A stretch of 64,000 bases of DNA from Candidatus Poribacteria bacterium (lineage in GTDB: Bacteria; Poribacteria; WGA-4E; UBA9662). The position numbers and the translations under genes were made by a program. The DNA lies in the NCBI GenBank assembly GCA_036339735.1, contig JAYZAL010000006.1, positions 1 to 64,000 on the forward strand, written 5' to 3'. Each line of letters opens with the position of its first letter. Positions within the stretch are counted from its first letter, which is position 1. Positions 1 to 64,000 of the stretch are shown piece by piece. The notes below the pieces were generated by a model that did no database searches, was not told the origin of the DNA, and saw only the letters and a list, made by a program, of their open reading frames with translations.

Positions 1-319
1 TGGAATCATGAAGAATCATTAAAATATTATCAATATCATGATAATCATTTGTCCGGGTTGCATCAGATTGTGAAGCAATCTGAGCTACGCCCTTTGTAAA
101 GTCTTTCGATATGCTGGTCAATTGTGCAAAATGATGGCTCAAGCCCTCCAGATCTTTCTTAGTCAATAATATAAAGCCATTTTCAGCGGGCAAATCAAGA
201 CCCAATTGGCTCAAATCATTTGTCGATATTTGTTGTGGTTTTAGAAATGTGACATCTAATGTTTGTTGATTTCGGCTGCGTCGTATACCAACACTTATCA
301 TAATCTGTTGATTAGTCAA
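1..319 (-). CDS. Partial CDS (runs off window start); probable tetrahydrodipicolinate N-succinyltransferase N-terminus
   Basis: Open frame from TTG 319 (GGAG upstream) or ATG 301: (MTNQQI)MISVGIRRSRNQQTLDVTFLKPQQ... Lies directly downstream of dapC-dapE. Weak resemblance to the N-terminus of Pseudomonas/Campylobacter-type DapD; the catalytic region is outside the window. Confidence 0.5.
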   Translation of the reverse strand, partial: MTNQQIMISVGIRRSRNQQTLDVTFLKPQQISTNDLSQLGLDLPAENGFILLTKKDLEGLSHHFAQLTSISKDFTKGVAQIASQSDATRTNDYHDIDNILMILHDS

Positions 320-320
320 T

Positions 321-1430
321 TTAGTTCTCCTGATATCTTTGATTGGCTGTTACGTTGAGGTTGGCCAATCCTTGTAACAATTGGTGATAATTTAATACGT
401 CTTCAACTAAGATATATTCGTCAGGTTTATGAGCCTGAGATGTCAAGCCTGGTCCAAAATTAAAAGCAGGAACACCAATACCATTTAGCTGAGCCACATC
501 AGTCCACGCTTGTTTGGCGGTTATTGTAGCTCCAGACCAAGAAATGACTTGATTAAATAGGTGATTCTCGATGATCTGAGCCGCTGGTACATGATCGACA
601 ATCTTGTAATTAATCGAATCAGTAGCTATAGATGCTGCCTGCCGGAATAAACTATCAAACTTTGATTCCGCTTCGATCATATCTCGACCGGGAGCATAAC
701 GGTAATTAATGTTACATGTCCATTCACCAGGAATCGTTGTCCGGCCATTTTGACTCTGGCTTTCGGTAATATTAAGCACATCAAAAAAATCAACACCACC
801 AACCACCTGTTTTACTGGTGTAATTTCTGATATTTCTTTAATAAAAGGAATTGCATTATACAAAGCATTTTGTCCATCCCAAGGACGAGCTGAATGACAA
901 GCTTGCCCCTGAACTATGACTTGGGCGTGTAAACTTCCCACACAGCCAATTTGGACTTCTCCATTAGTTGGTTCACCGACGATAGATAAGTCAATGCTCC
1001 GTATGAAATCCGACTCAGTCTCAATTAGCTTATGAAGACCATTTTGCTCAATTGGTGTACCTTCTTCGGCATCATATAGAATGAAAGAAAAATTAAACTG
1101 ACGATCCACAATCTGAGAAAAGTCATACATCAAAAAGGCAAAAACAGCTAAACTCCCCTGCATATCTGAGGCGCCCGGTCCATGCAAGCGCTGTGATCGT
1201 TGATACGGACAAAAATGAGGTGGTACCACATCGGAGTGACCAACCAGCGCAATATGTGGCAGATTTTCGATCAATGGCAATGAAAAAATACGATTATTAC
1301 CCTGTCGCCGGACAAATAGGTTTGGTATCCGGTGGTCAAGCCAGTCTTCAATAAATTGCGTTACAGCTTGTTCCTGAAAGGTTGGCGATGGAATATTGAG
1401 TATATCAAACAGAAGGGAAATCAATTTCAT
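321..1430 (-). CDS. dapE: Succinyl-diaminopimelate desuccinylase (M20 metallopeptidase)
   Basis: M20 motifs GHSDVV, GASDMQG, YDAEE, GEPT, AHKPDE; ACHSARPW; overlaps the stop of the upstream aminotransferase. Confidence 0.8.
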   Translation of the reverse strand: MKLISLLFDILNIPSPTFQEQAVTQFIEDWLDHRIPNLFVRRQGNNRIFSLPLIENLPHIALVGHSDVVPPHFCPYQRSQRLHGPGASDMQGSLAVFAFLMYDFSQIVDRQFNFSFILYDAEEGTPIEQNGLHKLIETESDFIRSIDLSIVGEPTNGEVQIGCVGSLHAQVIVQGQACHSARPWDGQNALYNAIPFIKEISEITPVKQVVGGVDFFDVLNITESQSQNGRTTIPGEWTCNINYRYAPGRDMIEAESKFDSLFRQAASIATDSINYKIVDHVPAAQIIENHLFNQVISWSGATITAKQAWTDVAQLNGIGVPAFNFGPGLTSQAHKPDEYILVEDVLNYHQLLQGLANLNVTANQRYQEN

Positions 1431-2581
1431 GTTAACAACTGGTTTAATCGATCATTCAATTTTAGGCATAAGTCCATAGAAATACAATATACGAGGCGAG
1501 CGTAGCCTTCACCATCACTGCCAAAAGCAGTTCCTGGTGTGACACAAACTCCCTGCTGTAGAAAGAGGTTACAAAGTTGGGTCGCTGTTGGATAATCAGG
1601 ATGAGATAACCAAAAGTAAAACCCGTCTTGTCCTCCATGAATCTCAAATCCTTTTTCAGTTAATATGGAACTAATCAGCTTTCGTTTTTGTCGATATTCT
1701 AATCTATTTCGCTGAACGTGAGTTTCATCCTTCCAAGCTGCAATTCCGGCTAATTGATTGTATGTTGGCATCCCAACACCGACGGGCGATCGGCAAAGCC
1801 GGAAGTACTTCATAATTTCTTCATTCCGAGACAGAACAGCACCAATTCGAAAACCTGTCATGTGGCTTCGTTTAGATAACGAGCGAAAAGCTACCCAGCG
1901 ATCTGATTGGCTGAAGTCAAGGCTACACACAGGCCTATTATCTTGGTAAAGTTCATTGTAACACTCATCTGAACAAACAATAAAACCATACTTGTCAGCT
2001 AATGAAAGCAAGTGTTGATAATAACTCCGGTCAACTGTCATTGAGGTTGGGTTATGTGGTGAATTTAGCCAAAACAGGCGGCATTTTTCCCACTGTTGTT
2101 CAGAAATAGCGTCTAAATCAGGAAAAAATCCTGATGAATGATCAACGGGTAATTTTCGAATTGGAGCATTTACTGTACGAGCTGAGGCCTCATAGACTGG
2201 ATAACTAATTGAGGAAAACCAAATTTCTTTGTTCGCTATTGACCAATCGAAAGTAAGGGCAAATAGAAAAATGGCTTCTTTACTACCATTGCTAGAGAAA
2301 ATATGCTTGATTGGTTCTAATTTAAGTTGGTAATGTTTTTCAACCCAATCAGCAACAGCTTGCAAATAATCGAGCGAACCCGTGGCCAACGGGTACTGAG
2401 ACACGCAATTATCAGTCATAAAATCTTGGATGGCGAGTCTAGCTCCATCGAAAGTTTCATCTTGTGGATCGCCAATAGTCAGGTCAATGATATCATGCCC
2501 TTCGGCCTGAAGTTGCATCGCCAGACGCTTTACAGTAGTTAACGGATATTCGCGCTCTTCTTTAAGGTAAGGATTAATCAT
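1427..2581 (-). CDS. dapC: Class I/II PLP aminotransferase, probable succinyldiaminopimelate aminotransferase
   Basis: LNSPHNPT, SDECYNELY, SLSKRS(HMTGFRIG), GSKEAIF; coupled to dapE. Confidence 0.75.
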   Translation of the reverse strand: MINPYLKEEREYPLTTVKRLAMQLQAEGHDIIDLTIGDPQDETFDGARLAIQDFMTDNCVSQYPLATGSLDYLQAVADWVEKHYQLKLEPIKHIFSSNGSKEAIFLFALTFDWSIANKEIWFSSISYPVYEASARTVNAPIRKLPVDHSSGFFPDLDAISEQQWEKCRLFWLNSPHNPTSMTVDRSYYQHLLSLADKYGFIVCSDECYNELYQDNRPVCSLDFSQSDRWVAFRSLSKRSHMTGFRIGAVLSRNEEIMKYFRLCRSPVGVGMPTYNQLAGIAAWKDETHVQRNRLEYRQKRKLISSILTEKGFEIHGGQDGFYFWLSHPDYPTATQLCNLFLQQGVCVTPGTAFGSDGEGYARLVYCISMDLCLKLNDRLNQLLT

Positions 2582-2643
2582 TTGAAGTCATTCGGATGGT
2601 TCAACGGAACAAAAAAATCGTTTTTCAATGGTTTGGTAAACTC

Positions 2644-3570
2644 CTAGTTGGACGGCGATGACTCCAATAACCACCGACGCATAACTTGGGTTACCCGCTG
2701 ATGTGCTTCTTGTTGTATAAAATGTCCAATATTTGGAATGGTTACTAAGGTCAACTCATTATCAATCCAATCCCAAGTATTGTTGAGTGTACTTGGTAAT
2801 AAAGCTTGATCATCTAAGCCGTGAAACATCAAAACAGGGCACTTTACTTTGATTACTGGTGTCCGTAGATCGACAGTGTATGGGGGGCGTGGGTAATTTG
2901 CTTTATAGTAGTTCAGCATAGATTCAAAGTCAGAACGTTTAAAGGCTGTGATATACTTCTGTCGGTCATTTGGGTTACTTACCCATTCAGCTAACCTTTC
3001 TGCCGTCAGGTAATTATGTGCATCTGGCTGCTGAAAGTTACGTGCATATTGACTATTTGCTTGCTGCTCTGGGTTATTACTTAATTCACGTCTCAAACCT
3101 CTTAGATGAGGTAAGTTACAGATCACTAAACGTTCAACTAAATCAGGTTCATTCATAGCTAAGGACCAAGCTATCGCTCCACCCCAGTCATGCCCAACTA
3201 CAATGGCCTTTTGATCAACTGGACCGGATAACTGACGTATCACTGACACAATATCTTGAACCAAGATGTCCATAGAATACTGGTCAACACCTTTTGGTTT
3301 ATCGCTTAAATTATAACCTCGTAAATCAACAGCAACTGTTCGAAAGTGATTTGATAATCCCTTCATCTGATATCTCCAAGTATACCAGAAGTCTGGAAAG
3401 CCGTGAATCATTATAACTAGCGGGCCTGTTCCCAAAGATGCATAGTGAATTTTGACGCCATTATTTTTGACATAACCGTGCTCTACCTGGGATTCAACAC
3501 CCTTCACACTAGCAGTAGTAGTTAGTAAAAATGAGCTGATGAGAGTTAAGGTAGCTAAAGAGATTTTCAT
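2644..3570 (-). CDS. Alpha/beta hydrolase, epoxide-hydrolase-like, with signal peptide
   Basis: HGFP oxyanion motif, [14 protein letters not shown] nucleophile Asp, GHF catalytic His; hydrophobic N-terminus. Confidence 0.8.
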
Positions 3571-3861
3571 GATTCACTTTAAAGTTAATTTGTTGTCTAC
3601 TTATTATGATATGGTAGAATCCAGCAGACTAGCAATAGGAAATTATTAGTCTATATCTCCATAGTTTTGTTATACTTAACAAGCTTTTGAAAGTAACATA
3701 AAACTGTCAAGTAACATTGAAAGAAAAATAGACTGGTTAGACTTGAGAATAAAATATTGTACCAAACTGATAATCAAAGCAGTAACACAATATAATCCAC
3801 TAGTACTCTTCCATTCGTAAAAATCCCATCAATCCAGATTAATAGATAGCCTGTTGGTTCA

Positions 3862-5298
3862 ATGGTGAAACTCTCAACTTATCAAAAATCTGCCCTGCAA
3901 CAACTACCATCTCTGGAGCAAATTCTATCTAGTGATGAATTCGTTGATTTGCTAACCAAATTTGACCGAAGACTTATTGTGTTGATCCTACGTCAGGTAA
4001 TAAATGAAGTTAGACAAAAAATTTTAAATAACGAAACTAACTTACCTGAATTGAATGAATATGTAATATGGGTGACGCAAAAAATACAGTCTGAGCTCAG
4101 TTCATCGATACAAACCGTAGTCAACTGTACTGGAACTATCACTCATACTAATTTGGGTCGAAGTTTATTACCTGCGGAGGCAATTGAGAACCTCCAGCGT
4201 GTCGCTAGCCATTATGTTGATTTGGAATATGACTTGGTTACAGGAAAGAGAGGACATCGCGACCGAATTACTGGAAACCTATTGCAACAATTAACTGAGT
4301 GCCAAGATTCAACTGTTGTTAATAATAATGCCGCCGCTGTTTTGCTTGTCCTAACAACATTAGCAGCAGGTAAAGAAGTTATTATTTCAAGGGGTGAGCT
4401 AGTCGAAATTGGCGGCTCTTTCCGAATCCCAGAAGTCATGTCTGAAAGTGGTGCAATTCTGAGAGAAGTAGGTACTACAAATCGAACACATTTAATAGAC
4501 TACCAAGAAGCTATTAACGAGAATACAGGACTACTACTGAAAGTTCATCCTAGTAACTATGCAGTAGTTGGATTTCACTCCGTACCACCGATTGAGGACT
4601 TGGCTGAATTGGGTCATGAGTACCAAATTCCAGTTTTTGAAGATTTAGGTAGTGGATCTTTAATTGATTTAACAGATTTCGGATTGCCTGCCGAGCCTGT
4701 GGTGAAAGACCGATTAGCTAAGGGGGTTGATATTTTGACTTTTAGTGGTGACAAGCTATTGGGTGGCCCACAGGCGGGTCTAATCATAGGAAAAAAAGAT
4801 CTTATAACTCGAGTTCGTCAGCATTCTCTGATGCGTGCACTGAGAGTAGATAAACTAACATTATCCGCTTTGGAAGCAACACTTCGTCAATACCTTAATC
4901 CCAAGGATCTACTTAACCGTCTTCCGATGTTATGGCGATACACACGTTCAATATCTGAGCTGAGGATTTTAGCTGATCACTTGTCCAATAGATTATCGGT
5001 AATTTTGGCTGATCATGCCAAAATCGAGGTTGTAAAATCTTCGGCTCAAATTGGCAGCGGTTCATTACCAATTGACCAATTGTCCAGCATTGCTGTAGTC
5101 ATTCATTCGAAGCAGTTTTCGACAACCCAAATCGCTAAATTATTTCGTTTGTCAGGAATAATAGGCCGTATACGAGATGATCAGCTATGGCTAGATGTAA
5201 GATCAGTTACCGAAGTGGAGTTAAGTACCATCCTAAACGCAGCCAAAGAAGTTGTTAAGCAATTAGATGGTAATAACAATGCTAGTAATGTTAGTTAG
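3862..5298 (+). CDS. selA: L-seryl-tRNA(Sec) selenium transferase
   Basis: VNCTGTITHTNLGRS, VVNNNAAAV, SRGELVEIGGSFRIP, EVGTTNRT, FSGDKLLGGPQAG, RALRVDK. Confidence 0.95.
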   Translation: MVKLSTYQKSALQQLPSLEQILSSDEFVDLLTKFDRRLIVLILRQVINEVRQKILNNETNLPELNEYVIWVTQKIQSELSSSIQTVVNCTGTITHTNLGRSLLPAEAIENLQRVASHYVDLEYDLVTGKRGHRDRITGNLLQQLTECQDSTVVNNNAAAVLLVLTTLAAGKEVIISRGELVEIGGSFRIPEVMSESGAILREVGTTNRTHLIDYQEAINENTGLLLKVHPSNYAVVGFHSVPPIEDLAELGHEYQIPVFEDLGSGSLIDLTDFGLPAEPVVKDRLAKGVDILTFSGDKLLGGPQAGLIIGKKDLITRVRQHSLMRALRVDKLTLSALEATLRQYLNPKDLLNRLPMLWRYTRSISELRILADHLSNRLSVILADHAKIEVVKSSAQIGSGSLPIDQLSSIAVVIHSKQFSTTQIAKLFRLSGIIGRIRDDQLWLDVRSVTEVELSTILNAAKEVVKQLDGNNNASNVS

Positions 5299-5540
5299 AT
5301 GATCTTATTATTGCTTAATAAGTTTTAAGTGTTTTTATAAGCAATGGTTGTCCCATTCGACCCAATTCCAATTTTTTCAAATACTCTGAATTCATAAATT
5401 TGACGAGTAGGTAATCAGGGATTCGTTGCTCTTAGACAATTGATAAGTTTCAAAAACACAGCGAAAGAGAAACTCAGATTCGGTTTTGCCGAATGTCTAA
5501 TCACATATTTTATTTAATAGATTCAACGAAGGAACTAACT

Positions 5541-6329
5541 ATGAAAGATCAATTTGAGATTGATGTGACAGAAGAAGAGATAAAGTTTTTCCAAGAAAAC
5601 GGATTTTTGAGTATAAACCAAATTACTACTGATGAAGAGATCGATTGGATGAGGGGCTTATATGATCAACTATTCAACGATCGATGGGGAGAAAACGAAG
5701 GAAATTATTTTGACTTGGGAGGTCGACGTTCTCATCAAGGACCAGACGTACTACCTCAAGTTCTTGGACCTGAATCTCGATTCCCTGAATTAAGAGAAAC
5801 AATCTATTTCCACAACACTGTAAAAATTAGTGCTAAGCTACTTGGGGTTGAAAAAGAAAATATCAATGGTGGTGGGCACATGATTCTAAAACCCGCTCAA
5901 TACGGGAGAGAAACACCTTGGCATCAGGATGAAGCCTATTGGAACCCACATGAAATGGCTCATCGATTGAGTGCTTGGTTGCCTCTAGACCCTGCTACAC
6001 TAGAAAGTGGTTGTATGCAGTTTATTCCCCGTTCTCACCTGCAAGACGTCCTTCCTCATCGGCACGTAGACGATGATCCTTTAGTTCATGCGTTGGTAAC
6101 CGATGAAGTGAATCCTGACCAAGCCGTTGCTTGCCCTATTCCATTAGGTGGAGCCACCTTTCACCACTGTCGAACCCTACATTATTCAGGTCCAAACCTA
6201 ACTGATCAACAGCGCAGAGCCTATATTCTAGTGGTTGGCCCTCCCGGTAAAAAACTAGATAAACCGTTTAAACGACCTTGGATAGAAGAAGGACAACGCG
6301 CCATAGCCAATTTAAAATCAAGATCTTAG
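5541..6329 (+). CDS. Phytanoyl-CoA dioxygenase (PhyH) family Fe/2-oxoglutarate dioxygenase
   Basis: TPWHQDEAYW (HxD), ESGCMQFIPRSH, TLHYSGPN, RRAY; ATG 5541 preceded by AAGGA. Confidence 0.9.
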   Translation: MKDQFEIDVTEEEIKFFQENGFLSINQITTDEEIDWMRGLYDQLFNDRWGENEGNYFDLGGRRSHQGPDVLPQVLGPESRFPELRETIYFHNTVKISAKLLGVEKENINGGGHMILKPAQYGRETPWHQDEAYWNPHEMAHRLSAWLPLDPATLESGCMQFIPRSHLQDVLPHRHVDDDPLVHALVTDEVNPDQAVACPIPLGGATFHHCRTLHYSGPNLTDQQRRAYILVVGPPGKKLDKPFKRPWIEEGQRAIANLKSRS

Positions 6330-7415
6330 CTAAACAATTTGCAACATTCGATCCAGAGCCACCTTGGCCCAGTAAGAAATATCGGGTTCAACAGTTATAT
6401 GATTGATAACTTCGTCATCTAACAAATTTTCCAGTGTCCACAACAAATGGGGAGCATCAACACGGTTCATGGTAGTACATAGACACATATTAGGATCAAT
6501 TGACGTAATCCACTTATCCGGATGTTGGTCAGCCAGACGGTTAACTAAGTGCATTTCAGTACCTATTCCCCATTTTGAACCAGCGGGAGCTTCTTCTATA
6601 ACCTTGATAATATAGGCCGTTGAACCACTTAGATCAGCCATCTGTACTACCTCGTATCGACATTCAGGGTGAACTAAGATTTGAATTCCAGGCACATCCT
6701 GACGAAGCCGATTAATTTGCTTAGGAGTGAATAGCTGGTGAATCGGACAGTTACCCTGCCATAAAATCAATTTGGCTTTTTCGACTTCTTCTTCACTATT
6801 CCCACCCATTTCCTCATTTGGCTTCCACAGAATCATGTCTTCTAAATTTATACCGTGAGCTACACCTGTATTTCGCCCTAAATGCTCATCAGGAAAAAAA
6901 AGCAATTTCTCTTTTTTGTTAAAAGCCCAGTCCATGATAGCGGAAGAGTTAGACGACGTACAGACAGCCCCTTCATTTTCTCCGCAAAACGCCTTCAGGT
7001 CAGCAGCTGAATTCATATAAGTGATAGGAACAGTATTGTCTCCACAAACATCGGTCAACTGTTCCCAACAATCTTCGACTAAGTCCAAATCCGCCATGTC
7101 AGCCATGTGGCAACCGGCATTTATATCAGGTAAGGAAACTTTTTGATGCGACGCACTCAAAATATCTGCACTTTCCGCCATAAAATGCACGCCACAAAAA
7201 ACAATGTAGTCAGCTTGAGATCGACTAGCTGCCAGTTGAGACAACTTGAAGGAATCTCCTCGGTAGTCAGCAAACTGGATGACTTCATCTCTCTGGTAGT
7301 GGTGCCCCAAAACTACTAACTTTTCTCCCAGTTCGGCTTTGTGAGCCAGAATCCGTTCATCGATTTCTTGTTGGGTAAGCTTATAATATTTTTCAGGAAT
7401 TGGTTGTGAATACAT
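6330..7415 (-). CDS. nadA: Quinolinate synthase (Bacillus-type)
   Basis: GHHYQRDEV, FCGVHFMAESADIL, AGCHMADMA, TYMNS, HPEC, GTE, CLCTTMNR. Confidence 0.95.
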   Translation of the reverse strand: MYSQPIPEKYYKLTQQEIDERILAHKAELGEKLVVLGHHYQRDEVIQFADYRGDSFKLSQLAASRSQADYIVFCGVHFMAESADILSASHQKVSLPDINAGCHMADMADLDLVEDCWEQLTDVCGDNTVPITYMNSAADLKAFCGENEGAVCTSSNSSAIMDWAFNKKEKLLFFPDEHLGRNTGVAHGINLEDMILWKPNEEMGGNSEEEVEKAKLILWQGNCPIHQLFTPKQINRLRQDVPGIQILVHPECRYEVVQMADLSGSTAYIIKVIEEAPAGSKWGIGTEMHLVNRLADQHPDKWITSIDPNMCLCTTMNRVDAPHLLWTLENLLDDEVINHITVEPDISYWAKVALDRMLQIV

Positions 7416-7488
7416 GTTAATTATTTACTCCAATTGTCACCAGCCGATCTTGTGCCTAACTTTTACCTTCGTTAGCAAAATGGAGGGG

Positions 7489-7517
7489 ATTGTAACCTAA
7501 AAGGCAAATAGTGTCAA
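7489..7517 (-). promoter_or_regulatory. Sigma70-type promoter for nadA
   Basis: TTGACA-17 nt-TACAAT on the minus strand. Confidence 0.65.
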
Positions 7518-7561
7518 GTCGAACTAAGATTGATTAGTTTAATTAGAAAAATCCTAAATTT

Positions 7562-7590
7562 TTGATTCCGCTGAACTTGTTTGATATACT
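7562..7590 (+). promoter_or_regulatory. Sigma70-type promoter for the hypothetical gene at 7653
   Basis: TTGATT-17 nt-TATACT with extended -10 TG. Confidence 0.55.
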
Positions 7591-7652
7591 CGCCCAGTTA
7601 TAAGAATAATCAGCAAAGATTTACCTCCAACGAGCATAAAAAGGATACCAGG

Positions 7653-8039
7653 ATGTCAGAAAAAGAAGTGATGGAAAGGGTAGAAAACAATTCGACTAGT
7701 GAGACGACGGGCGAAGACATAATTGAAGCCGAGAGTGTGACAATTGTCAATGTGGCTCAAATACAATCCATAGACATTTCAACCAAGTTCCGTCGACAAG
7801 TCAAAGATAATGGATGGATATTGACACTTCTTCAACCTTGTAAAGCAACGGTAAACTTATCAACCAGTATACGAAAAGTAGAAGTACCATTACTTGAAGG
7901 TGACCAATTAATCAAGGAACAAGAAGATTTATTCATTGTTCGAAAACAAGCAGCAGACCAGTACCGCAACCATCGCTCATCTTCACCTTTGGCAAAAAGC
8001 CGAGACGAGTTAGTACAAAAATCTCCTGAAACGATCTAA
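7653..8039 (+). CDS. Hypothetical protein
   Basis: ORF with AAGGA upstream of ATG 7653, a promoter upstream and a terminator downstream; no motif recognised. Confidence 0.6.
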   Translation: MSEKEVMERVENNSTSETTGEDIIEAESVTIVNVAQIQSIDISTKFRRQVKDNGWILTLLQPCKATVNLSTSIRKVEVPLLEGDQLIKEQEDLFIVRKQAADQYRNHRSSSPLAKSRDELVQKSPETI

Positions 8040-8051
8040 ACAGTAAATAAA

Positions 8052-8084
8052 AAAGGACACACTCTACGAGAGAGGTGTCCTTTT
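8052..8084. terminator. Bidirectional intrinsic terminator
   Basis: AAAAGGACAC-ACTCT-ACGAG-AGAG-GTGTCCTTTT hairpin with A and T tails, between convergent genes. Confidence 0.7.
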
Positions 8085-8135
8085 CTGTAGGCCGTGATTT
8101 GTCAAATCACAGCATAACTCATTTTTTAGCTTACT

Positions 8136-8978
8136 TTACCGTCTTGCCTTAACTTCACCCCAAACGACGGGCAGCTTGTGCTTAGAATCAACAGCTGTAA
8201 CAATAGAGCTGATTTCTTTGAAGAAGCTGTCTTTATCGGTAGAATCTTTAGGGAAGATAGAGACGGCATTCATGGTTGCATCATCTAAGTGCAAATTGAA
8301 GTAGTCAGAACCACCAGATTCACCACAACGATACAATAATACATTAGCGCCTTCATTCAAGCTAATTGGTATATCATAGTTTACTTTGGTCGCGCCACCA
8401 GTCCATTTGGAATCGTTATGATACTTGTCACCATTGACCCAAATTTGAGCAAAGTCATCTTGAGCTGGGGACATCACAGCAACGTGATCTTTTGGGGATT
8501 CAATAACAATAATAGCCCAAGTGTCGAAATTACTCTCGTCTGCTTTATCATAGATGGTTGACATGTTATTACCGTCAGCAGGATCAATTGTTTTAACTGT
8601 CCATTCTTCGGATCCACCATTGTCAGCACCAAAATCCAACTTAGTTGTTTGGGTTTTCAACAAACCATCAACAGTTGACAAAGATTCTTGAGTTAAAGCT
8701 CCACCACTAGCATCTTTGATGATATCAATAGGACCAGAAACAGCAAAACCACCATTGTTGGTGTAGGGTCCAGGCATATACCATTTGGTAATCCATGGAG
8801 CATCAGGACGATCTTGCTCTAGCTTTGGTAATCCACGCGCTTCGGCGTCTGTCAGAGCATCGTCACCTGTCAGGATAACTGGATCTCCGCCTATGCCAGC
8901 AATAGCAATTGTTGATAGTGTTAGAAATAGTGTTAAAACAGCAACACTCAGAGTAATTGAAAGTATGCTTTTACGCAC
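8136..8978 (-). CDS. Secreted protein with C-terminal AV...K...W...K motif
   Basis: GTG 8978 after AAGGAG; signal peptide MRKSILSITLSVAVLTLFLTLSTIAIAG; beta-rich domain (DDFAQIWVNG...ISLNEGANVLL); ends TAVDSKHKLPVVWGEVKARR. Confidence 0.8.
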   Translation of the reverse strand: MRKSILSITLSVAVLTLFLTLSTIAIAGIGGDPVILTGDDALTDAEARGLPKLEQDRPDAPWITKWYMPGPYTNNGGFAVSGPIDIIKDASGGALTQESLSTVDGLLKTQTTKLDFGADNGGSEEWTVKTIDPADGNNMSTIYDKADESNFDTWAIIVIESPKDHVAVMSPAQDDFAQIWVNGDKYHNDSKWTGGATKVNYDIPISLNEGANVLLYRCGESGGSDYFNLHLDDATMNAVSIFPKDSTDKDSFFKEISSIVTAVDSKHKLPVVWGEVKARR

Positions 8979-9148
8979 GTTATATATTCTCCTTGAAAGT
9001 AATTTTCTCATAAGAAGGGTGAAAATCCACACCCGACCCAGCCAATATAACGCATGTGACAAAAAATTGCAACAAAAAACTGGACTTTATGTCACTCGGC
9101 CATAGCTCTGTTCAAAATAAAATAGAAGTGTATGGAAAGTTACTATGA

Positions 9149-10462
9149 CTAGGTTTTTTTGGGCTTTTTCTTAGCGGCTGGAAACAGGATATTGTTGAGA
9201 ATCAAGCGGTAACCCGCAGAATGCTTGTGTAAATCGAGGTTGGTTGGCACTTGACCTTCACCGACCAAATGCCGATAATCTTCCGGATCGTGTCCGGCCA
9301 AAAATGTGAAAGTTCCTTTACCCAGTTTCCCATGAAGATATTTGGCATAATTGGTTCCGTCTATTTCTCCCAATATCACTACAGTATCCCGGATCGTACT
9401 TTTATTGAAAGATGTAGTTTGTCCTAAATAACCGGGTACTCGGCTGACATGGTTTTGAGTCAACATTGTGGGAATTGGGTCATGTTTAGCCGCGAATTGA
9501 AACAACACAAAATCTTCAACTTGGGACAAAGCATTGAGGTCAGGTTTCGGATTGTCAATATTGGAAAACTCATATCGGTTGGCAGAAGTGTGCAGACTAA
9601 AATTGTGAAAACAGAATGTTTCCTGAAAGTTAAGCTTGCTATGATAGTTATTTTCGACTGGAGTTCCATCCAATTCGGCACTGACAATGTCAACCATTCC
9701 AGCTTTAGTTGACAAAGCAATATCCATAGTTTCTGGGGCTGAACACATAGCAAAAATAAAACCACCATTCGCAACGTAGTCCCGGATCAACTTAGCGATA
9801 TGTCCTTTGTATTCGGCGACTCGATTAAAACCGGCTTTCTGAGCTGCTTGCTCAAACATCCTTACCCTTTGTTGATACCAAATGGCAGTTTTGAAAGAAG
9901 CATAAAACTTTCCATATTGACCAGTAAAGTCTTCGTGGTGAAGATGGAGCCAATCGTACTTGTTTGTAAAAAAAGTACCACTGATCAGTTCTTCATCCCA
10001 AATAGATTGGAAGGGGATTTCAGCATACTCTAATGCAATTTTGACAGCATCATCCCAGGGATCACGATAAGGGCTATCATCTGGTGGTCGGTAAACGGCG
10101 ATCTTAGGAGCTTTTTCTAGTAAGATCTCATCCATATTGGCAAGGTCCATCTCTTGTTGAATAGCAACATAATCTTGATCAGAAATTTGTTCAACAGAAA
10201 CCCCCATCTCCTTAGACCTCTGTACTACGTCTGATGAGGATTGTAAAAGAAATGCTCCTCCCCGAAAATTTAATAACCACTTAGCGGTATAATTGCGCGG
10301 GGTCTCTAGTGTCCAATAAGTCAATCCATACGCCTTCAGATGGTTCTTCTGGGCTGTATCCATTGGAACTAATAACCATTGTCCCTCAACAGAATTCACA
10401 ACTAAAGTGATGAAAATACTGAGAATCAACCCAAAACGAAAAATAAAATTCAAATTATTCAC
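9149..10462 (-). CDS. Conserved exported protein of a Bacteroidota/FCB family often mislabelled 'asparagine synthetase B'
   Basis: Signal peptide, then LVPMDxxQKNHLKAYG, WLLNFRGGAF, PWDDAV, YDWLHLHHEDFTGQYGKFY, GHDPEDY, GYRLILNNILFPAA. Confidence 0.7.
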   Translation of the reverse strand: MNNLNFIFRFGLILSIFITLVVNSVEGQWLLVPMDTAQKNHLKAYGLTYWTLETPRNYTAKWLLNFRGGAFLLQSSSDVVQRSKEMGVSVEQISDQDYVAIQQEMDLANMDEILLEKAPKIAVYRPPDDSPYRDPWDDAVKIALEYAEIPFQSIWDEELISGTFFTNKYDWLHLHHEDFTGQYGKFYASFKTAIWYQQRVRMFEQAAQKAGFNRVAEYKGHIAKLIRDYVANGGFIFAMCSAPETMDIALSTKAGMVDIVSAELDGTPVENNYHSKLNFQETFCFHNFSLHTSANRYEFSNIDNPKPDLNALSQVEDFVLFQFAAKHDPIPTMLTQNHVSRVPGYLGQTTSFNKSTIRDTVVILGEIDGTNYAKYLHGKLGKGTFTFLAGHDPEDYRHLVGEGQVPTNLDLHKHSAGYRLILNNILFPAAKKKPKKT

Positions 10463-10569
10463 AAAATCAGCACAAGTGTTTGTTGGTTCTAATGATTTAA
10501 TTTATTCCGTAGGAGAATAATGATATATACTTTTTGTGTCTAGTGAAAAATTGCTAATTCAAGCATGGT

Positions 10570-11409
10570 TTAAACTAAAATAAGCTGTTCTATAGCGAGT
10601 GCCACACCATCTTGATCATTACTAGCTGTAATGTAATCACAAATGTTTTTTATTTCTTCTTCTGCATTTTCCATGGCCACGCTATGACCCGCAACCCTTA
10701 ACATACTTTCGTCGTTGAACCCATCACCAAAAGCCATAGTCTCGGAGATTGGAATGCCAAGTTGATTAGCTAGTGAGGTAATGGCTAGTCCTTTTGAAAC
10801 TCTTGGGTTCATGAATTCGATATATTCAGGTTGAGTCCGAGTGATATAAAGATCTGAGCCAAAAGTATCCTCAAATTGTTTTAGTAAGTTAGGGATTTTT
10901 GCTGGATCTGCCAAAACCTGCATTTTTGTGGGCTCTGCCTCAGGTAATTTTAGCAAATCGCCTGTTGCTTCAGCGGACACACCAGTTCGACTTTCGTAGA
11001 GATCGCTCCAATGATTACGTTGTCTGACGTATAGCTGATCGTTCCAACCAAAATTGAGATGTAATTTGGCTTTTTGACAATACTTAATAAGACGAACAGC
11101 CAATGAACGAGGAACAGGTAGGTGAAAGCTTACGTCACCGGTCTTTGGGTGCTTGACCATCCCACCGTTATAAGAAATTATTGGATTCTGTAATCCAATC
11201 TGCTGACTAATAGGCAACATTGATTGATGCATACGTCCTGAAACTAAGATAACTAAAGTACCTTGCTGCTCGACCGTATTCAAAATCTTAATGTTATGTA
11301 GGCTAACTTCGTGGTTACTGTTCAGCAGTGTTCCATCTAGGTCCAATGCTAGCATGCGACATTTTACCTTACTCAGCGGTACGCCCGAACGGCTAACGAC
11401 TATATCCAA
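10570..11409 (-). CDS. Cof-type HAD-IIB hydrolase
   Basis: DLDGTLL, SGR, SKG, AFGDGFNDESML, AMENA. Confidence 0.9.
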   Translation of the reverse strand: MDIVVSRSGVPLSKVKCRMLALDLDGTLLNSNHEVSLHNIKILNTVEQQGTLVILVSGRMHQSMLPISQQIGLQNPIISYNGGMVKHPKTGDVSFHLPVPRSLAVRLIKYCQKAKLHLNFGWNDQLYVRQRNHWSDLYESRTGVSAEATGDLLKLPEAEPTKMQVLADPAKIPNLLKQFEDTFGSDLYITRTQPEYIEFMNPRVSKGLAITSLANQLGIPISETMAFGDGFNDESMLRVAGHSVAMENAEEEIKNICDYITASNDQDGVALAIEQLILV

Positions 11410-11688
11410 AATTTTGCTCCAAATTCAATTACATAGAGTCATATTAAACTCATCAAATGAAATTACCAAGGATTAAGATATTACCCAATAATAGTGAGTG
11501 AAGCGATAGAAAGAAAATTATTTGGTTGCACAGAACGAAATTCCCATTTTTCATATTGTTTTCGCAATCTCTTGACAGATACTTTTTCTATCGTTCATCA
11601 GTCATTATTTGACAGTCAGCAAAAATTCTCTTGATATTTAATCATTGGCTAGAAAAGTGATTGGCAGATGCTACAGAGATAATAGATC

Positions 11689-12894
11689 CTAGTCAATAGT
11701 TTTAATTACTGTTCCGATTGCCACCAGCTGCTCCATTTTATAAATCTCAAATGAAGAACCAATGTTCAGAGGGACTAATTCTTCCAGCAAAAATTCGCCA
11801 ATGCCAATCTTAATCTCATCGTCAACTGATGGCGATAAAATAGAATCTTCCTGCTCGAAAATTAACCGAGCAGCTGTCTTCAGAGACCAGAAACTGACTA
11901 AAATTTCGTCTTGATCCACAAGTGGTAGATGTAGTTTGGCTTCTTCAACCGTTAAAGCATAAATCACAGCTGAAAACTGGACGTGAGAACGCATTTTTTT
12001 CGGTGTAGTGATACACTGCCCAGCTCGTACCCAACCAGGTTCAGCGTAAACCTGGGCAGTCAACAAGTCATCAGTATCCTGCTCTCTGACTCGGATACAT
12101 TCAGTACGGATCCGGTCCCCAAATCCGATAATATCCACTGCTTGCCCTGTAAACAAAGTACCTTGTTTGACTTGACAAGTCAAAATACTAATTTCATCCT
12201 GTTGATCATCAACTTGGTAAATAGGAGCAAAAAGAGGTCGCTGTGCTAAATTAGGGTGAGGTCCTAAACTTTGGTTGAGTAATTCAATCAAGTTAATAAT
12301 TGGTTGAAACTCAGGTGTACTATAATTGGCAACTTGACGATCAAGAATTAATTCGGTATTGCCTATCAAGACATGTTCAGGGTAAATATCGATACCTTCC
12401 GAAACCTCAATCTGACACATTTCAATTAATTCTGCATCATCTAGAGATTTGGGCTGATCAATGAAAGCTAATATAGGTCTGACACCAACTGCTGTTGCTA
12501 GCTCTGCAACCTGAATCAGATTTGTTGTTAATCCATTTTCCACATTGATGGCTAAAATCACAGCTGAGACGATTGGAGTCCCGGCTAGCCGATTAGAAGA
12601 ACCGAAGGCTCCCGTAGCTAACATTTTCATAGCATTGGCTGAAGTCGGAAAATCAACTAACGTATAGCTTTTTCCACTAGTTTCGTAACCACCAGCAGAA
12701 AATTGAAAGTAGACATTACTATGATTCAGGTCGCCAACTGTCCAGCTGGAGGGTTCTTGCTGACGAAATATTTCAGCGGAAGATCGGCCAATTGTTTCAA
12801 CAACTTTCAAAAGAGCTAGACAAAGATCATAGCTCCGATCCCCTACGACACAAATCAAACGCTGATTAGATTGAATTAGAGAGTGCCACGTCAT
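11689..12894 (-). CDS. Divergent EF-Tu-like protein lacking GTPase motifs
   Basis: YETSGKSYTLVDFP...MKMLATGA, DDAELIEMCQIEV, HVQFSAVIYALTVEE and VAIGTVIKTI parallel EF-Tu domains I-III; G1/G3/G4 degenerate. Confidence 0.75.
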   Translation of the reverse strand: MTWHSLIQSNQRLICVVGDRSYDLCLALLKVVETIGRSSAEIFRQQEPSSWTVGDLNHSNVYFQFSAGGYETSGKSYTLVDFPTSANAMKMLATGAFGSSNRLAGTPIVSAVILAINVENGLTTNLIQVAELATAVGVRPILAFIDQPKSLDDAELIEMCQIEVSEGIDIYPEHVLIGNTELILDRQVANYSTPEFQPIINLIELLNQSLGPHPNLAQRPLFAPIYQVDDQQDEISILTCQVKQGTLFTGQAVDIIGFGDRIRTECIRVREQDTDDLLTAQVYAEPGWVRAGQCITTPKKMRSHVQFSAVIYALTVEEAKLHLPLVDQDEILVSFWSLKTAARLIFEQEDSILSPSVDDEIKIGIGEFLLEELVPLNIGSSFEIYKMEQLVAIGTVIKTID

Positions 12895-12905
12895 TTTACT
12901 AATTA

Positions 12906-14036
12906 TTAAAGTTCTACGGAGAAACCATTCTTTGCGACCGCCTGATGGAAAACTGATTTTTCTAATATTAGGCCAAAACCCGGTCGATTCGGAACTAGAA
13001 CTTGTCCATTCTGAATTTTATAACTGGAATCATCAATACCCGAAACTGCAGCTGCATCCCACTCCACAAATTTAAAATTTCGAATGCCATTTTTCAGATG
13101 TGCAGAGGCGAAGTTACCATAGTAGCCACCGTAGTGGTGTGGTGCCGTATGTACGTTCCAGCTATCCAATTTTTGCCCTAGATCAAGCCAACGTGAAAAG
13201 CCATAACTAAAGATGTCATATTGAACTACATCTATTAGGCCAGCCTCCGCCCAATCCAACAATCTGTTTGAGGCTTCACCCTCACCATCTGCAACCAGAG
13301 TTTGAATACTATGTTTATGCATCCAATCCTTAAGGTTTTCATACAGGCGATTATCTTCGTGAAATGCTTCTTCTATCCAGTGAATTTTATCATCAGCAGT
13401 TTCGGCTAAAACTGTCTTGGTCAAATTGAGATTATAACCATTGTTGGCATCGAGCAAGATAGTTGCTGATTGACCAACATTCTGTCGCACTGCCTTGATG
13501 ACCATGATATCTCTTTGCATTCCATCGGATAAATCCATGTGCATGGCACCACGACCAATTTTGATCTTGAAGGCAGTATGACCCCTATCCATTCCTTGTT
13601 GTGCTTGCTGAGCTATCAAGTCAGCAGCCTCACAGTGATCAGCTAAGTGTAGATCATCAATGTACAAGGATGTATCGTAACAAGGCGCGGTGAATTCTTC
13701 ATCTTGATTTGATCCAACCAAAGAGTAAACGGGCTTGCCAGTAAGCTGTCCAACCAAATCCCAAATGGGAAATTCAATTGGCTTAAATCCGTCCTGTACT
13801 CGTTTTGGATCATTTTGAAAAATCTCACCGACGGATTTACCCAATATTTTTTCAGCCTCAGATTGACTGATACGAGAGGCTCCAAACCCAAAAGCACCTT
13901 GGTCTGTAGTGATAGTAACAATACTAGGTCGAACATACAGACCATGTTCTCCCAAACGCGAATTGCATCCTGCCTTTCGCGGGCGCTCGCCAAGTAAATT
14001 AGCCTGCTCAATTCGCACGATTTTTTGTTCAAACAT
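12906..14036 (-). CDS. Enolase superfamily (mandelate racemase/muconate lactonising) protein
   Basis: WDLVGQLTGKPVY, FKIKIGRG (KxK), LDANNGY, WIEE, ADGE, APHH; ATG 14036 after GAGG. Confidence 0.85.
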   Translation of the reverse strand: MFEQKIVRIEQANLLGERPRKAGCNSRLGEHGLYVRPSIVTITTDQGAFGFGASRISQSEAEKILGKSVGEIFQNDPKRVQDGFKPIEFPIWDLVGQLTGKPVYSLVGSNQDEEFTAPCYDTSLYIDDLHLADHCEAADLIAQQAQQGMDRGHTAFKIKIGRGAMHMDLSDGMQRDIMVIKAVRQNVGQSATILLDANNGYNLNLTKTVLAETADDKIHWIEEAFHEDNRLYENLKDWMHKHSIQTLVADGEGEASNRLLDWAEAGLIDVVQYDIFSYGFSRWLDLGQKLDSWNVHTAPHHYGGYYGNFASAHLKNGIRNFKFVEWDAAAVSGIDDSSYKIQNGQVLVPNRPGFGLILEKSVFHQAVAKNGFSVEL

Positions 14037-14352
14037 GTCCAACCTCACTTAAGGGGTATGTCGTTTCGATAGTTTGTTATAAAAACAAAAACGGCAAAAC
14101 TATGATCTCAGCTGTTGGGTTCATCTTACTAGCAGTAGCTATTTCAATCAAATAACTTAAATTCCAAATTTGGCCACCAAGAACAGGCTATTAATAACTC
14201 AACCCATCAAGATTTGATTTATGAACCCAAAATAAGAGAGGGACAGCAATACATCGGAAGGGAAAAGAATATTATTAGATGTAGTTCTGTCTGAATGTTT
14301 TGTACTAGCTACAGTTAATTAAAACCAATCCGAACTTGCTAGTAATCAACAT

Positions 14353-15069
14353 CTACTGATAGCCATTTTCTTTTAAGGCATTCTGTAAGAAATCTAACTC
14401 CTGATGATTCGCATCCTGTTTCCATCGTTCGACAGGTGCTCTACGCACGATGATACGACCTAATGGAAATCCCAAGAAGTCTTCTAATTTCTCTAGTACC
14501 TCTTCTTGGTGTAGGACAAAATCTTCGAAACGAATCTTAATCAAATTTTTAGGTTCTGGTGTTGCTTTCATTAACTGATACTGATAATACCAAGAGATTG
14601 CTCGCCGCTTCCTAATATCATCAGTCAATTCATACTGAATACCAAAATCCCGAAGATCATCAGTTTTGTGTCCACTAAGAATACCATCCCTTGGGTCGCG
14701 TACCCAATGGATATACTTGATATCAGGAAACATACGTTGAATCCAAGGATAAATTAGGGTGGTTTCCGGGATTTTCCATCCTTTATGTTCGGATTTATTT
14801 TTGAGTACATCCTGTAGATAATCAGAAATCAAGTCAGTGAATTCATTTGGAATCTCCTCACTGAATAAGCGGGAAAAGTTCCACGATAACCCGCCTTCCC
14901 AATCAACATACTGCGCTAACACTCTACAAGCGTCATACATTTTTTGAGGTGGAATTTTGTCTCCTGACGGGTTTATAGAAGACCCCATATAGACGCCACT
15001 AGCGTAGAGGGTATGAGAAATAGCTCTTGTCCCCGAATGACCGCGACCAATGATTGTGATTAAAGACAC
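14353..15069 (-). CDS. Sulfotransferase family protein
   Basis: 5'-PSB GRGHSGT, GWKIP, 3'-PB VRDPRD, IRFEDF. Confidence 0.8.
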   Translation of the reverse strand: MSLITIIGRGHSGTRAISHTLYASGVYMGSSINPSGDKIPPQKMYDACRVLAQYVDWEGGLSWNFSRLFSEEIPNEFTDLISDYLQDVLKNKSEHKGWKIPETTLIYPWIQRMFPDIKYIHWVRDPRDGILSGHKTDDLRDFGIQYELTDDIRKRRAISWYYQYQLMKATPEPKNLIKIRFEDFVLHQEEVLEKLEDFLGFPLGRIIVRRAPVERWKQDANHQELDFLQNALKENGYQ

Positions 15070-15113
15070 GTGTGTAACCCTTTTTCTTTTTACTCAATCT
15101 AATTCTTAGTTAC

Positions 15114-16139
15114 TTAACGCCAGCTGATGTTAACTAACTGAGATTTCTCTGAACTTTCAATAGCGCCAAAAACCATAGCCAAACTTTTGATATTATCAGT
15201 ACAAACTGTTTCCGGTGTACTACCGGTCTTTACGCAGTCAATAAATTCACGAATTAAACCACTGTGCCCACCAACATTAGCTTGCCCATCGAACGGTGGA
15301 ATTTCTACCGTTTCACATTCTGAGTGAAATCCTTCTGCTTTGACAACTGATTGAGCTGTCATCTGGTCGCCACCATCCCATTTAACAGTGCCTTTTTCAC
15401 CTATAATTCGCCAATCACTCTCCCAAGTAGTACTCAGACCTTCAGCACACCAACTACCCCGGTAAGTATAAACAATTTCATTAGTCATCTGGTAAAGGGC
15501 AATGGCTGATGCATCATGATCATACCAAGAACCGCTTGGATTCCATTCTTTACAAAAAACGGAAACTGGGTCAGCATTGCCAATGAAACGAGCAGCATCA
15601 AGAGTGTGAATGGCCATATCCAATAGAAGAACATGTTCCATATGATCACGAAAGCCACCAAAGTGGGCCCCAATATAGAAATCACAGTTGATAGTGGTAA
15701 TTTTTCCAATTACACCAGAATCCAAAAAACTCCTCAGCCGACGGATCTGCGGGTTATATCGCCGATTTTGTATAATGGCATAAATTTTTCCAGTTTCTTC
15801 TGCTATTTTGACGACTTTTTTTGCTTTCTCCAGGCTATCAGCCAATGGTTTTTCGCCCATAACATGACAGCCATACTGTAATGACGTAGTAGTAACTTCT
15901 GCATGTGCTTCGGGAATAGTACAATCAAAGACGGCATCTGGATTGGTCTTTTCCAGCATTTCTTGTAAATCAGTGCCAACTTGAGCCGAATGTAGATCAT
16001 AATCTTGGGCTCGCTTCAATGCAGCTTCTTCTTGCACATCGACCAATCCAACTAGCTCAACGTCCTCCATATCTTGGGCAGCGCCTAACCAGGCTCCACT
16101 CATGCCACCACAACCAACTAGCACAACCTTAATCTTCAT
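15114..16139 (-). CDS. Gfo/Idh/MocA family oxidoreductase
   Basis: VGCGGM Rossmann motif, GEKPLA, QNRRY, LLDMAIHTLD. Confidence 0.9.
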   Translation of the reverse strand: MKIKVVLVGCGGMSGAWLGAAQDMEDVELVGLVDVQEEAALKRAQDYDLHSAQVGTDLQEMLEKTNPDAVFDCTIPEAHAEVTTTSLQYGCHVMGEKPLADSLEKAKKVVKIAEETGKIYAIIQNRRYNPQIRRLRSFLDSGVIGKITTINCDFYIGAHFGGFRDHMEHVLLLDMAIHTLDAARFIGNADPVSVFCKEWNPSGSWYDHDASAIALYQMTNEIVYTYRGSWCAEGLSTTWESDWRIIGEKGTVKWDGGDQMTAQSVVKAEGFHSECETVEIPPFDGQANVGGHSGLIREFIDCVKTGSTPETVCTDNIKSLAMVFGAIESSEKSQLVNISWR

Positions 16140-16174
16140 CTTTTGACAATCCTTACTTATATTTTTCGAACTGG

Positions 16175-17209
16175 CTAAAAATCCAGCGATAATGAAATTC
16201 GGTGAGCATTACCAACTTGACCAAAAGGAATAAATGCGTAATCAACTTGATAAGCACGGGTCGCATAACCAAATCCACCGCTCAAACTGGACAAAAAATC
16301 AGCGTCTAGTCGTCGACGATACCCGCCTCTCATAGCAAATCCATTGCTAAAAAGATATTCTAAGCCTATATGGGATCGACCGTTCTGATCATAACCAAAA
16401 TCATAATCAACGGCTACTGTCATTTGATTTTGTAACAAACTAGGTCTCGTATTAGTGTTATTGACAACGGTTGAGGGCATAGCAATGGTAATGGTATAGG
16501 CCAGACCAACCCGAACATGTTGAGGGATAGAGACAGGCTGTTGGAGGTATTGCTGTTCCGACGATCCAATGTTGAAGACGCTAAGGCCCAATTTTAAGTT
16601 TTTGACCGGTGGCTGATAAATCATTCCCAAATTGATATGATTCCATCGTAATTGATAACCTGTTATAGTAGAGTAGTTAACTCTTTGCTGAGAGACTTGA
16701 AAAGCCCCACCAATGCGAATTGTCCCCCAGTTAATTCCCCTGTAACCATTCGTGCTAATCTCACCACTACCGATGGCAACGCGTATGACCATATCGTTGT
16801 AATTGAATGTACCCATCTCTTGGTATCGACCGACATCAGCCTCAGATTCAATTGTTTGAGGAATATCACCAGACCAGATGTAAGACACATCAGCTCCAAC
16901 TGACATCCACTTACCTAGTGATTGACCGAAACCGATCCAGCCATGTCGTATGCCTCCTAACCAATCAGCACCCATAATAGTTAATTGTGGACGTTTTATC
17001 TGGCCGAGGCCTGCTGGATTCCAATAAATAGAACTGACGTCATCTGCAACAGCAGTAAACGTATGTCCCATTGCCGCAGTTCGAGCACCAACTCCAACTC
17101 TGACCGCACTACCACCAAGCGTGCCAGCAGTCAGGCCCTGGCCGTAAACTGGGGATACTAAGAAGTAATACAGTAATAAAGCTGGAACGCAGAAGGGAGA
17201 ATATTTCAT
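16175..17209 (-). CDS. PorV/PorQ-like (UPF0164) outer-membrane beta-barrel
   Basis: Signal peptide; GARTAAMGHTFTAVADDVSSIYWNPAGL; alternating beta-strands; GLEY, RGGY, VDYAF; C-terminal HRISLSLDF ending in Phe. Confidence 0.8.
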   Translation of the reverse strand: MKYSPFCVPALLLYYFLVSPVYGQGLTAGTLGGSAVRVGVGARTAAMGHTFTAVADDVSSIYWNPAGLGQIKRPQLTIMGADWLGGIRHGWIGFGQSLGKWMSVGADVSYIWSGDIPQTIESEADVGRYQEMGTFNYNDMVIRVAIGSGEISTNGYRGINWGTIRIGGAFQVSQQRVNYSTITGYQLRWNHINLGMIYQPPVKNLKLGLSVFNIGSSEQQYLQQPVSIPQHVRVGLAYTITIAMPSTVVNNTNTRPSLLQNQMTVAVDYDFGYDQNGRSHIGLEYLFSNGFAMRGGYRRRLDADFLSSLSGGFGYATRAYQVDYAFIPFGQVGNAHRISLSLDF

Positions 17210-17582
17210 TCTAACGACCGAACTCATTTTGGGTTCGACGGATACTTCAATGGAAAGTTGCTCGATTCTATCACAGCCGTCCGTTAACCTCAAGGCTTTT
17301 TGACCCACTAGTCACAAGGGTTAATTGATGAACACATTGATTAAAAATGGCTCTAGGCCTAAAACAAGAAACATTCTAATCAGTAGGAAGTAAACGTCAA
17401 ACGAACCAAGATTTAATCTACTATTTTGAGTTTTGTTACAATATAATGTTACAACATTAGTATGGCTATTGCTAGATCAGTCATTAGTTGTTGACCAATT
17501 ACTGAACACGATTATCCACTAGTCGTAAATTAATTTACAATTCAGCCGATGAAAATAGAGAATTGAGATTCTTGCTTATACA

Positions 17583-18947
17583 GTGAAGTTTTTTTTAATT
17601 ACATACATTCTGCTAAACCTGATAAACATTACGATTGTGGCGGAGGACTGGTCACAGTGGTTGGGAAATCAAAGAGATGGAATCTGGCGGGAGTCTGATC
17701 TTCTTACATCTTTCCCCAAGCAGGGGTTAAAACCCGTTTGGCAAGTACCAATTGGTAGTGGCTATACTGGTCCTGCTGTCGCCGATGGTCTGGTATTTGT
17801 AATGGATCGAATCAAGCACGACCCAAATCTAAAAGATGGGCGGTTTCTGCATCTAGATCAACCACCACAGAATACGAACTTCATTCGTCGCCTATTATCC
17901 GGCTCTGAAAGAGTTCTATGCTTAGATCAAAAAAGTGGCCAAATCCTCTGGTCTTATGAGTACAAGTGTGCTTATCGGTCAGTAGCACTATACGCCATTG
18001 GTCCTCGTGCCACTCCAACAGTTGATAGTCATCGAGTTTACACTTTGGGGGCTGAAGGCGATTTGTTTTGTTTTGAAGCCCAAACAGGTCAAGTCCTTTG
18101 GCAACTAAACCTAAGGGATAAGTATGAAGTAGAAACGCCAGAATGGGGATTTGCGGCTCATCCATTGGTTGATGGAGATCACTTGATATGCATGGTCGGT
18201 GGAGAAAAAACCACAGTAGTAGCTCTGAATAAGCTAAACGGTCAAGAAGTTTGGCGTAGTGGATCAACTAAACAACCTGGCTATTGTGCACCCATTATTT
18301 ACCACTTGGGTGGTAAGCGGCAACTAGTAGTCTGGGATAGCCATTACCTAAGAGGTTTGAATCCTGAAAGCGGTCAGCCATACTGGAAATTGGAACTTCA
18401 GCCAGCTTTTGCTATGTCGATTGGCGTTCCTAAACAAATTGGCAATCGGCTATTCGTAATGGCTTATTCGAATCTGTCTGCTTTAATTGAGATCGCTAAG
18501 GATGGTAATAGCGCTGAGATTGTCTGGAAAGGAGATACAAAACGGGGCGTCGCCGGCGTTTTCAACTCAGCTGTTGTTCAAGATGGGCACATTTATGCTT
18601 GTGGACAAAGTGGGCGCTATATGTGTGTAGAATTAGAGACTGGCGAGCGAAAATGGAAAACTTTTGAATTTTCAACAGGTGGTCGGCCCGCAAGTTGGGC
18701 GAATGTCTTTACCGTGCCCAACGGCAATCGTTTTTGGCTGTTTAATGATATTGGTGAGGCCATAATCGCAAAAATGTCCCCAAAGGGTTTCCAACTAATC
18801 AGCAAAACCAAACTAATTGAACCAACGCATCAAATTGGCCAACGGACAGTAGTATGGTCTCACCCAGCTTTAGCTGAACAGCACATTTTCGTTCGAAATG
18901 ATCGCGAAATTATATGTTACGATGTCTCATCAATACAATTAAATTAA
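17583..18947 (+). CDS. Exported PQQ-binding-like beta-propeller repeat protein (Planctomycete type)
   Basis: AEDWSQWLGNQRDG, GYTGPAV, GPRATPTV, repeated xGQVLW/VW blades, WSHPALA..IFVRND. Confidence 0.85.
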   Translation: MKFFLITYILLNLINITIVAEDWSQWLGNQRDGIWRESDLLTSFPKQGLKPVWQVPIGSGYTGPAVADGLVFVMDRIKHDPNLKDGRFLHLDQPPQNTNFIRRLLSGSERVLCLDQKSGQILWSYEYKCAYRSVALYAIGPRATPTVDSHRVYTLGAEGDLFCFEAQTGQVLWQLNLRDKYEVETPEWGFAAHPLVDGDHLICMVGGEKTTVVALNKLNGQEVWRSGSTKQPGYCAPIIYHLGGKRQLVVWDSHYLRGLNPESGQPYWKLELQPAFAMSIGVPKQIGNRLFVMAYSNLSALIEIAKDGNSAEIVWKGDTKRGVAGVFNSAVVQDGHIYACGQSGRYMCVELETGERKWKTFEFSTGGRPASWANVFTVPNGNRFWLFNDIGEAIIAKMSPKGFQLISKTKLIEPTHQIGQRTVVWSHPALAEQHIFVRNDREIICYDVSSIQLN

Positions 18948-19087
18948 TCATTCCCGATAGACTTATATCTGGCCGTGATGAATGTTGAGCATTAAGCAAA
19001 ACAGTAATAGGGAAAATTATAACGTCGGAATACCATGGATGTAGAGCTGGGACTCGAGACAACTAGTCTTTAACTATTTACTCAAAA

Positions 19088-19852
19088 TCAATATCGAAGC
19101 AGAAAATCATTTTGTTGGGAGATATCTTTCCCTCGCATCAGAAACAAGCTACGCTCAGTCATGCTAAGGCGTCCTGTTCGGCTTGATGGAGGCAGAATTC
19201 TACGATCGTAAACTGATGTCGTTGGCATGAATCGCAGGGTCATTCCCCGGCGCGACTGACTGGAAGTATTAGCCTCGGACCCGTGGGCCAAATATACGTC
19301 ATGAAGAGAAATTTGACCACTTTCTAATACTAGGTCAACGGCTGAGGTCTCATCAAATTCAGAAGCATTAAGCTCCATTGGCAAACTGAGGTTGGGATCG
19401 GAGTTTTGGCTATGCTCTTTGAGTCGTTGATCTTTGTGAGAACCAGGAATCACACGTAAGCACCCGTTATCGGTAGTAGAAGGGTCAATAGCCATCCAGA
19501 CGGTACAGGTAGCCAATGGACGAATTGGCCAGTATTCGCCATCTTGATGCCAAGGCGTTTTTTTCCCTTGGTGAGCAGGCTTAGCAAAAAAACTAGAGTT
19601 CCAGAGAGCAATATTAGAACCAAGTATCTGTTCAACCATATCTAATATTTCAGGTTGCCTTGCATAGTTTAGGAAGCCTAAGTCATAAGCAAGAACAGCT
19701 GGGCAATAATCGATGAATTCTGGATATTGTTCGATAAATCGCTGGTGGTGTTTTTTGATATTCGTGACTGTTTCTGAGGACAAACGAAAATCAGGAATCA
19801 CATATCCGTCTTCTTGGTATTGTTGAGTTTGTTGATCGGTTAGCAAGCTCAC
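19088..19852 (-). CDS. Phytanoyl-CoA dioxygenase (PhyH) family protein
   Basis: FFAKP, TPWHQDGEYW, DNGCLRVIPGSH, HGSEAN, RRG; GTG 19852 after GAGG. Confidence 0.9.
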   Translation of the reverse strand: MSLLTDQQTQQYQEDGYVIPDFRLSSETVTNIKKHHQRFIEQYPEFIDYCPAVLAYDLGFLNYARQPEILDMVEQILGSNIALWNSSFFAKPAHQGKKTPWHQDGEYWPIRPLATCTVWMAIDPSTTDNGCLRVIPGSHKDQRLKEHSQNSDPNLSLPMELNASEFDETSAVDLVLESGQISLHDVYLAHGSEANTSSQSRRGMTLRFMPTTSVYDRRILPPSSRTGRLSMTERSLFLMRGKDISQQNDFLLRY

Positions 19853-20025
19853 ATCCTCACGTAGAGTAGATTTTTGACAAGACACCGTGGCTGGATTCTA
19901 AACCAGAGGATTAATCATGTCAACGTAGGTTAGCTGTCAATCCTGCTGTGCCAGTTTGATTGACAGTTTTGCCTATGCTATTATCATTCAACTACAATAA
20001 AAATATAAACTTGGGATAAAACCAG

Positions 20026-20934
20026 ATGAAGAAGATGAGATTATTTTTTACGACTTTCATTTCCATCTTGATAGTTATGGGTTTTACAGGGTGTAATGTT
20101 GATCAAAAAGCACAACAAACCGGTACTCGCCGTCAGCCAAGAAACGAAATTGATCTACTAGAAAAAATTAAAGAGAGAGGGTCCATCATCGTTTCTACTG
20201 ACCCAAACTACGCTCCACAATCTTACGTCAAAGAGAATGGAGAATTTGCGGGTTTTGACATCGATGTTGCGAGGGAAATCGGTAAAAGACTTGGTGTAAA
20301 AATTGATTTTGTCACGCCAGATTGGGACTTGATAACGGCTGGCAGTTGGAGCGACCGCTGGGATATGAGCGTTGGGTCAGTTGCAGTGACTGAGCAGAGA
20401 AAGGAACGTCTTGACTTTGCTGAACCTGCCTACTACTATACGCTAGCGCAGTTTGCAGCAACCAAAAACTTGGGTTTAAAAGCAATAGATGATATTTCTG
20501 GTCAGAATGTTTGCGTATGTACAGAGACTGTTTACGAATACTGGTTAACCGGTGAGAAAGAACGCCTAGGATTGCCAGAAAATTCCGTTTTCGTTGACCC
20601 GCCAGATAATGTACAAGTTATGCCCATGAAAACCGATAATGAATGTGTTCAGTCGATTCAGTCTGGGCGGGAAGAGTTCGCGATTTTTTTATCTTCCCAT
20701 ACAATTGTCGACGCTGCTATTGACAATGGCGTCGCAATCGAAAAAGTGGGAACTCCTGTTTTTGCTGAACATTTAGCTGTTGCTTTTGACAAAAAAAGTT
20801 CAGCTGATAACTCCAGCCTACGACAGAAAGTCAGTCAGATTATTTCTCAAATGCATGAGGATGGAACACTAAGTACCCTATCCAGACAACATTTTGACGG
20901 AAGAGATTATACCAAACAGCCGTCTGGTTCCTAG
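20026..20934 (+). CDS. Polar amino acid ABC transporter substrate-binding lipoprotein
   Basis: Lipobox FTGC; YAPQSY..GEFAGFDIDVAREIGKRLG; MHEDGTL; no permease adjacent. Confidence 0.85.
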   Translation: MKKMRLFFTTFISILIVMGFTGCNVDQKAQQTGTRRQPRNEIDLLEKIKERGSIIVSTDPNYAPQSYVKENGEFAGFDIDVAREIGKRLGVKIDFVTPDWDLITAGSWSDRWDMSVGSVAVTEQRKERLDFAEPAYYYTLAQFAATKNLGLKAIDDISGQNVCVCTETVYEYWLTGEKERLGLPENSVFVDPPDNVQVMPMKTDNECVQSIQSGREEFAIFLSSHTIVDAAIDNGVAIEKVGTPVFAEHLAVAFDKKSSADNSSLRQKVSQIISQMHEDGTLSTLSRQHFDGRDYTKQPSGS

Positions 20935-21095
20935 TAATCACGGTAAATGCGCATTTCATATTCTCCTATGGTTCATCATTAGAGTTCTGTTAGACAAATA
21001 GTAGTTAACTCGACGTTTTTTACAACTGTCAGGTAGCTTACACGTCAATTTCTAAATCACGACAAACATGCGATCAAGTTTAGGTTATTTTACCA

Positions 21096-22559
21096 TTGTC
21101 GAGCTTACTTAATTTTTCAGATTCTCCGTCAAGAGTTGTTATCATCGGTGGTGGTATCACCGGATTAACGACGGCCTATAGGCTTCATCAATTAATCAAA
21201 AAAAATAAGCTTCCAATCGAAGTCAAGTTGCTGGAGGCATCCAAAAAAGTCGGTGGAATTCTCCGCACAGAGAACCGTGACGGTTTTTTGCTAGAACTGG
21301 GGCCTGACGCATTTATATCGACTAAGCCTTGGGCGATAGAACTCTGTCGTGATCTGGACTTAGCCGATCAGCTGATTAAACCGAATCTTGATAATCCCCG
21401 TAGCTTTATTGTGCGTGCAGGTCGGCTTCAACCAGTCCCGGAAGGGTTCTATTTGATGGCTCCAAGTTCGTTATGGCCTTTTTTAGCAAGTCCAATATTT
21501 AGTTGGCGCGGTAAATTACGAATGATGATGGATTTGTTCTTGCCAACCAAGGAGGTGAATATAGACGAGTCGCTGGAAGATTTCGTAGTCCGTCGATTAG
21601 GTAGAGAAGCCTTTGACAGAATAGCACAGCCGATGATCGGGGGCATTTACAGTGCCAATCCGAAAAAATTGAGTCTTCAATCTACTATGCCTCAGTTTCT
21701 ACAGCTAGAACAAAAGTATGGAAGTATTATTCGGGCACTGATGGAAACTATGTCAGAACGGTCAAGTGGTGCTCGATATGGTATTTTTCGTACTTTTCAT
21801 CAAGGTATTCAAGTACTAGTCAATGGGTTATTGAACAAACTGCCAGTAGGAATGGTTGAAACTGGCTCAATGGCCACAAAAATCACTAAGATGATAGGGC
21901 CACAAAAAAGTGATGTTTGGAATATCGAGATAAACAATCAAGGCAAAGATAATCTTATAGCCGATCAGCTTTGCCTTGCGCTACCCGCAACCCAAATGGC
22001 TCAACTTCTAAGTTCTGATGCCCCGAAACTCTCTCAGTTATTGGAATCAGTCTCTTATGTCTCGTCAGCTACTATCAATCTTGCTTTCAGTCGGGCACAA
22101 ATCAAACATCATCTGGGTGGCATGGGATTTGTCGTTCCGGCGATTGAAAATCGTTCAATAACGGCTTGTACTTTCAGCAGCCTCAAGTTTCCATATCGCG
22201 CTCCCGAAGGACAAGTGCTACTCCGAGCCTTTATAGGTGGTGCTCTACAGCAGCACCTACTGGATTATTCCGATAACGACCTACTAAATCTAGTGCTAGC
22301 TGATTTGCAAGATCTGCTCGGAATCAGTGGCCAGCCAATATTATCTCAGATATGCCGATGGCGTGGGGCCAGTCCACAGTATAATTTAGGTCATTTGGAA
22401 AGGATATCTCAGATCAATTTAGCAATATCAAAGATAAAAGGGCTAGAGTTAGCTGGTAACGCATTCCACGGAGTCGGGATTCCAGATTGTGTCAATAGTG
22501 GTAATAAGGCCGCAGAATCAATTTTTAAATCTTTATCATCCGATATGAACAAATCCTAG
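21096..22559 (+). CDS. hemY: Protoporphyrinogen/coproporphyrinogen III oxidase (HemY/CgoX)
   Basis: IIGGGITGL FAD motif, ELGPDAF, RRLGRE, GGIYS, PQYNLGH, GVGIPDCV. Confidence 0.9.
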   Translation: MSSLLNFSDSPSRVVIIGGGITGLTTAYRLHQLIKKNKLPIEVKLLEASKKVGGILRTENRDGFLLELGPDAFISTKPWAIELCRDLDLADQLIKPNLDNPRSFIVRAGRLQPVPEGFYLMAPSSLWPFLASPIFSWRGKLRMMMDLFLPTKEVNIDESLEDFVVRRLGREAFDRIAQPMIGGIYSANPKKLSLQSTMPQFLQLEQKYGSIIRALMETMSERSSGARYGIFRTFHQGIQVLVNGLLNKLPVGMVETGSMATKITKMIGPQKSDVWNIEINNQGKDNLIADQLCLALPATQMAQLLSSDAPKLSQLLESVSYVSSATINLAFSRAQIKHHLGGMGFVVPAIENRSITACTFSSLKFPYRAPEGQVLLRAFIGGALQQHLLDYSDNDLLNLVLADLQDLLGISGQPILSQICRWRGASPQYNLGHLERISQINLAISKIKGLELAGNAFHGVGIPDCVNSGNKAAESIFKSLSSDMNKS

Positions 22560-22571
22560 TAACCCAAATAA

Positions 22572-23540
22572 ATGCAGAACACTCTGCTAGTATTTACATT
22601 CGGATTTCTTCTTTTACTGTTTTCAAGTGGTTGCCAGCCACCACCTGGTTTGGCTGACATGGAAAGTTCTTTTCAAACAGGAGATTGCCAAAGTTGCCAC
22701 TCAACTATCTGGAAAGAGTGGGCACGCTCTCTACATGCAAAATCTTGGACTAACCCAATTTATCAGCAGATGGCCAAAGATTTTCCCAACCGAGTTGAAA
22801 CCTGTGACCCTTGTCATTCACCGAAGCCAATCTTGGTTACCGGGTTAGGTAAAATGCCTCAGTTAAGACAAGAAAGGAAAGACTCAGGCGTTAACTGTTT
22901 AACTTGTCATGTTGATAGCAAGGGTGCTATGCATGGGCCGAAAGGCTTTCAATCGGCAGACTTTCACTTAAATGTAGAAGACCCAAACTATGCTCAAAAT
23001 CCAACTCAATTATGTGCAAGCTGTCACGGACAACCAAGTGTCACTGCCCACCAACAGATCGTTGATTGGCATGTCAATGAAAAGAAAAATCAAAACTGTA
23101 CCAGCTGTCACATGCCCTCAGTTGAACGACTTCACAGTAACCAAAGTCATGAACCTAAGCAGGGACGCAAACACACTTGGGAAGGAAGCCGTAGTTTATC
23201 GATGCTGAAACGGTCTGCCAAATTATCCATCCATCGTACAGGGCAAAATGTCAGGGTGACAATAGTTAATAAAACAGGTCATCAACTACCTGGTGATGGT
23301 TTGAGAGCTGTAATTCTAGAAGTTACCTTTGGCTCAGAAATTAGGCAATATATTTTTTCCGCGGAGATTGCGCCTGATGGTTTAGGTCTTAGCTCTGATA
23401 ATCGATTGAAGTTGAAGCAGATCAGAGATTTTCATTTTAGAATTCCCATTAATCAATCCGTGAAGGCCAAACTATTTTACCGCTTATTACCAGATCAAGA
23501 TAAAACTAAGTGGATTCCGATGATTATAGTAAATGGTTAA
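22572..23540 (+). CDS. Multiheme c-type cytochrome lipoprotein (five CxxCH)
   Basis: Lipobox SSGC; CQSCH, CDPCH, CLTCH, CASCH, CTSCH; c554-like W..S.HA; GH.LP. Confidence 0.85.
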   Translation: MQNTLLVFTFGFLLLLFSSGCQPPPGLADMESSFQTGDCQSCHSTIWKEWARSLHAKSWTNPIYQQMAKDFPNRVETCDPCHSPKPILVTGLGKMPQLRQERKDSGVNCLTCHVDSKGAMHGPKGFQSADFHLNVEDPNYAQNPTQLCASCHGQPSVTAHQQIVDWHVNEKKNQNCTSCHMPSVERLHSNQSHEPKQGRKHTWEGSRSLSMLKRSAKLSIHRTGQNVRVTIVNKTGHQLPGDGLRAVILEVTFGSEIRQYIFSAEIAPDGLGLSSDNRLKLKQIRDFHFRIPINQSVKAKLFYRLLPDQDKTKWIPMIIVNG

Positions 23541-23980
23541 GCTATTTTTACCATTCAATCCAACTATTAGATTAGTTTGAATTAGTCGATTTATCTAAAT
23601 AGAATTCAAAATCTGTATTTTTTATTCAGGACCATTCATTGACTTTGTATTTTTGAATTATCAACTCGACCCGAGCCAGGGTTAGTGGTTCTTGTTAGAC
23701 TACACTATTCCAAACTTGGTTAATACCTCCTAAGGATAAGATGCAACAGTATATTCGTGATATTTCTTCACCGATCAGATGATTAGTAAGCTAACTTCAA
23801 ATAGTGCTAAATGTCTTCAGCAAAATAAATTTAGGGCAAATGTAAATTGCGTTAGAGTAGATATTTATTTCCTACTTCCTTTCCTAAAAAACCTAATGTG
23901 TGCTAAACTCAGCAGACTGTGTTCTTTATAATCAAGAAACGAATCTTATTTTTACTGGATAAAATTGGAGAAATAGGGAA

Positions 23981-25120
23981 ATGGATTTTTCAGTACAGCT
24001 GTTAGTAGGACTATCATTACTAATGATATTCAGTTTGGTCAATAGCATCCAAGCTGACCATCACCAGACGGAAAAGACAGAGTGGGGAACAGTAGATGGT
24101 CAACAAGTTTACCTTTTTACTCTGAAAAATAAGAACGGCATAGTTGCGAAAATTACTAATTATGGGGCCTTATTGACCGAATTACATTTGCCTGACCGAG
24201 ATGGCAAGCTTGCTGATATCGTACTCGGATTTGACAATCTACAAGACTATCTTAGTGGGCATCCCTACTTTGGTGCTACAGTTGGTAGAGTAGCAAACCG
24301 AATTGCAAAAGGCAAATTTCGCCTAGATGGCAAAGAATATACATTAGCAACTAATAACGCCCCGAACCATTTGCACGGCGGTGAAAAAGGGTTCGACAAG
24401 CAGGTTTGGTCGGTTAAAAGTGCCAATCATCATCGGCTCGAGATGACCTACACTAGCGCCGATGGTGAAGAAGGATATCCAGGTCAGCTAGTCACAACAG
24501 TTGTTTATTCTTTAGCCGATGATGATACTTTACGCATTGACATGTCGGCTTCGGCTCAAGCTCCAACTATCGTTAATATCGTTAACCACTCGTACTGGAA
24601 TCTCGCCGGTCATGATTCTGGGAATATTCTCGACCATCAACTGCAACTCAACGCCCAGTCTTACACACCAGTTGATCAAACATTCATTCCGACTGGTATT
24701 ATCGACCCCGTAAAAAATACTCCATTTGACTTTACCCAGTCAAAAAAAATCGGTCAAGATATTCAACAATTACCAGGAAATGGCAAGGATGACCCGGGTG
24801 GGTATGATATTAACTTTGTTTTAGCGGGTAAGTTAGGCGAAATGAAATTAGCGGCCAAAGTTAAGGATACAGGTTCGGGGCGTGTGATGGAAGTTCACAC
24901 TACAGATCCTGGCGTCCAGTTTTATACCGGCAACTTTTTAGACGGATCAACTAAGGGTAAAAATGGTGCCACTTACCAGAAGCACGCCGCGTTTTGCTTA
25001 GAAACTCAAAAATACCCTGACTCAATTAATAAAGAAGGTAAAGAAGGATGGCATTCTGTCATTCTCCGACCTTCAGGTAACTATGTACACACTGACTTGT
25101 ACAAGTTCTACACAGAGTAA
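23981..25120 (+). CDS. galM: Aldose 1-epimerase (galactose mutarotase) with signal peptide
   Basis: GRVANRI, NHLHGG, GEEGYPG, NHSYWNL, GVQFYTGN, FCLETQ. Confidence 0.9.
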   Translation: MDFSVQLLVGLSLLMIFSLVNSIQADHHQTEKTEWGTVDGQQVYLFTLKNKNGIVAKITNYGALLTELHLPDRDGKLADIVLGFDNLQDYLSGHPYFGATVGRVANRIAKGKFRLDGKEYTLATNNAPNHLHGGEKGFDKQVWSVKSANHHRLEMTYTSADGEEGYPGQLVTTVVYSLADDDTLRIDMSASAQAPTIVNIVNHSYWNLAGHDSGNILDHQLQLNAQSYTPVDQTFIPTGIIDPVKNTPFDFTQSKKIGQDIQQLPGNGKDDPGGYDINFVLAGKLGEMKLAAKVKDTGSGRVMEVHTTDPGVQFYTGNFLDGSTKGKNGATYQKHAAFCLETQKYPDSINKEGKEGWHSVILRPSGNYVHTDLYKFYTE

Positions 25121-25188
25121 ATTTATACTACGATCCCTACTAAAGTAGTATCTCAAACACTAGTGGTATAAATCAGGGGCAGAAGAAA

Positions 25189-28185
25189 ATGCGAGGAGAT
25201 CAAGCCTTTAGGTATATCAGTAAACAATTCACGTATCTTTTGGTTGGATTTTTGTTAACATCTGGATTTGCAAGAAATAGTAATTCAGAAACTGGTTACT
25301 GGGCCTATCAACCCGTTGAACTCCCAGCACTACCAGCTGTTAAAAATTCGGACTGGATCAAAAATCCAATTGACGCCTTTATACTCAGCCGGTTAGAAAA
25401 GGCTAATTTGTCACCGGCAAAACCGGCCAGTAAGCAAGCGATTATTCGGCGTGTTTATTACGATCTGACGGGCTTACCCCCCTCACCAGAAGCTGTAGAA
25501 AATTTCCTTGATACCTCCGATCCCCAAGCGTATGAAAAATTGATAGACCAGCTACTGGGCTCTGAACAGTATGGAGAAAAGTGGGGGCGACATTGGCTAG
25601 ATTTAGTGCGTTATGCCGAAACGAACGGATATGAGCGAGATAGTAATAAACCCTTCGCTTGGCGCTATCGCGACTACGTCGTAGAATCGTTTAATAAAGA
25701 TAAACCTTATAATCAGTTCATTCGAGAGCAATTAGCTGGTGATTTACTTGATCAGCCAACTGCTGAAACCATTACAGCTACTGGATTTTATCGGCTAGGT
25801 ATCTGGGATGATGAACCTGCTGATCGGCGGTTAGCCCGTTACGATTATTTGGATGATATCGTTTCAACCACTGGCCAAGTGATGCTAGGAATACCAATGG
25901 GTTGCGTACGATGCCATGATCATAAGGCTGATCCTATCTCTATCAAAGACTATTACAGCTTTTTGGCCTTCTTTCATGATATAGCCCCACATAGGAATTC
26001 ATCTTTAGCTGATATAGGTACACCAGAACAAAAACAAATTCACAAAGCTAAAGTAGAAGAGAAAAAACTCGCCCAAGAAAAATTACAGGATCAAATCTTT
26101 AAACATGAAGAAGAGATAAAGCAGATTTTTGCTCCCAATAAATCTGGTATAGATTCAACTCAAACGGATTTAGTTAATTTAGAATACCGCTTTTTTCGTC
26201 ATACTTGGGATGTATTACCAAAAGACTTTGATCAGTTAAAGCCTGAGACTCAAGGTGAAATCGCAACTAATCGCTTTTCGCTTCGTCCCGCGAGTAGACA
26301 AAAAGCAATCGGCTTGGTATTTGAAGGTCAACTACGTGTCCCAACAAACGGAAAGTACACTTTCCACCTCGATAGCATTGGAGGTTCAAGACTGTGGGTT
26401 GATGGTAAAAAGGTGGCTGAATTGGAAACTTCCAAAGGTGGGTATCACCAAGGAACGATTAGCCTGAATTCAGGCTATGTAACAATTCGGCTAGATTATT
26501 TTAACCGTAATCAAGAATCACCTTATTTGCGAGTCTACTGGTCAGAAACAGACGGTCCCAAAAAGTATTTATCAGACGAGGTTGTTATCTTGCCTGACGC
26601 ACGAAGCCAGAGTCAGATGTGGGCCTATACTTTTGAACAGCCGAATAGTGATTGGTTTAAATCTGAATTTGATCACACTGAGTGGCCCATCGGTGCCAGT
26701 GGTTTCGGTACTGACAGTACACCAAATGCTGTGGTACGAACAAAATGGAATACCTCAGCAATTTGGATGAGAAAAGAAATCGAATTGGACAAACTGCCGC
26801 AACAAATTGAATTAAACATTCACCACGATGAAGAAGCACAAGTTTACATCAATGGCACAAAAATCTTACATCGTCGTGGATATGTAACCCACTACCAGAG
26901 GCAACTGTTAAAATCAAATCAGCGTTCGCCATTTCGAGTTGGTAATAATATCATTGCAGTACATTGTTCACAAACCGGTGGAGGTCAGTATATAGACGTC
27001 GGGTTGGTTGCCAAACCAATTCACGTAAAGTTCGATGACCTACTGCGAAAATACGCAAAAGAGATAGAGAGAGACAATGACCTTCAAAAAAAAGTTGAAG
27101 CATATCATCAAGTTCGAAAAAAGCGAGACGATATGCGAAAGAATAACATTCCTTATCCGCACATGGCCTTAGCTGTTGAAGATAAGGGCGTTTCCGAAGT
27201 TCATATCTTACGAAGAGGTAATCCACAACTGATTGGCGATCAGGTTACACCTGCAGTACCTGCTATTTTGAAAAGGGGTAAAGATATTGAAATTGAACAT
27301 CCCTCAACCAAACGACGGGTAATTGCGGACTGGATTGCTAGTTCCGAAAACCCACTAACAGCCAGAGTTATCGTTAACCGGATCTGGCAACATCATTTCG
27401 GTCGCGGTCTAGTGAGATCAAGTAATGATTTTGGCCAGTTTGGGCAAAAGCCAACTCACCCCCAACTCCTAGATTGGCTGTCACATCAATTGGTTCTTAA
27501 CCAATGGAAACTGAAATCTTTACACAGGATCATCATGACATCAAATGCTTATAAGATGTCAGCACAAGGAAACGAACATGCGATGATATCCGATCCACTC
27601 AACGATCTTTTTTGGCGTTTTGATATGCGTCGCTTGTCGGCTGAAGAAATTCGTGACTCAGTATTATCAGTAGCAGGTAATTTGAATCTTAAGCAGGGAG
27701 GGCCAAGTGTTTTTCCAGAATTGCCCGAAGAAGTACTGGCAACTTCGTCACAACCGAATCGGGTTTGGGGATATTCGCCACCAGAAGAAGCTAACCGACG
27801 TAGTATATATGTCAAAGTCAAAAGATCATTACTAGTTCCGATTCTTAACCAATTTGATATGGCTGATACTGATTCAACATGTGCAGTTCGATTTGTAACC
27901 ACTGTTCCCACACAATCGCTGACAATGTTGAATGGAAAATTCATTAATCAACAAGCCCAAGACTTTGCTCGAAGGATTCGCAAATACGGTGGTTCAACTC
28001 TAAATCAGCAGTTGAAGTATGGTCTAGAACTTGTATTATCTCGTCAACCGAGTAATGAGGAAATTTACTGGGCCAATGATTTTATTGATACCTTAGTAAA
28101 TGATGAACAAGTCCAACTAGACATTGCATTAGACAGATTCGCATTGTTAGCTCTGAATCTAAACGAATTTATTTTTCTCGACTGA
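25189..28185 (+). CDS. DUF1549/DUF1553 (PSCyt2/PSD1) protein with inserted PA14-like and galactose-binding-like domains
   Basis: HWLDLVRYAETNG, CVRCHDHK, NPLTARVIVNRIWQHHFGRG, PTHPQLLDWL, RRLSAEEIRDS; central FEGQLRVPTNGKYTF...SRLWVDG (PA14) and HDEEAQVYING...NIIAVH. Confidence 0.85.
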   Translation: MRGDQAFRYISKQFTYLLVGFLLTSGFARNSNSETGYWAYQPVELPALPAVKNSDWIKNPIDAFILSRLEKANLSPAKPASKQAIIRRVYYDLTGLPPSPEAVENFLDTSDPQAYEKLIDQLLGSEQYGEKWGRHWLDLVRYAETNGYERDSNKPFAWRYRDYVVESFNKDKPYNQFIREQLAGDLLDQPTAETITATGFYRLGIWDDEPADRRLARYDYLDDIVSTTGQVMLGIPMGCVRCHDHKADPISIKDYYSFLAFFHDIAPHRNSSLADIGTPEQKQIHKAKVEEKKLAQEKLQDQIFKHEEEIKQIFAPNKSGIDSTQTDLVNLEYRFFRHTWDVLPKDFDQLKPETQGEIATNRFSLRPASRQKAIGLVFEGQLRVPTNGKYTFHLDSIGGSRLWVDGKKVAELETSKGGYHQGTISLNSGYVTIRLDYFNRNQESPYLRVYWSETDGPKKYLSDEVVILPDARSQSQMWAYTFEQPNSDWFKSEFDHTEWPIGASGFGTDSTPNAVVRTKWNTSAIWMRKEIELDKLPQQIELNIHHDEEAQVYINGTKILHRRGYVTHYQRQLLKSNQRSPFRVGNNIIAVHCSQTGGGQYIDVGLVAKPIHVKFDDLLRKYAKEIERDNDLQKKVEAYHQVRKKRDDMRKNNIPYPHMALAVEDKGVSEVHILRRGNPQLIGDQVTPAVPAILKRGKDIEIEHPSTKRRVIADWIASSENPLTARVIVNRIWQHHFGRGLVRSSNDFGQFGQKPTHPQLLDWLSHQLVLNQWKLKSLHRIIMTSNAYKMSAQGNEHAMISDPLNDLFWRFDMRRLSAEEIRDSVLSVAGNLNLKQGGPSVFPELPEEVLATSSQPNRVWGYSPPEEANRRSIYVKVKRSLLVPILNQFDMADTDSTCAVRFVTTVPTQSLTMLNGKFINQQAQDFARRIRKYGGSTLNQQLKYGLELVLSRQPSNEEIYWANDFIDTLVNDEQVQLDIALDRFALLALNLNEFIFLD

Positions 28186-28211
28186 TCCAAACGGCTTTTG
28201 GAGAATTCATA

Positions 28212-29720
28212 ATGAAAAATTCAGGAAACACAAAAAAATCAACAAAGAAAACACAGTCCCCAGTTAATGGCAACTTTTGCGGAAGAACAAGGCGTGAATT
28301 CCTTCATACCCTTGGTGGTGGTTTTACTTCGTTAGCTTTGACAGGCTTATTATCATGGGATGGCTTTCTTAATAATCAGGCTATTGCATCCGATGGTATT
28401 AGTCGATATAGTAACCCGCTTGCTCCGAAAGACCCTCATCATACGCCAAAAGCTAAACGAGTTATTTTTCTCTTTATGTATGGTGGTCCTAGTCATATGG
28501 ACACTTTCGACTATAAACCCAAACTTTACCCTCTAGATGGAAAAACGATCCAAGTCAAAACAAGCGGTCGTGGTGGAGAAAAAAACGAAGGCCGAATTGT
28601 TGGTCCTAAATGGAGCTTTAAACAATATGGTGAATCAGGCCAGTGGGTATCAGAATTATTTCCCCACATATCGACTTGTGTTGATGATATTGCCTTCATT
28701 AAGTCTATGACTGCAGATTCTCCCCGTCATGGTTCGGCAATGCTCATGATGAATTCAGGTCATGTTCTAAGTGGAAGACCTTCTATGGGGTCTTGGGTTA
28801 ACTATGGTCTGGGCAGTGTGAACCAGAATTTGCCCGGGTATGTAGTGATGCTTGATGAAACTGGTGGACCAATCAGTGGAGCAAAAAACTGGACTAGTGG
28901 ATATATGCCGGCAGCTTTCCAAGGTACAGTTTTTCGTTCTGATGGTATACCTATTTGGGATTTAAAACACGTAGACAACATGGATCGTCGCCAGCAAAGG
29001 CACTTGTTAGATACTTTACAGCGATTTAATTCTGGACATTTAGCCGATAGAGTAGACAATTCGGCCTTATCAGCCCGAATCGCAAACTATGAATTAGCCT
29101 ACAAGATGCAAGCTACAGCTCCTGAAGCAGTCGATTTGAAGAAAGAACCAGAGCACATAAAAAACATGTATGGACTTGATCATCCAAGAACATCTAAGTT
29201 TGGTAAAAAGTGTCTGCTAGCTCGCCGATTGGCAGAACGTGGCGTCCGGTTTATTCAAGTCTATTCTGGCGGTCATCACGGGGACAATAATTGGGACGCT
29301 CATGGTGATTTGGTGATTAATCATGAACGTCACTGTGGTGATACCGATAAACCGATTGCAGGGTTGCTTAAAGATCTTAAACAGCGAGGTATGTTGGAAG
29401 AAACATTAGTTATATGGGGCGGAGAATTTGGCCGCCAGCCAACAGCAGAATACGCTAAAGGAACAGGACGAGATCATAATGCTCTTGGCTTTACTATGTG
29501 GATGGCTGGAGGTGGTATCAAAGGAGGGACTAGTGTCGGTGAAACTGACGAACTTGGAAGTGCCGCAGTCGACAAACCATTTCATGTCAAGCACTTACAC
29601 GCGACTGTACTAAATCAGTTGGGGCTCAATCCTAATACATTGTCTTATTTTCATGGTGGGTTAGATCAAAAGCTTGTGGGACCTGAAGGTGCAAGACCCA
29701 TCTATGAAATAATTGCTTAA
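28212..29720 (+). CDS. DUF1501 domain protein (Tat-exported, sulfatase/alkaline-phosphatase-like)
   Basis: TRREFL twin-arginine motif; KAKRVIFLFMYGGPSHMDTFDYKP, LLARRL, WDAH, EFGR.P, GRDH. Confidence 0.9.
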   Translation: MKNSGNTKKSTKKTQSPVNGNFCGRTRREFLHTLGGGFTSLALTGLLSWDGFLNNQAIASDGISRYSNPLAPKDPHHTPKAKRVIFLFMYGGPSHMDTFDYKPKLYPLDGKTIQVKTSGRGGEKNEGRIVGPKWSFKQYGESGQWVSELFPHISTCVDDIAFIKSMTADSPRHGSAMLMMNSGHVLSGRPSMGSWVNYGLGSVNQNLPGYVVMLDETGGPISGAKNWTSGYMPAAFQGTVFRSDGIPIWDLKHVDNMDRRQQRHLLDTLQRFNSGHLADRVDNSALSARIANYELAYKMQATAPEAVDLKKEPEHIKNMYGLDHPRTSKFGKKCLLARRLAERGVRFIQVYSGGHHGDNNWDAHGDLVINHERHCGDTDKPIAGLLKDLKQRGMLEETLVIWGGEFGRQPTAEYAKGTGRDHNALGFTMWMAGGGIKGGTSVGETDELGSAAVDKPFHVKHLHATVLNQLGLNPNTLSYFHGGLDQKLVGPEGARPIYEIIA

Positions 29721-29745
29721 CCCAATACTCCACAAGGAATTTAAG

Positions 29746-30831
29746 ATGCTACATCGACCTCCAAATATCTTTACCCGGTCACTTTTTCCACTCTTTGCTC
29801 TGCTGTTCGCAATCGGTTCACTGATGAGCTGTTCTGACTCATCTACAAAGAAGAATGATCAAGTAAACGAAAAATCAGATCTGCCACAAACTGCAATAAA
29901 AGCTGGGAAATATATTATTCTTGATACAAGAACTGATCAAGGCGATCGAGCCACAGCCAAGAAAAATGCTGAAAATACCCTTAAGAAATATCCTAGTCTC
30001 GATGCTATGGTCGGTCTTTGGGCTTATAATGTTCCCCAATGCCTAGAAGCACTAAAAGACGTGGGAAAAGAGGGGAAAGTCAAATTGATCTCCTTTGACG
30101 AAGATGAACTTACCCTCCAAGGTATCAAGGACGGACATATTGTAGGTACTGTAGTACAGCAACCATACGAGTTTGGTTACCAATCAGTAAAATATTTAAA
30201 AGCATTAGTAGAAAATCAAACTTTCGATATACCTGAAAATAAACAGCTCGATATTCCAACCAAGGTGATAACGCAAGAAAATGTGGATGATTTCTGGTCT
30301 AATCTAAAATCTTTGCAAAAATTAGGACAACAGGCTAATAATTCACCACGGCCTACTGAAGGACATTATTTTGCCTTTGTGGTTAATCTACCGGACCCTT
30401 TTTGGAGTTATGCACGAGCGGGTTGTTACAAGGCTGAACAAGATTTCAATCTTGTTTGTGATTTCAAAATTCCACATGATGGTTCATCTACTGAACAAAA
30501 CAGGATATTAGAAACCTTAATTCAGAAAGAAGGTTTAGCTGGTATTGCAGTGAGTCCACTCGACCCAAAGAACCAAACAGAAATTTTGAACAAAGTGGCT
30601 GAAAAAGTAAAGCTAATTTGTCACGACAGTGATGCACCTGAGAGCAATCGTTTATTTTACTTAGGAACAAATAATTATTTGGGGGGGCGTCAAGTAGGTA
30701 AACTAATAAAAGAGGCTTTGCCAGACGGCGGCCAAATTATGATTTTTGTCGGCAAAATGGATGTCCTGAATGCTCAACAACGTCGCCAAGGCCTGATCGA
30801 CGAATTGATGGATAAGCCGCTCTCTGGATAA
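29746..30831 (+). CDS. Sugar ABC transporter substrate-binding lipoprotein (RbsB-like), circularly permuted
   Basis: Lipobox LMSC; SFDED...VVQQPYEFGY segment precedes PFW...GIAVSP...HDSD...GTNNYLGG segment. Confidence 0.85.
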   Translation: MLHRPPNIFTRSLFPLFALLFAIGSLMSCSDSSTKKNDQVNEKSDLPQTAIKAGKYIILDTRTDQGDRATAKKNAENTLKKYPSLDAMVGLWAYNVPQCLEALKDVGKEGKVKLISFDEDELTLQGIKDGHIVGTVVQQPYEFGYQSVKYLKALVENQTFDIPENKQLDIPTKVITQENVDDFWSNLKSLQKLGQQANNSPRPTEGHYFAFVVNLPDPFWSYARAGCYKAEQDFNLVCDFKIPHDGSSTEQNRILETLIQKEGLAGIAVSPLDPKNQTEILNKVAEKVKLICHDSDAPESNRLFYLGTNNYLGGRQVGKLIKEALPDGGQIMIFVGKMDVLNAQQRRQGLIDELMDKPLSG

Positions 30832-30906
30832 TTAGCATCATACTTACCTAGATATTTATACAGTTAAAATCAATATCACTTCCAGTTCTAAGAGATTATA
30901 TCTCAA

Positions 30907-30955
30907 TTAGTTCTGAGAAAAAGTTGAAAATAGAAAAACCGATTCTCAGAACTAA
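30907..30955. repeat. 13-bp perfect inverted repeat (intergenic stem-loop)
   Basis: TTAGTTCTGAGAA ... TTCTCAGAACTAA with a 23-nt loop. Confidence 0.7.
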
Positions 30956-31030
30956 GAACTTCTATCCCGATGAATTTGCATTCTATATTGTTGCGTTTCC
31001 CGGCTTCGGTCTTTGGAGTTCCTAGTATAG

Positions 31031-32530
31031 ATGATTAAATCAACTCTGGCAGCCCAAAATATACATAAGCACTTTCCTGGTGTTCACGCAGTAAATGACG
31101 TATCGGCGACATTTCAAACAGGACAGGTTGTGGCCGTAATCGGAGAAAATGGAGCGGGTAAAAGTACTCTAATGCGAATCATAGCTGGTGTTTACCAACC
31201 GGATTCGGGGGAAATCTTGGTCGATGAAAAACCCGTCGTAATTTCTTCAGTTTCTGAGGCCACAGAGTTGGGGATTTCGTTTATTCATCAAGAACTCAAT
31301 CTAGCCGATAATCTTAGTATTGCCGCCAATCTCTTTCTTGGACGGGAAGCCAAACGTTTTCAACCATTTAACTGGATTGATTCAGCCGCTATTGATCGCC
31401 AATCCGAAACTATTTTATCCCGTTTATCCTTAGACTTATCTCCACACCAATTGGTTCGAACCTTATCAATTGGTCAACAACAAATGATTGAAATTGGGAA
31501 ATCGCTTTCTCAGTCAGCTCGGTTAATTATCATGGACGAGCCTACGAGTAGTTTAACTAAACATGAAACACAGCGATTGTTTGATCTAATCAGAGAATTA
31601 AAAGAACAGGATGTTGGTATTGTTTATATTTCACATCGACTGATGGAAGTTAGCGAGATTGCGGATCGTGTAATTGTATTGAAGGATGGTCAAAATAGTG
31701 GAGAATTAATCAAGCCTAAAATCGAACATCACCGAATGGTATCTCTAATGGTTGGGCGCGAATCTACTCAGTTTTACCAATTAGAAACTCGGTCGATTGG
31801 TGAAGATCGTTTTCGGGCAGAAGATCTTGTCGTTCCAAAACTTAATGGAGATCCAATTAATTTTTCACTGAAAGCTGGTGAAGTTGTTGGGATGGCAGGC
31901 CTAGTGGGTGCTGGTCGAACTGAATTAGCGGAATCGATCTTCGGCATAAGACAACCGATCAGTGGTTTGATACATGTTGATCAACAATCCATAAAAACAG
32001 GATCGCCAGCCGAGGCAATTAATGCAGGAATTTTCTTAGTGCCTGAAGACCGACGATTACATGGTTTAATAACAGAATTTTCAGTTCGTGACAATATTAC
32101 TCTACCGGGTATTAATCATTACCAAACTGCCAAATTTATCCAAGGAGAAAAAACGGAGCTGATATCAAAACAAGTAGTCAATGAACTTCGCATTAAGACT
32201 CCTAGTATTGAACAAGCTGCTAGTCTATTGTCTGGTGGCAACCAACAGAAGATTGTTTTAGGAAAATGGATGTCGCTAAAACCCAAAGTTCTTTTGTTAG
32301 ATGAACCAACAAGAGGCGTAGACGTGATGTCGAAGGGAGAAATTTATCAACTAATCGATGACATGGCTAAAATGGGTATTGCTATTTTAGCTATATCAAG
32401 CGATCTAGAAGAGATTTTACGAATTTCGGACCGTGTTTTGGTTATGCATAAAGGAAACTTAGCCGGCCAATTGGATCGAACTCAAGTCAGCGAAGAGGCC
32501 ATAATGAAACTTGCTACTGGAACTACGTAA
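31031..32530 (+). CDS. Sugar ABC transporter ATP-binding protein (RbsA/MglA type)
   Basis: GENGAGKST, LSIGQQQ, MDEPT, ISH, GLVGAGRTE, LSGGNQQK, LDEPTRGVD. Confidence 0.95.
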   Translation: MIKSTLAAQNIHKHFPGVHAVNDVSATFQTGQVVAVIGENGAGKSTLMRIIAGVYQPDSGEILVDEKPVVISSVSEATELGISFIHQELNLADNLSIAANLFLGREAKRFQPFNWIDSAAIDRQSETILSRLSLDLSPHQLVRTLSIGQQQMIEIGKSLSQSARLIIMDEPTSSLTKHETQRLFDLIRELKEQDVGIVYISHRLMEVSEIADRVIVLKDGQNSGELIKPKIEHHRMVSLMVGRESTQFYQLETRSIGEDRFRAEDLVVPKLNGDPINFSLKAGEVVGMAGLVGAGRTELAESIFGIRQPISGLIHVDQQSIKTGSPAEAINAGIFLVPEDRRLHGLITEFSVRDNITLPGINHYQTAKFIQGEKTELISKQVVNELRIKTPSIEQAASLLSGGNQQKIVLGKWMSLKPKVLLLDEPTRGVDVMSKGEIYQLIDDMAKMGIAILAISSDLEEILRISDRVLVMHKGNLAGQLDRTQVSEEAIMKLATGTT

Positions 32531-32681
32531 CTAAAAATTTATCTCATATGTAATCAAATTTTGAGTGAGTGATGTTTTATTTTCGAAAAATAAAACTAGC
32601 TAAAACCAGAGGTTATTGATCTCTGTCGTGCTAATGACCTTTTTACATTTTTCGACATTGGTAAAAAATCTTCTGAACTAA

Positions 32682-32940
32682 TTACAGTTGCTTAATATCA
32701 AGCCAAGAGTGGTCAGATTATTCTCAGGTTCAACAGCAGTAGAGAGTTCAATTAATTGGCAATAAATTCAAATCCGCTAATACCAAGAGAATCGGGTTGA
32801 ACACCCCATATAGGTTTGATGACCTACCATATATTGGTAATAATACTTTTTCAGTTTTTACCCAATTTTTTAATACTACCTGCAGTTTTCCTATCAGCTT
32901 GTACTAAGATAATTAGGTCCTCATCTAAAATATTTAAACG
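32682..32940 (-). pseudogene. Degraded remnant of a secreted protein carrying the C-terminal motif
   Basis: Minus strand reads E L S T A V E P E N N L T T [1-nt frameshift] W L D I K Q L stop (TAA 32682-32684); upstream frames are broken and have no start. Confidence 0.6.
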
Positions 32941-33109
32941 ATTTTATTACCAAGGTTAATCAGGTTTGAAAGGCTTCAAAGATAAAATATAGTACTGATG
33001 GGTTTCGGTTGATTTCATATATCCTTTTTTAGACCGAAACTGAGCGCTCGAAGAGCAGGAACTTACCAGTCATTAGCTAGACATTCATTTTTTTATTGCA
33101 ATTTCCGAG

Positions 33110-33197
33110 GGAGAAATATAGTTTTCGGGGAGCACAAAACAATGTCAGTTTTCTGCAGCTTGGTTGTTGCCGAATTTTATTCGTTTTGTGATATAAT
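33110..33197 (+). promoter_or_regulatory. Promoter-containing element, copy 1 (similar to 34125-34208)
   Basis: GGAGAAATATAGT...AGCACAAAACAATGTCAGTTT...CTTGGTTGTTGCCGAATTTTATTCGTTTTGTGATATAAT; extended -10 TGnTATAAT. Confidence 0.65.
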
Positions 33198-33243
33198 AAG
33201 AAGATTAGATTAGATATTCAAATAACATATCCTAGGGAGAGAT

Positions 33244-33990
33244 TTGATGATTCGAAAGCTATTTGTTTTTAGCCTTCTGGCTAGCTTGATCGTCCCAGTC
33301 AGTTATGGAAAATTACTGATGTTCGATGATTTTGATGGAAAACTGAAAAAGAAATTTTGGATTGGGCAAAAGGAAACTTGGAAAACTAAAAATGGGGTAC
33401 TAGAAATTAACCAGCCGGGAGACGATGGTAATTGTCCCTGTGACTTTGGGTATGGTGTGATTGAAGTCGAAAACTTTGGTCTGCAATTTGATTTCAAATT
33501 ATTTCAGGACGATTTTGATGCTGGAAGTGGAATGGACCTATTATTTCGCGCAAATGGGGACAAAAAATATAAATTCTATCAGCTTATTGTCACCCCCGCA
33601 GATGGAGTAGGAAGACCCAACCATGTTCGTTGGTATGTCCGTGATGGAGAAGACCGTGGAACTTGGAAGGAATATCGCGAATTACGAAAGGAATTCCCGA
33701 TCGAAGTTATCTCTAAGCAGTGGTACACGCTATCATTGCAAGGTAAAGGGAATAAATTTACCCTCTATATCAAGAACAAGGAGGATTTACCGTCAACCAA
33801 AGTAATGGAATGGACAGATACCAAAAGCCTTCATCCCAAGGGGGTTATTGGCTTTCATACTAACAACTTACATCACTACCAAATTGATAATATGCGTCTG
33901 TTCGATTCACCTAATGAAGTTAATTTGGCTGTATCAGCCAAATCGAAACAGACTACTGCTTGGGCTGAGTTAAAGCAAGCAGATCGATAA
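33244..33990 (+). CDS. Secreted DUF1080/ConA-like beta-sandwich protein with C-terminal motif
   Basis: Signal peptide; FDDFDG, WKTKNGVL, ENFGLQFDFK, WYTL, GVIGF...IDNMRL; ends LAVSAKSKQTTAWAELKQADR. Confidence 0.8.
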   Translation: MMIRKLFVFSLLASLIVPVSYGKLLMFDDFDGKLKKKFWIGQKETWKTKNGVLEINQPGDDGNCPCDFGYGVIEVENFGLQFDFKLFQDDFDAGSGMDLLFRANGDKKYKFYQLIVTPADGVGRPNHVRWYVRDGEDRGTWKEYRELRKEFPIEVISKQWYTLSLQGKGNKFTLYIKNKEDLPSTKVMEWTDTKSLHPKGVIGFHTNNLHHYQIDNMRLFDSPNEVNLAVSAKSKQTTAWAELKQADR

Positions 33991-34124
33991 AATAATTTTC
34001 AATAATTGTATAATCTGGATAGAAAGGGAAAGAGCAAAAAATCCTAAAATTTTGTTATTAATAACGGATTTAACTTAACAAAAGTCGAATGTTCAGCTCA
34101 GCGTAGTCGGATAATGATATACGT

Positions 34125-34208
34125 GGAGAATATAGTCGTCAGAAGCAAAAAACAGTGTTAGTTTGTTGCTTCTTGGTTGTTGCTAAATTTTATCCGTTGT
34201 GATACAAT
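34125..34208 (+). promoter_or_regulatory. Promoter-containing element, copy 2
   Basis: GGAGAATATAGT...AGCAAAAAACAGTGTTAGTTT...CTTGGTTGTTGCTAAATTTTATCCGTTGTGATACAAT; TTGCTA-17-TACAAT. Confidence 0.65.
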
Positions 34209-34408
34209 CGGGGGCGCTTGGTATTGTGATACAATATTCTTCAAGTGCAGTGCAGTTGAGAACTAGAGTTCTAGAATATTCAAGCATAGGTAGCTACTAC
34301 CTGTTGCGTATTTTAGTTCTTTTCAGAGTCGAATTAAAAAGGCAGCAGATTGTTTGTAAGAGTAGGGTATAAACTCGAGATAGAAAAAGGAGTGTAAAAA
34401 AACAAGAT

Positions 34409-35278
34409 ATGAGAAAATTAGTATTATTGTCCCTTTTATGTTTGTTAGCACTGCCGGTTTTGTCATTGGCTAATGATCTAGCTCATTATTCGGGGCCTAC
34501 CAACCCTGGTTGGATTGCTGGTGGTGCCGTGGCGGCTAATGTGAAAGCAATTGATGGTTTCCAGGGTGTCAAAGCAATGTTTAATAGTATTGAAAACTTT
34601 GGTGATGGAGATGAAGAGGGTGATGGATCACCGTTGGCTAAGTGGCTTATAGAACACACTAATAATGGTCAACAAGACGTAGTTATCACTGACAGTGGAA
34701 CTTGTCCCAGTGCTTTTTATCCCTTTCCAAATAAGAAACCCGATGGTTCAAATATAGAAAACTTCATTGAGGCTGGAAACGTTCACATCAACGTAGCTGA
34801 CTGGATCTACTATATGAGTTATGAGGGAGGTGTTCGTAGCCCCAACAATGGACCTAGCGGAGCCGCTAACGTATTTGACATTAAAGGTCTCAGCTTTGGG
34901 TCCCGCTCAGGTAATATCAAGCCAAATGCTAATGGGAAAAAATACATTCCCTCAATGAAGGCGTTTAAGTCAGACCGACCATGGCATACTGAGCAATTCA
35001 AAGGTTCAGATTGGGACTTGGTTCTGTTTGGTGAAGATGGTGATGATGCTGACCCAGCTGTTGCAATTATGAAAAAAGCCGGAAAAGACGGTAATGGAAT
35101 GATTGCCGCCATGTGGCAAGCCGCCAAGCCAAAATGGCCCGATAAGCCAGATATTCGTGGTATTGGTGTGGGTGAATTCATGGTTAATTGGTTACAAGAA
35201 AATGGTACTTTTAACGTAGATGCCAAGCATAAAATGACCACGACTTGGGCGAGAGTCAAATCATCTAACGTCAACTAA
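34409..35278 (+). CDS. Secreted hypothetical protein with C-terminal motif
   Basis: AAGGAG SD; signal peptide MRKLVLLSLLCLLALPVLSLA; ends FNVDAKHKMTTTWARVKSSNVN. Confidence 0.8.
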   Translation: MRKLVLLSLLCLLALPVLSLANDLAHYSGPTNPGWIAGGAVAANVKAIDGFQGVKAMFNSIENFGDGDEEGDGSPLAKWLIEHTNNGQQDVVITDSGTCPSAFYPFPNKKPDGSNIENFIEAGNVHINVADWIYYMSYEGGVRSPNNGPSGAANVFDIKGLSFGSRSGNIKPNANGKKYIPSMKAFKSDRPWHTEQFKGSDWDLVLFGEDGDDADPAVAIMKKAGKDGNGMIAAMWQAAKPKWPDKPDIRGIGVGEFMVNWLQENGTFNVDAKHKMTTTWARVKSSNVN

Positions 35279-35301
35279 TATTCTTTTAAATCAGATTTAA
35301 T

Positions 35302-35335
35302 AAAAAGGCCGTAACATTTTGTTGCGGCCTTTTTT
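35302..35335 (+). terminator. Intrinsic terminator (possibly bidirectional)
   Basis: AAAAAGGCCGTAACA-TTT-TGTTGCGGCCTTTTT. Confidence 0.85.
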
Positions 35336-35519
35336 GTATTCTTTGAATAGAGGCATGAGGTATCAGTATAATTCAGAATGGTCCGACATATGTCAAAGAA
35401 CCATACATACAATATTTAAATATGTAATGCCTAAACTTCGTAAAGATAAAGGACAAACTAGGTTCGCTGATTTTAATACTAACCTGGTTTTTTCATGTCC
35501 TTCTTTCCTTTACGTGTAT

Positions 35520-36368
35520 CTACCCCCGCTTTTCCCATTCAGATTTCATAAACTTGAGAGCGTCTTTAGCCAATTGTTCTTCACTTTCGTACATACGTCT
35601 CCAGATTTTGGTAGCTGCGACTAGTTCTGGTAATGCTAGACCAAAAGCCTCAACAACCATCCAACCATCGTAACCAGTTTCCTTCAAAGTATTAAAGGTT
35701 TCATCCCATTGAACTAATCCATTTCCAGGCGTACTTCGGTCATTTTCCGAGATGTGGACGTGTACTGTTTGTTGTTGGCAAGCACGAATAGCTTCGGCGA
35801 CACTCTTTTCTTCGATATTAGCATGGAAAGTATCATACATCATACGACAATTCGGGTGATTGACTGCGTCGATGAAGTTGGCTGCATCAACGGCTGAAGT
35901 CAGGAAATAACATTCAAATCGGTTAAGGTATTCAACGGCCAGAGTTACATCACAAACCTGAGCATGCTCAGCTACCAATTGCATACTCTCAATTCCCCAG
36001 GCTTTTTCTTCGTCAGTTGGACCTGTACCACTGAATTCACCGAGTGCTGAATGGTAAGGGCCACAAAGAAAAGTTGCACCCAGAGCTTGGCAACAGTCTA
36101 GTGCTTGTTTAGTTAAGGCAACTCCATTAGCTCGAATGGAAGCAGAAGGGCTAATGGGGTTATCTTCCGCATTACGAACGGTCACTGCTGTTCGTTCAAG
36201 GCCAACTTCGTCCAGCTGTTTGCCTAATTTTGCACAATGATCAACATCATACTCAAACAAAGGAACTTCCACACCATCGTAACCCATAGTTTTCAAATTC
36301 TCGAGAATGGGGTAGTGCTCCTCCCCGATATTGCCACTCCAAAGCAATAAATTCATACCAAATTTCAT
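35520..36368 (-). CDS. Sugar isomerase/epimerase, D-psicose/D-tagatose 3-epimerase family
   Basis: GYDGVE, EYLNRFE, YDTFHANIEE, HVHISENDRSTPG, VEAF. Confidence 0.85.
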   Translation of the reverse strand: MKFGMNLLLWSGNIGEEHYPILENLKTMGYDGVEVPLFEYDVDHCAKLGKQLDEVGLERTAVTVRNAEDNPISPSASIRANGVALTKQALDCCQALGATFLCGPYHSALGEFSGTGPTDEEKAWGIESMQLVAEHAQVCDVTLAVEYLNRFECYFLTSAVDAANFIDAVNHPNCRMMYDTFHANIEEKSVAEAIRACQQQTVHVHISENDRSTPGNGLVQWDETFNTLKETGYDGWMVVEAFGLALPELVAATKIWRRMYESEEQLAKDALKFMKSEWEKRG

Positions 36369-36397
36369 AGTATTAACTCCTTTAGTTTAGATTAAAT

Positions 36398-37729
36398 TTA
36401 TACTTTTCTGAGTCGGACGGCAAAGCTACCATCCATATCATGCAGATGTGGAAATGTTTGCCAATATCCTTCACTTGTTTGCATTGTTGGGTTTTTATCT
36501 GGTAAATAACTACTAATTGCTTCAACAGAAAAGTTTGGGTACTGTTTTTTAAATCGCTGAATCACTTGCTGGTTTTCTTCGATTTCGGTTGTGCACGTAC
36601 TGTAAATGATAATGGTATCTGAACGGATTTGATTTGCAACATTAGATAATATTTGGAATTGTAAATCTGCTAAATCGCTGATCTGGCTACGGTTCTTTTT
36701 CCATCGGATGTCAGGGTGACGACGTAAAGTACCAAATCCTGAACAAGGAGCATCAACAAGAACAATGTTAGCTTTCGAGAGTGGCCGAATCGCAGGGTCT
36801 AAAGCAGATGCTACTATGGTTTCGACATTTGTGATACCTAAACGCTGACAATTTTGTTCAACGAGTTTTATCTTTTGGTCTGTTATATCCATAGCGATAA
36901 TAGAACCATCGTTTTCCATTAATTGAGCTAAGTGAGTCGTTTTTCCACCAGGTGCAGCACAAACATCAACAACCAATTTAGAGGATCCCTTTGTAATACC
37001 CGCCAGATGAGCAATTATCTGGGCGGCTTCATCTTGAACTTGACATAATCCCTCAGTATAAATATTGGATCGTACTAGGTCGCTAATACCTAGTAATTGT
37101 ATGCCTTCTGGACTTGTTGATGTTTCACGCGCGTCTATACCACCTTTCAGAAATCTTTCAACCAAATTACATCTATCAATTTTTAAGGTATTAGTCCTTA
37201 CAGTTAAGGGAGCTAAGCTATTACTAAACTGACAAAAATCAGTTGCCCATTCTAAACCGAATTCCTCGATCCAACGTTCCACCAGCCATTTAGGATAGGA
37301 CTGAGATAAGCTAAGCCATTCGATCGGCTCATCTACCTGGTCAGGAAATGATAGACTATTTCTATTCCGAGAAAGGTTCCGTAAAACGGCATTAACAAAA
37401 CGAGACGTTTTAATTTTGGGTTTAGCTAACTCAACTGTTTCGTAAATAATAGCATGAATCGGAATTCGGTTGAGATGTAAGAGTTGGTACGCACCAAGTC
37501 GTAAGATGTTTCGTAAACGAGGGGGTAAACGAAAACGATTAGGTATAAATGGATTAAGCACCCAATCTAGTTGCCCTTGCCAACGAATTGTACCGTAAAC
37601 CAACTGATGTAGAAGATTAAGATCAACAGGTCGAACCCGAGTCTCAGTATTTCGAATAACGTTGGAAATACGACTGTTGGGGTGCTGAAGTTTGTTTAAA
37701 CAGTTAAGAGCAGCTTTACGAACATTCAC
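36398..37729 (-). CDS. rsmB: 16S rRNA m5C967 methyltransferase
   Basis: NusB-like N-terminus, VQDEAAQ, DVCAAPGGKT, VDAPCSGFGTLRRHPD, YSTCT, DGSF. Confidence 0.9.
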   Translation of the reverse strand: MNVRKAALNCLNKLQHPNSRISNVIRNTETRVRPVDLNLLHQLVYGTIRWQGQLDWVLNPFIPNRFRLPPRLRNILRLGAYQLLHLNRIPIHAIIYETVELAKPKIKTSRFVNAVLRNLSRNRNSLSFPDQVDEPIEWLSLSQSYPKWLVERWIEEFGLEWATDFCQFSNSLAPLTVRTNTLKIDRCNLVERFLKGGIDARETSTSPEGIQLLGISDLVRSNIYTEGLCQVQDEAAQIIAHLAGITKGSSKLVVDVCAAPGGKTTHLAQLMENDGSIIAMDITDQKIKLVEQNCQRLGITNVETIVASALDPAIRPLSKANIVLVDAPCSGFGTLRRHPDIRWKKNRSQISDLADLQFQILSNVANQIRSDTIIIYSTCTTEIEENQQVIQRFKKQYPNFSVEAISSYLPDKNPTMQTSEGYWQTFPHLHDMDGSFAVRLRKV

Positions 37730-37789
37730 AAGATTTGAAATATCGAAAATCAGTAGTTATAATTTAGAACAGAGCAAAGTAAACCTTCA

Positions 37790-38146
37790 ATGAATCACTC
37801 ATTTTTCAACTTTCGTCCAGGTAGAAACTTGCGTATTTTGCGCTTCCTACTCAACATACCCAACTTTGTTAAGTTGGCTTGGCGACTGTTCAAAGATGCA
37901 CGAGTCCCTATCCATATTAAGGCCGTTTGGGTGTTAGCTGAAGTCGTGGCTTTTGCTTTTGCTATTGCTTACTTCATTCTTCCCATCGACTTCCTTCCTG
38001 ATTTCCATTTTTTAACAAGGTTCGATGATTTACTAATTGGTCTTTTCCTGATTTCTGCCCCTGGTACATGGCTGTTCGTGAGACTGTGTCCACGCCCAAT
38101 TGTTTTGGAGCACGTTAACCAGATTGCCGCCGACAAGCAAAGTTAA
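37790..38146 (+). CDS. DUF1232 (YkvA-like) membrane protein
   Basis: RLFKDARVP, YFILPIDFLPDF...FDD. Confidence 0.75.
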   Translation: MNHSFFNFRPGRNLRILRFLLNIPNFVKLAWRLFKDARVPIHIKAVWVLAEVVAFAFAIAYFILPIDFLPDFHFLTRFDDLLIGLFLISAPGTWLFVRLCPRPIVLEHVNQIAADKQS

Positions 38147-38237
38147 CAAAACTTCACTTTTATGAGACCGAAATGTCTAGATAGTCTTTATTGAATTGCA
38201 ATTAGTTGGCAAGAACCTTAGGTAGAGATTTGGAGGT

Positions 38238-39734
38238 TTACTGAGAAATAGTGGCAGTTATCTTGCCTACGGTGCCGGGGGTAAACCCATCAATCACAGT
38301 CTCTATAACCTGATAAGAAGGTTCCCAGAATACAAACAGCAGAACAGTTGGAACGGCAAAGAAGAGTAGAAGTAGTTGGTTACCGAATGTGAAGGTCAAC
38401 GGTGTCTCTTCATCTGACTTTTCGAAGAACATTGCTCTTACTATACGTATATAGTAATAAAGTGAAACAGCACTATTCAGAGCAGCAACAACAACTAGCC
38501 AATAAAGGCCCCCTTCCACAGCGGCTGTGAATAAAACCCATTTTCCACTAAACCCCGCCAAAGGCGGTAGCCCAGTCAATGAGAAGAGAAAAAGAGCCAT
38601 CGAGACAGCTAGTAGCGGTGCCCGCGAAATTAGGTTACGGTAGTTTTCTATCATTTCACCACCTAATCGATTGGAAACTAGAATAACTACAAAGAAAGCA
38701 CCTAAATTCATAAAGAGATAAATGATCAAGTAAAACAAAATGGCCTTAATACCGGTATCGTTCAATAGTACTGCACCCATCAACAAATATCCACCATGAG
38801 CAATACTCGAATAAGCCAATAAGCGCTTGACGTTATTTTGGGGTAAAGCTGCTAAATTACCAAAAGTCATAGTTAAAGCCGATACAACTGCTAATAATAT
38901 AGTCCAGTTAGTAGCGCTAAGATCCGTAATTTGCCCAAACCCAAGATAAAAAATCCGAATCAGCAAAGCGAAACCCGCTGCTTTAGATGCGACAGAAAGG
39001 AAAGCTGTTACCGGAATCGGTGCCCCCTCGTAAACATCAGGTCCCCACATATGGAAAGGTACTGATGCAATTTTATAACCAAGACCGGTCATAACAAACA
39101 CTGTTGCAACAGTGACTGCCAGATGTGAGTTAGGCTCAGCAATAACTTCAGCCAGTCGAGTACCGATTTCTGGAATATTCGCAGTACCAGTTAAACCGAA
39201 AATGAGTGATAAACCAAATAGCATAGTACCAGAAGCAACTGCACCGTAAATAATGTATTTAAAGGCGGCTTCGCTCGATCGGCGATTATGCGTAAGAAAA
39301 CCTGCTAAAATATATGACGCTATTGATACAGTTTCCAAAGCTAGGTAGGCAATCAATAGGTTAGTCGAAGATGCCATCAAAAACATCCCCAAATTAACAG
39401 CTATTAGAATTGAGTAGTATTCCCCTTTTGTATTGGGATCTAATTCGGCAGATTGCATCGAAAAAATGATTGTAGCAGCTGTTGTAACTAAAACAATTAC
39501 TTTAAAATAAATGGAAAAACCATCTATCTTGATCATACCATCAAATAAAAATTCAGACGGTAAGCCCGCAGAAAAAATAGCAATAAGTGTCAGGACAATT
39601 CCACCCAAAGCAATATACGCCGTTCCATTATTGTGTTTGCTATCAGGTGTCAAATCATAAATAATAGCAAGCAAAGCCGTTCCGATAACAATCAGTTCAG
39701 GAACAAAGTACTGGAGACTATCAATACTATTCAC
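38238..39734 (-). CDS. nuoN: NADH-quinone oxidoreductase subunit N
   Basis: SSEAAFKY, YKIASVPFHMWGPDVYEGAP, KRLLAYSSIAHGGY, GLPPLAGF. Confidence 0.95.
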   Translation of the reverse strand: MNSIDSLQYFVPELIVIGTALLAIIYDLTPDSKHNNGTAYIALGGIVLTLIAIFSAGLPSEFLFDGMIKIDGFSIYFKVIVLVTTAATIIFSMQSAELDPNTKGEYYSILIAVNLGMFLMASSTNLLIAYLALETVSIASYILAGFLTHNRRSSEAAFKYIIYGAVASGTMLFGLSLIFGLTGTANIPEIGTRLAEVIAEPNSHLAVTVATVFVMTGLGYKIASVPFHMWGPDVYEGAPIPVTAFLSVASKAAGFALLIRIFYLGFGQITDLSATNWTILLAVVSALTMTFGNLAALPQNNVKRLLAYSSIAHGGYLLMGAVLLNDTGIKAILFYLIIYLFMNLGAFFVVILVSNRLGGEMIENYRNLISRAPLLAVSMALFLFSLTGLPPLAGFSGKWVLFTAAVEGGLYWLVVVAALNSAVSLYYYIRIVRAMFFEKSDEETPLTFTFGNQLLLLFFAVPTVLLFVFWEPSYQVIETVIDGFTPGTVGKITATISQ

Positions 39735-39761
39735 TATACAGAGTCCTCAATCACTAATGAC

Positions 39762-41285
39762 TTACGGTAGAATGCCAACGGCCTTGCTACTCGCGTTCAC
39801 AGCCTTGACTATTGCATCGACATTTTGGTCAAACATGTCGATAATGAAATGTGGCCAAACACCCAAAAGAATTGTTAAGATACCAAGAGGAAGGAGCGTT
39901 GCAATTTCCCGGGCATTGATTTCTTCAATTTCCTCATATTTAGGATTAAGTTGCCCAAGGAAAATGCGTTGTAATGTCCATAAAAAATAAGCGGCACCAA
40001 TCACAATCCCAATAGTTGAAAGAATCGTTAAAAATTTAGCATTATCAAACGCTCCATCAAAAGCTCCCAGTAAAGATAATGCTTCACCAACAAATCCGCT
40101 CAAACCGGGTAAGCCCAAAGAGGCCATAAAAGCCAATGTAGTAATGCCTGTATAGACGGGCATCTTTGCACCAAGTCCACCAAAACCATTTATATCCCGA
40201 TGGTGGGCTCGATCATAAATCACACCAACCAACAGAAACAGCATCCCACTTATGACTCCATGGTTAAACATTTGTAGGATAGCACCGGTTATACCAGGTT
40301 TGTTTAAAGCAGCAATACCCAGTATCACAAATCCCATGTGTCCAATAGACGAATAGGCAACCATCTTCTTAAAATCAGTCTGGAAAAGAGCACACAGTGA
40401 GCCGTAAATGATATTGACAACCGCTAGAATCGCTAACCAACTCGCTGAAGCTGCCATACCTTCTGGCAGCATAGTTACGTTAATTCTTACTAAACCATAT
40501 GTACCCATCTTCAGCAAAATACCAGCCAGAATAACGCTTATAGCAGTTGGCGCTTGGACGTGAGCATCTGGTAACCAGGTATGGAAAGGAAAAATAGGCA
40601 CTTTGACAGCAAATCCAACAAAGAAGCCCAAAAAGACAATCTTTTGGAAATCTGGATCGGCCAAAGGGTGGCCTGCAGTTTGAGCTAACTGTGTTAACTT
40701 AATAATATCGAAAGTTCTAGCCCCAGCTTCCCCACTCTTCAGATAAACAGCAATCATGGCTACGAGCATCAGAACACTTCCGAATAGTGTGTAGAGAAAG
40801 AATTTGATCGCCGCATACTCACGACGTTCTCCACCCCAAATACCTACTAGGAAGTACATCGGTAACAGCGTCAGTTCGAAGAAAACGTAGAATAGAAAGA
40901 GGTCTAGGGCACAAAAGAATCCGATCATACCCGTCTCAAGCAGGAGAAACAAAGCCATGTAAGCTTTAACTCCTTTATCAATTTTCCATGAAGCTCCTAC
41001 GCAGATAGGTCCAAGCAAAGCTGTTAATAACACCAAAGTCACGCTCAACCCATCAAGGCCAATGTGATAGCTAATGCCAAAACTTTCAATCCAGGGAATT
41101 GTTAATTCATGTTGAATACCCGCTTCCGAATTATCATAATTTGTAAACAGAGAAACCGCGATCAACAACGGAATCAACGTTACAGCAAATGTCAACCACC
41201 TAGCGGTGTTATCTTGACCACGAGGCAAAAGTAAGACCAAGACCATACCAATAAGCGGTATAAAAATCATCCATGTTAGTAGCAT
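39762..41285 (-). CDS. nuoM: NADH-quinone oxidoreductase subunit M
   Basis: DGLS, YAAIKFFLYT, PFHTWLPDAHVQAPT, LLKMGTYG, GLPGLSGFVGE. Confidence 0.95.
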   Translation of the reverse strand: MLLTWMIFIPLIGMVLVLLLPRGQDNTARWLTFAVTLIPLLIAVSLFTNYDNSEAGIQHELTIPWIESFGISYHIGLDGLSVTLVLLTALLGPICVGASWKIDKGVKAYMALFLLLETGMIGFFCALDLFLFYVFFELTLLPMYFLVGIWGGERREYAAIKFFLYTLFGSVLMLVAMIAVYLKSGEAGARTFDIIKLTQLAQTAGHPLADPDFQKIVFLGFFVGFAVKVPIFPFHTWLPDAHVQAPTAISVILAGILLKMGTYGLVRINVTMLPEGMAASASWLAILAVVNIIYGSLCALFQTDFKKMVAYSSIGHMGFVILGIAALNKPGITGAILQMFNHGVISGMLFLLVGVIYDRAHHRDINGFGGLGAKMPVYTGITTLAFMASLGLPGLSGFVGEALSLLGAFDGAFDNAKFLTILSTIGIVIGAAYFLWTLQRIFLGQLNPKYEEIEEINAREIATLLPLGILTILLGVWPHFIIDMFDQNVDAIVKAVNASSKAVGILP

Positions 41286-41345
41286 AAATCACTCAACTCT
41301 TTCATTTAGTAGTAATCCTAATAAACCATACAATTTACGACATTA

Positions 41346-43577
41346 TTAGCGAGGGAGATAGAGAAATAACAGTATCAAAAGAATTACACCACCTAGAACA
41401 AAGGCAAGGTAATTCTGGACTGTACCAGTTTGAATACGACGAACTTGGTTTCCAATGGCTCGAATGCCCTTACCAACTACACCTACTACAATTCCATCAA
41501 TAACGATCATGTCAAACAGACCAACAATACCAGCGATAAGAACACGGGTAATCCATGCTACAGCATTAACTATACCATCAACAACATTGATGTCGATCTT
41601 ACCGAAAACATTAGCCATGCCCAATGTAACCCGTTTTACCACCACCCCATTATACAGCTCATCAACGTAGTATTTGTTCCAAAGAATGGTATGAAATGGA
41701 CCAAGGGCTTTCTCAACGGGGTCTTCATCAATCGATTTACGCCCGTAAATTAACCATGAGATTAAAATACCCAACCCTGCCACAATAATGGAACAGATCA
41801 TAGCAATTTTATGAGCTTTATGATGAACATCATGATGTGGATCATGATATTTACCATCTGATCCATAATCAGATTTTCCTGCCGCTGCATACAATTCTGT
41901 TAAGCTTTCATCGGCTCCGCCATGTCCATTATGCTCGTTAGTGCTACCATTATGATATTGGTGTGGTGTTTGCACTAACTTATCAAAACTCCAACTAAAA
42001 CTAATGTTAAACGGTAGGTGAGCGTGTACGACAGGGAAAGACAATACCATTAAGATAACTAAAGGAATAGCCATTTGACTCGGAGACTCGTGAGCATGAT
42101 CATACATTTCCTGATTTTTCGGTTGGCCAAAGAAGGTAAGAAATACAAGCCGGAACATATAGAAAGCAGTGATCATGGCAGCAAAAAGTGCAATGCCGAA
42201 CAAGATATAATAGTGAATCGTGTACTGGCCAGCTTCCATAGCTTTACCCAGAACTCCACCCAAAACTGCATCTTTACTGTAAAAGCCAGAAGTTATGAAA
42301 GGCACACCAGAAATGGACAAAGTAGCAATTAACATCGTCCAAAAAGTGGTCGGCATTTTATGTCTGAGCCCTCCCATATTTCTCATGTCTTGTTCTGGTG
42401 GAATACCATCCCTTTCTGCCGGTCCATGGTGGTGATGATCATCATGCGCATGCCCGTCATCATCGCTATGATGAACATGTAAAGCGTGAATTACACTACC
42501 AGATCCAAGAAATAGAAGAGCCTTAAAGAAAGCGTGAGTGGTTAGATGGAACAAACCTGCCATATAGTTACCAGCCCCAATGGCAAGCATCATGTAACCT
42601 AATTGGCTAATTGTCGAATATGCCAAAACACGCTTTATATCCCAACGGACAATGGCAATAGACGCTGCAAAGATGGCAGTAATCCCACCGATATAAGCAA
42701 TAAAGAGCGAGGATTCTGGTGTTAGTATCGGAAACATACGAGCCGTTAAATATACGCCGGCAGCCACCATTGTCGCGGCATGAATTAAAGCACTAACAGG
42801 CGTTGGACCTTCCATTGCATCAGGTAGCCAAGTGTGAAGCGGGAATTGAGCTGATTTACCAATTGGTCCACAGAAAATTAAGATGCCAGCCACTGATAAC
42901 CACAACATATCGCCGGAACCAAGGTGTGATACGGCTTCGAATATTCCATGTTCGCCAAACAGCGAAAGTGTTTTAAATTTAGCGAAAAGCATCATCATAC
43001 CGATAAACATACCAACATCTCCGACTCGTGTAGTCAGAAATGCCTTTTTGCAGGCGTCAGCGGCAGAATCTTTCTCGAACCAGAATCCTATTAGTAGATA
43101 AGAGCATAATCCCACAAGTTCCCAACCAATATAGATTCCCAGTAAATTATCGGAAACGATCAGAAGAAGCATCGAGAAAGAAAACAGGGATAGAAAAGCA
43201 AAAAAGCGAGGATATCGAGGATCGCCGTGCATATATTGTCTTGAGAAAATATGTACAAGACAACTGACTAAAGTAACTACTATCAGCATGATACCAGTTA
43301 CACTGTCAAGCATAAAACCCATCTTAAACTTGAGGCTACCGATAGTTATCCAATCGACTACCATAGAATCAATTTGGCCACCAGGCTTTTGCAAGTCAGA
43401 ATTAGTCAAAATTTGACCAAAAAGTAGAAGCGAACATACAAAGGCTATTAGCATAGCAGCCGTGGAAATTAGGTCTTGTACAGGGGAACGTCTCCCCATA
43501 AGGCCAAAAATCCCAAATATCGCAAATGCGGCTAACGGACAAAGGAGTATAGTGAAAATTAGCGAAAGAATCGACAT
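41346..43577 (-). CDS. nuoL: NADH-quinone oxidoreductase subunit L
   Basis: GWELVGLCSYLLIGFW, GKSAQFPLHTWLPDAMEGPTPVSALIHAATMV, HAFFKALLFL, GFYSKD, His-rich inserts. Confidence 0.95.
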   Translation of the reverse strand: MSILSLIFTILLCPLAAFAIFGIFGLMGRRSPVQDLISTAAMLIAFVCSLLLFGQILTNSDLQKPGGQIDSMVVDWITIGSLKFKMGFMLDSVTGIMLIVVTLVSCLVHIFSRQYMHGDPRYPRFFAFLSLFSFSMLLLIVSDNLLGIYIGWELVGLCSYLLIGFWFEKDSAADACKKAFLTTRVGDVGMFIGMMMLFAKFKTLSLFGEHGIFEAVSHLGSGDMLWLSVAGILIFCGPIGKSAQFPLHTWLPDAMEGPTPVSALIHAATMVAAGVYLTARMFPILTPESSLFIAYIGGITAIFAASIAIVRWDIKRVLAYSTISQLGYMMLAIGAGNYMAGLFHLTTHAFFKALLFLGSGSVIHALHVHHSDDDGHAHDDHHHHGPAERDGIPPEQDMRNMGGLRHKMPTTFWTMLIATLSISGVPFITSGFYSKDAVLGGVLGKAMEAGQYTIHYYILFGIALFAAMITAFYMFRLVFLTFFGQPKNQEMYDHAHESPSQMAIPLVILMVLSFPVVHAHLPFNISFSWSFDKLVQTPHQYHNGSTNEHNGHGGADESLTELYAAAGKSDYGSDGKYHDPHHDVHHKAHKIAMICSIIVAGLGILISWLIYGRKSIDEDPVEKALGPFHTILWNKYYVDELYNGVVVKRVTLGMANVFGKIDINVVDGIVNAVAWITRVLIAGIVGLFDMIVIDGIVVGVVGKGIRAIGNQVRRIQTGTVQNYLAFVLGGVILLILLFLYLPR

Positions 43578-43611
43578 ATTTAGGTAAACTCCGTTAGTTA
43601 TGCGAAGAAGA

Positions 43612-43914
43612 TCAGCCTTTTAAGGTATCCGTATCGGTAGGGTTGATCGACTGGAATTCGTAATAAATAGACAAAATGATCGACAGAAAAACTGCAGCTT
43701 CTGCTGCGGCTAGTACGATACCGAACAAAGCTACCATATGTCCTGTAATATCAGCCGTGATAAAGTGAGAGAAAGCTACAAAATTTAGGTTGCAAGAATT
43801 CAAAATCAACTCAACACCCATCAAGATGCTGATTGCATTCCGACGGGTCAGAACAGCGAAAACACCAAGAGAAAACAAAACAATAGAGATATATAAGTAG
43901 TGCTGAAGTTGCAT
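43612..43914 (-). CDS. nuoK: NADH-quinone oxidoreductase subunit K
   Basis: RRNAISILMGVELILN, AAAEAAV, LKG end. Confidence 0.95.
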   Translation of the reverse strand: MQLQHYLYISIVLFSLGVFAVLTRRNAISILMGVELILNSCNLNFVAFSHFITADITGHMVALFGIVLAAAEAAVFLSIILSIYYEFQSINPTDTDTLKG

Positions 43915-43916
43915 GT

Positions 43917-44423
43917 TTATTCTTTAATTTCCTTGCGTGTAATTAGAACGGCCCCAATCAGTGCGATCAGTAGAATAATGGAAGCGGCTTCAAAGGGAAG
44001 CAAGAAATCCCCCATTATTGCTTCTCCAATAAGCTTTGTGGTTCCTTCTCCAGCATCGAACGGTATTTGGCTAATTTCCCATTCGGTCTGATTAACAACT
44101 AATAGAAGAATCGCAAAAATTCCTGCAGATACAATACCTCCTAGAACGAGCTGTCCTCGTTCCGTTCTCAGATTCATATCTAATTTACCACTAGTCATCA
44201 TTACACCAAACAAGACTAAAACTAATATACCGCCAACATAGACGACAACTTGGGTTGCAGCTAAAAAATCTGCCTTCAGAAACACATACAGGGCTGCCAC
44301 ACAAAACAGCGTAATCATCAACCAAAAAGCTGCATGAACCAAATTACGAACAGTAACCACACAGACAGCGGATCCGATAGTTATCAGGAAGAAAAACCAA
44401 AAAAGCGTCTGGGTCCAATCCAT
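43917..44423 (-). CDS. nuoJ: NADH-quinone oxidoreductase subunit J
   Basis: NLVHAA, ADFLAATQVVVYVGGILVL, LLPFE. Confidence 0.95.
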   Translation of the reverse strand: MDWTQTLFWFFFLITIGSAVCVVTVRNLVHAAFWLMITLFCVAALYVFLKADFLAATQVVVYVGGILVLVLFGVMMTSGKLDMNLRTERGQLVLGGIVSAGIFAILLLVVNQTEWEISQIPFDAGEGTTKLIGEAIMGDFLLPFEAASIILLIALIGAVLITRKEIKE

Positions 44424-44475
44424 ATCTTTGTGATACCTTATTACTTTACGTTGATGTCAGTTATTCCACTTTATT

Positions 44476-45141
44476 TCATTTATAAAGGGACGGATCTGCG
44501 AACTTATAAATCAAATTTTCTCTATCAAATTCAGAATACTCAACACCTTCTAAGTCATCTTTCATCGTCAAACACTCAGTTGGGCAAACTTCCGTACATA
44601 AACCGCAGAAGAGGCAGAGCGACATATCAATATCAAATCGATCCATCAAAAGCGCAACTTTTTTACGGTCGACAATCCGATCAACTTTATCTCCGCCGAT
44701 CTTTACGGTTGCACCAGCTGGAATGTCCGGGTATGTTGTGCCTTCCGGGTTTATATGCTGAACGGTAAATTGCATATCAGCAGTTATTTCTTTTGGTGGC
44801 TTTTTGTCTAGGATACCAACAATTTTTGTCTGATCCTTTAAGTGAACAACATTCATTGTTTCCCAAGCTTTACCACCCTTCTCTTTTCTAGAATCAATGT
44901 AAATACAATCGACAGGACACGCCTGTGCACATTTTTTGCAAACTATACAATCTTCTACTCGATTGTGAAGTTGACCCCGAAAACCCACTGGGATCTCACG
45001 GATATTGTCATTTACTTCAAACTCGTGTTGGTAAGGATATTGATGTGTAACATTGGGTTTGAACAGTTGGCGCAACGTAATTACCATCCCAAGCAATACG
45101 GAGTACACCCCATTATAAATGTTGAGCATGTATTTGGACAC
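44476..45141 (-). CDS. nuoI: NADH-quinone oxidoreductase subunit I with an internal insertion
   Basis: VTHQYP, FRG, CIVCKKCAQACP and CLFCGLCTEVCP ferredoxin motifs. Confidence 0.9.
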   Translation of the reverse strand: MSKYMLNIYNGVYSVLLGMVITLRQLFKPNVTHQYPYQHEFEVNDNIREIPVGFRGQLHNRVEDCIVCKKCAQACPVDCIYIDSRKEKGGKAWETMNVVHLKDQTKIVGILDKKPPKEITADMQFTVQHINPEGTTYPDIPAGATVKIGGDKVDRIVDRKKVALLMDRFDIDMSLCLFCGLCTEVCPTECLTMKDDLEGVEYSEFDRENLIYKFADPSLYK

Positions 45142-45171
45142 AATGATATCCTTTCAGTCGGTTAATTTAAT

Positions 45172-46338
45172 CTAGTTATCTTTTGTAAAACGATATTCCA
45201 GTTCAGTTAACTGGCCGCTATCTACGCTTACAATTTGATGTCGAGTACCCATTTTCTCATGCCAAAACTCAAGCTCGAATTGGCCATCAGGCAAGCCTGC
45301 AATTTCGAATTGACCATCTTCCTGAGTTACAGTAAAGAACGGATGATCAATAACATGCACCCAACACTTCATCCAAGGATGAATATCACATTTGACAAAA
45401 AATAATTCTTCCGCATCGTAAGTGCGATCAATGGGGTTTCCCCCAACATTGACTGCTTTGTTGAAGGCCGGATTAGCTTCAGATAACGTATGTACGTTGT
45501 GTGGGACAACATCGGAGTTTTTGTAGCTGATCGTTTGGCCTTTTTGAATAGCCAGAACATGTGGCTTGTAAACACACCCATATTGGTCAACTTCAGCGAC
45601 GTCCGAGGGCGCAGTATAGCTAGCTGTCGTTGGTAAACCTCTTCGGATACGCACTAAAATGTTCGCGATAGAATTGTCATTACCCAGAACTAAAGTTTCC
45701 GACTTCGGGTTACCACCGTGGATATCCAAACAACCGGGAGTAGATCCCATATCTACATCTTTAATCTTTGGTATTGGTCCATCCCACAATACTTTCCCTC
45801 GAATAATCCCACTACCATTATTTTGGGTTGCTGTAACCTGAAATACATCACCGTCATGAGCTTCACCGTCATGAGCTTCACCGTCATGAGCTTCACCGTG
45901 ATAGCTAGATTCTTTTATTTTGGCGATAGCTTCCTCATTTGCTGCTTGTACTGCTAGCGACGGTTGGCCAAGTGTATCTGCTTCGCCAGTCAAGGTTAAA
46001 AAAATCATAATAGTAAAAAATAGGACCGTTAGTCCTAAGAAACCATAGATAACTTTACGCTCATCGTTAAGGTGCATAAAAACCAAAGCCACTAATGATG
46101 CCTTGACCGAAGCAATCAGCAAACCAAGAAATATAGCCACGGGAAAGGGAACATCCAAGTAGGATGCGGCTACCGTAAAAACGGTCAAGACTCCTAGTGC
46201 CAAAAAAACGAGTATATACGATTTAACATGTACATGGTCATGGACTTTTTCGTCAAGGAAAGCATTAATTGCCTCGTCCGTCATTTCCGGATGTTTCGCT
46301 TTCAAATAATCAAACTCTTCATTTCGGCTAGTGGTCAT
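45172..46338 (-). CDS. Fusion of cytochrome c oxidase subunit IV-like membrane domain and cupredoxin/carboxypeptidase-regulatory-like domain
   Basis: ATG 46338 after GGAGGG. N-domain YILVFLAL..LT...IASVKASLVALVFMHL with 3 TM. C-domain DQYGCVYKPH, NSDVVPHNVH, CDIHPWM, DGQFEIAGLPDG, WHE. Confidence 0.8.
   Translation of the reverse strand: MTTSRNEEFDYLKAKHPEMTDEAINAFLDEKVHDHVHVKSYILVFLALGVLTVFTVAASYLDVPFPVAIFLGLLIASVKASLVALVFMHLNDERKVIYGFLGLTVLFFTIMIFLTLTGEADTLGQPSLAVQAANEEAIAKIKESSYHGEAHDGEAHDGEAHDGDVFQVTATQNNGSGIIRGKVLWDGPIPKIKDVDMGSTPGCLDIHGGNPKSETLVLGNDNSIANILVRIRRGLPTTASYTAPSDVAEVDQYGCVYKPHVLAIQKGQTISYKNSDVVPHNVHTLSEANPAFNKAVNVGGNPIDRTYDAEELFFVKCDIHPWMKCWVHVIDHPFFTVTQEDGQFEIAGLPDGQFELEFWHEKMGTRHQIVSVDSGQLTELEYRFTKDN
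45848..45900. repeat. 15-bp tandem repeat (about 3.5 copies) encoding GEAHD
   Basis: TCACCGTCATGAGCT x3 plus TCACCGTG. Confidence 0.95.
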
Positions 46339-47668
46339 GTTTATCCCTCCAAGAAGCCTCCAATTTCCGCAAATTGGTTGCACCAATGTTACCAGCCAAA
46401 ACAGTCTGATCATGCGGCTTTAGCTTCCCAAAGCTGTTAAATACGATCCCGAGTAAGGAAATTACAAAGAGGCTAATAATCAGGAAACTAATTCCGATAC
46501 TGAGTGTCGAATCGGTTCGGAAAAATAGCCCCCAGATTCCAGTCCCTAAAATGTTAAAAAACGAAATCGGAATAAGATACTTCCAGCAAAGATTCATTAA
46601 CTGATCAACCCGAAGACGTGGCAAGGTCCATCGAACCCACATCATTACAAAGACTAACAAGAATGTTTTACCTACAATAATGAATAAGCCTGGAACAAAC
46701 TGATCTTCATCTATTATTCCCTGCCATCCTCCTAAAAATAAGGTGGCTGCAATAGCACAAACAGCAAACACGTTAGCATATTCAGCGATAAAGAAAACTG
46801 CGAAGCGCATACCACTATACTCTGTATGAAACCCCGCAACTAACTCGGACTCGGCTTCCGGCAAGTCGAAAGGCGTTCGATTGACTTCGGCAATCGCAGA
46901 TAAAAAATAGACAAAAAATGCCAAAAAAGTGAAGGGAGACCGAAAAATCATCCAATCGAGAATGGATCCTTTTATCTCGATTCCGAGGAAAGTAGCAATG
47001 GCTTCTCCCCCCGAAAACACGCCATTTTGAGCTGCAACAATGCCTTCCATACTCATAGTCTGTGTCATCATAATTACAGTCAAAATGGATAAACCAATTG
47101 GTATTTCATAACTAACCATCTGCGCTGCTGAGCGCATGGCGCCGAATAGAGACCACTTGCTGTTCGAAGCCCAACCGGCCATGATTACACCAATTGCAAT
47201 GACAGAAGAAATAGAAATAACATAAAAAATGCCAATATTGAGGTCGCTAACGAGGACACTCTGGCTGAATGGGATAGCAGCAAATACAGCAAATGAACAA
47301 GCAAAAATCAGATAAGGAGCAAAGCGGAATAGAAGTTTGTCGGCTTGCGGCGGAATTAGGTCTTCCTTGAAAAGAAGCTTTACCCCATCTGCTAGCGTTT
47401 GCAATAATCCCCAAGGCCCTACTCTCATTGGGCCTGTTCGATCCTGAATCCATGCAGAAACTTTTCTTTCCATTAACACAAGGACTAAAGGTATGAGTGG
47501 CACCACGGCCACAAAAATTGCGGCCACAGCAGACATAACCAAGACAGGACCGAGCCAACTGGGCAAAAAACTGAGGCTATGGCTAGCAAAATCCTCAGCC
47601 CAATTACTATTTCCACTCTCAACTACAGCTGACTCTATTGATATGAAATTTTTAGCTAATGCTACCAT
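46328..47668 (-). CDS. nuoH: NADH-quinone oxidoreductase subunit H
   Basis: ERKVSAWIQDRTGP, ADGVKLLFKED, AQMVSYE, NRTPFDLPEAESELVAG, PRLRVDQLM. Confidence 0.97.
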   Translation of the reverse strand: MVALAKNFISIESAVVESGNSNWAEDFASHSLSFLPSWLGPVLVMSAVAAIFVAVVPLIPLVLVLMERKVSAWIQDRTGPMRVGPWGLLQTLADGVKLLFKEDLIPPQADKLLFRFAPYLIFACSFAVFAAIPFSQSVLVSDLNIGIFYVISISSVIAIGVIMAGWASNSKWSLFGAMRSAAQMVSYEIPIGLSILTVIMMTQTMSMEGIVAAQNGVFSGGEAIATFLGIEIKGSILDWMIFRSPFTFLAFFVYFLSAIAEVNRTPFDLPEAESELVAGFHTEYSGMRFAVFFIAEYANVFAVCAIAATLFLGGWQGIIDEDQFVPGLFIIVGKTFLLVFVMMWVRWTLPRLRVDQLMNLCWKYLIPISFFNILGTGIWGLFFRTDSTLSIGISFLIISLFVISLLGIVFNSFGKLKPHDQTVLAGNIGATNLRKLEASWRDKHDH

Positions 47669-47711
47669 TTGTATACTTTACTGAACTATAAATTAAATAT
47701 TAAATTAGGAA

Positions 47712-48899
47712 CTATCGATCTACTTCACCCATGACAATATCAATGCTACCAATAATCGCAATGATATCCGCCAACATTAACCCCCGACTTAATTCTTGCA
47801 AGGCACTCAGTGCTGCGAAACAAGGCGATTTAACTTTGACGCGAACAGGTTTCACACTTCCATCGCTGATGATGTAGAAACCTAACTCCCCACGAGGTGC
47901 TTCACTACGTGAATAAACCGCACCAGCGGGCGGGCGAATTGCCTTCATATTGGCCATGATCGGACCTTCTGGCCACTCTTTATCCAGCAGTTGACGTAAA
48001 ATCTTGATTGACTCCTTCATTTCGTCCATTCTTACCATATAACGGTTCCAGCAATCACCAAGAACAATACCTAGGTCAGGGATATCTTCGCCAATGGGAA
48101 CATCAAAGTCGAACTGATCATATATCGAGTAAGTTTCATCCTTTCTCAAATCCCACTTTCGCCCTGCACCTCTAAGATTTGGGCCACTTGCACCATAACT
48201 AATGACCATTTCTTCGTCCATCACAGCTACACCTGCGGTCCGTTCGATGAAAATCTTATTGTTGGTCAAAAGTGCATTGTACTCATCTATCTTTGGCTCA
48301 AAATAATCCAAAAACTCGCTCACATCATCCAAAAAGTCAGGAGGCAAATCTCGAGAAACACCTCCTACTCGGATGTAGTTGTAAGTCAGTCTAGCACCAC
48401 ATAATTTTTCAAAAAGAAAAAGGATTTTTTCACGATCACGGAAAGCGTAGAGAAAAGGAGTAAATGCACCGATATCCATTCCATAGGTGCCAAAGGCAAG
48501 GAGATGGCTAGCAATACGATTTAGCTCACCAGCCAAAACACGGAGGTATTCAGCACGCTCGGGTACACCGTCGAATTTGCTTGGGTCTACAGACAGCATC
48601 TTTTCAACTGCCATACTGAAACCCCAATTCTGGTTCATAGCGGCAATATAATCGAGCCGGTCAGTAAAAGGAACAATTTGGTCGTAAGACAAATTCTCAG
48701 CATGTTTTTCAAAACACCGGTGAAGGTAGCCAATATGAGGAATCGCGTCTCGAACGACTTCCCCATCTAACCTCAGCTCTAATTTCAGCACACCATGCGT
48801 GCTAGGGTGCTGAGGCCCCATGCTAACGATCATTTCATCGGAAAAAGGCTTGAGTTCTACAAAACGAGTTTCTTCTGGGGCTGTGCTTTGGGCTAACAT
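47712..48899 (-). CDS. nuoD: NADH-quinone oxidoreductase subunit D
   Basis: MGPQHPSTHGVL, GYLHR, DRLDY, ELNRIASH, EAPRGELG, DIVMGEVDR. Confidence 0.97.
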   Translation of the reverse strand: MLAQSTAPEETRFVELKPFSDEMIVSMGPQHPSTHGVLKLELRLDGEVVRDAIPHIGYLHRCFEKHAENLSYDQIVPFTDRLDYIAAMNQNWGFSMAVEKMLSVDPSKFDGVPERAEYLRVLAGELNRIASHLLAFGTYGMDIGAFTPFLYAFRDREKILFLFEKLCGARLTYNYIRVGGVSRDLPPDFLDDVSEFLDYFEPKIDEYNALLTNNKIFIERTAGVAVMDEEMVISYGASGPNLRGAGRKWDLRKDETYSIYDQFDFDVPIGEDIPDLGIVLGDCWNRYMVRMDEMKESIKILRQLLDKEWPEGPIMANMKAIRPPAGAVYSRSEAPRGELGFYIISDGSVKPVRVKVKSPCFAALSALQELSRGLMLADIIAIIGSIDIVMGEVDR

Positions 48900-48925
48900 A
48901 GTGCGAACACCTCAAGTAAAGCTAT

Positions 48926-49411
48926 CTAGTAAGGGACTTTCATCCCACGATACATATCTGGTTCCTGGTAATCTTTACGCATAGGATAACCTTCCCAATC
49001 ATCTGGCAACAAAATCCGCCTCAAATCACTATGGTTATCAAAAACCACACCATACAAGTCATAGATTTCTCTCTCGTGCCAATTGGCTCCCTTCCATAAG
49101 TGTTCGACGGTGGAAAGGCGAGGATCTTCCTTTGGAACAATTGCTTTTATGACTACCTGGTGAATATGAACCATCGATTGGAAGTGGTAAACGATTTCCA
49201 TTGTGTCATCTTCTGAAGAATGATCAACCCCACTTAAGCATGATAGAGAATCAAAAGCGAGATCTGGATCATGTCGTAGAAATTCACACACAGGGACTAC
49301 TTTAGAAGAAGGTATAATAATAAAAGGTTCTAATGTACCTGTGCCGTCAAGAACAATACCATCAACACCAAATTTGTTCTGCAGGCGCTCTAAAACTTCA
49401 TTCGTGGTCAC
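48926..49411 (-). CDS. nuoC: NADH-quinone oxidoreductase subunit C
   Basis: GVD, ANWHEREIYDLYG, DLRRILL, GYPMRKDY. Confidence 0.95.
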   Translation of the reverse strand: MTTNEVLERLQNKFGVDGIVLDGTGTLEPFIIIPSSKVVPVCEFLRHDPDLAFDSLSCLSGVDHSSEDDTMEIVYHFQSMVHIHQVVIKAIVPKEDPRLSTVEHLWKGANWHEREIYDLYGVVFDNHSDLRRILLPDDWEGYPMRKDYQEPDMYRGMKVPY

Positions 49412-49421
49412 CGTATCACCT

Positions 49422-49967
49422 TCAGGCTGTATGCTTTTTTTGGAGAAGTTTGCGTAAGAATGGAACAGTGGGTGGACCTTCAGTGGTCTGAAGACGAATC
49501 TTTTCTTGTAGCTTAAGCAATCCCTCTATTACGGCCTCAGGACGTGGAGGACAACCAGGTACGTATACATCAACTGGTATTACTCTGTCGACACCCTTCA
49601 GCACATGATAGCCGTGTTGCCAGTACGGTCCACCGCTAGTAGCACAACTACCCATTGAGATTACATACTTTGGTTCTGCCATTTGCTCGTAGAGCCGAAT
49701 AACTCTAGTTGCCATCTTTAACGTAACAGTACCAGAAACAATGATCAGATCAGACTGGCGAGGGGTTGCACGTGGCACACCAGCTCCAAACCGATCGAGA
49801 TCATAGTTAGAAGCAGCAGTTGCCATAAATTCAATGGCGCAGCAGGCAAGCCCAAATGTCATCGGCCATAAAGCTGACGATCTTGCCCAATTGGCTACCG
49901 CATCTATAGAGGTAACAATTAAGTTCTTATCAAAATCTTCGTTGGACAAATTAGATATATCTTTCAT
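49422..49967 (-). CDS. nuoB: NADH-quinone oxidoreductase subunit B
   Basis: [34 protein letters not shown]. Confidence 0.97.
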
Positions 49968-50407
49968 GATTGTCTCTGAGCCTCCAGAGCCGAAGATGGT
50001 ACGTTTTGATTTCCAAGATCATTATTATCATTCGGAACAGATTGTATTTTGCGAACCCACTCTAGATCCCCCTTAGCCCAAACATAAGCTAGACCGACCA
50101 AAAGAATAAGAATAAAAATTAGCATTTCAACAAAAGCTAACATTCCAATCTGGCGATAAACCACAGCCCAAGGGAAAAGAAAAACGGTTTCGACATCAAA
50201 AATCAAAAAAATCAGTGCGATGACGTAAAAACGAGTATTGAACTTGATACGGGTATCCCCGATAGGTTCTTCTCCACACTCGTAGGCGATGGATTTCTCT
50301 TGGGTAAAGAGACGTGTCTGAGCAACACTCGAGATGAGAATATTGAGCAAAATAAAAACAGTTCCAGCAACTAAGAAAACAAGTATATTGGCGAAGTCAA
50401 ACAGCAT
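49964..50407 (-). CDS. nuoA: NADH-quinone oxidoreductase subunit A
   Basis: [40 protein letters not shown] 50407 after GAGG. Confidence 0.95.
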
Positions 50408-50472
50408 GGAGCACAAACCTCAATGAGTTATCCTAATCCGATTCATCGCGTAGGCCGCCCTGAATCCGGCAA

Positions 50473-50501
50473 ATTATAGCCCAAATCAGCTATCTTTGCA
50501 A
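50473..50501 (-). promoter_or_regulatory. Sigma70-type promoter of the nuo operon
   Basis: TTGCAA-17 nt-TATAAT on the minus strand. Confidence 0.7.
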
Positions 50502-50530
50502 CCAGAAATATATTAGGAAGCATTATTGAT

Positions 50531-51778
50531 TTAATCAAATTCACCACCACATTTCCTGCACAAAATGTAAAATTGTATATCTTCCTTCAGAGCATACTGG
50601 ATCATTAGCTCAACAGCTTCATCTGGCAGATCTTCATCGCATTTGGGACAACGATAAAGAGAACGGTTATTGTCATAGGGTATCTGTTCAACTTTACCAG
50701 TAAAATCCTGCCAAAAAGTAAATTCCCAGGGCAACTCATTTTTTGTTTTAACAGAAATCTCATAGGCATGCCTAATAAAAGTCTGGCAGTCAGCGAAAGA
50801 GATAGTGGAAAAAAATTGATTAGTAAGTGCATTCAACATCAAAAAAGCCTGAAGTTCAACGAAGTGTGTCCATCGATTAACCGAATTTCCATCAGCCCAG
50901 CAACGAATATAGCGGGTCTCGATAGGATTGAAAACAAACGTTTTTCCGTCTCTGTTTTCTGCATACTCGCCATCATATTGGCTATCAAAAATAGTGATCT
51001 CTTCACCACTAAATTTATTTTCTAAAGAAACTGCAATCTTGTTATGATGATAAGTTCGACCATCAGCCCAGTAATGCCAAAGCTTGATAGTATTAATCAA
51101 CATCGGTTGACCGAGGTCCACCGTTACCTGAGTAGCGTCAAGTAAATCTTCAGGTTTGGCGCTTTCACCTGTGTCGCCATCTGTCAAATTCCAGCGACCT
51201 GCATAGTCGCTATTGGTTTCAACCCGCTTGTTTAAGGCTAAATTTTCTGTTTTTAACCTGTTGTTCGTAAGTGGCTGGCCAAAATCATTTGAAGCCATAT
51301 AGCCACTCAGGTATTGACTGTACAACTCACTAATAGGTAGAGACAATTGGTAGGACTTTGCTACACTTTGGCAGCAACGATCCAATTCTGCAGAACTCAG
51401 GTTAGCGACGACAAAACAATCTCTGACACCTCGTTTCCAAAAATCAAGTAAGAGAAACATGGCACGTAAATTCCCATCAGGTCGACGACGAATGATCACC
51501 GCTATTCGAAGACCGGTATCTGTAGAATAACTAATTAAACAACTGTGGAGTGGGTAATCAGGAAATGGGCCAAATTTACTCTGTTTGATCAGAGGTTTGT
51601 AGTGTTTGCAGTTGGCATCACAACCAGGGATTTTGGCCCGTTTGGCCTGACAACAACTAGGGCATATAATGACACCGTTTAGTGCAGGACAAATACGCTT
51701 GGCATTATCAGATCTACAGGTCCGGCAACGCTGTTTTTTTGGTCGTCTTCGGCGATACCCAAGCCTCAATCTTGCCAT
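50531..51778 (-). CDS. Hypothetical protein: Cys-rich N-terminus, inserted discoidin (F5/8 type C)-like domain, C-terminal Zn ribbon
   Basis: CRTC..CPAL..ICPSCC..C...C; NLALNK...LTDGD...VTVDLG...RYIR...FVELQAF; CPKC...CRKC. Confidence 0.7.
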   Translation of the reverse strand: MARLRLGYRRRRPKKQRCRTCRSDNAKRICPALNGVIICPSCCQAKRAKIPGCDANCKHYKPLIKQSKFGPFPDYPLHSCLISYSTDTGLRIAVIIRRRPDGNLRAMFLLLDFWKRGVRDCFVVANLSSAELDRCCQSVAKSYQLSLPISELYSQYLSGYMASNDFGQPLTNNRLKTENLALNKRVETNSDYAGRWNLTDGDTGESAKPEDLLDATQVTVDLGQPMLINTIKLWHYWADGRTYHHNKIAVSLENKFSGEEITIFDSQYDGEYAENRDGKTFVFNPIETRYIRCWADGNSVNRWTHFVELQAFLMLNALTNQFFSTISFADCQTFIRHAYEISVKTKNELPWEFTFWQDFTGKVEQIPYDNNRSLYRCPKCDEDLPDEAVELMIQYALKEDIQFYILCRKCGGEFD

Positions 51779-51811
51779 AATAATTCCAGTAAAGTTTGAT
51801 CAATCGCGTCC

Positions 51812-53851
51812 TTATGACTCTCGACGAGTTAGGCTCGACAAATACTCAGAGATTTTATTAGCAATCTTTTCAGCATCTACATCAGCAAAATCGAATAATT
51901 CTTTCAGCATCGGTGATATAGCTCCAGTATCAAGTAGGTTGTTGGCCAACCGACCCATTGTGCTACGATTAACTCCATCCTTCTGCCCTTCACTACCCCC
52001 CATATCCAGAATCTTGATCGAGTCAATTTTTTCCACTGGCCGCATCAATTGTTCAACTATGTCAGCACTTCCATCAATTAATTCCATGATTGCTTCTTGG
52101 ACTAGAACTCGCTGTTCGGCTACGTTCCGAGCCTCCATATGAGCCATTTCACCTTGAGCTTTAGCCGTGGCCTCAGCCAAAACCGCATCTGCTAACCGTT
52201 CAATAGGTTGCGCTTGAGCTTCTGCACCAATGACGGCTACTTCTCTTTGCCATTCCGCTTCTTTGGTTTGTTGGACTGCAATGACACCAATTTCGGCTTC
52301 GGCCTTACCGGCCTCCGCAACTAACTGATTTTTTTGCGCATTGGCAGTATCAACTTGCTTACCTGCAACAGCAATATTTCGATCTTCATCAATTAGCTGA
52401 AGCGATAATTCTTGCCCAATTCGGGATTGCTCTACCTCTAAAACCTTGTCGATTTCAGTTAATTCAACCTGCCGGTTTTGGTTGATCTGAGCAGTTTCGA
52501 TGACTAGGTTTTTCTCGATCTCACGCTCTTGAACTGCTTGCTCTTGAGAGAATTTACTAGTTTCAACAGACAGAGCCTTTTCAATGTCTCTTAAAGCTAC
52601 ACCTTCTTCTTGACCAATTTTGGCTCGTTCAATCTCCAACAACTTACCTTGTTCTCGAATACCTACTTGCTCTTCCTGATCAAAACGCTGTATTTCAACA
52701 GTCAAGTCTTTTTCAATTTCAGCTATTTGAACCGCCTTCATTTGTTCAATCTGTTCTGTTTCTACCATCAAGTTCTTTTCAATTTCTCTAATTTGAACAG
52801 TTTGCTCTTGTTCGACTTTAGCTAATTCGACTTCTTTAATTTTTTCAATTTCGCGTTCTTCGATGGCTTGTTCTTGTGCTACTCGGGCCTTTTCAACCTC
52901 TTGCTTCATCAAAAACTCACGTTCTTGAACCTCCTGCTCCATCTCAAACTGAAATTTCATAGTGTCAGCTTCTCTTTCAGCAGCATATATGGCGATATTT
53001 TTCTGCTGATCAGATTCTGCCCAAGCCTGATCTTGCTCTGCTTCTAATTTTTGAATTCGCGCATCAACTATAATTTTTACGATTGCGACTTCTTTTTCTT
53101 GCTCAATTTGTTCTGTTTCTTTAGCTTGTTCAGCTGTGATTTCGGTAATAGTTCGAATGCCACGTGCATCGAATTGATTTTCTTCTTTATAAGTTTCAAG
53201 AGGGGTTTGATCAACCCGAATAATCGAAACAGCTTCTAATTTGAGACCATTCTCATTTTTTAGGTTTTCACCAACAGCACGATCAACTTTTTCCGCGAAT
53301 TCGACTCGTTTCTGTAACAGTTCGGTTATTTCACTTTCAGCGGCAACACTTCTCAACGCACCTTCCAGTTTCGGCTCAATCAGCTCTCGGATTGTTTCAG
53401 GAGTCATTGACTTGTCTCCTAGTGCTTGAGCTGCTCGAAGAATATCTTCTTCATTAGGTTCGACCTGTAGATAAAAAACTGCTTCTACATTGGCTCGGTT
53501 AAAGTCAAGTGTAATAAAAGCATCTTCACCTTCACGTAAAACCTCCAACACCATTGTGTTTAGAGAGATTTCTTTAACTTCGTGGATTATAGTATTCAGC
53601 CAAAGACCTGACGTTATGCTAATCTTTTCACCACCACCACCAGTTCGGACCAGAGACATGTCAGCTTTTGGCTTTTTGTAGCGAACTACAAAAGCCAAAA
53701 AGACACCACTCAGTACAAAAACCAACACAAAGGATATTGACACCCAACGGGCAAGTCCCACCAAGTTGTACTGGTCTGTTTGTTGGTAAGCAAGAAAACC
53801 GACCAAAACAGCTACAACAAAAAGAGTTATGACAAGAACTATTAGCCGCAT
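51812..53851 (-). CDS. Flotillin/SPFH (YqiK-like) membrane scaffold with extended coiled coil
   Basis: Two N-terminal TM helices; LVRTGGGG, AAQALG, ALRSVAA, NGLKLEAVSI, NQFDARG; C-terminal PVEKIDSIKILDMGG. Confidence 0.9.
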   Translation of the reverse strand: MRLIVLVITLFVVAVLVGFLAYQQTDQYNLVGLARWVSISFVLVFVLSGVFLAFVVRYKKPKADMSLVRTGGGGEKISITSGLWLNTIIHEVKEISLNTMVLEVLREGEDAFITLDFNRANVEAVFYLQVEPNEEDILRAAQALGDKSMTPETIRELIEPKLEGALRSVAAESEITELLQKRVEFAEKVDRAVGENLKNENGLKLEAVSIIRVDQTPLETYKEENQFDARGIRTITEITAEQAKETEQIEQEKEVAIVKIIVDARIQKLEAEQDQAWAESDQQKNIAIYAAEREADTMKFQFEMEQEVQEREFLMKQEVEKARVAQEQAIEEREIEKIKEVELAKVEQEQTVQIREIEKNLMVETEQIEQMKAVQIAEIEKDLTVEIQRFDQEEQVGIREQGKLLEIERAKIGQEEGVALRDIEKALSVETSKFSQEQAVQEREIEKNLVIETAQINQNRQVELTEIDKVLEVEQSRIGQELSLQLIDEDRNIAVAGKQVDTANAQKNQLVAEAGKAEAEIGVIAVQQTKEAEWQREVAVIGAEAQAQPIERLADAVLAEATAKAQGEMAHMEARNVAEQRVLVQEAIMELIDGSADIVEQLMRPVEKIDSIKILDMGGSEGQKDGVNRSTMGRLANNLLDTGAISPMLKELFDFADVDAEKIANKISEYLSSLTRRES

Positions 53852-53882
53852 AGGTTGCTCCTAAAGAAATAGGGAAATACTT

Positions 53883-55298
53883 TCAAAAACGCGATTTCCG
53901 CCAATCAGCTCCCTTGTTAAGACGATATCTACCTTTCAATGGTTGTCGTGGTGAAGACTGCCAAGCCAAGTTGGCCAAATAACAGAGGGCATTCTCAATC
54001 AAGGTTTTTGCCAGAGTGGCTTTGGCTGCATCCCGAGTGTCAATGGCAAAAGCTACATAATGTCCATCACCCCATCCCAACTGGATGCCAACAGCATCTT
54101 GATTGTCTCGACGAACAGCTAACTTAGTGTAAGCGGGGTCATCTGTTACCCAGTGATCATCAGTAATTAGGGCATTCACATCAACTTTATTCGGCCAAGT
54201 AAACAAGCCTGTTCTTTTTCCATCTTCCGTGATATTAACATTGATATCAGAGGAACTGACAACCTTGATTGGATACTGATCGACTGGTAACCAGTTGCCT
54301 TTCCACGAGGACTCATGGGTATGAACACCATCGGGGGGGACGATATTGTCATCCATCGCTGAAGCCCAAACGACTCCGCCTTTTTGAACGAAATCTTTGA
54401 TATCTTCTTCTGCATCTTCGACTAAATACTGGCCATCGTGGGCAGGAGCATTCCAAGTAAACCATACGATATCGTATTCCGAAAGCAAAACACTGGAAAG
54501 TTTAACCGCATTATCAGGGTTGCCATAGTTGTCTGGGTTTGAGTTAATATGTACGGTTTGGTAATCGAATTTGTGCCCTTCAATATCAGTTAACGCCTCT
54601 AAAATTGCAGGTTCATTTGTTCGACTATCACCAACGACAACTAGTACTTGAAAAGCCCCTACTGGTACAATTTTCATAGATGAAATGGAGTTAGAAAAGG
54701 ATTGGGGTGCCATGTTCAAGTTTCTTAGCTCTAGTTTATATTCGCGACTGTTAAGGGGCAGAACCATACGTCTACCTTCAAAATTCGGATGCTCATAGCA
54801 AACGGCACGACAACCACTGAAGGGAAAGTTAGGGCCCCTTTGAATTCGAATCGAGGAAATAGAATTGTTGATCCCAATATCCTTTAGGTCGCTCACATCT
54901 CGTAAAATAACAGCTTTCTGACCTCGGTAATCAGCCTCGCCGTACACTTCGATAATCATAGGGATAGCCCCGTATTCGGGCGGCGTGGGGTGTGCTGCTG
55001 GGCTGAAACTGACCGAAGAAATTACATCTCCAAAATTATACGGGATTTGATGGATATTGGGGTAGTACCCAGGCGCTAAAACTAATCTTCGGCCGACATA
55101 ATTGATATGTTCGTGAAATATAGCTTTATAGTTGGGAGCAGCCGAAAAGGCTGGTCCTTTATAGATCTTAATTGACGAAATTAAGTCTTGTGCACCGATG
55201 TCTTCTGTATTCGGAACTGAGTCAAGAATGGTGACTTTACGGCCATTGTAGTTAACATGTTGAAACACCTCAATGACTAGTCGTGGAGAAAGAGCCAT
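53883..55298 (-). CDS. Beta/gamma-crystallin domain protein with C-terminal class-I GATase/ThuA-like domain
   Basis: Four Greek-key motifs: FQHVNYNG/DLISSIKI, HEHINYVG/DVISSVSF, EADYRG/NNSISSIRI, YEHPNFEG/NSISSMKI. C-domain LSEYDIVWF...IKDFVQKGG. Confidence 0.8.
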   Translation of the reverse strand: MALSPRLVIEVFQHVNYNGRKVTILDSVPNTEDIGAQDLISSIKIYKGPAFSAAPNYKAIFHEHINYVGRRLVLAPGYYPNIHQIPYNFGDVISSVSFSPAAHPTPPEYGAIPMIIEVYGEADYRGQKAVILRDVSDLKDIGINNSISSIRIQRGPNFPFSGCRAVCYEHPNFEGRRMVLPLNSREYKLELRNLNMAPQSFSNSISSMKIVPVGAFQVLVVVGDSRTNEPAILEALTDIEGHKFDYQTVHINSNPDNYGNPDNAVKLSSVLLSEYDIVWFTWNAPAHDGQYLVEDAEEDIKDFVQKGGVVWASAMDDNIVPPDGVHTHESSWKGNWLPVDQYPIKVVSSSDINVNITEDGKRTGLFTWPNKVDVNALITDDHWVTDDPAYTKLAVRRDNQDAVGIQLGWGDGHYVAFAIDTRDAAKATLAKTLIENALCYLANLAWQSSPRQPLKGRYRLNKGADWRKSRF

Positions 55299-55302
55299 AA
55301 GG

Positions 55303-56694
55303 TCAGTTGATATCTCTTAGGGCTCGGGTAGCCAAATCAGCGCGCCGGGACTGAAATTCTCTATCCGAGACTCGCCCTCCTCGCATCACATTTGTTTGGT
55401 GGTACATGAATTCCGTTGCATCCATTTTTCTCTTAAAAAGACGAAAATACTCAAACCGTGTCAGGGTAGGAGGTATGTTACCCGGGCATAATGTGTGCAT
55501 TCCAATCTGAACAGGATTTCCCATTCCAACGTTGGTTTGACCGCAACTGACCCATTTAGTACCATCTGAGCTTGCATAACCCAAGAATTGATTGCCGCGC
55601 CTCTCGAGCCTAAGATAGAGCTCACGTACATTACGTAAGCCAGGGCCACGGCCTACTAATGAGTATTGCCGATTAACATGTCTTTCAAACCGAACATCTC
55701 CCCTAAAACCATGCGGTCCTGATGTTTTTTCTAACCGAACAAAAGCGTTAGGGCTTTTCCATACTACAAGTCCACCATGCTCACGCAAATCTGGAGAGAC
55801 TCGAAGACGGCACTCGATAGCAAAATCGCCCTCCACCTCCATCAACAAACGAGGTGCATCCATGTCGCCACCCTGACCAGGTGGTGAACCATGCCATAAA
55901 TCTTGGCCTGGTTCTGCACGCATTTCTAGGTAGCCTTGCCTCTCAGACCAGGATCCACCACCACCGGGATCTACCCATTTCCATTCAGGCCGCATGTCAT
56001 TACCGATGAACTCATCATCGAATACCAGTTCGGTAAATTCAGAAGAAGATGACCACCCCTCAATCTTAACCGAAGATATCATATCAGCAAAATTTTGGGG
56101 TAAAACATGAAGGTTTGGAATTTCTTTTTTATACTCAGAAGGTTCCATTCTTATGCTAAGCTTGGCTCCTTCAAAGTCAATATGTTCAAAGAAGTGGATA
56201 TCGGTTCCATAAGAAGGGAAGTCAGGACCTTTAAAGATTTTGATCGAAGAAATGCTATCATGGATTCCAAGATCTCCAGTATGGGCAATATCTCGCAGGA
56301 TTGTTATCTTACGCCCCCCGTAATCAACATGTTCATAACACTCGACAACAACAGGAACAGTTCCCCATTCTGGGCCAGTTGTTTCTAGCATTGAACCAAA
56401 ACTAATTGAGGAAATACTGTCTGGGAAATTGTAAATAACATCATGTAAATTAGGATAGAAACCTGGGCCTAAAGCCAACTTCTTACCTTGAAAACCACGA
56501 TGTTGATGAAAAATAGCTTTATAGTTAGGGCTGGACCGAAACCCAGGCCCTTTATAAACTTTGACAGAAGAGATATTGTCTTGAAACCCAATTAGCGTTG
56601 TAAATTCCACGGGCTCAAAAACACAAGCGCGTCGGCCACCGAAATTAACATGTTCAAAAACTTCAGCAATGAGTCGAGGAATTACGGCCGGCAT
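55303..56694 (-). CDS. Beta/gamma-crystallin domain protein with C-terminal ConA-like/DUF1349 domain
   Basis: FEHVNFGG/DNISSVKV, HRGFQG/DSISSIS, YEHVDYGG/DSISSIKI, FEHIDFEG/DMISSVKI. C-domain DDEF...DLW...APRLL..VEGDF...GGLVV...YLRLERRGNQF..YASSDG..W. Confidence 0.8.
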   Translation of the reverse strand: MPAVIPRLIAEVFEHVNFGGRRACVFEPVEFTTLIGFQDNISSVKVYKGPGFRSSPNYKAIFHQHRGFQGKKLALGPGFYPNLHDVIYNFPDSISSISFGSMLETTGPEWGTVPVVVECYEHVDYGGRKITILRDIAHTGDLGIHDSISSIKIFKGPDFPSYGTDIHFFEHIDFEGAKLSIRMEPSEYKKEIPNLHVLPQNFADMISSVKIEGWSSSSEFTELVFDDEFIGNDMRPEWKWVDPGGGGSWSERQGYLEMRAEPGQDLWHGSPPGQGGDMDAPRLLMEVEGDFAIECRLRVSPDLREHGGLVVWKSPNAFVRLEKTSGPHGFRGDVRFERHVNRQYSLVGRGPGLRNVRELYLRLERRGNQFLGYASSDGTKWVSCGQTNVGMGNPVQIGMHTLCPGNIPPTLTRFEYFRLFKRKMDATEFMYHQTNVMRGGRVSDREFQSRRADLATRALRDIN

Positions 56695-56726
56695 TTGTAC
56701 CTTTTAGGACAATCAGAATCATGCCA

Positions 56727-56755
56727 ATCCTATCATTTTACCCCTCAAATGTCAA
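56727..56755 (-). promoter_or_regulatory. Sigma70-type promoter of the crystallin-flotillin operon
   Basis: TTGACA-17 nt-(TGA)TAGGAT on the minus strand, about 30 nt upstream of ATG 56694. Confidence 0.7.
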
Positions 56756-56831
56756 GCTACAACTCGGTTGCGCTAATACCACGCCACCTGACAAAATCAT
56801 CGTTTGATTCGAGATTTCCCTTTGATCTGTT

Positions 56832-57746
56832 TCATTCCAAAGCTTGGAGTTTGCGGAAAAAGTCCCGAAATATAGGATCCCTATGAACATGAGTCACCAC
56901 ACGAAGAAAATGTCGTCGGCGATCAACACTAAATGTGACTTGATCAGTCAAGATTGGGCTGTGTACAAGTTCTGTTTCTAACCAAGAGGGATCAATTAAG
57001 TAAGCCACTGCAGACATGTCCCAAATCACTTTTGACCAAGCAAAGTGATCATTGGAATAGGCTTTGAAAATTTCGGTCAGATAGTCTCCAATTTCTCCCT
57101 TTCCCTTCACGTAGTATTCAATTTCAGCCACTGTGGTTTGTAGGTGTGATGCTACACCTTGACAGGGGATTTGAATCAGTGGGACCCCACAATCAAAAAT
57201 TAATTGCGACGACGATAGGTCTTGCGCCAAGTTGAACTCACGACTGTGCCGATGATGGTGTGGTTGCCCACCAAGCCAAACCACTACAATCTTTTCCATG
57301 ATCTTTGGTTCCAACAAGATTGCCGAAGCTATATTACTAACTGCACCAATTGCTACCACGTACAAAATATCATCTGACTCTAAAGCTAAGCTAATTAAAT
57401 GTTCTGTTACTGGACTTGCCTCGGGTTTTTCCCAGTCAGATAAGAATTTGGTTGAGCCTTTAAAAACAAGGCCTTCAGGGGCAATATTAAGCCTTGATAA
57501 GAGGCGTAATATTTCTTGGTGACTCTTCTCCATTCCGTCCCCAGCATCATGTGAATTGCTGTTATGGAACGGAGCCGCATAGATCCCCGCAACATCAAAA
57601 CTGTCTGGGGACATAAGCGCTTGCACAACCGCAAACTGATCATCAATTTCGTTGTAAGTGTCGGTGTCGAGTACCATTTGGACTTTGCCCTTGGGAGGAG
57701 CTAGCCGCTCAAGTAAAGTGGGAACTGATAGCTGTGGGAAAATCAT
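56832..57746 (-). CDS. Nucleoside hydrolase (IUNH) family protein
   Basis: LDTDTYNEIDDQFA, AIGAVSN, WLGG, EFNL.QD, IWD. Confidence 0.85.
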   Translation of the reverse strand: MIFPQLSVPTLLERLAPPKGKVQMVLDTDTYNEIDDQFAVVQALMSPDSFDVAGIYAAPFHNSNSHDAGDGMEKSHQEILRLLSRLNIAPEGLVFKGSTKFLSDWEKPEASPVTEHLISLALESDDILYVVAIGAVSNIASAILLEPKIMEKIVVVWLGGQPHHHRHSREFNLAQDLSSSQLIFDCGVPLIQIPCQGVASHLQTTVAEIEYYVKGKGEIGDYLTEIFKAYSNDHFAWSKVIWDMSAVAYLIDPSWLETELVHSPILTDQVTFSVDRRRHFLRVVTHVHRDPIFRDFFRKLQALE

Positions 57747-57764
57747 ATTTGATCCTTTTGAAAA

Positions 57765-59018
57765 CTAGAAGGGAGATAAGTTGCCATTACTATCGAAGTC
57801 TAACGGTTCTGGTTCACTAAGAATCTCCAGAGATGACATTAGCTGTGCCGACTCCAATAGTGATTCTGAAATATGTATTTGGCTTAGTTTTAAAGTGCTT
57901 TCAATCCGTACAATCCTTGCATCTTCTGGTGGTCTTAACCCAATAGTATCGAGTGCCACAGTGATCGCTTCTCGGTCGGTATCAAAATGGAACGGAATTC
58001 GAGACTTTTGTGGTCCCAAAGACGTGATACAATTCATGTAGGTAGCTTCCTTATCAAACTTATCAACCAGACGCTTAGTGGTGAAATCTGCTAGACCGAT
58101 TCCCGTCGCATTCCCCGCACTTTCTCCTGTTAAGTCGCAGACTAGAATACGTAGATAAGAAGGCTTCTCCGGTTCGGGTTCAAAATTTTGCATATAACGA
58201 CCGATGACATTAGTATCCATACCAGTTCCACTAATATTTTTACCCATCCAATCAACAATCAGTAAATCAAGAGTGTCAAAAGGTAATTTAGCAGAGATCT
58301 CTTTAGAATGAGCCAATAGTTTTTGTTCAGTTGAAAGTATATCTGTGGCTGGAATGGCTTTTGCCAAGGCTGTTTCGCCATATGCATTTTCTACTAAAGC
58401 AAACCCAAAAGGTACCTTACCAGAATCAATCAATAAAGCGGCGGAGGTTCGAATCACATGCTCAAAACCGTAACTGAAAAAGGCACGATGATACATGTTA
58501 GCCCCTCGCTGTTTGCCAACACCAATAGCAAGCATTTTCATGATCCCACTTTCAATAGAGCCATTGAAATCGGTATGAGACTTAACTCGATTAACTGGTA
58601 CTACGTGGTCAGCATCCGCCGCATGCTGGTCTAAAAAAACAGGTAACCCATCAGCAGTTTCTCCCATTATTTTTGTATCCATCGTTGATTTGATTGGAAC
58701 ACCCATCGTTTGCTCGGAAATGCCATAATGGTGTAAAACTTCGGTTTGCCCTTCCGGTGTAGCCCCACCATGGCTCCCCATGGCCGGGAAAATAAATGGT
58801 CTGGCGCCAAGATCTTTCAGAAATTCAACTATAGCTTTGATTGTGGCTGCGATATTAGCTACCCCGCGACTGCCAGCTCCTACCGCTACGGTATCGCCAC
58901 TTTTAATTATTGATTCAACCCCAATACTTACGAGCTCTGACTGAACGGCTTCTCGAACATCGTCAAAAAAAGCCCGTGGAAAGAGTTGTTTTACGCGTAC
59001 CATTTTGGGTAGAGACAT
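57765..59018 (-). CDS. LarA-like (DUF2088/DUF362) protein
   Basis: GSRGVAN, PAMGSHGGATPEGQ, NRVKSHTDF, GKNISGTGMDTNVIGR, GNATGIGLAD. Confidence 0.75.
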   Translation of the reverse strand: MSLPKMVRVKQLFPRAFFDDVREAVQSELVSIGVESIIKSGDTVAVGAGSRGVANIAATIKAIVEFLKDLGARPFIFPAMGSHGGATPEGQTEVLHHYGISEQTMGVPIKSTMDTKIMGETADGLPVFLDQHAADADHVVPVNRVKSHTDFNGSIESGIMKMLAIGVGKQRGANMYHRAFFSYGFEHVIRTSAALLIDSGKVPFGFALVENAYGETALAKAIPATDILSTEQKLLAHSKEISAKLPFDTLDLLIVDWMGKNISGTGMDTNVIGRYMQNFEPEPEKPSYLRILVCDLTGESAGNATGIGLADFTTKRLVDKFDKEATYMNCITSLGPQKSRIPFHFDTDREAITVALDTIGLRPPEDARIVRIESTLKLSQIHISESLLESAQLMSSLEILSEPEPLDFDSNGNLSPF

Positions 59019-59112
59019 TCCTTCTCCTTTTACTCACAGTTCGTTTTTTCTGTCAATTTCGTTATCTTAGCAAATCGACATAATGATTGCAACATCCGTA
59101 TAACTCTACATC

Positions 59113-59141
59113 TTGCACCTATTGGGTTGCTGTGCTACAAT
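59113..59141 (+). promoter_or_regulatory. Sigma70-type promoter
   Basis: TTGCAC-17 nt-(TGC)TACAAT; a divergent TTGCAA-17-TAAGAT lies just upstream on the minus strand. Confidence 0.6.
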
Positions 59142-59219
59142 AGGGGGCCGTTTTTTTTGACACTGTAGTAGAAAGATACTAAGATTTAACCGTCATGACA
59201 AACATGCTTGGAGCAGTCG

Positions 59220-59990
59220 ATGAAACTGGGATTAGTTACGTACAACATGGCCAAAGATTGGGATATCCCCACTATTATCAATAACTGTACTGAAACAGGA
59301 TTTGAGGGAGTCGAACTAAGGACTACTCACGCACACAAAGTCGAGGTCAGCTTATCACAAACCGAACGGTCAGAAGTAGCCAAAATGTTTGCTGACTCGG
59401 CAGTGGAATTAGCCGGCTTGGGGTCAGCCTTTGACTACCACTCGTCTGACATTGATGTTGTGCGTCAGAATATCGAGGGTACGAAAGAATATACAAAGTT
59501 AGCTGCTGACGTGGGTGCACCTGGTGTCAAGGTCCGTCCCAATGGTTTCCCAGACGGAGTTTCAGAAGACGCGACGATAGAACAAATTGGTCTATCGCTA
59601 CGGGAATGCGGTGAGTTTGCAAGTGACTATGGCGTCGAAATTCGCCTGGAAGTGCACGGGAAAGGGACATCCGAGCTGCGCCACATTCGTAAAATGATGG
59701 AAATTGCTGACCACGACAATGTGCTCGTGTGCTGGAATTCAAACTTTGGAGAAGTAGAAAATAACTCAATTAAAAACCCGTTCAGCTTAGTTCAAAATAA
59801 GATTGGATTAGTTCACATTACTGAGTTGCATCGGACAGAATACCCTTGGCGGGAGCTCTTTTCAGAATTGAAGGCAATTGGATATAAAGGCTTCACCTTA
59901 GCCGAGATTGCCGGAAGTGATAACGATATCGACGCAGTCCGGATAATGAATTTCTATCGAGCCTTGTGGAACGAGTTAAACCGACCGTAG
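59220..59990 (+). CDS. Sugar phosphate isomerase/epimerase (xylose isomerase-like TIM barrel)
   Basis: GFEGVELR, IRLEVHG, VCWNS, VHI.E, GYKG...E; ATG 59220 after GGAG. Confidence 0.85.
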   Translation: MKLGLVTYNMAKDWDIPTIINNCTETGFEGVELRTTHAHKVEVSLSQTERSEVAKMFADSAVELAGLGSAFDYHSSDIDVVRQNIEGTKEYTKLAADVGAPGVKVRPNGFPDGVSEDATIEQIGLSLRECGEFASDYGVEIRLEVHGKGTSELRHIRKMMEIADHDNVLVCWNSNFGEVENNSIKNPFSLVQNKIGLVHITELHRTEYPWRELFSELKAIGYKGFTLAEIAGSDNDIDAVRIMNFYRALWNELNRP

Positions 59991-60030
59991 GCTAGTCCGG
60001 TTACCGAAAGAGGCTGGATCAGGAGTTGTT

Positions 60031-61017
60031 ATGTCAAATCTCACCTTTGAGCAAATCAGCCAGCCAATTACCCAAGACCTTCAAGCCATAGAACAAATTC
60101 TGCTTGATGAAACAGCTATCCAGTATGAGTTTGTGGACCAAGCGGTGCGCCACGTTGTGGAGGGTGGAGGGAAACGGCTACGACCAATTTTACTGGTATT
60201 ATCTTCTCAGTCCTGTGGATACGCTGGTACAGACGGTCACATTTTAGCAGCCTGTGTGGAACTGATTCACGTTGCGTCTCTGGTGCACGACGACGTCTTG
60301 GATGAAGCACCAATCCGTCGTGGGCGATCTACTTTACACTCTAAGTGGGGTAACAAAGTCGCCGTTTTAGTTGGAGATTATCTACATGCTCGCGTACTAA
60401 ATATGTTGGTTAGCCGAAAGTCTGATGATCCTGCCCTTGCTATACTATCGGATGCCGCTCAGGCTATGTGCGAAGGTGAAGTAATCCATGCTTATAAAAA
60501 CGGAGATTTCGAAATTTCTTCGTCTGACTACTTAGAAATTGTGGCCCTCAAAACGGGTCGTTTAATCTCAGCCTCCTGTCGAATGGGGGTTGCCATTGCG
60601 ACTGAGGACGCTGACCAAATTAGGGCAATATCTGATTATGGTGAATCGATTGGCGTTGCTTTTCAAATCATAGATGACCTGCTTGATTTTACTGCTGAAT
60701 CAGGTAAATTCGGAAAGCGGCCCTTCAACGATTTGAGAGAAGGTAAACTAACTTTCCCCATGATTTATGCCCGTCAACAATGTACACCAGAAGAGCGAGA
60801 GAAACTGGAAGTGATATTCAATACCGAGTTTGAAGAAGATCGAACGATGAATTGGATCAACCATCTCATCAGTCGCTACCGAGTAGAAGAATATTGTCTA
60901 AAAATTGCACAAGACCATGCGAATCGAGCTAAGTTAGCCTTGAAAGTTCTCCCACCAACACCAGCGCGCACTGCTTTGGAGCAGTTGGCCGATTACACTG
61001 TGTCCCGAGACTGGTAA
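60031..61017 (+). CDS. Long-chain polyprenyl diphosphate synthase (HepT/IspB family)
   Basis: GGKRLRP, SLVHDDVLD..RRG, AVLVGDY, KT, AFQIIDDLLD, DLREGKLT. Confidence 0.92.
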   Translation: MSNLTFEQISQPITQDLQAIEQILLDETAIQYEFVDQAVRHVVEGGGKRLRPILLVLSSQSCGYAGTDGHILAACVELIHVASLVHDDVLDEAPIRRGRSTLHSKWGNKVAVLVGDYLHARVLNMLVSRKSDDPALAILSDAAQAMCEGEVIHAYKNGDFEISSSDYLEIVALKTGRLISASCRMGVAIATEDADQIRAISDYGESIGVAFQIIDDLLDFTAESGKFGKRPFNDLREGKLTFPMIYARQQCTPEEREKLEVIFNTEFEEDRTMNWINHLISRYRVEEYCLKIAQDHANRAKLALKVLPPTPARTALEQLADYTVSRDW

Positions 61018-61022
61018 ACCCA

Positions 61023-62426
61023 ATGTTCTATCCGGCCCATCTAAACCTTGACCAGCAGCCTTGCCTAGTTATAGGTTCTGGCCCTTACGCAGAGAGACGT
61101 GTCATTTCTCTTTACCGTTGTGGAGCGACCGTCACTTGGGTCGGACCCGAAAGTACACCTATACTTGATATGCTAACTCAAAGCAATCAGATTAGAGGTC
61201 ATAATCGGCAAGTTGTTTTGGAAGATTTGGCAGAATCATACCTGTTAGTCTTCATAGAAACTGGGAATAAATTGATGAATTCAGAATTATTCCATAGATC
61301 TGGTCATATACCACTCATTAATGTCCATGATGTCGTAGAAGAATCGACTTTTGCATCTACTTCATTAGTTACTACCGATGAACTGACCGTCAGCGTTTCA
61401 ACCGGGGGATACAGCCCAGCTCTCTGTCGCTACATTCGTCAATATATTGAACTGATAACTGGCAAGGATACAATAAATCACCCCAGAGGAGCTGATATCA
61501 ACAGCCGCTTCACTTGGATGCAAGTAGGCAATGGTAAGTTTCCACTCTATCCAGTTGGGCTCATATTAGAGGGAAGAACATGTTTAATTAGCCAAAAAAT
61601 TGACAAAAGACGCGACTACCAGAAACGTTTTGATTTACTGAAAAAATGTGGAGCTATAATCACTAATCAGCCAACAAAAAACACTTTTCTCGCTTTTACA
61701 CATCAATCATATACGGCGTACTCTAAATTGTCCGAGGTTCTAGATCAATCCGATAGAAGTCGGTTTGTTACACCAAAACTAATCATGAACGGAGATCTAA
61801 TCATTGGGATCTCACCTGGCAGTCACATCTCAGAAAATCCCGATCGCATACAAAAAATCTATGATCATCTCCGAGAACAATTCACCAAAAATTCTTATGG
61901 AAAGCTCTTAGGACTACTCGGCTCTCTGCGTCCCACTGTCAGTAAAAACCTTCCACTAGCTGAGCAACGACAACAGTTCTATAGCTCTTTAATTCTGCGT
62001 TCTTCATGGGAAAAAAATCCGACTCAAGACAATCCTAAACTTATAAGAGACCAAATCACTTTAGACCAAGATTGTTGCCTTGCTTTTGGTAACCCAGACT
62101 GTCAAATAGACTGTCTGCTTAACGCTATCCGATTGCAACACTATGATTCAGCTCAACTCAAAAAAGAGATTAGTAATCAAGTGAGTATAAGTAACATCAA
62201 AAATCTTGACCATCACATGTTAATAAATACCAATCTTACTCACTTGAGTTGTCAACCCGACTGCTTAACTGATAACTTTGCGCTTCAGGAATCTAGTTTG
62301 ACTGAATCTCAAACAAATGCTGTCGCACAGCAAAAATACTGCGCATCAGATCTTGACCATCATATGTTGATCAATTCGAACTCTACAAGACTACTGTATG
62401 ATGAAGAAACATCTAGTACAATATAA
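61023..62426 (+). CDS. Precorrin-2 dehydrogenase/ferrochelatase (SirC/CysG-N/Met8)-like protein, internally duplicated
   Basis: FYPAHLNL..QPCLVIGSG..AERRV, INVHD, VSVSTGGYSPAL; second degenerate copy from LYPVGLILEGRTCLI; upstream of hemA. Confidence 0.75.
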   Translation: MFYPAHLNLDQQPCLVIGSGPYAERRVISLYRCGATVTWVGPESTPILDMLTQSNQIRGHNRQVVLEDLAESYLLVFIETGNKLMNSELFHRSGHIPLINVHDVVEESTFASTSLVTTDELTVSVSTGGYSPALCRYIRQYIELITGKDTINHPRGADINSRFTWMQVGNGKFPLYPVGLILEGRTCLISQKIDKRRDYQKRFDLLKKCGAIITNQPTKNTFLAFTHQSYTAYSKLSEVLDQSDRSRFVTPKLIMNGDLIIGISPGSHISENPDRIQKIYDHLREQFTKNSYGKLLGLLGSLRPTVSKNLPLAEQRQQFYSSLILRSSWEKNPTQDNPKLIRDQITLDQDCCLAFGNPDCQIDCLLNAIRLQHYDSAQLKKEISNQVSISNIKNLDHHMLINTNLTHLSCQPDCLTDNFALQESSLTESQTNAVAQQKYCASDLDHHMLINSNSTRLLYDEETSSTI

Positions 62427-62586
62427 TCGTGAATAAACTTAAAATCCATTTAAAAAATTTTCTTTTGTTTGATTGTAAAAAACTATCTTCGGCTCGTTAG
62501 GACGTGCCGAAAATCGAATCGAAATAGGCCAGAACAACATCTGAACCGTGCATAACACAATACAAGAAAGATTGACGTAAATCCCT

Positions 62587-63990
62587 ATGAATAAAATTGC
62601 TGTTATTGGTAGTAATCACTTGGTAGCACCGCTGTCTTTTCGGGAACAACTAGCATTCCGGGAGCAGCTAACCCAAGCCAATCAAATTACAATTGATAAA
62701 AATGTACCTATATCCTCTGGAATTGGTAAGGCTATTGAAGCAGACTTGAAAAGGCTTGGTATCAAGGGAAAAACTTATGATCAACTTCAATCCATGACAT
62801 CAAAGTACCAAATACACGGTACTGTAACTTTATCTACTTGTAACAGAGTTGAAATTTATGCTTCTTTACCTTCTGACCAGTCGGCTGGTCAACTGTCAGA
62901 TTTTTTGGAAGATGTATTTCAACTAAATCAATCCGATATTAACAAATATACTTATCTATACGAAGGTCTGCCTGCAATCCTACACTTATTTAGGGTGAGT
63001 GCAAGCTTGGATTCGATGATTTTAGGTGAGCCGCAGATACTAGGACAAATCAAATCTGCCTATGAAAAATCCCTGACAAGCAATACTACTGACCTATTAC
63101 TAAATCGTTTGTTTGCCAAAGCTATCAGCTTTGGCAAACAAGTTCGTACCGAGACAAACGTAGCTTCTGGAGTTTTATCTATCAGTTATGCAGCAGTCGA
63201 GTTAGCGAAACAAAAATTAGGTAGTTTGGCCAATAAAACAGTTGTAATCATAGGTGCAGGAAAAATGAGCGAATTAACGGTGAAGCACTTGGTAGAAAAT
63301 GGTGTATCCCGTGTGATTGTGGTCAATCGAAGTTGTGAGAGAGCTGAACGAGTAGCCGAAATGTTCAATGGAACGGCCATGGTTTATCAGCCTGATCTCA
63401 AATTTTTAACGCAGGCCGATATCGTGATTAGTTCAACTACAGCGCCTCACTACGTTGTACAACCTTGTGCGCTAGAACGAGTTATGGAAAGGCGACAAAA
63501 TCAACCTATGCTTTTGATTGATATCGCAGTCCCTCGTGATATTGACCCAGAAAGTGAGAAAATAGAACAAGTACACCTGTACAATATTGACGCCCTACAA
63601 GAAGTGGTTACTACTAATCGAGAAGATCGGCAGAAAGAAGCTAAATTAGCTGAGAATATTGCATCCGAAGAAGCCGTCAAATTCCACAAATATTTAAAGA
63701 CACTGGGTGTAACACCAACCATTAAGTTGCTTAATCAAAAATTTCAGCAAATTGCTGATCAGGAACTCGAACGAAGCATCAAGAAAGCGTTACTGGATAC
63801 TGAACAGGAAGCGGTTGTAACAACAATGCTCAAATCATTGATTAAAAAGCTGCTAGATTCACCAACTAGACATCTTCGCCAAACAGCTATGTCCAATGAT
63901 TCTATACAGCAAGTTGATCTTTTACGCGAGCTTTTTCGATTGGATGATAACCCCGATTCAAACTTAAATACGACCATTAGAGAAGAATGA
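62587..63990 (+). CDS. hemA: Glutamyl-tRNA reductase
   Basis: LSTCNRVEIY, HLFRVSASLDSMILGEPQILGQ, IGAGKM, NRS, DIAVPRDID. Confidence 0.95.
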   Translation: MNKIAVIGSNHLVAPLSFREQLAFREQLTQANQITIDKNVPISSGIGKAIEADLKRLGIKGKTYDQLQSMTSKYQIHGTVTLSTCNRVEIYASLPSDQSAGQLSDFLEDVFQLNQSDINKYTYLYEGLPAILHLFRVSASLDSMILGEPQILGQIKSAYEKSLTSNTTDLLLNRLFAKAISFGKQVRTETNVASGVLSISYAAVELAKQKLGSLANKTVVIIGAGKMSELTVKHLVENGVSRVIVVNRSCERAERVAEMFNGTAMVYQPDLKFLTQADIVISSTTAPHYVVQPCALERVMERRQNQPMLLIDIAVPRDIDPESEKIEQVHLYNIDALQEVVTTNREDRQKEAKLAENIASEEAVKFHKYLKTLGVTPTIKLLNQKFQQIADQELERSIKKALLDTEQEAVVTTMLKSLIKKLLDSPTRHLRQTAMSNDSIQQVDLLRELFRLDDNPDSNLNTTIREE

Positions 63991-64000
63991 AATAATTTCT

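Follow-up and report, generated by a model that had tools for sequence, protein, structure and literature searches.

The genome of a marine member of Candidatus Poribacteria, an uncultivated phylum, encodes a flotillin alongside two beta/gamma-crystallin proteins (cryA and cryB) and a zinc-finger protein (ZnX), and across the phylum these genes show conserved synteny and are inherited or lost together. As the flotillin, crystallin and zinc-finger genes are co-inherited across almost the whole phylum, the cryA/cryB/flotillin/ZnX set is probably one undescribed membrane-associated machine. The original prediction, made from the DNA letters and their open reading frames, had not recognised this combination as described, and a text search of the literature likewise found no paper on crystallins, flotillin and ZnX together.

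Organisation of the locus and its coverage in RNA libraries

The window analysed here is a stretch of 64,000 nucleotides (contig JAYZAL010000006.1, positions 1 to 64,000). On its minus strand, cryA (55303–56694; 463 aa), cryB (53883–55298; 471 aa), the flotillin gene (51812–53851; 679 aa) and ZnX (50531–51778; 415 aa) form an operon of four open reading frames, and the ORF list returns the gaps of 4, 31 and 33 nt that had been claimed for it. All four genes are present in RNA libraries, being covered at ≥95% identity by contigs from four libraries (four studies). Among the listed records, contigs bridge cryA and cryB in 4/4 runs and cryB and the flotillin gene in 1/4, although RNA libraries can contain DNA and such contigs are no proof of a single transcript.

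A promoter-like site, TTGACA-17-TAGGAT with a TG-extended −10 (56727–56755, minus strand; 10/12 matches), lies upstream of cryA and had been proposed as a dedicated promoter. In all four aligned upstream regions (four genomes, two genera) the two hexamers stay unchanged, as does the extended −10, while the flanks diverge; sites of this type number 11 in the region versus 14.3 ± 3.7 in shuffles, a count not above chance. RNA-library contigs (X1 record 7 and X3 record 23) run through the site into the upstream gene, so transcription may also start elsewhere than at this conserved promoter. As had also been predicted, nuo has a promoter-like site of its own, TTGCAA-17-TATAAT (50473–50501, minus strand; pattern search), between ZnX and nuoA and outside the module; the listed RNA-library contigs over nuoA stop at 50413 and 50459, short of ZnX, a weak hint only.

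Synteny and inheritance across Poribacteria

Absence of synteny elsewhere had been named as grounds for rejecting the original prediction, and we found the opposite: cryB, the flotillin gene and ZnX share strand and order in all 17 loci fetched around an orthologous flotillin gene (families f1, f2 and f4), the order extends into deep lineages, and losses across the phylum are joint. These neighbours occur at none of three paralogous flotillin loci (31–35% identity). The order cryA–cryB–flotillin is found in the deepest lineages too; a further set of 15 loci, taken from remote lineages, has cryA adjoining cryB in 13 and the flotillin gene following cryB in 13, the remaining two comprising one locus cut by a contig end and one without flotillin. 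Among the 17 orthologous loci cryA adjoins cryB in five, all f1; in the eight f2 loci, and in five of the f4 loci fetched, no cryA was found next to cryB. As ZnX is not adjacent in some lineages and many showed no cryA next to cryB, the make-up of the stoichiometric unit is uncertain.

The module is single-copy. At ortholog level (E ≤ 5e-59), cryB is present in 144 of the 176 genomes of the phylum and ZnX in 142: 142 genomes have both, two have cryB only (one of these is 64% complete, and the other gave nothing beyond a much weaker match to cryB) and both are absent from 32. The last group consists of 11 genomes in f3, 20 in g8 and one in g15, g8 and g15 lying within f4; related genomes are not independent, and the co-loss amounts to about two events (f3; g8/g15 within f4). 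A flotillin search gave no match in any of the 11 f3 genomes, and in g8 it gave matches in three of seven genomes, all much weaker than orthologous ones, the two loci fetched showing 31–35% identity. In two genomes (G053 and G054) ZnX is retained though unlinked, on another contig or ~1 Mb off. In f1 and in some of f4 the module neighbours nuo; in f2 (eight loci) no nuoA/nuoB follows it, and in that family it moves independently of nuo.

Architecture and cellular location of the proteins

Both crystallin proteins have the fused architectures originally claimed, with a ConA-like partner domain in cryA and a GATase-like one in cryB. cryA carries two beta/gamma-crystallin domains at about residues 1–212 (Pfam Crystall in two stretches, 48.3 bits, cut-off 25) and a ConA-like DUF1349 domain at residues 248–419 (47.6 bits, cut-off 32.4), with a further match to the ConA-like family GH43_C2 (27.4 bits). 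In cryB, two beta/gamma-crystallin domains span residues 1–212 (54663–55298, minus strand; Crystall 66.9 bits in two stretches), and this part is 47–49% identical to that of cryA; no other gene in the genome has a Crystall domain. In a profile search of the PDB, spherulin 3a, Ciona crystallin and a protein of the microbial beta/gamma-crystallin family matched weakly (E 0.008–0.01). The pattern x-[ND]-x-x-S-S is kept in all eight Greek-key motifs of the two proteins, four of them in cryB; one of the eight is fully canonical (N/D-N/D-x-x-S/T-S) and the first N/D is missing in the other seven. The canonical motif is NNSISS at residue 144 of cryB, and 14/14 orthologues retain it in the form [ND][ND]xx[ST]S.

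The remaining ~260 residues of cryB (residues 213–471; 53886–54662, minus strand) have no Pfam match. Profile alignment with hhalign pairs this domain with ThuA at a probability of 65.8% (P 5.7e-5, 181 columns) and with DUF4159 at 41.3% (controls 0.1–0.4%), giving moderate support to a ThuA/class-I-glutamine-amidotransferase-like assignment. The domain is rare, with only 48 cluster representatives of 1.84 billion at E ≤ 0.001, and ends in an invariant tail (AWQ.SPRQPL.GR). Mean column identity over the whole of cryB is 79% (14 genomes, three families); its predicted model is poor (mean pLDDT 57.9).

The flotillin proved to be the 2-TM SPFH protein that had been proposed, with Band_7 (47.9 bits, cut-off 23.6) and Flot (62.8 bits, cut-off 27) both above their Pfam cut-offs. 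Pfam, hydropathy and self-similarity divide the protein, encoded on the minus strand, into a two-helix hairpin (residues 1–60, with hydrophobic segments at 1–25 and 28–60), an SPFH domain (72–250), about nine 22-residue repeats (~287–506) and a Flot C-terminal domain (543–653). Self-similarity peaks at offsets of 22, 44, 66 and 88, and orthologous flotillins span 679–1386 aa, varying through these repeats. Against the NCBIfam FloT equivalog the protein scores only 34.1 bits (cut-off 700).

In ZnX, two conserved parts flank a variable middle. The N-terminal part (51344–51736, minus strand; alignment and AlphaFold model, pLDDT 70–94) has an eight-Cys double zinc finger at about residues 15–59, with C18, C21, C30, C39, C42, C43, C53 and C57 invariant in 14/14 sequences, and a four-strand-plus-helix domain at about residues 70–145. 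The C-terminal part (50534–50821, minus strand; alignment and model, pLDDT 81–96) comprises a helical region and a CxxC...CxxC zinc ribbon with invariant C377, C380, C407 and C410. Matches to DUF7837 and zinc-ribbon Pfam families fell under their cut-offs, and mean column identity is 56% over the 14 genomes used for cryB. The best structural matches to residues 15–59 are weak (tandem B-box, Z 4.1, rmsd 2.1 over 44 residues; zf-HIT, Z 3.6); for the core the highest structural match reaches Z 4.9 and Foldseek returned none at E ≤ 0.001, and as modelled the core is a fold without known match. The middle insert (residues 190–309; 50852–51211, minus strand) is a lineage-specific F5/8 type C (discoidin) domain, marginal at 29.5 bits versus a Pfam cut-off of 28.2, with Cys-rich regions on both sides. 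Other lineages have Laminin_G_3 (76.5 bits), PF06439 (protein P0245) or unnamed inserts in proteins of ~432–446 aa and ~342 aa, and deep lineages have forms of 232–241 aa with no insert; among the sequences examined, insert type tracks genus and family. The predicted Cys-rich and discoidin regions are both present in this ZnX, but the discoidin is no conserved part: judged from these sequences, at least five inserts, the discoidin among them, can take this place, or there is none.

As originally stated, cryA, cryB and ZnX are without export signals. A hydropathy scan found N-terminal hydrophobic helices in the flotillin only, with none in cryA or ZnX and one weak internal hydrophobic segment in cryB (residues 204–223), and open frames reach only 3–7 codons upstream of the starts, which excludes a hidden signal peptide; both results support a cytoplasmic location. 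RYKKPK directly follows the second flotillin helix and, since under the positive-inside rule a positively charged flank lies in the cytoplasm, the bulk of the flotillin is placed there. Most microbial beta/gamma-crystallins and lectin-like folds work extracellularly, and stand-alone relatives of the cryB C-terminal domain bear signal-peptide-like N-termini, so a cytoplasmic role would be unusual.

Known systems and candidate functions

The module resembles FloT/YqiK operons in being a small operon with dedicated partner genes and in its flotillin-type SPFH protein, with N-terminal membrane anchor, SPFH domain, repeat-rich coiled coil and Flot C-terminal domain. Flotillin–NfeD pairs include yuaF–floT of B. 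subtilis and yqiJ–yqiK of E. coli, whereas here the accompanying genes encode crystallin and zinc-finger proteins that lack membrane segments; the flotillin also departs from FloT in its equivalog score (34 bits versus 700) and from both in its roughly two-fold variation in total length between lineages via the coiled coil (679–1386 aa). The predicted absence of NfeD from the locus was confirmed, the single match in the genome lying on another contig.

The pspA–ydjGHI (samGHI) envelope-stress operon of B. subtilis likewise encodes an SPFH protein with several accessory proteins, and in two reports these depend on one another for membrane localisation (PMC8581546; PMC13713150). There, YdjI is soluble and its partners YdjG and YdjH are integral membrane proteins (PMC8581546); in the poribacterial module it is the flotillin that has the membrane anchor, and its partners are soluble. 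The module has no PspA gene next to it, and none matched at the Pfam cut-off in the 92%-complete genome. Compared by Pfam families alone, ZnX and YdjG-type proteins share none; a zinc ribbon had been claimed for YdjG, and ‘zinc’ has 0 occurrences in PMC8581546.

SPFH proteins form domed oligomers on membranes (10.1101/2024.05.09.593390; 10.1101/2025.04.21.649849), with 22 flotillin pairs forming a helical barrel (bioRxiv 10.1101/2024.05.09.593390). From its sequence alone, the flotillin described here shares the SPFH and coiled-coil architecture of such domed or barrel oligomers (flotillin-1/2, HflK/C, prohibitin, stomatin, erlin), and its 22-residue (2 × 11) periodicity would fit a helical-barrel wall; unlike eukaryotic flotillin-1/2 and other SPFH cages, it has a repeat number that is far larger and more variable. 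The clients known for SPFH cages are proteases of the membrane or channels; soluble crystallin proteins are not known among them. With Protein S, spherulin 3a, M-crystallin and clostrillin, cryA and cryB share a double Greek-key domain above the Pfam cut-off and x-[ND]-x-x-S-S motifs; they differ from Ca2+-binding microbial crystallins in being predicted cytoplasmic rather than secreted, in their fusion to ConA-like or ThuA-like domains and in having one fully canonical motif in eight.

We rate slightly above even the chance that this is a lineage-specific flotillin module, dating to the common ancestor of the sampled Poribacteria, in which soluble partners work on a membrane scaffold in a housekeeping role. 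What we infer of physical association, oligomeric cage, Ca2+ binding, ligand and physiological role runs as follows. An N-terminal hairpin would anchor the flotillin in the inner membrane, most of the protein lying in the cytoplasm. By analogy with solved SPFH assemblies, the SPFH domain and the coiled coil of 22-residue repeats would let it oligomerise into a ring or dome on the cytoplasmic side of the membrane. Soluble in the cytoplasm, cryB and ZnX, together with cryA where it occurs, would serve this scaffold as dedicated partners or clients, filling the place of NfeD or YdjG/YdjH/PspA in other bacteria. Paired crystallin domains may act as rigid adaptor bodies, possibly Ca2+-stabilised; a ligand such as a sugar or lipid head group might be bound by the ThuA-like domain of cryB, the ConA-like domain of cryA and the ZnX insert, an exchangeable beta-sandwich, and the zinc fingers of ZnX might make protein contacts. 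Given a ZnX core without recognisable fold and the poor cryB model, the roles of these parts are guesses. On this reading the module would give rise to a specialised membrane domain that serves cellular housekeeping, and would be no mobile defence island.

The Ca2+ and glycan responsiveness first proposed, and roles in membrane repair, defence or a compartment, drew support from no test made here. In the repair scenario, which led the original proposals, the same parts would instead sense and repair membrane damage, a breach in seawater admitting Ca2+ that the crystallin domains bind, changing state and recruiting or activating flotillin and ZnX at the lesion. A marine host, the x-[ND]-x-x-S-S pattern in eight of eight Greek-key motifs and the canonical motif conserved in 14/14 orthologues speak for this; with no PspA match reaching the Pfam cut-off in a genome 92% complete, another repair system might be expected, and an SPFH protein in membrane-stress repair has a precedent in B. 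subtilis YdjI/PspA (PMC8581546). Yet seven of the eight motifs miss the first N/D, the locus contains no lookalike of a known repair effector and no adjacent PspA/ESCRT-III-like gene, and the promoter is sigma-70-like and not obviously a stress promoter; we regard repair as rather unlikely. Considerably more doubtful is a storage-polymer scaffold, in which ConA-, ThuA- and lectin-like domains would bind an internal polysaccharide (glycogen-like granules) that flotillin tethers to the membrane. Usual carbohydrate folds do occur in all three soluble proteins (DUF1349/GH43_C2; ThuA-like; F5/8-C, LamG and PF06439 inserts), but discoidin-type domains bind phospholipids too, deep lineages are without the ZnX insert, the conserved neighbourhood has no glycogen or PHA genes, and the case is circumstantial. 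Poribacterial cells do have bipolar low-density granules, interpreted as carbon reserves, in a report with 0 occurrences of flotillin or band 7 (PMC5087111).

Defence had been among the roles first suggested; in an anti-phage or conflict system the variable ZnX insert would be the sensor and the flotillin the membrane effector. The swapping of at least five types in the ZnX middle domain and the confinement of the family to one phylum would suit such a system; PADLOC, however, gave 0 matches for all four proteins, and the module belongs to the vertically inherited core, being single-copy and near-universal (142–144 of 176 genomes), stable in position (next to nuo in f1 and in some of f4), highly conserved (cryB at 79% column identity), with ZnX insert types that follow genera and families and no mobile-element genes among the ORFs examined, all of which makes defence barely credible. 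It is also highly improbable that the genes are neighbours by descent acting independently, with no functional unit, even though ZnX is unlinked in G053 and G054, the f2 loci fetched, and most of those from f4, showed no cryA next to cryB, and synteny within a single phylum could partly reflect shared ancestry. Against this, ZnX, even where unlinked, stays in the same set of genomes, f3 and g8/g15 have lost cryB and ZnX jointly (the sampled f3 and g8 genomes also being without orthologous flotillin), the intergenic gaps are 4–33 nt, and the gene order has held over the deepest splits of the phylum while the flanks change, with nuo present or absent and the upstream genes differing.

Organisation and conservation of the four-gene module

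The module genes lie on the minus strand in the order cryA (55303-56694, 463 aa), cryB (53883-55298, 471 aa), flotillin (51812-53851, 679 aa) and ZnX (50531-51778, 415 aa), the last encoding a Cys-rich zinc-finger protein. All four were recovered as open reading frames, with intergenic gaps of 4, 31 and 33 nt that bear out the tight spacing described in the original prediction. In the ORF list for the window, nuoA-B-C-D-H follow downstream on the same strand, and nucleoside-hydrolase-like and LarA-N-like genes (ORF list and Pfam) lie 5′ of the module. The TTGACA-17-TAGGAT promoter proposed earlier was found again upstream of cryA, and transcription is predicted to begin immediately past its −10 element (56727-56732). 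Because consensus patterns in the region numbered 11 promoter-like sites against 14.3 expected, this match alone carries little weight; both hexamers and the TG-extended −10 element do not vary across four genomes from two genera, in contrast to the diverging spacer around them.

Homologues of the module proteins carry the source name 'Candidatus Poribacteria bacterium'. The assembly to which the window belongs (G000) amounts to 4.3 Mb over 107 contigs, with a completeness of 92%. A first set of 20 loci was fetched around flotillin matches in related genomes. The original prediction depended on the genes keeping company elsewhere, and cryB, flotillin and ZnX do so: in 17/17 loci with an orthologous flotillin (56-97% identity), drawn from three families, cryB is the immediate upstream neighbour and ZnX the immediate downstream one, all three on one strand. 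Neither gene adjoins the paralogous flotillin (31-35% identity) found in the other three loci. Only five loci of this set carry cryA, all from the window’s own family. The nuoA/B genes follow the module in nine of the 17 loci but are missing from the eight that belong to family f2; the module therefore does not depend on nuo.

A second set comprised 15 cryB loci from more distant f4 genera, from further families of the class and from the phylum’s two deepest families. cryA stands upstream of cryB in 13 of these, and flotillin follows cryB in 13, with one further locus cut by a contig end and another (L040) without it. A short ZnX comes after flotillin in two remote loci with sufficient contig and linkage (L032 and L036), and ZnX also takes this place in two f4 loci (L043 and L044); in L037-L039 the position is held by a holB-like gene, not ZnX. 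From these loci, the window’s four-gene arrangement is the ancestral one, with cryA lost later in f2 and part of f4. In the single-contig genome G060 (L043:6852-12992, plus strand) all four module genes are in pieces, as is a nuoD-sized neighbour; joint decay of the module was rejected as an explanation, since the adjoining nuo genes are broken too and an artefact of assembly quality is more likely.

Profile scans of 176 genomes from the phylum detected cryB at ortholog level (E ≤ 5e-59) in 144, with only crystallin-level matches (about 1e-11 to 1e-16) in a further 16 and no match in another 16. ZnX was present in 142 genomes and accompanied by cryB in 142. The two genomes with cryB and no ZnX are G049 (64% complete) and G132, where the cryB match (5.2e-73) is far weaker than in its congeners. 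Both genes are missing from 32 genomes, namely 11/11 of family f3, 20/20 of genus g8 and the single genome of genus g15. A flotillin query, run on a 41-genome sample, gave no match in any of the 11 f3 genomes; among seven g8 genomes it matched three, all far more weakly than the orthologues, and the two fetched g8 loci showed 31-35% identity. ZnX is kept in G053 and G054, though located elsewhere in the genome. The co-loss amounts to about two independent events and is thus suggestive, short of statistical proof, yet it is what one would expect of parts of one machine. G000 has no Crystall-domain genes other than cryA and cryB.

Domain architecture of the encoded proteins

Pfam assigned Band_7 (PF01145) to flotillin residues 72-250 (47.9 bits against a cut-off of 23.6), a domain also found in the genome scan, and the flotillin C-terminal domain (PF15975) to residues 543-653 (62.8 bits against 27); the FloT equivalog level was not reached (NF058507, 34.1 bits against a 700-bit cut-off). 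A hydropathy scan located hydrophobic segments at residues 1-25 and 28-60, which form the N-terminal membrane anchor, and the sequence RYKKPK follows the second helix. Membrane topology can be deduced from the positive-inside rule, under which a hairpin would anchor the protein and most of it would lie on the cytoplasmic side. The central region repeats every 22 residues (self-similarity peaks at 22, 44, 66 and 88), a pattern visible only in the protein, as Tandem Repeats Finder detected none in the DNA of the gene. Orthologues measure 679, 687-689, 755-788, 942, 1029, 1116, 1208, 1289, 1384 and 1386 aa, and in the long forms tblastn matches recur at 264-nt steps. Four other SPFH genes occur in G000 as two pairs elsewhere in the genome (contigs C3 and C19), and the module flotillin is therefore a separate, specialised paralogue. 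In the deep-branching genome G041 (L032:2010-5563, minus strand) flotillin is present as two ORFs, one of 589 aa with anchor, SPFH domain and repeats and one of 559 aa with repeats and the Flot C-domain, which may be a tandem pair or the product of a frameshift or of faulty assembly.

Crystall domains scored 48.3 bits in cryA and 66.9 bits in cryB (Pfam cut-off 25), in two stretches each, and cryA ends in a ConA-like DUF1349/GH43_C2 domain. Pfam thus agreed with the domains read from the window earlier: crystallin pairs, ConA-like, SPFH/flotillin and Cys-rich/discoidin. The beta/gamma-crystallin Greek-key signature, [YFW]xxxx[YFW]xG, has three matches in each crystallin protein. As predicted, cryA, cryB and ZnX have no signal peptide, the two N-terminal hydrophobic helices being confined to flotillin; the open frames extend just 3-7 codons upstream of each start, which leaves no room for a hidden signal peptide in the three partner proteins.

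The C-domain of cryB (residues 213-471) is rare, with 48 representatives among 1.84 billion at E ≤ 0.001, and is present twice in a deep-lineage cryB of 684 aa. Using ThuA and DUF4159 alignments built from genes of related genomes, hhalign matched it to ThuA with a probability of 65.8% (P 5.7e-5, 181 columns) and to DUF4159 with 41.3% (45 columns), against reference values of 29.1% for the known pair DUF4159 and ThuA and 0.1-0.4% for unrelated controls. Single distant homologues touch DUF4159, GH42M, LBP_M or GATase_3 (E 3e-4 to 8e-3). With moderate confidence, we predict a class-I-amidotransferase-like fold. The ThuA and DUF4159 Pfam models did not detect cryB in genome scans and Pfam hmmscan of the C-domain was empty; a PDB profile search with the C-domain family returned nothing significant (best, a ThuA-like protein at E 1.3), and one of PDB sequences with cryB returned crystallins only. 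The ESM Atlas gave weak leads to DUF4960 and MJECL34 (scores 0.93-0.94, low shared-feature counts), and the AlphaFold model of cryB has a mean pLDDT of 57.9, with the C-domain mostly below 50. The columns that stay the same in all of 33 distant homologues are L, G, P, G and N; none is Cys, His or Glu, which argues against a classical Cys-His-Glu triad.

G000 contains many ThuA and DUF4159 paralogues, at nine and six matches. Stand-alone homologues of the cryB C-domain, 250-280 aa long (P0097-P0112), begin with segments that resemble signal peptides and share the ending AVEPxxKLxxTWGxxK; the invariant tail of cytoplasmic cryB, AWQ.SPRQPL.GR, aligns with KLxxTWGxxK. One of these homologues bears the name Poribacteria, and a related cluster goes under Vicinamibacterales. 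In the distant Poribacteria genome G056, the short ZnX is followed by a gene (L036:3014-5479, minus strand) for a protein of 821 aa whose N-terminal end has hydrophobic stretches and whose C-terminal domain resembles that of cryB (28% identity across ~180 residues, E 5e-7).

ZnX consists of two conserved ends around a variable insert. The N-terminal part (about residues 1-145) has eight invariant Cys within residues 1-57 and then a four-strand-plus-helix unit, and the C-terminal part (323-415) carries a CxxC...CxxC ribbon. Between these Cys-rich ends lies an F5/8 type C domain that scores marginally (29.5 bits against a Pfam cut-off of 28.2), with precomputed PF00754/PF22633 matches on close orthologues. 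The predicted discoidin domain is therefore present here, though it is not a conserved trait of the ZnX family, since the insert differs by lineage: discoidin in the window’s lineage, Laminin_G_3 (76.5 bits) in genus g2, PF06439 in one cluster, unnamed sequence in the ~432-446-aa and ~342-aa proteins, and no insert in the 232-241-aa forms of deep lineages. In the AlphaFold model the N and C parts reach pLDDT 70-96 and the insert is poor (25-45). The core fold cannot be named, because Foldseek gave no match to the model at E ≤ 0.001 and an all-against-representatives search (VIA) reached a best Z of only 4.9; the Cys-rich head shows a weak likeness to a tandem B-box (Z 4.1, rmsd 2.1 Å, 44 residues) and to a zf-HIT finger. 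A PDB profile search with ZnX found no match, and the ESM Atlas gave no usable match for its N-terminal part.

Candidate roles and known systems

Flotillins and other SPFH proteins are found across every domain of life, and what the bacterial flotillins scaffold is largely open; Poribacteria are uncultivated and their internal compartments have long been debated. We regard the genomic evidence for a unit as robust and its components as unusual. The account towards which we lean, if only slightly, is that of an anchored flotillin scaffold or dome with cryB, ZnX and, ancestrally, cryA as dedicated soluble partners. The flotillin would be held in the membrane by its N-terminal hairpin, most of it lying in the cytoplasm, and would assemble into an oligomeric dome by analogy with flotillin-1/2 and other SPFH proteins, for which such domes are described in two preprints (10.1101/2024.05.09.593390; 10.1101/2025.04.21.649849).

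Among known systems, flotillin-NfeD operons and the Bacillus subtilis pspA-ydjGHI operon come closest. Flotillin-NfeD operons resemble this arrangement in joining an SPFH scaffold to operon-encoded partners, but differ in that the partners here are soluble crystallin and zinc-finger proteins. The absence of an adjacent NfeD gene, remarked on in the original prediction, was borne out: the sole PF01957 match in G000 lies on contig C38, and the window on C6. In the 17 orthologous loci the flotillin neighbours are cryB and ZnX, none NfeD-like by position. The pspA-ydjGHI operon is of the same kind with its solubility logic reversed; there the SPFH protein YdjI is soluble and is recruited by integral membrane partners (PMC8581546), whereas here the SPFH protein has hydrophobic helices and its partners have none. 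PspA_IM30 had no match at the Pfam cut-off in the 92%-complete G000 (best 27.9 bits, contig C36). The cytoplasmic crystallins and the partner set also set the module apart from these systems. Literature searches found no publication pairing Poribacteria with flotillin, or flotillin with beta/gamma-crystallin and bacteria, in keeping with the earlier impression that the combination had not been described; a match for Poribacteria and crystallin concerned PET crystallinity and was set aside as irrelevant. A paper on compartmentation in Poribacteria (PMC5087111) mentions neither flotillin nor band 7 in the portion of its text covered.

Other readings give the same genes more specific tasks, or none. 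A Ca2+-triggered version of the scaffold account, acting in response to damage, seems rather unlikely. For the binding motif given in the original prediction, N/D-N/D-x-x-S/T-S, which Ca2+-binding microbial beta/gamma-crystallins have in both Greek keys of a domain, one of eight sites is fully canonical and conserved; in the other seven, only the second N/D and S-S are retained. A hitherto unseen compartment with protein walls, seated on the cytoplasmic side of the inner membrane and built from a flotillin cage, Ca2+-binding crystallins and a zinc-finger adaptor, is in our judgement clearly improbable. The number of 22-residue repeats in the coiled coil, from 9 to about 41, would set the height of its wall, ~30 to 135 nm if each coil were a single straight helix, and the crystallins and the adaptor, with its exchangeable ligand-binding insert, would fill or cap the cage. 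We give still less credence to a storage-polymer tether, which is very improbable. That the genes have no functional link at all we find hard to credit; a role in defence is harder still to credit, since PADLOC matched no family at E ≤ 0.01 for any of the four proteins.

Should the compartment exist, bacteria would have an organelle of a new type, confined to a single phylum. On the favoured scaffold reading, three dedicated soluble partners inherited and lost with a flotillin across a phylum would be defined candidates for its clients or adaptors, and beta/gamma-crystallin domains acting inside the bacterial cytoplasm would be unusual. A membrane scaffold specific to the phylum bears on the debate over compartments in Poribacteria, and the natural two-fold range of flotillin lengths (679-1386 aa) offers a ready series for relating repeat number to SPFH assembly geometry.

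RNA libraries and flanking genes

The stretch was found in marine metatranscriptome runs. Logan contigs from four RNA libraries of four studies cover all four genes at 95-100% identity; they bridge the cryA/cryB junction in 4/4 runs, and one contig among the matches listed bridges cryB/flotillin. Such contigs cannot prove a single transcript, and RNA libraries may contain DNA. Two contigs extend from cryA past the promoter and reach the gene upstream; they could therefore reflect read-through or library DNA. Among the matches listed, contigs over nuoA end at 50413 and 50459, short of ZnX; stretches with no listed contig, such as the flotillin/ZnX junction, are no evidence for a transcript break. 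One contig from run X1 (50838-51244) has a joint inside ZnX that goes back 407 bases, with 10 extra letters between its sides, and one from run X5 jumps back 218 bases, from 52666 to 52449, in the flotillin repeat region; these backward joints may be strain variants or chimeric contigs.

Beyond the module, the nuo genes at 46328-50416 (minus strand), named by eye, go from A through D straight to an H-like membrane subunit. Genes for E, F or G are not seen between nuoD and that subunit, which suggests a short arrangement of the 11-subunit type. A 413-aa ORF at 45172-46413 (minus strand) overlaps the 3′ end of the nuoH-like ORF (46328-47668) by 86 nt, and encodes a hydrophobic N-terminal region, a threefold HDGEA repeat and a long soluble C-terminal part.
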